The notes under the pieces: model-generated
Seen by the model: only the letters and a program-made list of their open reading frames with translations
What the model was told of the DNA's origin: nothing
Database searches by the model: none
Shown: in pieces, positions 1 through 26,774 of the stretch
How positions within the stretch are numbered: the stretch's first letter is position 1
How the letters are laid out: each line of letters begins with the position of its first letter
Program-made: the position numbers and the translations under genes
Assembly: GCA_013817065.1 (NCBI GenBank)
Contig: JACDDJ010000001.1
Location: 1 to 26,774 of the forward strand
DNA from: Acidobacteriota bacterium
GTDB taxonomy: Bacteria; Acidobacteriota; Vicinamibacteria; Vicinamibacterales; 2-12-FULL-66-21
Length of the DNA: 26,774 nucleotides
Direction of reading: 5' to 3'

Positions 1-482
1 GCGCACGGCTTCCCCTTGCCGTTCAGCCGCACAGAAATTGTTCCGCTCGCCGGTGCGCCGCGAGTGAGTTGCTTACGATCCGACGAGCGCGTCAGACCGT
101 CGTTCGGGAAAATGCGCGGCTGCTGACCAGCGGCGATCAAGTGGATCTCCTCGACATCAGATCCTTCCTGGTATCTGATCGTGAAGCGCACTCCTCCTTT
201 GAGCTCACAGGTAGTGCTGCCCTGTGCGTTGAGCACCGTCGCATCAGCGTTGGTTACTGGCTTGCCGTTTTGCTGATCGGTCGTGAACGCGAGGCCGTCT
301 GAGTAGAGCCAGTTTGGCGGCGCAGGCTGGCCCCTTGCCGGCTCGTGCTCGAAGATGATGGAACCGTTGCGCACGATCATGGCGGGCCGATCCTCTCTCG
401 GAGTCTGAGCGAAGAGCCAGCCGATACCTCCCACAATCGTTGCCACGATCACCGCGATGCTTCCGAGTCTTGTCTTCCTCAC
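1..482 (-). CDS. Unknown-function N-terminally anchored/secreted protein (paralog B); 3' end runs off the window; not in the ORF track
   Basis: Manual translation from GTG at 482, with AAGGAG 6 nt upstream, is open to position 1: MRKTRLGSIAVIVATIVGGIGWLFAQTPREDRPAMIVRNGSIIFEHE...FTTDQQNGKPVT...TTCELK...NGKGKPC. It shares motifs with 552..1088. Confidence 0.85.
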   Translation of the reverse strand, partial: MRKTRLGSIAVIVATIVGGIGWLFAQTPREDRPAMIVRNGSIIFEHEPARGQPAPPNWLYSDGLAFTTDQQNGKPVTNADATVLNAQGSTTCELKGGVRFTIRYQEGSDVEEIHLIAAGQQPRIFPNDGLTRSSDRKQLTRGAPASGTISVRLNGKGKPC

Positions 483-551
483 CGCATTCTCCTTCACCAA
501 CTGAGGACCGGGGATTCAGCCCTGCACTCCCTCAACTCCGACACCGATACG

Positions 552-1088
552 TCAGTCGAAGAATTCGATCTTTGCTTTCGTGATGTTCGGGCAATCCTTT
601 GTTTCGCCGTCCACCTGCTTATAGCTGAGCGAGAAAACGTTTTCGGAGCCGTGCCGCTCGAGTGTCGGATAGTCCGATCCGTTGGAGTCCCTGAGACCGG
701 AGCCAATAACGAGCGGGATGGGCACCGACGCGTGCCCGTTCGCGGTGGTGATCTGAAAGGACTCGAGGATGGCTGTACCGAAGAAGCGGATTCTGATGTC
801 AGTAACTGGCCGCCGACGCACGTCGCAGCCATGCTGTGGTTTGACCGTGAGCACCATGTGGGTCGCTGGTCGGCCGTTGGGCTGATCCGGCGTCCATCGT
901 CCCTCCCGAACCTGTTTCCACGGTCGGCCCTTTTCGGAATTCTCATTGTCGCCACTCTGGAAGATCAACGATCCTCCCCTGACGATCATCGCGGGTCTGT
1001 CCTCGGCGAAGCGGGGCCTGCGGAAGTAACGGATCGCCGCAACCATCCCGATCCCTGCTGCGATCAGAATTCGTATTTTTGCTCTCAC
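552..1088 (-). CDS. Unknown-function N-terminally anchored/secreted protein (paralog A), 178 aa
   Basis: GTG start with AAGGAG overlapping the kinase stop codon. Basic-then-hydrophobic N-terminus (MRAKIRILIAAGIGMVAAI), EDRPAMIVRGGSLIF motif shared with 1..482, Cys88 and Cys166. Confidence 0.85.
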   Translation of the reverse strand: MRAKIRILIAAGIGMVAAIRYFRRPRFAEDRPAMIVRGGSLIFQSGDNENSEKGRPWKQVREGRWTPDQPNGRPATHMVLTVKPQHGCDVRRRPVTDIRIRFFGTAILESFQITTANGHASVPIPLVIGSGLRDSNGSDYPTLERHGSENVFSLSYKQVDGETKDCPNITKAKIEFFD

Positions 1089-1098
1089 ACCGTGCTCC

Positions 1099-4068
1099 TT
1101 ATCGCTGCTCGAGGCCGCTTCTCCTGGCGAGGTCCAGCAGGTCGGCCCGGTTTTCGTATGCCTCGACGCCCTCTTTCCACTGGGCGCGAAGCCGGCTTCG
1201 TGCCTGGCTGGCGCGTTGTGACAAGGCCGTGCTGCGCGCTGCGTCCTTGAGCCCGCGCGCCGCGGCCGCGCCTATCGCAGCCAGGCGCCACTCGAGTTCC
1301 GGCGAAGCACTGACCCTGGCGTCGCCGAGCGCCTCCTCCGCCCCCTTCAGGGCAGCCCGATGGTCCCCGGCCAGGAGATCCGCGTAGCCGACCCAGTAAC
1401 GCGGTTCTGTGGACACCGGTGTTGCCGCCTCTCGTGCGGTGCTCCACACGTCCTGCGAGATGGCGTTCCCGAGCCGAGCTTCCGCATATGTGAACAGCGC
1501 GATCGCCAGCTTGCCGGCCGAATCCTGTATGCCGCGCGGGTCACGGAAAAGCGGGGTGGTGATCCGCGCGCTCTCGCTGAAGTTGCCTTCGACTGCGTAC
1601 CGAAGCCCTTTCAAGGCGATCGCGCGCCGCTCGCGTTCTCGGAACGAGTCGATTCGCTTCGCGGCACCAGCGTGGAGTTCTGCGAGGAGAGGCTCAGACT
1701 CCGCGCCCCGACCCATCCGGATCAGCAGTTCGGCACGATTCGTGAGGTCATAGGGCAGCGCATCGAGCGTATTCTGCTGCCGATTCATTGCCTCGGTTCG
1801 AGCCCTGAGCCGTTCCGCGTGCGGCAGATTCCCCTCGGCGACGACGAAACCCGCAAGGTTTTCGAGTGCAAACGCCGCCGACGCGTCGTCGCCGACGCGC
1901 TCGGCAAGCTCGAGCCCTTCTTCCGAGATTTGGCGTCCTTCCGCGACGCGGCCAAGATCCTCGAGGGTCCTCGACATGATGAGAAGCAGTTGAAGTTCGT
2001 ACCGTCGATACTGTTTGTCCCTCAGAAAATCGAGAACCTGGGTTTCGATCTCCAGGGCCTTGGCGGGTTGTTCGAACTGTGTCAGGGCAGCTGACCTCTG
2101 CATCTTCGCACGCGCGACGATGCGCTGGGCGTTGCGCCGCGTGGCGAGGTCGATCGCCCGTTCGAAGTGGACGTCGATGGATCGAAGCACTGCCGCGTTC
2201 GGAGCTTCGTGAATGCGACTCCGGAAAAGTGCGCTTCCGAGGTCGATCAACCCTTCCGCTGCGACGGTATCGAGACCATGCTTGAGCGCCATCTGCACGG
2301 CGTCGTTCGCGATCTGCTGTGCCTTCACGTAGGCGCCCTCGGTAGCGGTCACGCTGCTCAATTCGAGTTGCGCTCGAATGAATTGCTCGCGATGATCGAG
2401 GGTCTCTGCGAGCGACGCGGCCTTCTCCAGGGCCTGCCGCGCGAGCTGTCTCTCACCGAGGCCATTCAAGTAGGTTCCACGGCGCAGCAGTGTCTCTGCG
2501 ATCCCCTCGGCATCGCTCGCTTGGCGATACAGCTCCTCCGCACGCGCGAAGGCTTTGAGGGCGTCCTCTTTTTCGCCGAGCTGTGACACGACCGTCGCGC
2601 GTCTCAGATGCGCTGCGGCATTCTCGGGGTCCAGTTGAATTGCCCGATCGAAGCTTGCCCGGGCCAGCACAGGCTGAACGGCGGCGTCCTGGGCACGACC
2701 GAGGTCCAGCCAAGCCCCAGAGTCACTCGGCTTCAGCTTCGTCAGGCGATCGTATTCGGCAACCACCTCGTCGACGCGCCGCAACATCAGCGCTCGAACG
2801 GCCCGCAGCCGCGCGCGGTCTTCGTCCGACAGCCGCCGCTCATCACTCGCCAGCGTGCCGACGGTATTGAGTGCGTCCTGCGCGCACTGGTGATCGTCCA
2901 GCTCGGTGCATGCTTCTGCCAGGCGCACGTAGGCGGGCACGTATCCAGGTGCGAGTTGGACGGCACTGCTCAGCGTCACTCGAGCGTTGTTGTAGGCTCC
3001 GTCCCTGATGAACGCCGTGCCGCGCTCATAGCGACGGTGCGCCTCGGGCGGCGCGACGAACTCCTCGGGCGCCCCGGTCCACTTCCACACGCCGATCGCA
3101 GCCATCACCGCGAGGACAGCGGCTCCGGCGGCGAGCATCGCCGCAAGGGAAAATCCTCGGCGGGGGAGTGTACCGACACCACTGATCGAACCCGACCCCG
3201 ACGATATCCGCAACGCGCCGAGCAGTTCCTCGGCGGATCGGAACCTGTCGTCGGGGTGCTTGGCGAGCAGCCGCCGGCACAGTTCATCGTGGTGTTCGTT
3301 CAGTTCACGCCGGATGGACGATACCGGCGGCGGATCGTGGCGCAGGATGCTGCTCGCCACTTCGGCTGAGGACGGACCGGTGAACGGCCGCTGCCCGGTC
3401 AGGCACTCGTGCAGCACCGTGCCGAGGGAGAACAGATCGCTGCGGGCATCGAGCGGACGCTGCGCCACCTGCTCCGGCGACATGTAAGGCAGGGTTCCGA
3501 CCACCGCGCCGGGCGTCGTCAGATTCGTGGTTGTTGAATCGGTGCCGGCATGGTCGCCGGCCAGGCTGTGGACCGCAAGACCGAAGTCGAGCAGCTTCGC
3601 CTGGTTGCTCGAAGTGAGAATGATGTTCTGCGGCTTGATGTCCCTGTGGATGATGTTGTGCGCGTGCGCGGCTTCGAGCGCGGCCGCGAGATCGGTGGCG
3701 ACCGACAGCGCCAGCCTCACATCGAGTGGACCGCTGCGAAGCTTGTCCGCAAGGGTCTGCCCCTCGATGTACTGCATGACGATGCAGGCGCGACCGTCAG
3801 GTTCGGCGATGACCTCGTGGACGCCGCAGATGTTGGGATGATCGAGCGCGGCCGCTGCGCGTGCTTCGCGGAGCAGCCGCCGGCGCGACGCGTCGTCGGC
3901 GGCCTTATCCGGTGCGATGAACTTGATGGCTACGGGGCGATCGAGCGCGAGATCCTGCGCGAGATAGACGCTTCCCATCCCGCCCGAGCCAATGAGGCGA
4001 TCGAGCCGGTAGTTCGAGAGCCGCGCACCGGGAGCGACTGGATCCATCGGGAGCCGAGCCGAACGCAT
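1099..4068 (-). CDS. Membrane Ser/Thr (Hanks-type) protein kinase with C-terminal TPR-like helical ectodomain
   Basis: GSGGMGSV, VAIK, HRDIKPQN, DFG, YMSPE and SDLFS motifs. One hydrophobic segment (LAAMLAAGAAVLAVMAAIGVW), then TPR-like repeats (e.g. AWLDLGRAQ...ARASFDRAIQLDPENAAAHL). The alternative start is ATG at 4047. Confidence 0.93.
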   Translation of the reverse strand: MRSARLPMDPVAPGARLSNYRLDRLIGSGGMGSVYLAQDLALDRPVAIKFIAPDKAADDASRRRLLREARAAAALDHPNICGVHEVIAEPDGRACIVMQYIEGQTLADKLRSGPLDVRLALSVATDLAAALEAAHAHNIIHRDIKPQNIILTSSNQAKLLDFGLAVHSLAGDHAGTDSTTTNLTTPGAVVGTLPYMSPEQVAQRPLDARSDLFSLGTVLHECLTGQRPFTGPSSAEVASSILRHDPPPVSSIRRELNEHHDELCRRLLAKHPDDRFRSAEELLGALRISSGSGSISGVGTLPRRGFSLAAMLAAGAAVLAVMAAIGVWKWTGAPEEFVAPPEAHRRYERGTAFIRDGAYNNARVTLSSAVQLAPGYVPAYVRLAEACTELDDHQCAQDALNTVGTLASDERRLSDEDRARLRAVRALMLRRVDEVVAEYDRLTKLKPSDSGAWLDLGRAQDAAVQPVLARASFDRAIQLDPENAAAHLRRATVVSQLGEKEDALKAFARAEELYRQASDAEGIAETLLRRGTYLNGLGERQLARQALEKAASLAETLDHREQFIRAQLELSSVTATEGAYVKAQQIANDAVQMALKHGLDTVAAEGLIDLGSALFRSRIHEAPNAAVLRSIDVHFERAIDLATRRNAQRIVARAKMQRSAALTQFEQPAKALEIETQVLDFLRDKQYRRYELQLLLIMSRTLEDLGRVAEGRQISEEGLELAERVGDDASAAFALENLAGFVVAEGNLPHAERLRARTEAMNRQQNTLDALPYDLTNRAELLIRMGRGAESEPLLAELHAGAAKRIDSFRERERRAIALKGLRYAVEGNFSESARITTPLFRDPRGIQDSAGKLAIALFTYAEARLGNAISQDVWSTAREAATPVSTEPRYWVGYADLLAGDHRAALKGAEEALGDARVSASPELEWRLAAIGAAAARGLKDAARSTALSQRASQARSRLRAQWKEGVEAYENRADLLDLARRSGLEQR

Positions 4069-4097
4069 CTACCTGTCGGTCGCTGGGAAAGCGCCCG

Positions 4098-4108
4098 AAG
4101 ATAGCACA
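4098..4108 (-). promoter_or_regulatory. Possible extended -10 element (TGTGcTATCTT) upstream of the TPR kinase
   Basis: TG-n-TAnnnT match in the 46-nt rhomboid-kinase spacer. Confidence 0.35.
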
Positions 4109-4114
4109 TCTCGC

Positions 4115-4858
4115 TCACCGCCGCGCCGGCGGACGGCTGCCGATGGCGAAAATCCGCACCAGCACCGCGCCGGCGATGAAGCCGCCGATGTGCGCCATGA
4201 AGGCGACGCCGCCGCCCGACTGTGGTCCCTGGCCGAGCACACCGTAGGCGCTGATCAACTGCAGGATGAACCACAGGCCGACGGCCACGTAGCCGGGGAC
4301 CTGCGTGATCATGCGCAGCAGCAGCACTCGGACCCGCCGGTGCGGGTGCATCACGAGGTAGGCGCCCATCACGGCCGAGATGGCGCCCGAGGCACCCAGG
4401 CTCGGGATGAACGGGTTGTCGCCAAAGACAAAGGTCGAGACGACGTGGGCGATCGACGCAAGCACACCGGTCGCGAGGTAGAAGGCGGTGTAGCGGCCGT
4501 GCCCGAGGTCGTCCTCGATGTTGTCGCCGAAGATCCACAGGAACAACATGTTGCCGAGCAGGTGCATCAGGCTGCCGTGCATGAACATCGACACCAGCAG
4601 GGTGAGGTAGACGGAACCGGGCGTCTCCTGCAGCGGGATGACGGCCGACTGGTCGCCGATCTCGACCCGGACCGGTCGAGCGACGTCTTCGCCGGTTCGG
4701 ATCTCCTGGGGAACCGTCGAGAAGGAATACGTGAACCGCTCGTTGTTGCCCATGCCCTGGAAGAGCACGAACACCAGCACGTTCATCGCAATCAGCAGAT
4801 ACGTGACGTACGGCGTGCGCAGCCGTCCAGTGTTGTCGTCGCCGATCGGGAATACCAT
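4115..4858 (-). CDS. Rhomboid family intramembrane serine protease
   Basis: HLLGNMLFLWIFG, catalytic Ser in GASGAIS, catalytic His in AHIGGF, multiple TM segments. Confidence 0.95.
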   Translation of the reverse strand: MVFPIGDDNTGRLRTPYVTYLLIAMNVLVFVLFQGMGNNERFTYSFSTVPQEIRTGEDVARPVRVEIGDQSAVIPLQETPGSVYLTLLVSMFMHGSLMHLLGNMLFLWIFGDNIEDDLGHGRYTAFYLATGVLASIAHVVSTFVFGDNPFIPSLGASGAISAVMGAYLVMHPHRRVRVLLLRMITQVPGYVAVGLWFILQLISAYGVLGQGPQSGGGVAFMAHIGGFIAGAVLVRIFAIGSRPPARR

Positions 4859-4898
4859 CTCACCCCACCTTCAAACCGTCTGAGCCTGGTCGAGCAGT

Positions 4899-5189
4899 TT
4901 ACTCGGCGACGTCTTTTTCGCGCGGCCGCCAGAGGATCAGGACCTTGCCAACCCGATGCACGGCTGCCGCGGCGGTGCGGGCGCAGATCTCGTCGCCGAT
5001 CGCGATCCGGTCCGCCCGGTCGGCAGCATTGACCTTGACCTTGATCAGTTCGTGCGCCGTCAGCGCGCGATCGACTTCGGCGATCAGCGTGTCGGTGATG
5101 CCCGCATTGCCAGCCTGCACCACTGGCTCGAGTGCGTGCGCGCGGGCTTTGAGGTGAGCACGTTCCCGGGCAGTCAATGGCGTGGCCAT
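4899..5189 (-). CDS. yhbY: YhbY family (CRM domain) RNA-binding / ribosome assembly protein
   Basis: 96 aa with LTxRERxHLKARAHALEPVV, ALTAHELIKVK and VGKVLILWR signatures. Confidence 0.93.
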   Translation of the reverse strand: MATPLTARERAHLKARAHALEPVVQAGNAGITDTLIAEVDRALTAHELIKVKVNAADRADRIAIGDEICARTAAAAVHRVGKVLILWRPREKDVAE

Positions 5190-5194
5190 GCGCC

Positions 5195-5223
5195 ATTGTA
5201 GTCTTCGAGGCGCCCGGTATCAT
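5195..5223. promoter_or_regulatory. Back-to-back -10 hexamers for yhbY (TACAAT, - strand, 5195-5200) and selO (TATCAT, + strand, 5218-5223)
   Basis: Each hexamer lies 5-6 nt before its start codon in a 40-nt divergent spacer. Confidence 0.55.
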
Positions 5224-5229
5224 GGAGGC

Positions 5230-6675
5230 ATGCCAGGCTGGCGCCTCGAACATACCTACGCGGACCTTCCCCAACTCTTCTATGCCGACGCCAGGCCGGC
5301 GCCGGTTCGAGCGCCGCGTCTCGTCGCATGCAACAAACAGCTCGCGGTAACGCTCGGCCTGGAGCCGGAGACGCTGGACGGCCCGCAGGGCGCCGAGATC
5401 TTCGCCGGCAACGCCCTGCCCGAGGGCGCCAGACCGATTGCCCAGGCGTACGCCGGCCACCAGTTCGGCGGCTTCACCGCTCTCGGTGACGGCCGCGCCA
5501 TTTTGCTCGGCGAGCAGGTGACGCCGTCAGGGGACCGCTTCGACATCCAGTTGAAAGGGGCAGGGCAGACGCGCTACTCGCGACGCGGGGACGGGCGCGC
5601 CGCGCTCGGGCCGATGCTGCGCGAATACATCATCAGCGAGGCGATGCACGCGCTTGGCATCCCGACCACCCGCAGTCTCGCGGTCGTGATGACCGGCGAG
5701 CCGGTGTATCGCGAGTCGGAGCTCGAAGGCGCCGTCCTCACGAGGGTGGCCTCGAGCCATATTCGGGTAGGCACGATGCAGTGGGCGGCCGCGCACGACG
5801 ATCAGCCGGCACTGCGCGCCCTCGCTGACTACACCCGGGCGCGGCATTATCCGGAACTTGCCGACGCCGCGGAGCCGCACCTCGCCCTGCTCGACGCGAT
5901 CATCGAACGGCAGGCGCGCCTGATCGTCCAGTGGCAGCTGGTCGGCTTCATCCACGGCGTGATGAACACCGACAACATGGCGCTGTCGGGCGAAACCATC
6001 GACTACGGACCCTGCGCGTTCATGGACGCGTACGATCCTGAAACCGTGTTCAGCTCGATCGACCACGGCGGCCGATACGCTTACGGCAATCAGCCGCCAG
6101 TCGCGCAGTGGAACCTCGCGCGCCTCGCGGAAGCGATGTTGCCGCTGCTGAACGCTGATCTCAACCGTGCCGTCGAGCTGGCGACCGCATCACTCGAGCG
6201 GTTTCCGGTACTGTTCGAGAGCGGATGGCTCGCCGGAATGCGCTCCAAGCTCGGGCTGTTCACCGAAGAGCCGGAAGACAAGGCGCTCGTCGACGATCTG
6301 CTCCTCTGGATGGAGCGAACATCCGCCGACTTCACCAACACCTTTCGGAATCTGACGATGGCAGATCGCTCGGAGGATGCGCGGAGGTTAGACGCGCAGT
6401 TCGATGCCTGGCACAGCCGGCTGGACGCGCGGCGCGCACGGCAAACGCAGTCGCGCGCTGAGGCGGAGGCGCTGATGCGAGCCCACAATCCCGCCTTCAT
6501 CCCACGCAATCACAAGGTGGAGGAGGCGCTGCAAGCCGCCAGTGGAAACGACGACTTCACCGTGATGCAGCGGTTGCTGGACGTCCTCGCAACACCCTAC
6601 GATCACGACCGCGACCTGCCGGCTTTCAGCGCGCCGGGCGACTCCAGGACTTACCGCACGTTCTGCGGGACCTGA
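5230..6675 (+). CDS. selO: Protein adenylyltransferase SelO (YdiU/UPF0061 pseudokinase AMPylase)
   Basis: YAGHQFG, LGDGRA, QLKGAGxTxYSRxGDGRA, HGVMNTDN, IDYGP and C-terminal TFCGT. ATG 5230 preceded by GGAGG is preferred over the track start 5182. Confidence 0.95.
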   Translation: MPGWRLEHTYADLPQLFYADARPAPVRAPRLVACNKQLAVTLGLEPETLDGPQGAEIFAGNALPEGARPIAQAYAGHQFGGFTALGDGRAILLGEQVTPSGDRFDIQLKGAGQTRYSRRGDGRAALGPMLREYIISEAMHALGIPTTRSLAVVMTGEPVYRESELEGAVLTRVASSHIRVGTMQWAAAHDDQPALRALADYTRARHYPELADAAEPHLALLDAIIERQARLIVQWQLVGFIHGVMNTDNMALSGETIDYGPCAFMDAYDPETVFSSIDHGGRYAYGNQPPVAQWNLARLAEAMLPLLNADLNRAVELATASLERFPVLFESGWLAGMRSKLGLFTEEPEDKALVDDLLLWMERTSADFTNTFRNLTMADRSEDARRLDAQFDAWHSRLDARRARQTQSRAEAEALMRAHNPAFIPRNHKVEEALQAASGNDDFTVMQRLLDVLATPYDHDRDLPAFSAPGDSRTYRTFCGT

Positions 6676-6686
6676 CAACGCGCCCA

Positions 6687-6710
6687 GGGCGGTTCTCGAA
6701 CCGCCCCTAC
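6687..6710 (-). repeat. GTAG-type REP-like palindrome GTAG-GGGCGGTT-CGAG-AACCGCCC, also a likely bidirectional terminator
   Basis: Perfect 8-bp stem and 4-nt loop preceded by the GTAG tetranucleotide, between convergent selO and DoxX genes. Confidence 0.6.
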
Positions 6711-7189
6711 GACCCGTCGCGCGCAGGCGCGGGATGACGAACGGTGCCACCGAGGACCATCGCGGCAGAGATGATCAGCAGGTTCTTGATGATGTACTGA
6801 CCTTCGATCGTCGGCGCGTACGGAACGTGCCCGGGCTGAAAAGTCACATCGGGCAGAATCGCGAGCGGCAGAAAGGTCCCGACCATCTGCATCGCGAGCA
6901 GCCCGATCGCAATCCGTGATGTCTTTCGAGTCAGGAACGTCAAGCCGATCGCGATTTCCCACCAGCCGATAATCGCGAGCCACGTGTCGGGATCGAAAAA
7001 CGGTATCCAGGCGACGGTTGCCTTCACCAGGGGGCCAGCGGGCGATAGTCCAAGCGGTTTCAGGATCCCGAACCACACGAAAATAATCGCCAGCGACACG
7101 CGCAACGCCGGCACTCCCCAGCGCCGCATGATCGTCGAGATGGTTCGGTCCAGCCGATCGACCTGCTCGGGAACCTCTGGAAGATCCAC
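6707..7189 (-). CDS. DoxX family membrane protein
   Basis: LRVSLAIIFVWFGILK, GWWEIAIGL, GQYIIKNLLII pattern and four hydrophobic segments. TAGACT lies 5 nt before the GTG start. Confidence 0.85.
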   Translation of the reverse strand: MDLPEVPEQVDRLDRTISTIMRRWGVPALRVSLAIIFVWFGILKPLGLSPAGPLVKATVAWIPFFDPDTWLAIIGWWEIAIGLTFLTRKTSRIAIGLLAMQMVGTFLPLAILPDVTFQPGHVPYAPTIEGQYIIKNLLIISAAMVLGGTVRHPAPARDGS

Positions 7190-7238
7190 ACGTCAGTCTA
7201 CCGTGCGCTGGGGGTCGTCCAGTCAGGGCCGCTGTTCC

Positions 7239-7254
7239 CGGCTCGCTTCTTGCG
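7239..7254 (+). promoter_or_regulatory. Sigma54-type -24/-12 element CGGCTCGCTTCTTGCG
   Basis: GG-N10-GC with TT before GC (consensus TGGCACG-N4-TTGCW), 13 nt upstream of a small ORF. Confidence 0.55.
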
Positions 7255-7266
7255 AATCGGGATCGT

Positions 7267-7401
7267 ATGACGAACACGCCCGTACCTCAGCCGCCCGACC
7301 CGAGCCCGATGCCGTCACCGGATCTCACGCCGGATCCGAATCCTCCGCAGCCGCCGTTGCCACTGCCGAAGCCAAATGTGAGGGCCAGAGTGCATCGATG
7401 A
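7267..7401 (+). CDS. Pro-rich microprotein 1 (44 aa): MTNTPVPQPPDPSPMPSPDLTPDPNPPQPPLPLPKPNVRARVHR
   Basis: Manual translation. It fills the DoxX-ybjQ gap, and its TGA directly abuts the convergent ybjQ stop (TGATCA). The N-terminus resembles 21136..21282. Confidence 0.6.
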   Translation: MTNTPVPQPPDPSPMPSPDLTPDPNPPQPPLPLPKPNVRARVHR

Positions 7402-7644
7402 TCAGCACACCACCGCGGTGCCGCTGACTGACACCATCAGCATCCCGTTGTTCTGCCCGAGCACCTCGTAATCGATATCGATGGCGATCACGGCATTGGC
7501 ACCGAGCTCGGTCGCGCGCTCCTGCACCTCCTGCATCGCCACTTCGCGCGCTTCTGCGAGGCCGCGCTCGGAGGTCGCCGAACGGCCGCCGACGATGTCG
7601 CGAACGGTGGCGAAGAGGTCGCGGAACACATTTGCCCCGACCAT
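7402..7644 (-). pseudogene. ybjQ: YbjQ/UPF0145 family protein lacking its N-terminal part
   Basis: [20 protein letters not shown]...ARExAMxE...[14 protein letters not shown]...[11 protein letters not shown]. The family's N-terminal roughly 25 aa and an RBS cannot fit in the 20 nt after the upstream stop. Confidence 0.75.
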
Positions 7645-7664
7645 CCGCGAGCCGTGCGAGCGGC

Positions 7665-9128
7665 CTACTTGTCCGCGAGCGGCTTGCCGTCGGCGTCGAA
7701 TACTTCGAGCGTCCCCTTCTTCGCGAGCGCCGCTGAAATGGCGGGCGCGTCACCGACGGCAACGATGTGCAGACGCGCGGGATCCCAGTATTTGCGTGTC
7801 GCGGCCTGTGCCTGCGCCGCCGTGACGGCGGCGATCCGGGCTGGGTAGGTATCCCAGGAGTCCGCCGGCAAGCCATGGGTCCAGCTCTGGACGTAGTAGT
7901 TGAGGATGGCGGCGGGGTTCTCCAGTGAGAGCGCGAACGACGCCTGGAGCGCTCGCTTCGCATCCTCGAACTCGCTTGCGGGCACGGGCTTGTCGCGCAT
8001 CTCGGCGATCTCCGCGAGCAGGTCGGTGAGCGCGGCTTCTGTCACCGCCGTCCTGACGGACGTCGATGCCGACCAGTCGCCGCGATACTGCTGCGCGGAG
8101 AAGTTGCTGCCAATCCCGTAGGTGTAGCCCTTCTCTTCGCGCAGATGCCGGAACAGCCGCCCCATTGTCCCGCCGAGGACGCGGTTGGCGACGGTCAGCG
8201 CTTCGTAGTCGGGATCGAGGCGCGTCATGGACGGTCCCCCGACGCGCAGCGAGGTCTGGACTGAGCCGGGCCGAGCGATCAGTGTCACCTTCGGCGCCGC
8301 TGGCGCGGGTGGCGCAGTCACGGTGGGCTTCGGGACGCCCGCCTTCTTCCATCCGCCAAGCTGTGCCTCGACCTTCTTCCGCGCTTCGGCGAGCGAGATG
8401 TCCCCGGCAAAGGCGATCAGCGCGTGATCGGGGACGTAGTGGGTGCGGTGAAAGTCCACCATGGCGTCGCGCGTGATCGCGTCGAGCCCTGCCGCCGTGA
8501 CGGTGGTCCGTCCTGCCGGATGATCCCCGTAGAGGATCTTGTTGTAGCGCTCGGTCGAGAGGAAGCCCGGGTTCGCGCGCTGCTGCACCAGTCCGCTCCT
8601 GGCCCGGGCCTTGGCCCGCTCCCATTCGGCAGGGAACGTCGGGTTCATCAGGACGTCCGCCGCGATCTCGAACACCTTGTCGAAGTTCTCGGTCAAGCTG
8701 CTGCCCGACACGGTGGCATTCTGGCTGGAGAGTCCGGCTCCCACTCCGACATTCGCCGCCAACGTTTCCAGTTCCTGCGCCATCTGCAGGGTGTTCCGCG
8801 TTTCGTTCCTTCGCGCATCATCTGCGCCGTGTACTGAGCGAGCCCGATCTTGTCGGCCGGATCGTAGTAGCCACCCGCGCCCGGGATGATCAGCTGAAAG
8901 CTGGATCTGCGGAAGGCTGCGATCCTCGACCACCATGATCTGAAGCCCGTTGGGCAAGGTGGCGGTCTGTGGTTTCGGGAGCTTGACCTTCAGGATCTCG
9001 CTGGAGATCGGGGCCTTGCCCTTCAGCACCATGCCGGACGTCGTTGGACCTTGTGGCGCCTGGGCCGCCAGTGTTGCGGTCACCAGGATCGGCATGACGC
9101 CGGCGAGCATCTTCTGTTGGAGATTCAT
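7665..9128 (-). CDS. M16 (pitrilysin) peptidase family, non-catalytic partner subunit, with two compensating frameshifts
   Basis: Signal peptide, [18 protein letters not shown]...[15 protein letters not shown]. Between about 8804 and 8896 the family-like sequence ([30 protein letters not shown]) is in another frame. Confidence 0.88.
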
Positions 9129-10009
9129 TACTCCACCCCCTTCGCCGCCGCGGCCTTTGGCGTCGTCACGATCACGGTGCGGTTGGTCGTGACCAGATAT
9201 TTCTTCGCGACGCGCTGGACGTCCGCCGCGGTGACTTTCGCGATCGATGCGGCGCGCGTGTTGATGCGGCCCGGATCGGCGAACGCGAGCGCATTCTCGG
9301 AGAGCTGGATGGCGCGGTTCAGCGTGCTCCCGAGTCCGCCGATGAAATTCGCTCGAGCGGAGTTGCGCGCCTTCTGCAGTTCCCAGTCGGCGATCGGCGC
9401 AGACTGGATTTTCGCGATCTCTTCTTCGATGGCGGCCTCGAGCTCCGCGGGCGTCTTGCCCGGCAGCGGCGTGCCGCCGAACTGGAAGAGGCCGGGGCCG
9501 CGCGACAGGGAAGCGAACCCGCTCACGCCGCTCGACAGCTGTTTCTGCCGGACGATCGACTCGTAGAGCCGCGCACTCCGGCCTCCCGACAGGATCGACG
9601 CCAGCACCGACAGCGCATCCGCGTCAGGCGAACCGGCGGGCGGGATCTTGTAAGCCATGTCCAGTCGCGGCAGGCGTGCCAGCGGATCCTCGATCGTTGC
9701 CCGCCGTTCTTCCGTCTGTGGCGGCTCGGTCATATCGACCGGCGGCGGCTGCGGCTGTGAAGGGATGGCGCCGAAGTACTTGCGGACCTTCTCGAGCGTG
9801 GTCTTGGTGTCGACGTCACCGACGATCGCGACGACCGCGTTGTTCGGCGCGTAGTAGGTCTTGAAAAACGCCGCCACATCGTCCACCGTTGCGGCGCTGA
9901 GGTCCTCCATCGACCCGATCACGCTGTGCTCGTAGGCGAAGTTGTCGTAGGCGAGCTCGTCGAGTGCGAGCGAGGTTTTGCCGTACGGCTGGTTGTCGAC
10001 GCCGAGCCG
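9128..10009 (-). pseudogene. M16 peptidase catalytic-type subunit missing its N-terminal region (signal peptide and HxxEH)
   Basis: Homology begins abruptly at RLGVDNQPYG and continues YEHSVIGSMEDL, FFKTYYAPNNA, GGRSARLY. The stop overlaps the next start (TAATG). Confidence 0.8.
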
Positions 10010-10027
10010 GGGCGCGTGCGTTCCGGC

Positions 10028-10057
10028 AGTATAGCGCCGCAGCCGCCAGCACATAAT
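10028..10057. promoter_or_regulatory. Divergent -10 hexamers: TATACT (- strand, 10028-10033) for the M16 operon and CATAAT (+ strand, 10052-10057) for dinB
   Basis: Same geometry as 5195-5223. CATAAT is 5 nt before the DinB ATG. Confidence 0.5.
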
Positions 10058-10062
10058 GCTTC

Positions 10063-10569
10063 ATGGTTCAGCGACCACCTGAAGTCTGGATGCGCGGGGC
10101 GATCCCCGGCTACCCGGCGCTGCTGCAGCCGGTAGTCCACTCGCTGCTGCAATCGCTCGAGGAGGTCCAGCGGCACATCGCGTCGGTCGATCCGGAACGG
10201 CTGTGGGCACGTCCGCACGGCGCCGCGTCGGCCGGTTACCACGTGGGTCACGCCGCCGGCAGCCTCGATCGGTTGCTCACGTACGCACGCGGCGAGCAGT
10301 TGTCGGCGGCGCAATTCGCCGCCTTGAAGCAGGAAGGCGAGCCCGACATGGCGCCGGACGCTGCAATACGACTGGCCGATGAATTCGCGCGAGCGATCGA
10401 GCGAGGACTCGCGCAGGTGAGCGAGACGTCCGAGTGGACGCTCGGCGAACCGCGTGCCGTCGGCCGGGCGCAACTGCCGTCCACCGTTCTCGGCCTGCTG
10501 TTCCACGCCGCCGAACACACGCAGCGGCACATGGGCCAGATGGTCATCACGCTGAAGATCGTCGGCTGA
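10063..10569 (+). CDS. DinB family protein (DinB/YfiT-like four-helix metal-binding fold)
   Basis: PEVWMRG N-terminus, LWARPHGAASAGYHVGH and HAAEHTQRHMGQ His motifs. Confidence 0.88.
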   Translation: MVQRPPEVWMRGAIPGYPALLQPVVHSLLQSLEEVQRHIASVDPERLWARPHGAASAGYHVGHAAGSLDRLLTYARGEQLSAAQFAALKQEGEPDMAPDAAIRLADEFARAIERGLAQVSETSEWTLGEPRAVGRAQLPSTVLGLLFHAAEHTQRHMGQMVITLKIVG

Positions 10570-10579
10570 GCCGTCCGTC

Positions 10580-13237
10580 CTACGCCTCCTTCAATGCGTC
10601 GGTTGGCTGGATGCGCAGCGCTCGTCGTGCCGGCTCGACACACGCCAGCAACCCGACGACGAGCATCACGGCGGACGTCGCTGCGAGCACGCTCGACACT
10701 GTCGCCAGATCGACCTCGGTCGAGAGGGTCACGATGGTAATCAGCACGGCGTTCCCGGCCGCGATGCCGCTGCCGACCAGGATGAGCGCGCGCGCAAAGA
10801 TGCCGCGCAACAGCCGCGCCGGTGACGCGCCGAGAGCGGCGCGAAGGCCGATCTCGCGGGTCCGCCGCGCGACACTCACGGACATCAGCGAGAAGATCCC
10901 GGCCGCGGACAGGAAGAGGCCAAGGACGACGACAGTGGTGATCGCACCTGCCGCGACCATCGCCGGAACGTCGACGCGCCACGCGAGATCTTCGACAGAA
11001 CGCAGGTCATCCAGCCGCAGTCCGGGATCGACCGCGGCGGCGATGACCCTGAGGCGCGGCGCCAGCGCCGCCGGATCCCCGGCGCTCCGCACGCCCATGA
11101 CCAGCGGATACGCGGTCGCTGCCGCCACCGGTCGAAACAGATACGGCGCCTCACCAAGGTCGGTCGGGGTCATTCCAATGTCGCGGACGACACCGACGAT
11201 CTCGAGCCAGGGCTGGGGGTTGGCCGGATCGGAGCTCGCGTAGCGGACGCGGCGGCCAACAGGCGTTCCACCCTGGACGTAGCGACGCGCGAAGGCTTCG
11301 TTGACCATCACCGTGCGCGCGTCGGTGACGCGATCACCGTCGTGGAAGGTGCGTCCGCCAACGAGCGGAATCTCGAACGCTTCGAAGAAGCCGGGGCCTA
11401 CCGAATTGGTCCAGAGACTGGCGATCTCCAGCACCTCCGCACCCGGCGCCGCCTCGAACTCCGCCCTTCGCACCGCCGCTCCCATGCCCGGCATGCGATC
11501 ACCGAAAGTAATCGCTACGACATCTGGTTCCTCCGCAACGCGGCGCGCGAACTCGCTGTAGGTCTGCTCGAGTCGCTTCGCGAAGACGTCCGGAGCCTCG
11601 TCGCCTGCGGCGCTGGCCTCGCGATCGAGTCCGACCCTGGCGGCCAGGTATCGCTCGCCCGGGAACTGCTCGCGGATCCTGCGGTCGCGCAGCGCCTCGC
11701 TCGTGATCCCCAGTGCGGGGGGAATGCAGATGACGGTCAACGCCACCTGCACGATCATCACCGTCGTCCAGCCCCAGCCGAAACGCAGCGTCGAGCCACC
11801 TGCCCCGAGGTTACGCAGTTGCGCCTGCACCCCTGTACCGGTCACCTTCAGCGCGGGGAGTACGCCGAGCAGCGCGGCGCCCGCGACAGTGAGGAGACCA
11901 GCGTAGAGGACGGTCGTGAACTTCAGCCCCGGGTTCACCCAGAAGGGCATCGCACCCCCCTGGCCGGCGTAATACGCCGTCATGCCCCACTTGACGGCGA
12001 AGTTTGCGCCGACGAGTCCGACGACCGCGGCGATTGCGGCAAGCACCAGTGCTTCGACGAAGAGTTGCGAGATGATCCGGCCGCGGCTGGCACCAAGCGC
12101 GTAGCGCATCGAGATCTCGGCGTCCCGCGTCGCGGTGCGCGCGTAAATCAGCGTGCCGACGTTCATGCACGCGACGACGAGAACAAGCAGGATCGGGAGG
12201 TGAGTGACGGCGAGCTCCAGCCAGGTCTTGTCGCCAGGAGATTCGCCTCCGTAGGCGAGCACACGTGGGCGAAGGTGCTCGTGCGTGCGTGGACTGGCCT
12301 GCGCGGTTCGCTCGACGAGGGCCGTGACCTCGGTGTTGGCCTGCGCCTGCGTGGCGCCCGGCGCGAGACGCCCGAACACCCGGATGGCAACGCCTTCGAG
12401 CGGCGCGTAGCCGGACGGCTGAAGCGGCAGCGGAATCCAGAAACGATGGTTGATCGGGAACGTGAAGCCTTCCGGCATCACGCCGACGACCGTCGTCGTC
12501 GTCCGCCCCAGCTGGATGGTCTCGCCGATCGCGTCCGTGCGTCCGCCGAAACGCTGTCGCCACAGGTCGTAGCCGAGCACCGCGACCGGCTCAGCGCCCG
12601 GTTGTTCATCCGCCTCGAGGAGTGGCCGGCCGACCAGCGGCGCGACTCGCACCAGCCGGAACGCTGACGCGGTGATCTCCGCACCGGTGACGGGATCCGC
12701 CTGGGCGTCGCCGAGGACGAGGTTTCGCTCGATCGAGCGGTACGCACCGAGCTCCTCGATCGACTGGACGTCGCGGCGCCAGGTGAGAAAGTCGTGCAGC
12801 AGCCGCCGTTCGTCTTCACTCGCGACCGCGTTCCGCATCTCGACCTCGACGATGCGGTGGCCTTCGGGGAGGGGAAGATTGGGGCGGAGAAAGTCTCGCG
12901 TGAGGTCGTACCAGCCGGCGCCGATGCCGATGGCGATGGCGAGGGCGAGCCCGCCGGCGAGCGTCAGGCCTGGATACTTCACGAGCATCCGCCAGCCGAG
13001 TTTGTAATCCTGCACGAGACTGCTCCTCTTGTTGGTGCGAAACCGGTCGGCCCGGGTGCGCGCGATCGCGGCGACCATGTCCAGCGTGTCGATTGCGCTC
13101 AGCATGCGAGCCGCCGCGGCGCCGTGGCGCTGGAGGCGCCGGTGCCTGGACTCCTCGAGGTCGCCGAGGACGTCTTCGGCCTCGCCACGTGGGGCGGCGA
13201 TTCGCACCAGCACGCGAGCCCAACCAGGCGCTCTCAC
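10580..13237 (-). CDS. Orphan duplicated MacB/FtsX-type ABC permease (ADOP-like)
   Basis: Two MacB periplasmic plus FtsX halves (RDAEISMRYALGASRGRII; RTREIGLRAALGAS), C-terminal PARRALRIQPTDALKEA, no ATPase gene adjacent. The GTG start overlaps the PadR stop (GTGA). Confidence 0.92.
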   Translation of the reverse strand: MRAPGWARVLVRIAAPRGEAEDVLGDLEESRHRRLQRHGAAAARMLSAIDTLDMVAAIARTRADRFRTNKRSSLVQDYKLGWRMLVKYPGLTLAGGLALAIAIGIGAGWYDLTRDFLRPNLPLPEGHRIVEVEMRNAVASEDERRLLHDFLTWRRDVQSIEELGAYRSIERNLVLGDAQADPVTGAEITASAFRLVRVAPLVGRPLLEADEQPGAEPVAVLGYDLWRQRFGGRTDAIGETIQLGRTTTTVVGVMPEGFTFPINHRFWIPLPLQPSGYAPLEGVAIRVFGRLAPGATQAQANTEVTALVERTAQASPRTHEHLRPRVLAYGGESPGDKTWLELAVTHLPILLVLVVACMNVGTLIYARTATRDAEISMRYALGASRGRIISQLFVEALVLAAIAAVVGLVGANFAVKWGMTAYYAGQGGAMPFWVNPGLKFTTVLYAGLLTVAGAALLGVLPALKVTGTGVQAQLRNLGAGGSTLRFGWGWTTVMIVQVALTVICIPPALGITSEALRDRRIREQFPGERYLAARVGLDREASAAGDEAPDVFAKRLEQTYSEFARRVAEEPDVVAITFGDRMPGMGAAVRRAEFEAAPGAEVLEIASLWTNSVGPGFFEAFEIPLVGGRTFHDGDRVTDARTVMVNEAFARRYVQGGTPVGRRVRYASSDPANPQPWLEIVGVVRDIGMTPTDLGEAPYLFRPVAAATAYPLVMGVRSAGDPAALAPRLRVIAAAVDPGLRLDDLRSVEDLAWRVDVPAMVAAGAITTVVVLGLFLSAAGIFSLMSVSVARRTREIGLRAALGASPARLLRGIFARALILVGSGIAAGNAVLITIVTLSTEVDLATVSSVLAATSAVMLVVGLLACVEPARRALRIQPTDALKEA

Positions 13238-13578
13238 CCCGCCTCCCTGGTGATCTCGGCGAGATCTCCAACCATCGCCTGGATCGCACCGGCAGTCGCG
13301 CGGACCGAGGCCACACCGGCGGGGCGGACACTCACGAGCCGTCGCGGCTTGCCGCCACGCTCTGCCCTCGCTTCACCAAGCCTCGTCGTCACCAGCCGCT
13401 TGGCTTCGAGCCGCTGGAGCGTGGTGTAGACGTTGGCGCGCCGAACCGAACGCCCGGTGCGCTCCTCGATGTGGTCAGCGATGGAAACGGTGTAAGCCTC
13501 GTCGGGGCCCAGGCGAAGGGCGGCGAGCAGTACGAGCAGCTCGAATTCGGCGAGGGACTGGGGAGAGTGCTTGGCCAT
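13234..13578 (-). CDS. PadR family transcriptional regulator
   Basis: LAEFELLVLLAALRL, VYTTLQRLEAKRLV, RGGKPRR wing motif; coupled to the permease. Confidence 0.93.
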   Translation of the reverse strand: MAKHSPQSLAEFELLVLLAALRLGPDEAYTVSIADHIEERTGRSVRRANVYTTLQRLEAKRLVTTRLGEARAERGGKPRRLVSVRPAGVASVRATAGAIQAMVGDLAEITREAG

Positions 13579-13581
13579 TTA

Positions 13582-13616
13582 AGTCACTATGTGACTATAC
13601 GGGCTGCCGTTGTCAA
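13582..13616 (-). promoter_or_regulatory. padR promoter (TTGACA at 13611-13616) with palindromic operator AGTCAC-tat-GTGACT (13582-13596)
   Basis: Perfect 6-3-6 inverted repeat 3 nt upstream of the ATG, overlapping the candidate -10 hexamers CATAGT/TATAGT. Confidence 0.65.
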
Positions 13617-13678
13617 GGTTCCCTCGCGGATGCGAGGAACGAGTGCGCGTACAGGCCGAGGGCCGGGAACATTGATGC

Positions 13679-14185
13679 TCACGGCCCTTGGCGACCTGCG
13701 TAGGCGCGCTTCAGCTCATTGAGATCGAGCTTCTTCATCTGCATCATCGCGCTCATCGCGCGTGATGCGGCCTCGGACTCCGGGTCCTTCAGCATGTCCT
13801 GCATGCCGTCGGGAACCACCTGCCATGACAGCCCGAACTTGTCCTTGAGCCATCCACACTGCTGCGCTTTTGGATCGCCGCCCGCGGTCAGCTTCTGCCA
13901 GTAATAGTCGACCTCGTCCTGCGTCTCGCAGATGATCTGGAACGACACCGCTTCGTTGAACGTGAAGACGGGGCCGCCGTTTAGCGCGGTGAACCGCACG
14001 CCGTTCAGATCGAAGTCGACCGTCATCACGCTCCCGGCCGGGCGGTGATGCACCTCGAAGCCGGCTGTCCCGTAGCGAGTGATGCTGACGATCTTCGAAT
14101 CCTTGAAGATCGAGGTGTAGAAGTTGGCTGCCTGCTCTGCCTGGTCTGCGAACCACAGGCAGGGCGAAATCCGCGTAATTTTCAT
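13679..14185 (-). CDS. VOC family protein (PhnB / 3-demethylubiquinone-9 3-methyltransferase-like)
   Basis: ISPCLWFADQAEQAANFY, FTALNGGP, FNEAVSF, QCGWLKDKFGLSWQVVP; AAGGAGG RBS. Confidence 0.93.
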   Translation of the reverse strand: MKITRISPCLWFADQAEQAANFYTSIFKDSKIVSITRYGTAGFEVHHRPAGSVMTVDFDLNGVRFTALNGGPVFTFNEAVSFQIICETQDEVDYYWQKLTAGGDPKAQQCGWLKDKFGLSWQVVPDGMQDMLKDPESEAASRAMSAMMQMKKLDLNELKRAYAGRQGP

Positions 14186-14204
14186 CGTTGAATCGTTCCT
14201 CCTT

Positions 14205-14219
14205 GACCGATAGTCGGTC
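14205..14219. promoter_or_regulatory. Inverted repeat GACCGA-tag-TCGGTC immediately upstream of the VOC RBS
   Basis: Perfect 6-3-6 palindrome. Confidence 0.4.
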
Positions 14220-14270
14220 GGAGGCGGTCCGAATCGACAACCAGTGCGTGCGCCGGGCGAGATAATCCAG

Positions 14271-15275
14271 CTACTGCAGCGTGAAGTTAACCGTGACGGT
14301 TATGATCACCGGCACCGGCGCGCCGTTGAGCACCGTCGGCTGGAACCGCCATTGCTTGACCGCGTCCAGTGCCGCCTGGTCCAGCATCGGGATCGATCGC
14401 AGGACCCTGGCGTCGGAGACGTTCCCTTCAGCGTCGATCATTACTTCAATGATGACCATCCCGGATACGCGGGCGTCCTGCGCCTCCTGCGGATAGACCG
14501 GGCTTACGTGCTGGACTTTCGCCGGTGTCTTGATGATGCTACCGACGCGAACCGGCGCACCCGGCGCAGGTAGCGGTGGCGGGACCGGCGCTCCGGTCTG
14601 CATGGGGGTCCCCTGGCTCGGACGCAACTGCATGGCCTGCGTGCGCCAGGCGTCCGCTTCGGCGATCAAGGCGTCACGCCGCGCCGGATCGGGTTCGTGC
14701 TGTGCCTTCATGCGGAGCAGGATGTTCTTGTAGGTCATGGCATCCGCGAAGTCGGCCTTCTGCGCCAGGGCCCGGTCCGTCGCCGCGAGACCGCCATCAA
14801 TGTAGGTGAGCTTCTCGGCCGGCGTGAGTGAGTGGTCCTTGAACGCCTTTTCCCAGTAGTAGGTGGCGACCAGATGGTGGCCCAGCGGATCGATTGGATT
14901 CAGGTCGGCGGCGGCCTGCAGTGCTTCGATCGACTTGTCGAATTGCGCCTGGCGCGTGTAGAAGCTGGCCGCGGCAGTCAGCACCCGCCGGTCGGGACCG
15001 ACGGCAGCCGCCTGTGCCGCCTTGAACGTCCTCTCGACCTCGTCGACGGCCCCACGCGCTTCCTGGAGCGTCGCGAGCTCGAGCCAGTTCGCGACGTTGG
15101 CCGGATCGCTGACCGTAGCCGCCTTGAGTTCCACCTCCCGTTGAGTTTCCGGTCGCGCCACCTCGGTGCGTGGATCGCGGGGTTGCTGCGCGGCCAGCAG
15201 CCCGGGGGCAACGAAGAGTGCAAGTGCGAAGGCGGTGGATCGGACGACTGCTGCGGTGTCTGGTGACGACATCAC
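14271..15275 (-). CDS. TPR-containing protein with C-terminal TonB domain
   Basis: Signal peptide, TPR-like helices, Pro-rich linker (PVPPPLPAPGAP), TonB-C (PVYPQEA...SGMVIIEVMIDAEGNV...LDQAALDAVKQWRFQP); GAGGAGG RBS. Confidence 0.9.
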   Translation of the reverse strand: MMSSPDTAAVVRSTAFALALFVAPGLLAAQQPRDPRTEVARPETQREVELKAATVSDPANVANWLELATLQEARGAVDEVERTFKAAQAAAVGPDRRVLTAAASFYTRQAQFDKSIEALQAAADLNPIDPLGHHLVATYYWEKAFKDHSLTPAEKLTYIDGGLAATDRALAQKADFADAMTYKNILLRMKAQHEPDPARRDALIAEADAWRTQAMQLRPSQGTPMQTGAPVPPPLPAPGAPVRVGSIIKTPAKVQHVSPVYPQEAQDARVSGMVIIEVMIDAEGNVSDARVLRSIPMLDQAALDAVKQWRFQPTVLNGAPVPVIITVTVNFTLQ

Positions 15276-15333
15276 GGCCTCCTCTAGAATGCGGAATGCG
15301 GGAATACGGTGCGCGCCGCGCGCGGTCAGCCCA

Positions 15334-15364
15334 AGACTATCGGCCCGTGACGGATCTTTGTCAA
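15334..15364 (-). promoter_or_regulatory. Sigma70-type promoter for the TPR-TonB gene
   Basis: TTGACA at 15359-15364, with GATAGT at 17-nt spacing or TAGTCT at 19-nt spacing. Confidence 0.45.
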
Positions 15365-15411
15365 TTTCCCCTGGAGCTCAGAATGACGAACGATATGCCT
15401 TCGAGCGCCGC

Positions 15412-16485
15412 GTGACGCTGGGCGATCTTCGCCGCTTCGCGATCGCGCGCAGTCTCTTCGGGCCGGTGTCTCTCGCCCGGGCGGTCGACATCCTCGGCTT
15501 CGTCCAGGCAGACCCGATCCGGGCCCCGGCGCGCGCGCAGGACCTGACCCTCCGTCAGCGCGTCACCAACTACCGCGCCGGTGACCTCGAGGCGCGGTAC
15601 TCGAGCCTCGCTCTAGAAGAGGACGTGCTCGTCAACTACGGCTTTGTCTCGCACCGCGTTCACGCGCTGATGCATCCGCGGGCGCGGCTGAAGCTGCCCG
15701 CTACACCGCGAACACGATCACACAAACTGGTCGCGTTTGTCCGCGACAGCGGGGAGGTGCACCCTCGCGATGCCGACGCGCACTTCTCGCATGGGACGGT
15801 CACGAACTACTGGGGCGGTTCCTCGAACGCGACCACGCACCTGCTCGAGGAGCTGCACTACCGCGGCTGGTTGAGGGTCACGCGACGCGAGCGCGGGATC
15901 CGTCTGTATGGGTTCAGGGATATCGCGGCGGAGGACGCTGGACTCTCGCCGCGCGAGCGCCTCGACGCGCTGGTGGACGTCGTGGTGAAGAAGTACGGGC
16001 CACTGCCGGACCTGTCGCTTTCCTACGTCGTGCGCCGGCTGCGGTACGGCGTTCCGCAGCTGCGGGCGCACCTGCCCGGTGCGCTCGCGCGCGTTCGCCG
16101 CCGACTCCGGCACACAGAGATCGATGGCGTCAGGTGGTACTGGCCGGAAGGTGAGAGCGGCAAGCCGCCGGGAGCGAGCGACGACACCGTACGACTGCTC
16201 GCACCATTCGATCCCATCGTCTGGGATCGCCGTCGGTTCGAACTGTTCTGGGGGTGGCCGTACCGCTTCGAGGCCTACACGCCAGTGTCGATGCGGAGGT
16301 TCGGCTACTACGCGCTCCCGGTGCTGTGGCGCGACCGTGTGATCGGCTGGGCGAACCTGTCGCTCGTCGCCGGCGCGCTGCACGCCGAGTTCGGCTACGT
16401 CGAAGGGCCGCCGCGCGAACGGGTGTTCGCACGCGAGCTGGAAGCGGAGCTCGCGCACTTCCGCCGCTTCCTGAGGCTAGGCTGA
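15412..16485 (+). CDS. ycaQ: YcaQ-like (HTH_42/AlkZ superfamily) winged-helix DNA glycosylase
   Basis: GFVQADPIRAPARAQDL (QxD motif), LAPFDPIVWDRRRF, YRFEAYTP...RRFGYYALP. The likely start is GTG 15412 (MTLGDLRRFA), or ATG 15383 with a frameshift. Confidence 0.88.
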   Translation: MTLGDLRRFAIARSLFGPVSLARAVDILGFVQADPIRAPARAQDLTLRQRVTNYRAGDLEARYSSLALEEDVLVNYGFVSHRVHALMHPRARLKLPATPRTRSHKLVAFVRDSGEVHPRDADAHFSHGTVTNYWGGSSNATTHLLEELHYRGWLRVTRRERGIRLYGFRDIAAEDAGLSPRERLDALVDVVVKKYGPLPDLSLSYVVRRLRYGVPQLRAHLPGALARVRRRLRHTEIDGVRWYWPEGESGKPPGASDDTVRLLAPFDPIVWDRRRFELFWGWPYRFEAYTPVSMRRFGYYALPVLWRDRVIGWANLSLVAGALHAEFGYVEGPPRERVFARELEAELAHFRRFLRLG

Positions 16486-16486
16486 G

Positions 16487-16558
16487 GTGCTGTATCTCGT
16501 GTGCCTGTGGTTCTCGAGGTTCACGGCGCAGCGGAGCGCCTGGTGGGCGAGCTATCTC
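16487..16558 (+). pseudogene. Probable C-terminal remnant of a DUF1624-type membrane protein gene
   Basis: Reads VLYLVCLWFSRFTAQRSAWWASYL, resembling the recalled family C-terminus LYxxCxWFxxxxxRxxxWWxSYL. Confidence 0.4.
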
Positions 16559-16570
16559 TCCGATCGGTCC

Positions 16571-19258
16571 TTACCGGAAGTTCGAGATCAGCACAGCGTC
16601 GCGCAATGCCGTGCCGCGCGCGAGCAGCACGGTGCCGTCGGCTGCCAGTGCGAATCGGGCGATCCCGAGATCGGAGAAGTTCGTCACCTTTTCGCGCGTG
16701 CCGCCCATGGCCGGGTGTTTCCAGATGTTCAGGCGTTCGGAAGTGGTGAAGAGCAGCGACTGGCCGTCGGGCGTCCAGGCGATGCTGCCGCTGCCGCTGG
16801 CCGGCATGAAGTCGGTGATGGTGTTGACCGGTTTGCCGGTGCCCGCGTCGAGGACGCCGAGGGTCAGTGCCGACTGCAGGTCCGCGCGGTAAAGGCCGGC
16901 CAGCAGCTTACCGTCGGGTGACGGCGCGGCGCGTTCGAAGAGGCGGGCGACGAGGGCCGGCTCGCCGCCGTCCGTCGACAGCCGGAAGGTCGCCGGTGTG
17001 CCCGCCTTTGAGGAGGTGAAATACAGTGAGCGTCCGTCGGGTGCCATTGCCAATGACGTCGGATCGTTCACCTCGGCAAGGCGACGTGGATCCGACCCGT
17101 CGCTGCGGGCGCGCCAGATGCCAATCGAGCCCTCGCGCTCAGCGCTGTAGAAGACAGATCGACCGTCCGGCGAGACGGCGATCCCGCTTGGCCGCACATC
17201 CGCAACCACCTCGCGCTGATCGGTCCCGTCGACGTTCATCGTCCAGATCTGCAGCTTCGAGCCCACCAGCTTCAGATAAAACATCCGCGGCTCGGCCGGG
17301 CTCCACGCGACCCCGTTCGCCCCGGCCGTCCGTCCTTCCGGCAAGAGCGTCTCCTCGCCTCCGCTCAACGGCATCACGCTCAGGCGCGACGTGGCTTCGA
17401 AGGTGACGCTGAGGAGGTGCTTGCCATCCGCGGTCACGCTGGCGTTGCGGTACTCGAGCATGTCGGTGGTGATCCGCTGCAACTCCCCCGACGGGAAGGG
17501 CTGGAGATACAGTTGCCCGCCGTTTCCGCTCGAGTACATTCCCGGCACCCGCCCGGAAACGACGATCCCGGAACCGTCCGGCATCCATCGCAGGAACGTG
17601 GCATTGGCGAAGACGGCTGGAAAGGCGGTCTCGGACCGATCGTTGACATCGAACAACACCAGGCCGGCAGTGCGAGTCTGCGAGTTGCGGATTGTCGCGG
17701 CGATTCGGCGACCATCCGGTGACCACGACGGTGCGGCGTAGAACGCCGGGGCGAAGAACTCGGGATCCCGGCGCGTGACGAACGCGGTCGGGGACTCACC
17801 GCCCGCTCCCGCTATCACGATCGAGCTGGACCCGTCGGCGGACTCGACCCGGTAATAGGCGATCCTCGAGCCGTCGGGGGAGACCGTGACGGCGCTGTCA
17901 ATGCCCGTCAGCAAGGCTCTCGCGGACCCGCCGAGGGTTGGAATGTTGAAGAGCACGCCGCGCGGCTCGGCGGGGACCTTGACCGCGTAGTAGATGGACG
18001 TCGCATCGGCAGAGAACGTAATCCCCCAGAACCCGCCGTCGGTCTGGGCCAGTTGAAGTGGTCTGCCGCCTCTCGTTTGTCTGAGCCAGAGACCCTGACG
18101 TCCCGCTGCCGACTCGACATACGCGACGTACTTTCCGTCGCCAGAGATGACCGCGTCGATGACGTTGCCGCTGTTGGTGATTCGTTCGAAGGTAAGTTGC
18201 GCGGCTGAGGACGCCGGGTCCCGCGGGCGCCACATCCATGCGGCAGCCGCGATGATGGCGACGACGAGGACGGCAGCCATTCCAATGAGAAGCGCCCGCG
18301 AGCGCGGTGCCGCTGCGGGAATTGCCGCGGTCGCCATCGCGGGCGCCGACCCGGAATCCAGCTCGCGGCGCAGGTCGCGCAGATCGAGCGCGACCTCCTT
18401 CATCGACTGGTAGCGCTCGTCCGGGCTCTTGGCCAGGCACTTACGGACGATCCGCTGCAACTCGGTTGGGGCGGCCGGCGCGAGCTGGACGATCGGCGAG
18501 GGCTGCACATAAATGATCTTGTGCAGGGTGTCGACGGCCGAGGCTCCGCTGAACGGACGCGCCCCGGTCGTCGCCTCGTACAGGATGCAGCCGAAGGAGA
18601 AGATGTCGGACCGGTGGTCGACGGCCATGCCCTGCGCCTGCTCGGGTGACATGTATCCAACGGTGCCCATGACCACGCCGGGCGCGGTTCCGGATCCGCC
18701 CGGGATCTGCGTGACCGTCGCATCGCCCGCGGCCTGCGCCGCGACCGGAGGGTCCTTGCGAAGTTTCGCCAGCCCGAAATCGAGGACCTTCGCGTAGCCG
18801 TCCCCGACCATCAGATTTTCCGGCTTCAGATCGCGATGGACGATGCCGGCGGCGTGAGCGGCGGCGAGCGCGTCGGCCGCCTGGGCCAGGTAATCGAGCG
18901 TGCGCTTCAGATCCAGGCGACGGCTGTCGAACAGCTGGCGCAACGTCTCGCCCTGTACCAGCTCCATGGCGATGAAATGGACCTTGTGGCCGACGCCGTC
19001 CGGGACCGCTTCGCCGATTTCGTAAATGGAGACCAGATGCGGATGGTTGAGGGCGGAGGCGGTGCGCGCTTCCTGCTTGAAACGCGACAGGCGGTCCGCG
19101 TCGCCGACCAGCGCTTCGGGCAGGACCTTCAGTGCCACCGGGCGCTGCAGCTCCAGGTCTTCAGCCCGGTAGACCTCGCCCATGCCGCCGCGTCCGAGCA
19201 ACGGACCGACGCGGTAGCGGCCGATTGTCTTGCCTGAAAGCCAGGCTGAGGCGCTCAT
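16571..19258 (-). CDS. Membrane Ser/Thr protein kinase with TolB-like (PD40) beta-propeller ectodomain
   Basis: GRGGMGEV, VALK, HRDLKPEN, DFG, YMSPE; TM segment LLIGMAAVLVVAIIAAAAWMW; repeated SPDG/WSPDG motifs. ATG 19258 is preferred over 19294. Confidence 0.93.
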   Translation of the reverse strand: MSASAWLSGKTIGRYRVGPLLGRGGMGEVYRAEDLELQRPVALKVLPEALVGDADRLSRFKQEARTASALNHPHLVSIYEIGEAVPDGVGHKVHFIAMELVQGETLRQLFDSRRLDLKRTLDYLAQAADALAAAHAAGIVHRDLKPENLMVGDGYAKVLDFGLAKLRKDPPVAAQAAGDATVTQIPGGSGTAPGVVMGTVGYMSPEQAQGMAVDHRSDIFSFGCILYEATTGARPFSGASAVDTLHKIIYVQPSPIVQLAPAAPTELQRIVRKCLAKSPDERYQSMKEVALDLRDLRRELDSGSAPAMATAAIPAAAPRSRALLIGMAAVLVVAIIAAAAWMWRPRDPASSAAQLTFERITNSGNVIDAVISGDGKYVAYVESAAGRQGLWLRQTRGGRPLQLAQTDGGFWGITFSADATSIYYAVKVPAEPRGVLFNIPTLGGSARALLTGIDSAVTVSPDGSRIAYYRVESADGSSSIVIAGAGGESPTAFVTRRDPEFFAPAFYAAPSWSPDGRRIAATIRNSQTRTAGLVLFDVNDRSETAFPAVFANATFLRWMPDGSGIVVSGRVPGMYSSGNGGQLYLQPFPSGELQRITTDMLEYRNASVTADGKHLLSVTFEATSRLSVMPLSGGEETLLPEGRTAGANGVAWSPAEPRMFYLKLVGSKLQIWTMNVDGTDQREVVADVRPSGIAVSPDGRSVFYSAEREGSIGIWRARSDGSDPRRLAEVNDPTSLAMAPDGRSLYFTSSKAGTPATFRLSTDGGEPALVARLFERAAPSPDGKLLAGLYRADLQSALTLGVLDAGTGKPVNTITDFMPASGSGSIAWTPDGQSLLFTTSERLNIWKHPAMGGTREKVTNFSDLGIARFALAADGTVLLARGTALRDAVLISNFR

Positions 19259-19269
19259 CGTAAGGAGGG

Positions 19270-19308
19270 ATCTTACCGCGACTGCCGGTGGCAATATCCG
19301 GGTAACAT
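19270..19308. promoter_or_regulatory. Divergent -10 hexamers TAAGAT (- strand, 19270-19275) and TAACAT (+ strand, 19303-19308)
   Basis: TAACAT is 6 nt before ATG 19315, which has no SD. TAAGAT is 11 nt before ATG 19258. Confidence 0.45.
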
Positions 19309-19314
19309 TCGCGG

Positions 19315-21078
19315 ATGCTGAAGAGATCGATCGGGATCGGAGCGGTGGCCGGGACGCTCGGGTTCACTGTTGCGGCACTCGGTGCGCAGCAGCCGCCCGC
19401 TCAACTCCCATCCGCCAACCTGCAATACGCCGCGTTCAAGACGCGGTTCGCGCCGGACGGCACGTTCAAGCTCGAAGGCATCGGCTGGCCACCCTTCAGC
19501 GGAACCTGGAAGAGCGAGCGCGACGAGGTGACGCTGCTCACGACCGGCGGACCACCCGACACCTGCGCCGCCCCCGCCCGCTACCGTTTTCAGATCGACA
19601 AGACCCGCGTCAAGCTCGCTGTGGTTGCCGATGATTGCGTGCTTCGGCGGATGATCCTCAACGAGAGTACCTGGCTGCCGGAAGGTGAAGCCGCGCCGAT
19701 ACCGGAGCGGCGAATCGTGCGCAGCGGTCCGCCCCGGCCACCAGCGTTGCCGAAGGCCGCGGCCCCGAAAGGCAGCTGGCCGTCGTTTCGCGGGCCTGAC
19801 GCATCGGGCGTCGCCGATGGCCAAAACCTTCCCGACCGATGGGACGTCAAGACCGGCGAGAACATTCTCTGGCGCATACCGATTCCAGGACTCGCGCACT
19901 CCAGTCCGGTCGTGTGGGGCGAGCGTCTCTTCGTGACGTCCGCGATCAGCAGCAAGCCGGGCGCGACCTTCAAGCCCGGTCTCTACGGCGACGGCGATGC
20001 CTCGGACGATTCATCGCCACACAAGTTCATGCTCTACGCGGTCGACAAGCGTACCGGCAAGATTGCGTGGGAGCGCGTTGCCTTCGAGGGGCCACCGCGC
20101 AACAAGCGCCACATCAAGTCCACGTATGCCAGCGCGTCGCCCGCCACGGACGGTCGCGTTGTCGTGGCCTGGTTTGGTTCGCAGGGCGTCCACGCCTACG
20201 ACGTGACCGGCAAACCGCTGTGGCAGGTCGATATCGGCACAGTCGACATGGGCGCCTATGACATCCCGTCCTTCGAGTGGGGTCCCGCGAGTTCGCCGAT
20301 CATCTGGAACGACCTCGTGCTGCTGCAGGTCGACACCCAGACCGACTCGTTCCTGCTCGCGCTGGACGTCGCCACCGGCGAGACGGTGTGGAAGACGGAC
20401 CGCGCTGAGCTTCCTTCGTGGGGAACGCCGACTGTCATCACTACGACTGCCGGCGACGAGCTGGTGACCAACGCATCCAACTACATCCGCGGCTACGATC
20501 CGCGCACCGGCAAGGAGCTGTGGCGGCTTGGCGGCAGCTCGAAGATCAGCGCCCCGACACCCTTCTTCGCGCCGGCGGCCCCTGGTTCGCCGGACGGCCT
20601 CATCATCCTCACCAGTGGACGTCGTCCGGAGCAGCCGATCTTCGCAGTTCGCCCCGGCGCGCGTGGCGACCTCAGTCTTCCGAAGGGCGAGACGAGCAGC
20701 CCCGCGGTCGCGTGGAGCAAGACAGGTCGCGGCGCCTACATGCCGACCCCAATCCTCTACGACTCGATCCTCTATGTGATTGCCAACAACGGTGTGTTCG
20801 ATGCCTACGACCCGAAGACCGGCGCGGAGATCTACCGCCAGCGCGCGGAACCCGTGGGCAGCGGCTTCAGCGCCTCGCCGGTCGCTGCGGATGGACGCAT
20901 CTATCTCTCCAGCGAGGACGGCGACATCATCGTCGTTGCCGCCGGACGCGAGTTCAAACCGATCGCCGTCAACGCGATGGGGGATCTCGTGATGGCGACG
21001 CCGGCCCTGTCTGACGGGGTGATGTACGTGCGGTCGGCATCGAGCCTGACGGCAATTGGCAGGAAGAAAGCGAAGTAA
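19315..21078 (+). CDS. Secreted PQQ-binding-like (BamB-like) beta-propeller protein with an extra N-terminal domain
   Basis: Signal peptide, [45 protein letters not shown] motifs. Confidence 0.9.
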
Positions 21079-21108
21079 GGTGCTGCACGGTGGAGCTATA
21101 CCGGGCGA

Positions 21109-21124
21109 CGGCCCCGGACTTGCG
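21109..21124 (+). promoter_or_regulatory. Sigma54-type -24/-12 element CGGCCCCGGACTTGCG
   Basis: GG-N10-GC with TT before GC, 12 nt upstream of a small ORF. Confidence 0.5.
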
Positions 21125-21135
21125 ATGGTCATGGC

Positions 21136-21282
21136 ATGACCACCAACACGCCCAATCCACAGCCCTCTCCGTCGCAGCCCTCTCCGGCGCAGCCGGCACC
21201 GGCGCAGCCGGCAACTGAGCCCACGCCGGGGCCGCGGCCATCGCAGCCGCCGGTACCCCAGCCGCCGAGCCCGACGGCATAG
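21136..21282 (+). CDS. Pro-rich microprotein 2 (48 aa): MTTNTPNPQPSPSQPSPAQPAPAQPATEPTPGPRPSQPPVPQPPSPTA
   Basis: Manual translation. It fills the PQQ-DUF4159 gap, has an in-frame 15-bp repeat, and shares its N-terminus with 7267..7401. Confidence 0.62.
   Translation: MTTNTPNPQPSPSQPSPAQPAPAQPATEPTPGPRPSQPPVPQPPSPTA
21160..21219 (+). repeat. Four degenerate 15-bp tandem units encoding QPSPS/QPSPA/QPAPA/QPATE
   Basis: cagccctctccgtcg cagccctctccggcg cagccggcaccggcg cagccggcaactgag. Confidence 0.85.
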
Positions 21283-21321
21283 GCTCGCCGCTGTCGAGGT
21301 CGGGCAGTCAGCCGCTGCGAA

Positions 21322-22125
21322 ATGCGGGGGCTGGATCACGTATTCTTCCGGTTAGGAATGGGTACAGGCGCTCGCTCACGCGTCGCGATCGTGATCGCCA
21401 TCACGCTGCTGCTGATCCTGCCGCTCTCTGCTCAACGCCGCGGGCGCTTCGGCGGGTTCGGTTCACTACCCGCCGCGGGAGCGTCGATCCCGTACGACGG
21501 CCAGTTCACCATCGTCCGGCTGTGGTATGGGAACTACGGCGGCTGGTCGTTCGACTACCCCGACATGGAGCAGACCCTCACGCTCATCCTGAACGAGCTG
21601 ACGTTATTGCCGGTGAGAAAGCACGGCAGCAACATCCTGCGCATGGATGATCCGGAGCTGATGCAGTTCCCGATCGCGTATCTGTCGGAGCCGGGCTACT
21701 GGTATCCGACCGAGAGTGAAGCGGAAGGGCTGCGGACGTATCTCGCCAAAGGCGGCTTCCTGATCGTCGATGACTTTCACTTCGAGCAGGAATGGCGCGT
21801 GTTCGAGGCGGCGATGAAGACGGTCCTGCCCGATGCGCGGATCGATCAGCTGCCGCTGCATCACCAGGTGTTCAACGCGTTTTTCTCGATCAAGTCACTG
21901 GACGTGCCGTATCCCGGACGGCTTGGCGAGAGCGGCCTGATGGGGGAGTTCTACGGCATCCACGAAGACAACGACCCGGCGAACCGCCTGATGGTGGTCA
22001 TCAACTACAACATGGATGTCGGCGACTACATGGAGCACTCCGGGCGCGGCTGGTATTCAGCGGCTCCGACGAACGAGGCGTTCAAGTTCGGCGTGAATTA
22101 CTTCATGTATGGTCTGACGCACTAG
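21322..22125 (+). CDS. DUF4159 domain-containing exported protein
   Basis: YDGQFTIVRLWY, WSFDYP, PIAYLSEPGYW, YLAKGGFLIVDDF, RLMVVINYNMDVGDY, AFKFGVNY. The start may be ATG 21358. Confidence 0.85.
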   Translation: MRGLDHVFFRLGMGTGARSRVAIVIAITLLLILPLSAQRRGRFGGFGSLPAAGASIPYDGQFTIVRLWYGNYGGWSFDYPDMEQTLTLILNELTLLPVRKHGSNILRMDDPELMQFPIAYLSEPGYWYPTESEAEGLRTYLAKGGFLIVDDFHFEQEWRVFEAAMKTVLPDARIDQLPLHHQVFNAFFSIKSLDVPYPGRLGESGLMGEFYGIHEDNDPANRLMVVINYNMDVGDYMEHSGRGWYSAAPTNEAFKFGVNYFMYGLTH

Positions 22126-22156
22126 CCAGCTTCGGCGCCCCGCTGAGGCCGGACGC

Positions 22157-22546
22157 TCAGTCGTGCTGGTGCGAAGCCGGCAGCCCGAACTTCTCGACCG
22201 TCTCGCCTTCGAAGTCGAACTCGATCAACACCGCTGGCTCGCCGCCGAGCACGGCCCCGTCGTGGCCGGGATCGATTTCGACCGGCATCGGCGCCACGAA
22301 GTCAACCGTGCAGCCGTCGGCGTAGCGGATCTCGATGTGACCGCTCACCAGGAACCCCACGTGCGCGTGCATGCAGTAGTCGCTGCCGACCAGGGCCTTC
22401 ATGTCCCGGGACCACCGGAAGCCCGCCGGATAGACCACCCGTTTCACCCGACCGGTGCCGACGCGGGCGATGTCCATGACGACACCCGCAACCTCGCGAC
22501 GCTCTGCGCCTTTGACCGGTCCCACGTTCGGATCACTTGTCGCCAT
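22157..22546 (-). CDS. Cupin domain protein
   Basis: VYPAGFRWS...CMHAHVGFLVSG...IDPGHDG cupin motifs. ATG 22546 has a GGAGG RBS; the track start 22582 lies inside a TACAAT -10 hexamer. Confidence 0.82.
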   Translation of the reverse strand: MATSDPNVGPVKGAERREVAGVVMDIARVGTGRVKRVVYPAGFRWSRDMKALVGSDYCMHAHVGFLVSGHIEIRYADGCTVDFVAPMPVEIDPGHDGAVLGGEPAVLIEFDFEGETVEKFGLPASHQHD

Positions 22547-22678
22547 GCTCAGCCCTCCGGCGTAAACGGATTGAGCGGCCATTGTAGGCTAACGCGAACG
22601 AGCCGGCTCAGCGCGATTCGAGTTTCGCGGGCCACCGCTCGAGCTTCATTAACCGATCTGTTCGCAGAGAATAGGGGA

Positions 22679-23249
22679 ATGCCGACTCTGCCCAAGGCCT
22701 CGCGCAGAACAACGTCGTCTTCCAAGGGGCAGGCACGCGTCCGATCATGTTCTCGCATGGGTTCGGTTGCGACCAGAACATGTGGCGCTACGTGGTGCCG
22801 CGGTTTGAGTCGGACTATCGCGTGGTGCTGTTCGACCACATCGGCGCCGGCGGGTCCGACCTCACCGCATATGACGCCCGTCGCCACGGCTCCCTCGAAG
22901 GCTACGCCGAGGACGTCCTCGAGATCTGCCGCGCGGCTGACCTGTCGGACGTCGTCTTTCTCGGACACTCTGTCAGCGCCATGATCGGCGCGATCGCGGC
23001 CGGACGTGAGCCAGACCGGTTCCGTGCGCTGGTCATGGTCGGGCCCTCGCCCCGCTACGTCAACGACGGTGATTACGCCGGGGGATTCAGCCGCGAAGAC
23101 ATTGACGGCCTGCTGGGCTCGCTCGACAGCAACTACCTGGGATGGTCCAGCGCGATGGCGCCCGTGGGCAACCCGGACCGGCCGGAGCTCGGCGAGGAAC
23201 TGACCAACAGCTTCTGCCGACCGATCCCGACATCGCCCGCACGTTCGCG
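22679..23249 (+). pseudogene. rsbQ: RsbQ-like alpha/beta hydrolase, frameshifted and 3'-truncated
   Basis: NNV...MFSHGFGCDQNMW, GHSVSAMIG, GPSPRY, NSFCRTDP. There is a 1-nt shift right after ATG 22679, another at about 23220, and homology ends at IARTFA. Confidence 0.8.
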
Positions 23250-23474
23250 CTGCTGAACGTGCGGCTCGCGGAAGGGGACGTCGCAGCGGCAGCCTCTGCA
23301 TTCCACAATGTGGGTATCGACGATCCGCGCAGCTCGCCGCCTGCCGTCTTCGCCTTGATCCCTTCGACGTGGGACAAGGGACCGTCCAACCCGGGAATGG
23401 CGTGCTGGATGTGGTCCCAAAGGCCGGTCGATCCGTCTGTTCTCTTCGCGAAGCTCGCCGCCGTCCGCACTTGA
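23250..23474 (+). pseudogene. C-terminal half of an atypical receiver (CheY-like) domain fused to the rsbQ fragment
   Basis: LLNVRLAEGD...PPAVFALI...QRPVDPSVLFAKL parallels LLDxxLPDGD...PPVIxLT...KPxDxxxLxxxL. Confidence 0.45.
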
Positions 23475-23507
23475 GTGCCGGAGGGCGTCGTTCGGATGCG
23501 CAAAACG

Positions 23508-23523
23508 TGGCATCACGATTGCT
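23508..23523 (+). promoter_or_regulatory. Strong sigma54 -24/-12 element TGGCATCACGATTGCT
   Basis: Near-consensus TGGCA-N6-TTGCT with exact GG-N10-GC spacing. Confidence 0.75.
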
Positions 23524-23533
23524 GTTAGTGATG

Positions 23534-23620
23534 TCAGCTGCGCTCGAACCCCACTCTGGGGTTACGACACCTACCCATCCCCACTGACGGGAGGCGAACT
23601 GTGCCTCCCGACCTGTCCTT
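23534..23620 (+). ncRNA. Candidate sigma54-dependent small RNA (or structured leader) with two hairpins
   Basis: Stems AACCCC/GGGGTT (23547-23563) and CGGGAGGC/GCCTCCCG (23588-23610) downstream of the promoter. Confidence 0.3.
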
Positions 23621-23688
23621 CCTCTCGACCTGCACTATGCTGTCTCTCCTGTCACTGCACTGCATTCCACATTCGAGGAGAAGTTCCT

Positions 23689-24241
23689 ATGCGTTTCACC
23701 GTCCGCCTGACTGCCCTGGCTGCCGCCGCACTACTCACATTAGCAATGCCGGAGCTGCCCAGACCCATGAAGGTGTCATGGGCGACCTTATTCGCGACCT
23801 GACCCAGGTAGAAAAGAAGGTGATCGATCTGGCTAAGGCGATGCCGGCCGCTGCCTATGAGTGGCGGGCCGGGAAGGCGCGTACCACCAGCGAGGTGCTG
23901 ATGCACATCGCGGCGGACAACTATTTCTTCCCCGCCGTCCTGGGAATGCCCGCACCAGCCGCGACCGGGATCACGAAGGAGTATCCGACCGCTGCGGCGT
24001 TCGAGAAGAAGGTGCTCGGTGTGAGGCGCTGATCGCGGAGCTGGAAACGTCGTTCGCGTTCCTGAAGGCGTCGATGACCGCGGTGCCGGATGCGACGTTG
24101 AATGAGCCGATCGAAGTGTTCGGCGAGAAGAACACCAACCGCGGCATGTGGATCATGGCGACGGCGCACCTGCACGAGCATCTCGGTCAGCTGATCGCCT
24201 ACGCGCGCGCCAACAATGTGACGCCGCCCTGGAGTAAGTAA
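23689..24241 (+). pseudogene. Exported DinB family protein interrupted by two single-base frameshifts
   Basis: GAGGAG RBS and signal peptide MRFTVRLTALAAAALLTLA, then EKKVIDLAKAMPAAAYEWR...EVLMHIAADNY in a second frame, then HLHEHLGQLIAYARANNVTPPWS in a third frame. Confidence 0.82.
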
Positions 24242-24260
24242 CAAACGCCTCCCGCCCGGG

Positions 24261-24289
24261 CACCGGGGACCGACTCGCGATCCCCGGTG
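24261..24289. terminator. Hairpin between convergent dinB and stress-protein genes
   Basis: CACCGGGGA-N11-TCCCCGGTG perfect 9-bp stem. Confidence 0.6.
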
Positions 24290-24302
24290 TCGTCTTCAGC
24301 GC

Positions 24303-25304
24303 TTAACGGCGGATGTCGTGCCCGCCGTATGTCGTGAAATCGCGTTCCAGTTCGGCGGCGTGCGCCTCGTCGCGCGCGCGCGTGCCGAGGACGATCCCGC
24401 CGCTGCGGATGCCTTCGTCATACACTTTCGCGCGTTCTTCGGGAATGCCGGCGCCAATCAGCGCGCCGATCAATGTGCCCGCCGCACCGCCGGCGCCCGC
24501 GCCAGCAATGGCTCCAGCGAGCGGTCCAGCGACGACCAGGCCGATGCCCGGGATCGCGATCGAGGTCGCCGCCGCCAGCAGGCCGCCGAGGAGCGCACCG
24601 ACACTGATCCCGGCCGCGCCGCCCACGCCCGCGCCTTCCGCAGCTTTCGAACCCGTCTTGAACTCGGTGCCCGGTTTTACATCCCCGAAGTGGCGCTGTC
24701 GTGTCTCGTCCGACATCAGCACGCTCACATCGTCTGACTTGTACCCGTGCTTCGTTGTCAGGTCGTTGTAGGCACGGCCGGCGTGCTCGGGGTTGTCGTA
24801 GAGACCGGTGACGAGGTGCCGGTTGCTGTAGTCCGTGTCCGTCGTTCGGTACGGTGTGTCGGTTGTGCTGAGGGACGGCCGGTCGGGTCCGTTCAGGTCG
24901 ACGTCGTTTGCGGCCTGCCGCGCCCGGCCTGCAGCATTCTCCATCTCGCCTTCGCGTTCCATGCGATTGAGGCCCAGCAATGATCCGGCTCCATCCTTGG
25001 CCGCACCTTTGGCCCGTTGACCGGCGGCCGAGGCCTCTTCGGTCAGTGTCCCGGATCCGGAGCCTCGGCCTGACGAAACGCCGTCGTTGACAGTCCGTCC
25101 CTGGACCCCATCCGTCTCGTCGAAGACGTCATTGTTGGCCTGGCGCGCCCGGCCAGCGGCATTCTCGAGCTCGCCTTCGCGCTCGAGGCGGCGGTTTCCG
25201 GAGACGGACCCCAGCGCGTCCTTCGAGGCACCCTTGACTCGTTCGCCAGTCGCGGAAGTCTCTTCCTTCAAGGAATCATCGCGGCGCGAAAAATCGTCTG
25301 CCAT
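24303..25304 (-). CDS. General stress-type protein: two CsbD-like repeats fused to a glycine-zipper membrane domain
   Basis: Repeats KGASKDALGSVSGNRRLEREGELENAAGRARQA and KGAAKDGAGSLLGLNRMEREGEMENAAGRARQA; GLVVAGPLAGAIAGAGAGGAAGTLIGALIGAGIPEE. ATG 25304 has an AGGAGG RBS. Confidence 0.85.
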   Translation of the reverse strand: MADDFSRRDDSLKEETSATGERVKGASKDALGSVSGNRRLEREGELENAAGRARQANNDVFDETDGVQGRTVNDGVSSGRGSGSGTLTEEASAAGQRAKGAAKDGAGSLLGLNRMEREGEMENAAGRARQAANDVDLNGPDRPSLSTTDTPYRTTDTDYSNRHLVTGLYDNPEHAGRAYNDLTTKHGYKSDDVSVLMSDETRQRHFGDVKPGTEFKTGSKAAEGAGVGGAAGISVGALLGGLLAAATSIAIPGIGLVVAGPLAGAIAGAGAGGAAGTLIGALIGAGIPEERAKVYDEGIRSGGIVLGTRARDEAHAAELERDFTTYGGHDIRR

Positions 25305-25356
25305 TGCACACACCTCCTGGCGAACTCATGAAATACGGCTCGCGTACGGAAATCAA

Positions 25357-25372
25357 CGCAACTGCGCTGCCA
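25357..25372 (-). promoter_or_regulatory. Sigma54 -24/-12 element TGGCAGCGCAGTTGCG for the CsbD-repeat gene
   Basis: Exact GG-N10-GC with TGGCA and TTGC; predicted leader about 40 nt containing the RBS. Confidence 0.7.
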
Positions 25373-25434
25373 CTCCGAGCCCGGCAATTCCTGCGCTGGC
25401 GCGCGTCATGTAAACGGATCGTCGGAGGTTGCAC

Positions 25435-25947
25435 GTGAGAGATGAGCTGAAGAAGTTCTACGAGATGGCAGAGGCGATGGAGATCGCCATGATGACGACG
25501 CGCCGACCGGATGGCCACCTGGAGTCACGGGCGATGGGCACTCAGAAGTGGGCCTCGGGAGCCGACCTCTGGTTCGTGACGACCGAAAACACCGGCAAGC
25601 TGCGCGACATCGAGCATGACGCGCACGTCAACCTGTCGTACTACAAGGATCGGACACGTGAGTGGATCTCGGTCAGCGGCCTGGCGAAGAGCTCTCGCGA
25701 TCGTCAGAAGATCCACGAGTTGTACGCGGAAGACTGGAGGATCTGGTTTCCTGACGAGGGAGACTCACGCCACGGCACGCCTGACGATCCGCGGATGGTC
25801 CTGATCGGCGTCGACGTTCACGCTGCCGTGTTCCTCGAGGTCGACAAGCCGCAGCCTGTCGTCCTGTACGAGATGGCCAGGGGCTGGCTCACTGGCGACG
25901 ACCCTGACATCGGCAAGATGCACCACCTGAAGGATGCGCATCGCTAA
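25435..25947 (+). CDS. Pyridoxamine 5'-phosphate oxidase-like (split-barrel) general stress protein
   Basis: AMMTT...LESRAM...DLWFVT...VNLSY...WISVSG...IHELY...WF...DDPRMVLIGV. GTG 25435 has GGAGG 6 nt upstream. Confidence 0.9.
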   Translation: MRDELKKFYEMAEAMEIAMMTTRRPDGHLESRAMGTQKWASGADLWFVTTENTGKLRDIEHDAHVNLSYYKDRTREWISVSGLAKSSRDRQKIHELYAEDWRIWFPDEGDSRHGTPDDPRMVLIGVDVHAAVFLEVDKPQPVVLYEMARGWLTGDDPDIGKMHHLKDAHR

Positions 25948-25950
25948 GCG

Positions 25951-25968
25951 TTGACGGACAGCCGTCAA
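25951..25968. terminator. Hairpin/palindrome TTGACGG-acag-CCGTCAA just after the stress-protein stop
   Basis: Perfect 7-bp stem with no U-tract; it could alternatively be an operator. Confidence 0.4.
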
Positions 25969-26079
25969 GACCACCGACGCGGTTTGGAGCCATCGGGATG
26001 CTCGGCTACCCTGTAGTCGAGCCCTCGATTCCTGTCGGTTACATGTTCAACCTGAACCATATTTTCTCGAGCGTTGCTG

Positions 26080-26774
26080 ATGGCGTTGTCGCGCCGGAGT
26101 GAAGAAGGCCACCGCTGCTCGTCTCTTTGAACGACGCGGTGCGATCCTCGCGAGACGCCGAAGAAGTGATGTGGGCGGTCGTGACGCGCGCCGGCCGCCA
26201 CTTCCAGGTGAGCCGATGCACGTATGGTGAGATCGACGCCGCCGAGGGGTACGTACTCGTCGTGCGCGACTATGTGGACGGCGCCAACAGCATTGCCGGC
26301 CGCCACCGTCTCGACGACTTCGGGCCTGAGTTGATTGCTGACTTGCGACGCGGCCGAACCGCCGTCATCCCCGATCTCCGCACCGATCCGCGTACCGCTG
26401 AGCATGCCGATGCCTTCGCCAGCATCCAGGCTCACTCGCTCATCTGCGTGCCGCTCGTAAAGGACGGCAAATTGGTCGCGCTCTTCGTGTTCCATCATAA
26501 GGAGCCGCGCGAATGGACCGATTACGAAGGCTCGCTCGCGGAGCAGATCGCGGAACGCACCTGGTTCCTCGTCGAGAACGTCCGGGCGGTGGCCTTGCTG
26601 CGGGAGAGCCGCGATGTGCTGTCGCTGGCAATGCGCGGCGGCCGCATGGGCGCCTGGTCGCTCAACATGGTGACCAGGGAGGTGTGGTGGAGTCGCGAGC
26701 TGGAGGAGCTGTTTGGTCTCGAGCCGGGCGGCTTCGAGGGGAGCCAGACGGGCTTCCGCAGGTTCGTCCAAGAC
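26080..26774 (+). CDS. GAF + PAS sensor protein (probably a histidine kinase), 3'-partial, with an apparent 1-nt frameshift near 26115; not in the ORF track
   Basis: The frame from 26115 reads LLVSLNDA...SRCTYGEID...RHRLDDFG...SLICVPLVKDGKL...PREWTDYE...IAERTW (GAF), then GRMGAWSLNMVTREVWWSRELEELFGL (PAS). ATG 26080 gives MALSRRSEEGHR in the adjacent frame. Confidence 0.85.

Follow-up and report, generated by a model that had tools for sequence, protein, structure and literature searches.

In Mycobacterium and Corynebacterium, operon-encoded envelope proteins feed a signal to the TPR-bearing kinase PknG (PMC6069109, PMC8546545). The sensor of this PknG-GlnH-GlnX system is the solute-binding lipoprotein GlnH, and PknG itself stays soluble in the cytoplasm, where its TPR contacts GlnX, a membrane protein of four helices (PMC6069109, PMC8546545). 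Also among the closest known systems are the N-terminal beta-sandwich of PflA, which is bound to the TPR protein PflB (PDB 9leq), and the AMIN domains of PilQ and AmiC.

The DNA analysed here (the window) is a whole contig of 26,774 bp from an 85%-complete metagenome-assembled genome (MAG). At its left end, a Ser/Thr kinase gene is followed head to tail on the minus strand by two small genes, A and B. The features of this region, from the contig edge inwards, are as follows.

3..482, minus strand: gene B, paralogue of A, 160 aa visible, Cys92 and Cys160 (open-ended ORF)
351..395, minus strand: family signature of B, EDRPAMIVRNGSIIF, residues 30-44 (alignment A1 columns and ORF)
408..467, minus strand: predicted membrane-anchor segment of B, residues 6-25 counted from the GTG at 482 (hydropathy)
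489..494, minus strand: putative SD of B, AAGGAG, 6 nt ahead of the GTG at 482 (sequence read)
552..1088, minus strand: gene A, 178 aa, GTG start, Cys88 and Cys166 (ORF)
960..1004, minus strand: family signature of A, EDRPAMIVRGGSLIF, residues 29-43 (invariant columns of alignment A1)
1023..1085, minus strand: predicted membrane-anchor helix of A, residues 2-22 (AF2 helix and hydropathy)
1095..1100, minus strand: putative SD of A, AAGGAG, 6 nt ahead of the GTG at 1088 (sequence read)
1099..4068, minus strand: Ser/Thr protein kinase, 989 aa, directly upstream of A (Pkinase and TPR families in Pfam)

The stop codon of the kinase gene (TAA, 1099-1101) overlaps the SD of A, and the gap between the two genes is 10 nt. 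Because the same arrangement of AAGGAG, 6 nt and GTG precedes both A (at 1088) and B (at 482), the GTG at 482 is the likeliest start of B, rather than the upstream TTG at 500 that was chosen by the ORF listing. Counted from the GTG starts, the cysteines lie at C88 and C166 in A and at C92 and C160 in B, exactly where the original prediction had placed them. That prediction had also remarked that B is invisible to the ORF track; the gene shows solely as an ORF left open at the contig edge, and is missing from the ordinary ORF list for that reason. Judged from orthologues in two related loci (L003 and L004), the lost end is the C-terminus, about 17 residues with the last beta-strand after the second Cys, and B is not completable in this assembly since the window is the entire contig. 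The anchor segment of B has a mean hydropathy of 2.14 over 19 aa and a net charge of +4 on its N-terminal flank. Beyond the point of the contig edge, the closest relatives have B followed by a gene for a conserved 138-aa signal-peptide protein (L003 2330..2746, L004 2836..3252) and then a convergent gene for an ATP-dependent DNA ligase.

A and B align by BLASTP at 34% identity over 94 aa (E = 7e-11), a span that takes in the anchor, the EDRPAMIVR[G/N]GS motif, the W...[W/F]TxDQxNG[RK]P segment and the first Cys. Both proteins contain the two segments originally described as shared, EDRPAMIVR[G/N]GS[L/I]IF and W...[W/F]TxDQxNG[R/K]P. A profile search had been proposed as a check, and we used a profile of 35 relatives from which the A clade and the B clade were left out. 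It matches A over residues 7-175 (E = 1.5e-40), a full-length orthologue of B over residues 9-172 (E = 2e-22) and the B of the window over residues 5-156 (E = 1.9e-19). The matches span nearly the whole proteins, and the homology therefore goes beyond the 15-aa motif. On sequence comparison, the proposed tandem pair (A at 552..1088, B at <1..482) is thus confirmed as a pair of real paralogues, homologous over nearly their whole length. Orthologues of A are 62-75% identical to it.

The two proteins belong to an uncharacterised family, undescribed to date, in keeping with the earlier failure to recognise one. Neither A nor B has a match in Pfam or NCBIfam at E<0.1, characterised families included; among 45 family members no Pfam match is common to more than one, and a PDB profile search and an ESM Atlas feature search returned no match. 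An exhaustive phmmer search over 1.8 billion cluster representatives gave 54 matches at E<=1e-3, and a profile search of a 5.8-billion set gave 73 at E<=1e-5, all 73 with a precomputed Pfam entry of '-'. The family comprises roughly 100 sequence clusters, and nearly all matches are 165-220 aa long and are called "hypothetical protein" where they are named at all. Its sequences come so far solely from metagenomes and MAGs, with Vicinamibacterales, other Acidobacteriota and Gemmatimonadaceae as named sources. The distribution is patchy, with members in 9 of 36 genomes of the same taxonomic family and in 0 of 24 searched from other families of the order.

The family consensus begins with a short tail of net positive charge, which leads into about 20 hydrophobic residues, an acidic run and RPPIIV[RK]GGSLIF-x-SGD. 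After this come GK-x-W ... W-x-PDH-x-x-GK and the first Cys, then several variable strands and a conserved Pro, and lastly the second Cys with a final strand behind it. The signature varies around [DE][DE]RPP-IIV-[RK]GGS, with a strand motif RP[PA][IM][IL]V[RK][GND]GS that both A and B carry. In alignment A1 (n = 45), R31, P32, V36 and G39 (A numbering) are invariant and S40 is nearly so, and the domain body varies (mean column identity 27%). The columns of this alignment bear out the conserved N-terminal strand and variable body that had been proposed from A and B. Two tandem fusions, P0023 (339 aa) and P0182 (341 aa), keep a hydrophobic anchor and an RPPIIV motif in each half, a topology that is puzzling if both helices are real. 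Six giant cadherin-like or RTX proteins (P0011, P0013, P0018, P0031, P0042 and P0050) were left out of the family. Their phmmer matches to A (E = 1e-5 to 4e-12) are each made up of 4-12 short, weak stretches, and are probably repeat-summed or generic beta-sandwich noise. The beta-domain of the family may be remotely related to bacterial Ig/cadherin-like repeats.

Structure prediction with AF2 gave confident models for A (alignment A1; pLDDT 91.6, pTM 0.82) and for the ectodomain of a B orthologue (alignment A3; pLDDT 91.6, pTM 0.84). Each shows an all-beta domain of about 150 aa (residues 30-178 in A) whose 13 strands run in an order common to the two, so the pair is as beta-rich as had been supposed and is predicted to fold alike well outside the shared motif. 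Since the two were modelled from largely the same alignment, the shared fold is supportive and not independent. Foldseek searches of the PDB gave a best E of 0.07, with TM values of 0.16-0.30, and the weak fold matches are concordant between the two models. Against AlphaFold DB clusters there was one weak match, A0A838MX31, an uncharacterised 230-aa 'Lipoprotein' that is the top match for both models (probability 0.99 and 1.00). It covers nearly the whole ectodomain (TM by query 0.40 and 0.53) and is a lipid-anchored envelope protein, as are the lipobox-bearing family members described below, but identity is only 11-12% and E lies between 1e-2 and 4e-3.

Several features suggest that the family is a membrane-tethered domain facing the periplasm: the charge bias around the hydrophobic segment, the co-variation of the cysteines and the existence of relatives with a lipobox. 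Across the 45 members the N-terminal flank of the segment averages net +1.9 and the C-terminal flank net -1.0, and the bias favours an N-in/C-out orientation in 37 of 45. The A clade departs from this trend, with a basic RYFRRPRF stretch after the helix, and the bias of A itself is ambiguous. The two Cys sites, mid-domain and before the last strand, are both occupied in 38 members and both empty in 7, and a single Cys occurs in 0, counts that are taken over related sequences and so overstate the independent events. As the cysteines are always present or absent together, they probably form a structural disulfide, as had been suggested, which would imply an oxidising compartment. In three relatives (P0036, P0041 and P0229) the anchor is replaced by a lipobox signal peptide ending in LAAC or LAGC; the N-terminal regions of A and B are free of Cys and hence lack the lipobox [LVI][ASTVI][GAS]C. 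Of the earlier description of both proteins as exported, the extracytoplasmic placement is thus well favoured, by the charge bias, the lipobox relatives and the Cys pair, whereas free secretion is not, since the proteins appear to be membrane-anchored.

The kinase upstream of A has a Pfam Pkinase domain (PF00069) at residues 20-281 (E = 1.3e-46) with the catalytic motifs VAIK46, HRD141 and DFG161, which are invariant in 59 orthologues. Its C-terminal part, the predicted ectodomain, is TPR-rich and about 650 aa long. Because the protein has exactly one hydrophobic helix, at about residues 306-328 between the kinase and TPR parts, the TPR array would lie outside the cell, on the same side as the beta-domains of A and B. 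With >144 clusters at E<=1e-20, the kinase belongs to a large clade. Directly upstream of the kinase gene is a rhomboid protease gene (4115..4858, minus strand), an adjacency that is not conserved in the other loci examined, and beside it a divergent gene for a SelO protein adenylyltransferase (5182..6675, plus strand). The window also encodes a second receptor-type Ser/Thr kinase (16571..19294, minus strand, 907 aa) whose C-terminal part resembles a PD40/WD40-like beta-propeller and which has no family member downstream. The genes at 7665..10054, 10580..13237 and 14271..15275 (all minus strand), for an M16-family peptidase pair, a MacB/FtsX-type permease and a protein with a TonB C-terminal domain, are of ordinary envelope kinds and have no apparent connection with the module.

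The dominant signal at this locus, absent from the original prediction, is the near-obligate position of the family downstream of one clade of kinases with a TPR ectodomain. Using tblastn with the kinase and TPR parts of the window kinase as separate queries, we searched every recoverable locus, drawn from metagenomes and from Vicinamibacterales, other Acidobacteriota and Gemmatimonadaceae genomes in GTDB. The family gene or genes lie directly downstream of a same-strand kinase orthologue in 18 of 19 non-redundant loci (the window, L003/4, L005-8, L009, L010, L011/12, L013=L027, L015=L026, L016, L017, L018, L019, L020, L021, L024, L025, L028 and L029). Where the kinase gene is complete, identity to the window kinase is 62-69% in the kinase domain and 43-47% across the roughly 650 aa of the TPR ectodomain; loci cut short upstream give partial TPR matches at 30-38% identity. 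The one exception is a very divergent member (G031:C3, L033 4354..4896) with the motif DEAPIRVRNGS and two Cys, which has no adjoining kinase and is flanked by a sortilin/BNR gene and a MacB-type permease gene.

Approached from the kinase side, 3 of 3 orthologues, selected solely by the length of their contigs (0.5-1.9 Mb), have a family member immediately downstream (E = 3e-34, 1.3e-24 and 3.2e-10). Downstream of a fourth kinase orthologue are ORFs of 189 and 185 aa, and P0183 is a 185-aa family member on an equally long contig. The linkage is kept despite divergence of the small proteins to about 25-30% identity, and the kinase and family genes overlap in L009 and L031. The other neighbours vary from locus to locus (DNA ligase, glycosyltransferases, an ECF sigma factor, a sulfatase, succinate dehydrogenase), which indicates that the kinase and its partner are the conserved unit. 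A literature search on TPR kinases of Acidobacteria found nothing on the kinase-A/B module. At L011 (3624..4980), a gene for an ECF sigma factor (PF07638/PF04542) and the first part of another Ser/Thr kinase gene come after the two partner genes, which may hint at an output pathway. One genome (G023) contains two separate kinase-partner modules on different contigs (L016 and L024), so the module itself can be duplicated.

Six non-redundant modules contain two family genes; in the rest, about two thirds, a single one is detectable, so the module does not depend on a pair. A maximum-likelihood tree places the A and B of the window in two distinct deep clades. A sits within a well-supported clade of 11 members with single-copy modules, B branches outside that clade, and the two family proteins of L010 are sister sequences. 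Duplication has therefore occurred repeatedly, and that of A and B is an old one. These patterns bear on the role that had been proposed for the pair, that of diversified ligands, adhesins or immunity-like proteins, read here as secreted and under diversifying selection. The variable domain body would suit such a role, as would local tandem duplication of the kind seen in the L010 sisters. Against it, the proteins appear to be membrane-anchored with no obvious cleavage site, copy number is low (1-2 per module, 2 matches in this genome and 0-2 in relatives), no toxin, secretion-system or adhesin genes recur near the loci examined, and A and B, in separate deep clades, do not form a recent diversifying array. 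Together with the kinase linkage, this makes the ligand, adhesin or immunity role highly improbable, and we would abandon this part of the original prediction.

We hypothesize, with somewhat better than even confidence, that A and B serve the TPR receptor kinase as dedicated accessory or co-sensor subunits that face the periplasm. Each would consist of a short basic cytoplasmic tail, one membrane helix, an acidic juxtamembrane stretch, the strand motif and a disulfide-stabilised periplasmic beta-domain, and would be co-transcribed and translationally coupled with the upstream kinase gene. The 650-aa TPR domain of the kinase would then lie on the same outer side of the membrane as the beta-domains. 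A and B could associate with the kinase through their membrane helices, through contacts between beta-domain and TPR, or both, and could either offer the TPR sensor a signal or control how active it is. A complex prediction for the kinase ectodomain (residues 335-989, 59 rows) with the A ectodomain (residues 27-178, 45 rows) scored 0.00, which speaks neither for nor against association. We are led to the accessory or co-sensor role by the conserved and coupled gene order, by the predicted shared compartment and by the capacity of TPR arrays to act as scaffolds that bind proteins and peptides. The basic stretch after the helix of A, the kinase-less member in G031 and the many modules with a single family gene are points against it.

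A second possibility is that A and B are independent envelope proteins, for example cell-wall-binding or structural beta-sandwich proteins of an AMIN-like kind, that are co-transcribed with the kinase or regulated by it and form no complex. No member of alignment A1 matches the AMIN domain (PF11741) at E<=0.1. We consider it unlikely that the two proteins act on their own.

Alternatively, A and B could be membrane substrates or phospho-relay partners of the kinase, with a Thr/Ser tail that is phosphorylated and an outer beta-domain that acts as effector. The same gene linkage fits this too, and Thr is enriched in the putative cytoplasmic tails (13.4%, versus 7.8% of the ectodomains), with at least one Thr in 54 of 93 tails and Thr4 in that of B. 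However, the tail of A (MRAKIR) has neither Ser nor Thr, tails average 8 residues and alignment A1 shows no conserved phospho-acceptor position in them, Thr or Ser near the initiator Met is common anyway, and it is in the outer domain that the protein is conserved. A substrate or relay role thus seems quite improbable to us, and the accessory or co-sensor role is the one that we carry forward.

In a stronger form of the co-sensor proposal, which we put forward tentatively and consider possible though not probable, the family would have a new fold and act as an obligate co-receptor, encoded by a gene of its own, for a large clade of TPR-ectodomain kinases in soil Acidobacteriota and Gemmatimonadota. 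Its beta-domain, docked on the TPR array on the outside of the cell, would decide which signal the kinase senses. If true, this would be a bacterial receptor/co-receptor arrangement new for Hanks-type kinases. Kinases with TPR ectodomains are among the commonest architectures in Acidobacteriota, and of the hundreds of Hanks-type receptor kinases in soil bacteria, most have, to our knowledge, neither a known signal nor an outer domain whose working is understood. A co-inherited small partner offers a concrete handle on them, as a two- or three-protein module for expression, pull-down and crystallisation. With confident models and no recognisable fold relative, the family deserves a name and a structure.

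The layout of kinase, transmembrane helix and ectodomain is common to the window kinase and the PASTA-type receptor kinases PknB and PrkC. The window kinase matches the NCBIfam model NF033483 (E = 1.8e-83) over its catalytic part only, with a score of 281 that lies below the cut-off of 450, and it differs in having no PASTA domains; in their place are the 650-aa TPR array and the separate partner genes. PknG-GlnH-GlnX appears to offer the closest described logic for the kinase-A/B module. Each pairs a TPR-bearing Ser/Thr kinase, in one operon, with small envelope proteins that would supply extracytoplasmic sensing, and in each the TPR could act as the coupling scaffold. A and B match no solute-binding-protein family and the window operon includes no four-TM gene. 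The window kinase itself is predicted to span the membrane, with its TPR outside, unlike the soluble PknG, and A and B would be single-pass proteins with an unmatched beta-fold in place of a solute-binding-protein signature.

What the first reader, a model, noticed from the sequence alone, without database searches (positions are those of the whole stretch)
1..4068. Candidate receptor-kinase / cognate-ligand operon: TPR-ectodomain Ser/Thr kinase coupled to the exported paralogs
Seen: the kinase has intact catalytic motifs, one TM segment and about 650 aa of TPR-like ectodomain. Its stop codon overlaps the AAGGAG RBS of paralog A (10-nt gap), and B follows on the same strand 69 nt later. Established: TPR arrays bind peptides and proteins, and Hanks kinases with TM ectodomains act as receptors. 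Inference: the small proteins are extracytoplasmic ligands, co-receptors or inhibitors of this kinase. That would be a eukaryote-like protein-ligand receptor kinase system, which I do not know to be described in bacteria.
Basis: partly seen in the sequence, partly recalled or inferred. Interest (0 to 1): 0.85.

Follow-up and report, generated by a model that had tools for sequence, protein, structure and literature searches.

The report
Receptor kinase with dedicated periplasmic partner
A soil Acidobacteria genome encodes a membrane Ser/Thr kinase with a large outward-facing TPR domain, always followed by a gene for a small membrane-anchored protein of an unnamed family. The pair is a conserved signalling module and gives a testable candidate for what such bacterial receptor kinases touch, but binding has not been shown.

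Summary
A 989-aa Hanks kinase has intact motifs, one TM helix and a 655-aa all-helical TPR solenoid. Ten nt downstream lies small protein A, and 69 nt further its 33%-identical paralog B, which is cut by the contig end.

- All 15 full-length kinase orthologs paired (six more) carry an A-like gene −4 to +27 nt downstream.
- 23 of 26 assessable A-like genes in a 401-genome sample of the order sit right behind such a kinase.
- So do all metagenome contigs that are long enough.
- Flanking genes are not conserved, so the pair itself is what is kept.

Predicted topology puts the TPR domain and the partner's beta domain both in the periplasm. The partner family (about 299 clusters) has no Pfam or NCBIfam name and no structural neighbour. 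I found it only in Vicinamibacterales.

Physical binding is not shown. The "diffusible ligand" reading and the claim of no bacterial precedent are both overstated, since TagR–PpkA, GlnH/GlnX–PknG and YycH/YycI–WalK exist.

Best reading: a cis-acting, membrane-anchored accessory subunit or co-receptor of the kinase. This is a new variant of a known kind.

The parts
1099..4068 (-). Gene K: bitopic Hanks-type Ser/Thr kinase, 989 aa (the true start could be the second ATG at 4047, as orthologs begin MDPV)
   Evidence: ORF. Pfam Pkinase 1.3e-46. Orthologs in 29/112 genomes of the family and about 37/401 of the order.
3226..4011 (-). Cytoplasmic kinase domain (residues 20-281) with G-loop, VAIK, HRD, DFG and SPE motifs
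   Evidence: for the domain. for motif positions.
3085..3153 (-). Single transmembrane helix (residues 306-328). It ends in the conserved G-[VIL]-W-x-W motif.
   Evidence: Best Kyte-Doolittle window 2.31, next best 1.14. The Arg-rich N flank is seen in most of the 16 orthologs. Conserved periplasmic end of the helix.
1102..3066 (-). Predicted periplasmic TPR-like alpha-solenoid, 655 aa, about 17 helical hairpins
   Evidence: Pfam TPR hits. PDB profile hits to consensus TPR, OGT, LGN and KLC. AF2 pLDDT 92.9, all helical. Foldseek hits to Ctr9, Ski3, OGT, LGN and APC/C.
1089..1104 (-). K-A junction: the TAA stop overlaps the AAGGAG Shine-Dalgarno, 10 nt before the GTG of A (translational coupling likely)
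   Evidence: Sequence read. Gaps of -4 to +27 nt in the 15 ortholog pairs.
552..1088 (-). Gene A: 178-aa protein with an N-terminal helix (residues 6-21), the conserved motif EDRPAMIVRGGSLIF (29-43; window 960-1004), an all-beta domain, and Cys88/Cys166
   Evidence: AF2 pLDDT 90.8. The family has 299 clusters at 50% identity. No Pfam or NCBIfam hit.
504..523 (-). Conserved 7-bp hairpin in the A-B spacer, just upstream of B's Shine-Dalgarno. In relatives with a single partner gene, the same element sits on the kinase stop codon.
   Evidence: RNAalifold finds 7 pairs, 2 of them with compensatory changes.
3..482 (-). Gene B (3' end missing, cut by the contig end): a paralog of A with TM residues 6-25, motif EDRPAMIVRNGSIIF (30-44; window 351-395), and Cys92/Cys160
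   Evidence: Full-length orthologs of 173-185 aa in L007-L009.

Best explanation
K, A and B form one transcription unit. It encodes a receptor-type Hanks Ser/Thr kinase and its dedicated extracytoplasmic partner, duplicated in this lineage.

Proposed arrangement:
- K spans the inner membrane once, with the kinase domain in the cytoplasm and a 655-aa TPR superhelix in the periplasm.
- A and B are inserted with the N-terminus in and the C-terminus out, through a Gly-rich N-terminal helix.
- Each displays a small disulfide-capable beta domain whose first beta-hairpin, directly at the membrane surface, carries the only strongly conserved motif ([DE][DE]RP-x-I-x-V-x-x-GS).

Proposed mechanism (inferred): the partner docks in cis on the kinase through the motif and/or the transmembrane helices. 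It then acts as an accessory subunit, either a co-receptor or a regulator of kinase dimerisation and autophosphorylation. Its fast-evolving remaining surface would be the variable, signal-facing part.

Shown here: gene order, tight coupling, conservation of the pair in both directions, and predicted folds and topology.
Inferred: physical contact, the direction of regulation, and the signal.
For: 1. Every full-length K ortholog paired (15) has an A-like gene -4 to +27 nt downstream. So do G157, G400 and G428, which a stricter threshold had missed, and G310 keeps a truncated copy.
2. In the reverse direction, 23 of 26 assessable A-like loci in a 401-genome sample of the order have the K C-terminus directly upstream. 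Phyletic overlap is 30 genomes, out of 36 with A-like and about 37 with K.
3. Of six family representatives taken from metagenomes, all contigs long enough show a 933-975-aa Pkinase+TPR gene or a K C-terminus upstream.
4. Flanking genes are not conserved, so the adjacency itself is retained through rearrangements.
5. Topology: single TM with a positive-inside flank in K; an N-terminal hydrophobic helix in 94/103 partners; the N flank more positive in 83/103; two Cys conserved in 89%.
6. GxxxG occurs in 45/103 partner helices against 28 +/- 4 in shuffles, and the kinase helix ends in a conserved G-x-W-x-W.
7. Partner conservation peaks sharply at residues 31-45 (0.73, against 0.24-0.47 elsewhere). 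The kinase ectodomain is evenly conserved.
8. Distances of K ectodomains and partners co-vary (Mantel r 0.78, p 2e-4), and the partner evolves faster.
9. The ectodomain is a confident TPR scaffold of the kind that wraps protein partners.
10. Tandem duplication of the partner arose independently in another lineage (L108/L109).
Against: - There is no direct evidence of contact. No expression or co-transcription data could be obtained.
- A few A-like genes stand without a K ortholog next to them or in the genome at the thresholds used: G099, G104, G111 and G118. The partner can therefore persist alone.
- Window protein A itself has an atypical, Arg-rich C flank of its helix, so its topology is less clear than the family's.
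- Some members have cleavable-looking signal peptides (L041, L024) and would be soluble, not anchored.
- Co-variation of distances is expected for any two adjacent, vertically inherited genes.
- Related genomes are not independent samples.
Confidence: 0.5

Rival explanations
1. Same pathway, but no regulatory binding. The small protein would be a client, cargo or substrate: an envelope protein whose assembly uses the TPR scaffold, or whose short cytoplasmic tail is phosphorylated by the kinase. It would not be a regulator of the kinase.
For: The conserved operon fits this equally well. TPR solenoids commonly act as assembly scaffolds (one search hits). The N-terminal tails of the partners are Thr-rich: 14% Thr against 8% in the rest, and 75/103 have at least one Thr.
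Against: The tails have a median length of only 8 residues, and window protein A has no Ser or Thr in its tail. No other envelope-assembly genes are conserved nearby. A one-to-one coupled pair with a single conserved docking-like motif fits a subunit better.
Confidence: 0.25
2. A and B would be released, diffusible protein ligands (autocrine or intercellular) of the kinase ectodomain, as in eukaryotic receptor-kinase/ligand pairs, possibly shed by the upstream rhomboid protease.
For: A few family members have canonical cleavable signal peptides (L041 ...ALA|A, L024 ...ALGA|S). A rhomboid gene lies 46 nt upstream of K in this window (Pfam 2e-30). The partner surface evolves fast.
Against: Most members keep an uncleaved-looking Gly-rich anchor with GxxxG enrichment. 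A released protein would still be held in the periplasm of a diderm cell. The rhomboid is not linked to the module: it was found within 8 kb in 1 of 20 ortholog loci and is never adjacent there. Stoichiometric translational coupling suits a subunit, not a signal.
Confidence: 0.1
3. Adjacency without functional meaning: a small gene hitch-hiking in the kinase's transcription unit in one clade.
For: All carriers belong to one order, so shared ancestry explains part of the recurrence.
Against: The pair survives where every flanking gene has changed, across several GTDB families, and at 15-30% partner identity. Gaps stay at -4 to +27 nt. A paralogous kinase subfamily carries a different, equally constant downstream gene.
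Confidence: 0.05

Closest known systems
PknS of Xanthomonas citri (transmembrane Hanks kinase with periplasmic TPRs; PMC13147305)
   Same: Same architecture: an N-terminal cytoplasmic kinase, one TM helix and a C-terminal periplasmic TPR region. In PknS that region is needed for signalling and seems to restrain auto-activation.
   Different: PknS has three TPRs, not a 655-aa solenoid. It is wired to an ECF sigma factor (EcfK), and no dedicated periplasmic partner gene is described. No sigma factor is conserved next to K.
TagQ/TagR-PpkA sensor module of the Pseudomonas aeruginosa H1-T6SS (PMC13713981)
   Same: A periplasmic protein is required for autophosphorylation of a bitopic Hanks kinase. 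The proposed model is a partner-driven dimerisation of the kinase's periplasmic domain.
   Different: TagR is an FGE-sulfatase-type protein held by an outer-membrane lipoprotein. PpkA's periplasmic domain is not TPR, and the context is T6SS. Direct TagR-PpkA binding is itself still unproven. A has no Pfam domain, and no T6SS gene turned up among the conserved neighbour clusters.
WalK with YycH/YycI of Bacillota (PMC7355866, PMC5013275)
   Same: This is the closest match in gene organisation. Two accessory membrane proteins with extracytoplasmic domains are encoded directly downstream of the sensor kinase and modulate it. From my own knowledge, contact there runs through the TM helices.
   Different: WalK is a histidine kinase, the organisms are monoderm, and there is no sequence or fold relation to A/B.
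GlnH-GlnX-PknG of mycobacteria (PMC6069109)
   Same: A TPR-bearing Hanks kinase receives an extracytoplasmic signal through operon-encoded protein partners.
   Different: PknG is soluble and its TPR is cytoplasmic. The signal passes through a solute-binding lipoprotein and a membrane protein. Here the TPR itself is predicted to be periplasmic.
Eukaryotic TPR scaffolds LGN/Pins, OGT, Ctr9 and Ski3 (structural neighbours of the ectodomain)
   Same: Superhelical TPR arrays that enclose extended segments or domains of partner proteins.
   Different: The likeness is in fold only (TM 0.3-0.6 over parts). They have no kinase and no membrane context.

Membership tests
Hanks-type (eukaryote-like) Ser/Thr protein kinases | Pkinase domain above the Pfam gathering score | tested here: met
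   PF00069, 159.6 bits against a cut-off of 31.7, residues 20-281.
Hanks-type (eukaryote-like) Ser/Thr protein kinases | Catalytic motifs: G-loop, VAIK Lys, HRD, DFG and APE-like | tested here: met
   GSGGMGSV 27-34, VAIK 46-49, HRDIKPQN 141-148, DFG 161-163, SPE 197-199.
Hanks-type (eukaryote-like) Ser/Thr protein kinases | Phosphotransfer activity | not testable with these tools
   Needs an in vitro autophosphorylation assay.
TPR-repeat proteins | TPR profile matches and an alpha-alpha superhelix | tested here: met
   TPR_1 scores 37.6 bits (cut-off 27.8), and TPR_8 and TPR_11 are also above their cut-offs. PDB profile hits to consensus TPR at 1e-37. AF2 gives about 34 helices at pLDDT 92.9. 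Foldseek matches TPR scaffolds.
Receptor-type (bitopic) bacterial kinase with an extracytoplasmic sensor domain | One TM helix, kinase inside and C-terminal domain outside | tested here: inconclusive
   A single strong hydrophobic segment with a positive-inside flank is seen in most of the 16 orthologs. This is a prediction only; no topology reporter was used.
TagR-PpkA type module | FGE-sulfatase-type periplasmic activator, T6SS context | tested here: not met
   A and B have no Pfam or NCBIfam domain. No conserved neighbours.
WalK-YycH/YycI type module | Anchored extracytoplasmic accessory proteins encoded directly downstream of the kinase | tested here: met
   Gene order K-A-B with 10- and 69-nt gaps. 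N-terminal helix in 94/103 family members.
WalK-YycH/YycI type module | Histidine kinase; YycH/YycI fold | tested here: not met
   K is a Hanks kinase. The model of A has no structural neighbour: Foldseek E > 0.05 and best VIA Z 4.6.
Type IV pilin-like proteins (considered because of the N-terminal helix, beta domain and Cys pair) | Prepilin leader G|[FM]xxxE with Glu at +5 | tested here: not met
   No such motif in A, B or the aligned orthologs (alignments). Pilin and archaellin hits are insignificant.
Any named protein family for A/B | Match to Pfam, NCBIfam, PADLOC or a PDB sequence | tested here: not met
   Zero families at E <= 0.1 in Pfam. Nothing meaningful in NCBIfam. No PADLOC hit. 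The family profile against the PDB gives a best E of 0.23.

The most novel reading that the evidence does not exclude
The module would be an obligate heteromeric receptor kinase. The small beta protein inserts its conserved N-terminal hairpin into the periplasmic TPR superhelix and gates kinase dimerisation. Its hypervariable surface is the actual sensor for an environmental or cell-envelope cue. Partner duplication (A plus B here, and independently in L108) would expand the range of cues one kinase can read. This would be the first defined protein co-receptor for a bacterial TPR-ectodomain Hanks kinase, built on a beta fold with no known structural relative.
Probability: 0.3. Interest if true: 0.7.

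Novelty: new variant of a known kind. Interest (0 to 1): 0.52.

Why it matters
What the extracytoplasmic domains of bacterial receptor Ser/Thr kinases sense is mostly unknown. TPR is the accessory domain found most widely across kinase families (10.1101/2025.01.12.632604), yet no partner of a periplasmic TPR kinase domain is defined.

A gene that accompanies one such kinase lineage nearly one-to-one supplies a concrete candidate. It can be tested with pull-downs, structures and autophosphorylation assays.

The partner is also an unnamed family of about 300 clusters with a confident predicted fold that matches nothing solved. Because the module is confined to uncultured or rarely cultured soil Vicinamibacterales, it is of more use as a model than for any application.

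Tried and rejected
- Complex prediction of the K ectodomain with A residues 24-178, using my own 16-row alignments. The verdict was 'no answer', which is neither support nor evidence against.
- Fold searches with the A model in PDB Foldseek, AFDB clusters, VIA-align wide and the ESM Atlas. Nothing was significant: the best Z was 4.6, to the PflA N-terminal domain, and I treat that as noise.
- ESM Atlas search by features: no usable hit.
- The search for related loci with the 103-row alignment failed for lack of a conserved stretch. With the 13-row alignment it returned only 4 loci, which served to name the taxon.
- Search for RNA evidence of co-transcription. Only soil DNA metagenomes hold the sequence, and the contigs laid on it show presence but not transcripts.
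- Rhomboid 'shedding' link: rejected, because the adjacency is not conserved.
- Pilin-like reading: rejected, because there is no prepilin motif.
- Anti-phage defence reading: the PADLOC hits of K are generic kinase-domain matches and A/B have none, so I did not pursue it.
- Conserved neighbourhood beyond K-A (phosphatase, FHA, sigma factor): none found.
- Thr-rich cytoplasmic tails as a kinase substrate: a mild enrichment only, kept as a rival and not adopted.


Full report
**What is there**

The window is a whole 26.8-kb contig of a fragmented metagenome-assembled genome (847 contigs, 84.5% complete). Record titles of two genomes that the search ranks in the same genus read 'Vicinamibacterales bacterium', phylum Acidobacteriota.

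Three genes lie head to tail on the minus strand.
- K, 1099-4068, 989 aa.
- A, 552-1088, 178 aa, GTG start.
- B, GTG at 482, running off the contig at base 3 with 160 aa seen.

K's TAA stop overlaps an AAGGAG box 10 nt before A's start. B starts 69 nt after A's stop, behind its own AAGGAG. No terminator-like site separates the genes.

**The kinase**

Pfam Pkinase matches residues 20-281 at 1.3e-46, and all catalytic motifs are present. There is one strong hydrophobic segment, 306-328. Its N flank is Arg-rich in K and in most of the 16 aligned orthologs, which predicts kinase inside and C-terminus outside.

The remaining 655 residues carry several TPR families above their cut-offs. They also match consensus-TPR, OGT, LGN and kinesin-light-chain structures by profile. 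AlphaFold2 on 16 orthologs gives an all-helical solenoid of about 34 helices (pLDDT 92.9, pTM 0.85). Its structural neighbours are long TPR scaffolds that enclose partner proteins, such as Ctr9, Ski3, OGT, LGN and APC/C subunits.

**The small proteins**

A and B are 33% identical (E 7e-11). Each has:
- a short basic N-terminus;
- a Gly-rich hydrophobic helix;
- the motif EDRPAMIVRxGSxIF directly after the helix;
- an all-beta body with two cysteines.

AlphaFold2 on a 103-member alignment models A with pLDDT 90.8 as helix 3-22 plus 13 strands. The motif forms the first beta-hairpin. No Pfam, NCBIfam, PADLOC or PDB sequence match exists. No structural neighbour turned up in PDB, AFDB clusters or the ESM Atlas.

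A word-indexed search found only 7 close clusters. A profile search of 1.84 billion representatives found 299 clusters at E <= 1e-3, nearly all 160-220 aa.

Across 103 members, W57 is invariant. R31, P32, V36, G39 and S40 are conserved in at least 97%, and the two Cys in 89%. Conservation peaks sharply at residues 31-45 and is low elsewhere.

Of the 103 members, 94 have an N-terminal hydrophobic segment, and in 83 the N flank is the more positive one. That predicts N-in, C-out. GxxxG occurs in 45 of the helices, against 28 +/- 4 after shuffling.

**The linkage test**

Starting from the kinase:
- The ectodomain has full-length orthologs (37-47% identity over all 655 residues) in 29 of 112 genomes of the taxonomic family.
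- All 15 that could be paired with downstream sequence have an A-like gene -4 to +27 nt after the stop.
- adds further orthologs, some broken into pieces, that also carry one.
- Four more top-tier orthologs in the order-wide sample had no partner hit at E 1e-5. Inspection showed a divergent copy in three (G157, G400, G428) and a truncated one in G310.

Starting from the small protein:
- 36 of 401 sampled genomes of the order have an A-like gene.
- Of the 30 loci fetched, 26 have enough upstream sequence to judge, and 23 show the C-terminus of a K ortholog directly upstream.
- The exceptions are G099, G104 and G111. A further locus, L061, is probably the second gene of a tandem pair.
- One of the 30 loci (G398) is from an unpublished genome. 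No conclusion depends on it.

On the same 401 genomes, 30 carry both genes, out of 36 with A-like and about 37 with a top-tier K.

Six family representatives picked across the E-value range from metagenomes gave the same picture. Wherever the contig is long enough, the neighbour is a 933-975-aa Pkinase+TPR gene or a K C-terminus.

Genes flanking the pair are not conserved in 20 loci with 8 kb either side. The unit kept by selection is therefore the pair.

In a phylum-wide sample of 401 genomes, no hit fell outside this order. One contig binned as Gemmatimonadaceae carries a module nearly identical to a Vicinamibacterales one. It is probably a binning error.

**Other evolutionary signals**

Pairwise distances of K ectodomains and partners correlate (Mantel r 0.78, p 2e-4). 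The partner diverges faster, with mean p-distance 0.77 against 0.55. This shows co-inheritance without partner swapping. It is expected for adjacent genes and does not prove contact.

Close relatives of the window (66-84% identity) keep K-A-B. More distant members of the genus have a single partner.

In a tree, A groups with those single partners. B sits apart on a weakly supported branch. Another lineage (L108/L109) duplicated its partner independently.

**How it most likely works**

Both proteins are predicted to expose their conserved parts at the periplasmic face of the inner membrane.
- The kinase helix ends in G-x-W-x-W, followed by a conserved juxtamembrane stretch.
- The partner's only strongly conserved element lies right after its Gly-rich helix.

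Translational coupling implies production in fixed proportion. I therefore read the small protein as a cis-acting accessory subunit of the kinase, either a co-receptor or a regulator. It would dock through the motif and/or the helices, and its variable body would face the signal. I give this about 0.5.

That the three genes form one conserved functional module I hold at about 0.9.

The alternatives:
- The partner is a client or substrate of the kinase (0.25).
- The adjacency is meaningless (0.05).

**Comparison with what is known**

The architecture of kinase, TM helix and periplasmic TPR is known, for example PknS (PMC13147305). TPR is the accessory domain most widely shared among bacterial kinase families (10.1101/2025.01.12.632604).

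Protein partners acting on Hanks kinases from outside the cytoplasm also have precedents.
- TagR is required for PpkA autophosphorylation, though its direct binding is still unproven (PMC13713981).
- GlnH/GlnX signal to PknG (PMC6069109).

None of these shares sequence or fold with A/B. The finding is thus a new variant of a known kind, not a categorically new system.

**Limits**

- Binding is untested.
- Topology is predicted, not measured.
- No transcript data exist.
- Carriers are related genomes of one order.
- B is incomplete in this window.

Noticed in passing
window 504-523 (- strand); also L011 1069-1112, L014 3297-3340, L015, L016, L019: A 7-bp hairpin (consensus GCAGGRCTGAAT-nnn-CGGTCCTGA) sits on the kinase stop codon just before the partner's Shine-Dalgarno in relatives with one partner. 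In the window lineage the same sequence survives in the non-coding A-B spacer. There it is about 80% identical to the K-A junction of G010, although the proteins are only about 30% identical. Two stem pairs show compensatory changes. It may be a coupling or processing element.
   Followed up: partly
window 4115-4858 (- strand): A rhomboid protease gene (Pfam 2e-30) lies 46 nt upstream of the kinase on the same strand. Another first-reader note proposed ligand shedding. A rhomboid was found within 8 kb of only 1 of 20 ortholog loci, and it is not adjacent there. The link looks accidental.
   Followed up: yes
L099-L103, L105, L106 (G440, G249, G169, G054, G191, G261, G252); also L036, L038: A paralogous subfamily of the TPR kinase (ectodomain E about 1e-85 to 1e-105) is followed by a different gene, not by an A-like one. 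That gene is equally constant, about 370-455 aa, with no TM helix and no Pfam match. It starts MAEVE[LI]GKR and contains MNYVHLPMKRAIHAIDPIQQLKLLRF. In some of these loci a small Lys-rich ORF lies in between. Each kinase subfamily seems to have its own dedicated downstream gene.
   Followed up: partly
L049, L050 (G104, G099), L062 (G111): These are orphan A-like genes without an adjacent or detectable kinase ortholog. The G099 and G104 copies have an extended N-terminal region before the motif.
   Followed up: partly
L008 1916-2875; L047 (G084): A second, unrelated Hanks kinase gene follows the partner gene(s) on the same strand in two loci. In L008 it is 25% identical to K in the kinase domain. 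This may be chance in kinase-rich Acidobacteria.
   Followed up: no
window 664: A contig of another soil metagenome (run X2, about 99% identical) has one extra T after position 664, inside gene A. This would shift the frame of the last ~37 residues. It could be a strain variant or an assembly error.
   Followed up: no
L072 (DATLXE010000502.1): A contig binned as Gemmatimonadaceae carries a K-A module that groups with the Vicinamibacterales genome G010. This is a likely mis-binning, or else a recent transfer.
   Followed up: no
window 4899-5189 (-) and 5182-6675 (+): Ordinary neighbours: the ribosome-assembly protein YhbY (TIGR00253, 9e-25) and the protein adenylyltransferase SelO (Pfam 5e-108). 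Their 5' ends overlap divergently.
   Followed up: no

Follow-up and report, generated by a model that had tools for sequence, protein, structure and literature searches.

The window analysed here, a 26,774-nt stretch of DNA, is contig C354 of a MAG of an Acidobacteriota bacterium (847 contigs, 64.8% GC). Its nearest reference genome, G004, is an uncultured Acidobacteriota MAG and was the sole match in a scan of genome contigs; we refer to it as the sister MAG. In the window, a micro-ORF which we call B (21136..21282, plus strand) lies between two genes of the same strand that adjoin it on either side. Upstream is the gene for a 587-aa PQQ-like beta-propeller protein (19315..21078; Pfam PF13360, PF01011), and downstream that for a DUF4159 protein (21358..22125; PF13709), whose start we moved to the ATG at 21358 since the orthologues begin just ahead of a hydrophobic segment. 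B would encode 48 aa with 40% proline and a pI of 5.8. Its ATG lies 12 nt past the TTGC of a sigma54-type -24/-12 element (21109..21125, plus strand), the first 16 nt of which, CGGCCCCGGACTTGCG, occupy 21109..21124. The element starts with C at 21109, has GG at 21110-21111 and TTGC at 21120-21123 followed by GA, and thus contains GG-N10-GC (GC at 21122-21123); 11 nt separate the 16-mer from the ATG, and no Shine-Dalgarno-like sequence is found in this spacer. Within B, a 15-bp unit is repeated 3.3 times in tandem and in frame (21160..21209, plus strand; TRF score 72, 88% matches), giving QPSPS/QPSPA/QPAPA. A preliminary description of this DNA had reported the element, the 11-nt gap, the 48-aa ORF and the in-frame 15-bp repeat, and both coordinates and letters agree with ours. 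The resemblance which it had pointed out to a second micro-ORF, A (7267..7401), is also borne out, as A and B have in common a CTTGCGA heptamer and an MT(T)NTPxPQP N-terminus.

Micro-ORF B is carried by an intergenic segment (21079..21357, plus strand) that is missing in the closest relative. In the sister MAG, the stop codon of the PQQ-repeat gene overlaps the ATG of the DUF4159 gene (TAATG), leaving zero spacer; the 279 nt are therefore an insertion in the source lineage. When both intergenic segments, that of A and that of B, were compared by blastn with their own genome, no further copy and no repeated or mobile element was found. Neither did we find a homologue of B in 40 relatives, 12 of them of the same genus (only chance proline-rich matches, best E 0.01), or any candidate in a set of 5.8 billion proteins. 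An Rfam search of the window gave zero matches, and scans for sigma70 promoters and for terminators gave zero sites. The 75 nt between the stop codon of B and the DUF4159 start contain a weak hairpin (21308..21334, plus strand) with no clear U tract and a fold z of -1.27, which is not significant. We also observed that the PQQ gene, B and the DUF4159 gene share one reading frame (window 21076-21360), broken only by TAA (21076) and TAG (21280). Stop-codon read-through from the PQQ gene into B and the DUF4159 gene was considered and rejected because no feature supporting it was found, and we regard the shared frame as a coincidence (1 in 9).

Micro-ORF A (plus strand, 44 aa) has a counterpart in the sister MAG, a 40-aa orthologue of 88% identity located 40 nt past selO and 6 nt ahead of a DUF72 gene. 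It belongs to a family, hereafter family 1, whose core reads TPDPNPPQPPLPLPK, and it is preceded by its own sigma54-type element (7239..7255, plus strand; GG at 7240-7241, TTGC at 7250-7253, then GA) with a 13-nt spacer to the ATG at 7267. Three clusters of this family were found by searching 5.8 billion proteins and nine by searching 1.8 billion, with proteins of 45-66 aa; common to them is P.PEPTPDPNPPQPPLPLPK, and one subgroup has E(D)RTWEP in addition. Seven metagenome loci, five of them new to the family, matched an exact degenerate DNA pattern. A tblastn-based metagenome scan confirmed no family-1 locus, probably as a result of low-complexity filtering. Over the 24-codon core, codon differences fall mainly at third positions, for example with 15 synonymous and 3 non-synonymous differences between L070 and L063, and 8 and 0 between L048 and L070. 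Only the sense frame is open across all family-1 loci, the antisense and shifted frames being closed in many. At the level of sequence, these comparisons demonstrate that A is a real, previously unannotated gene of soil Acidobacteriota, with a reading frame under purifying selection. The dispersed family that had been proposed from the first inspection thus exists as a family, with 12 foreign loci; the source genome holds only two copies of it, A and B, plus one unrelated family of the same layout described below.

Neither Pfam-A nor NCBIfam gave a match above the curated threshold for A, B, the proteins P0001-P0003 or the second family, and a feature search of the ESM Atlas returned no usable match. 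The one faint library match was to the proline-rich spacer of TonB (E 0.18). AlphaFold2 run with the family alignment predicted no secondary structure (pTM 0.22), pLDDT reaching 84-90 over the core only. The model fits an extended polyproline peptide without a fold, in keeping with the disordered polyproline microproteins which the preliminary description had suggested and for which the database clusters now provide a proline-rich family. One member departs from the common size: P0001 (L060, 276-506) has 76 aa, with a hydrophobic helix past the core and an ...ARGC terminus, which makes it either a variant anchored in the membrane or the result of fusion to a small ORF downstream.

The surroundings of the family-1 genes were compared. 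SelO (5182..6675, plus strand, in the window; Pfam PF02696) is the conserved upstream neighbour in a close subgroup, to which this linkage is confined, and in L048, L069, L070, L071, L072 and L073 its gene ends 30-45 nt upstream of the microprotein gene. Over the whole family the neighbours vary by locus and include SelO/DUF72, DinB_2, DoxX_2, a CarboxypepD_reg protein, a beta-lactamase-like gene and FtsX. Since the neighbours of distant members vary, the gene behaves as a stand-alone unit with a signal of its own. No conserved adjacent modification enzyme or transporter, such as would be expected around a RiPP precursor, was found among the family-1 loci. The A locus itself (window 6676-7644) is rearranged relative to the sister MAG: selO and A are separated by an insertion of about 590 nt, in which there may be a weak DUF417-like ORF (6707..7189, minus strand), and the DUF72 gene is absent; the promoter and core of A are nevertheless intact. 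In the adjacent ybjQ (7402..7644, minus strand), the first ~25 codons are gone and no start codon lies upstream.

This diversity of neighbours bears on whether the ORFs might be regulatory leader peptides, in which pausing at Pro-Pro (dependent on EF-P or prolyl-tRNA) controls the downstream gene, DUF4159 for B and DUF72 for the A type, while the peptide itself has no function. Numerous XPPX motifs would suit such a role, as would the 6 nt between the microprotein stop and the DUF72 gene in the sister MAG and the 75 nt, with a hairpin, between B and the DUF4159 start. However, the downstream genes vary or are convergent in the window A locus, L060, L061 and the second family; neither the terminator scans nor folding uncovered the terminator/antiterminator pair of an attenuator; and in the core, residues other than proline have stayed the same through many synonymous changes, namely T, D, N, Q, L and K and, for one subgroup, RTWEP. 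We consider a leader-peptide role very unlikely.

Upstream of the family-1 genes, the alignment revealed a 17-nt block, yGGnCCgnTyCTTGCGA, located 12-14 nt (mostly 13) ahead of the ATG and kept in 12/12 foreign loci. Information content is high over these 17 nt only and about zero in both flanks, and the sequence of the spacer is free. GG-N10-GC is invariant in all 14 sequences (the 12 foreign loci, A and B), with (C/T)TGC 12-14 nt ahead of the ATG; the element of B agrees with the block at 12 of the 15 specified positions. Two gene calls (P0004, P0008) extend over the block. We rejected the possibility that it is coding sequence, as spacers of 12, 13 and 14 nt cannot all keep it in frame with the ORF. 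The layout resembles that of sigma54 promoters, with the consensus TGGCAC-N5-TTGCW (Barrios et al. 1999, cited after PMC5243855). Agreement with this consensus is 8/12 for B, 9/12 for A and 8-9/12 for the family members, scores which chance often yields in a genome. The likeness lies in the invariant GG and GC doublets 10 nt apart, in TTGC at -12, and in a genome that encodes rpoN (PF04552 match of 219.6 bits on C326) and about 22 full PF00158 activator domains. The differences are that the -24 half is GGnCC rather than GGCAC, with CC..TyC conserved beyond the classical consensus, and that the block ends in an invariant GCGA, with G after TTGC in place of the usual A/T. A sigma54-type element, as first proposed for A and B, is thus kept by the family members at a near-leaderless distance, in a genome with rpoN and many activators. 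With -24/-12 promoter geometry, transcription starts about 12 nt past the GC. On this textbook geometry the family ATG is expected at roughly +1 to +3, so that the message would be leaderless or nearly so. About half of the family-1 spacers contain GGA/GGAG-like runs 4-9 nt ahead of the ATG; read-through transcripts using a ribosome-binding site may therefore coexist with the leaderless form, whereas a strictly leaderless model would have no use for such runs.

We then turned to the whole genome. The first description had called for a count of GG-N8-TTGC-N10-14-ATG ahead of proline-rich ORFs against shuffled sequence; alone, the loose pattern GG-N8-TTGC is not enriched (2421 observed vs 2603 in Markov simulations). 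ORF starts of the form M-T(1,2)-N-T-P occur three times genome-wide, about the number expected by chance on a rough estimate of our own. The conjunction of element and proline-rich ORF gave a different answer. Eight of 114,917 ATGs open ORFs of 30-100 aa with at least 35% proline, and three of these eight (A, B and an ORF on contig C556) have GG-N8-TTGC 11-15 nt upstream, against 0.013 expected from a per-ATG rate of 0.0016. The recurrence of the arrangement, which had been put forward as making chance less probable, is far from chance in this conjunction. In a second approach we collected the sites that have sigma54 geometry and no more than two mismatches to TGGCAC-N5-TTGCW, 614 in all. Past the TTGC of these sites, ATG occurs 24 times at offset 13 and 20 times at offset 14, the background being 6.8 per offset. 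No such peak was present with spacers of N3, N4, N6 or N7; it appears at the canonical N5 only. ATG therefore sits 13-14 nt past sites of sigma54 geometry genome-wide. The peak suggests dozens of near-leaderless sigma54 genes, and among the candidates behind it are a prepilin-like gene (C8) and a gene beside an activator (C412). The sigma54-like sites showed no clear enrichment near activator genes.

The third ORF of the conjunction, at 6639-6831 of C556 in the source genome G000 (L076, 2640..2832), defines a second family. It encodes 54 aa, acidic and proline-rich, with the pattern MIEQPP...HPVPPPTDPAPPxI, and has an element GGGCAC-N5-TTGCA (10/12 consensus positions) 13 nt ahead of its ATG. 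Of 24 genomes from the same taxonomic family, 17 carry family 2, and database searches gave 13 clusters of it. Its codons vary at third positions, and profile-profile comparison detected no relation to family 1. GG-N10-GC with TTGCA lies 12-13 nt ahead of the ATG in 9-10 of 12 family-2 loci, and most of the spacers are without a Shine-Dalgarno-like run. The copy in the sister MAG (L078, G004:C5) is without the sigma54-type element, and a long polypyrimidine tract precedes its ATG. We also noted that the conserved C-terminus of family 2 is antisense to the last ~13 codons of a convergent gene (L078-L088, ~1623-1665), which has 460-513 aa and ends in ...GGAGSVGGGTG. The wobble positions of the two overlapping frames coincide, so the C-terminal conservation of family 2 could belong to either strand.

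These observations help to weigh another reading of the 17-nt block: it could be a site of another kind, for instance an operator bound by a regulator or an element acting in the RNA or in translation. The microprotein genes would then be expressed from longer transcripts covering the gene upstream, SelO or, for B, the PQQ gene, and translated from an ordinary ribosome-binding site. Many family-1 genes do lie 30-45 nt past an upstream gene of the same strand, the terminator scans found no terminator between the two, GGA/GGAG-like runs occur in about half of the spacers, and the invariant GCGA together with the conserved CC..TyC exceeds what the classical consensus requires. On the other hand, 14/14 sequences have the invariant GG and GC at precisely the distance seen in sigma54 promoters, the distance to the ATG is fixed at 12-14 nt even though the spacer sequence is free, and in L067, L061 and the window A locus the gene upstream either diverges or lies far away. 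The unrelated family 2 moreover has the same geometry, with TTGCA and mostly no Shine-Dalgarno-like run, and the genome-wide ATG peak is seen with the canonical N5 only. We judge a site unrelated to sigma54 to be improbable and read the block as a probable sigma54-type promoter.

How B relates to this family was examined with profiles of the family. An nhmmer DNA profile built from the 12 foreign loci only, covering the promoter and 11 codons, was run against the whole genome. A was recovered first (E 5.6e-11) and B second (E 0.0055), the third match having an E of 0.97; with a promoter-only DNA profile, B was not recovered. At the protein level, the family HMM with composition correction turned off placed B at rank 2 of 101,548 six-frame segments, and with the HMMER composition correction B gave no match. 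Shuffles in which prolines were kept fixed reached the protein score of B in 9% of cases (p about 0.09). When the start context of A was aligned to all ATG contexts, B had a z of about 4.6, yet was not the top one. The family N-terminus, MT(x)TP.PQP immediately behind the promoter block, is present in B. In its core region, EPTPGPRPSQPPVPQPP, the prolines, T and Q are kept and D, N, L and K are missing. B also keeps an EPTPxPxPxQPPxPxP stretch, the repeat expansion filling the region between this stretch and the N-terminus. Taken at the sequence level, the comparisons demonstrate that the family exists, that its promoter-like block and spacing are conserved and that B fits the family DNA profile. 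B looks like a diverged, species-specific paralogue of the family-1 microprotein gene and not like the independent second copy that the preliminary description had seen in it.

The divergence between B and A far exceeds that between A and its orthologue in the sister MAG. It therefore implies either fast evolution after duplication or origin from a distant copy, and it fits relaxed constraint or decay. This raises the possibility that B is a dead or never-functional by-product, that is, a decayed duplicate, or a partial copy of promoter and first codons fused to a slippage-prone repeat of proline codons, within a recent 279-nt insertion, whose transcription and translation, if any, would have no effect. 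Besides the divergence itself, such an origin would account for the confinement of B to the source genome next to a sister species without any spacer, for the internal 15-bp repeat expansion, for three antisense frames that are all open, as in GC-rich filler, and for the weak promoter-only match. Against it, the frame of B is intact over its 48 codons with a GC3 of 0.80, the element, spacing, ATG, N-terminus and EPTPxPxPxQPPxP segment are all retained, and chance co-occurrence of the element with a proline-rich ORF is very unlikely. We regard a by-product as rather unlikely, though a serious contender. Overall, we think it probable that B, which is specific to one species, is a much diverged copy of a gene conserved in Acidobacteriota, driven by a sigma54-type promoter of its own and giving a polyproline product.

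We propose that each family-1 member is a stand-alone gene under its own sigma54-type -24/-12 promoter, which an enhancer-binding activator would turn on. The position of the promoter would place the ATG at about +1 to +3, so that the mRNA would be leaderless or near-leaderless and would be translated in that form. The product would be an extended polyproline-II peptide of about 45-55 aa without a fold, and its near-invariant core would most likely act as a short linear motif for a binding partner protein. From the sequence, we infer that B may be expressed in the same way. A more far-reaching version can be put forward only tentatively, and we hold it to be possible but not the likelier case: the lineage would routinely fuse sigma54 promoters to start codons, so that dozens of genes would be transcribed into leaderless mRNAs; two or more unrelated polyproline-II families would be dedicated outputs of this arrangement, serving as motif regulators of conserved partners; and B would be a newborn, diverging member.

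Taken separately, sigma54 promoters, leaderless mRNAs and small proteins are all well described. The literature that we searched contained no description of sigma54 promoters yielding leaderless transcripts, nor of these proline-rich microprotein families. Known sigma54 promoters precede a normal 5' leader, whereas the family element, as known from sequence, abuts the ATG at 12-14 nt. Leaderless genes have been predicted to make up about 13% of genes in Acidobacteria, in a study that modelled only sigma70-type promoters, and those described have TANNNT boxes of that type about 12 bp ahead of the start (PMC3160421). The genes proposed here share with them an ATG where transcription should begin and, often, the lack of a ribosome-binding site, and differ in a promoter of the -24/-12 rather than the sigma70 type. 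With the small proteins (<60 aa) of Ribo-seq censuses they have in common their size, the absence of annotation and their nature as stand-alone genes in short intergenic gaps. Known bacterial small proteins are mostly hydrophobic membrane helices, whereas the families described here have 30-40% proline, are mostly acidic and contain no helix or signal peptide. An extended PxP-type sequence is shared with proline-rich antimicrobial peptides and with the TonB proline-rich spacer. Oncocin, Bac7 and apidaecin, however, are strongly cationic (PRP motifs) and secreted, and the TonB spacer is part of a large protein, while the microproteins here are acidic or neutral, free-standing and, as judged from their sequences, cytoplasmic. 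If the findings are confirmed, soil Acidobacteriota would gain two conserved microprotein families, and gene callers and sigma70-based predictors of leaderless genes would turn out to overlook a whole class of starts. The rule of a -24/-12 element followed, 13-14 nt later, by ATG would then serve to locate genes under enhancer control in a phylum that is abundant yet poorly represented in culture, and B would offer a rare look at a microprotein gene soon after duplication.

Two further occurrences of sigma54-like sites were noted. In the window, TGGCATCACGATTGCT (23508-23523) is intergenic and has one mismatch to the sigma54 consensus; it had been listed in the preliminary description as a possible sRNA promoter. 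Elsewhere in the genome, C157 and C173 carry two copies of a gene beginning MPRKPGRPRKD..., each with GGCAAC-N5-CTTGCA 13 nt upstream of the ATG, and this pair may be copies of a repeat or of a mobile element in which the promoter is laid out in the same way.
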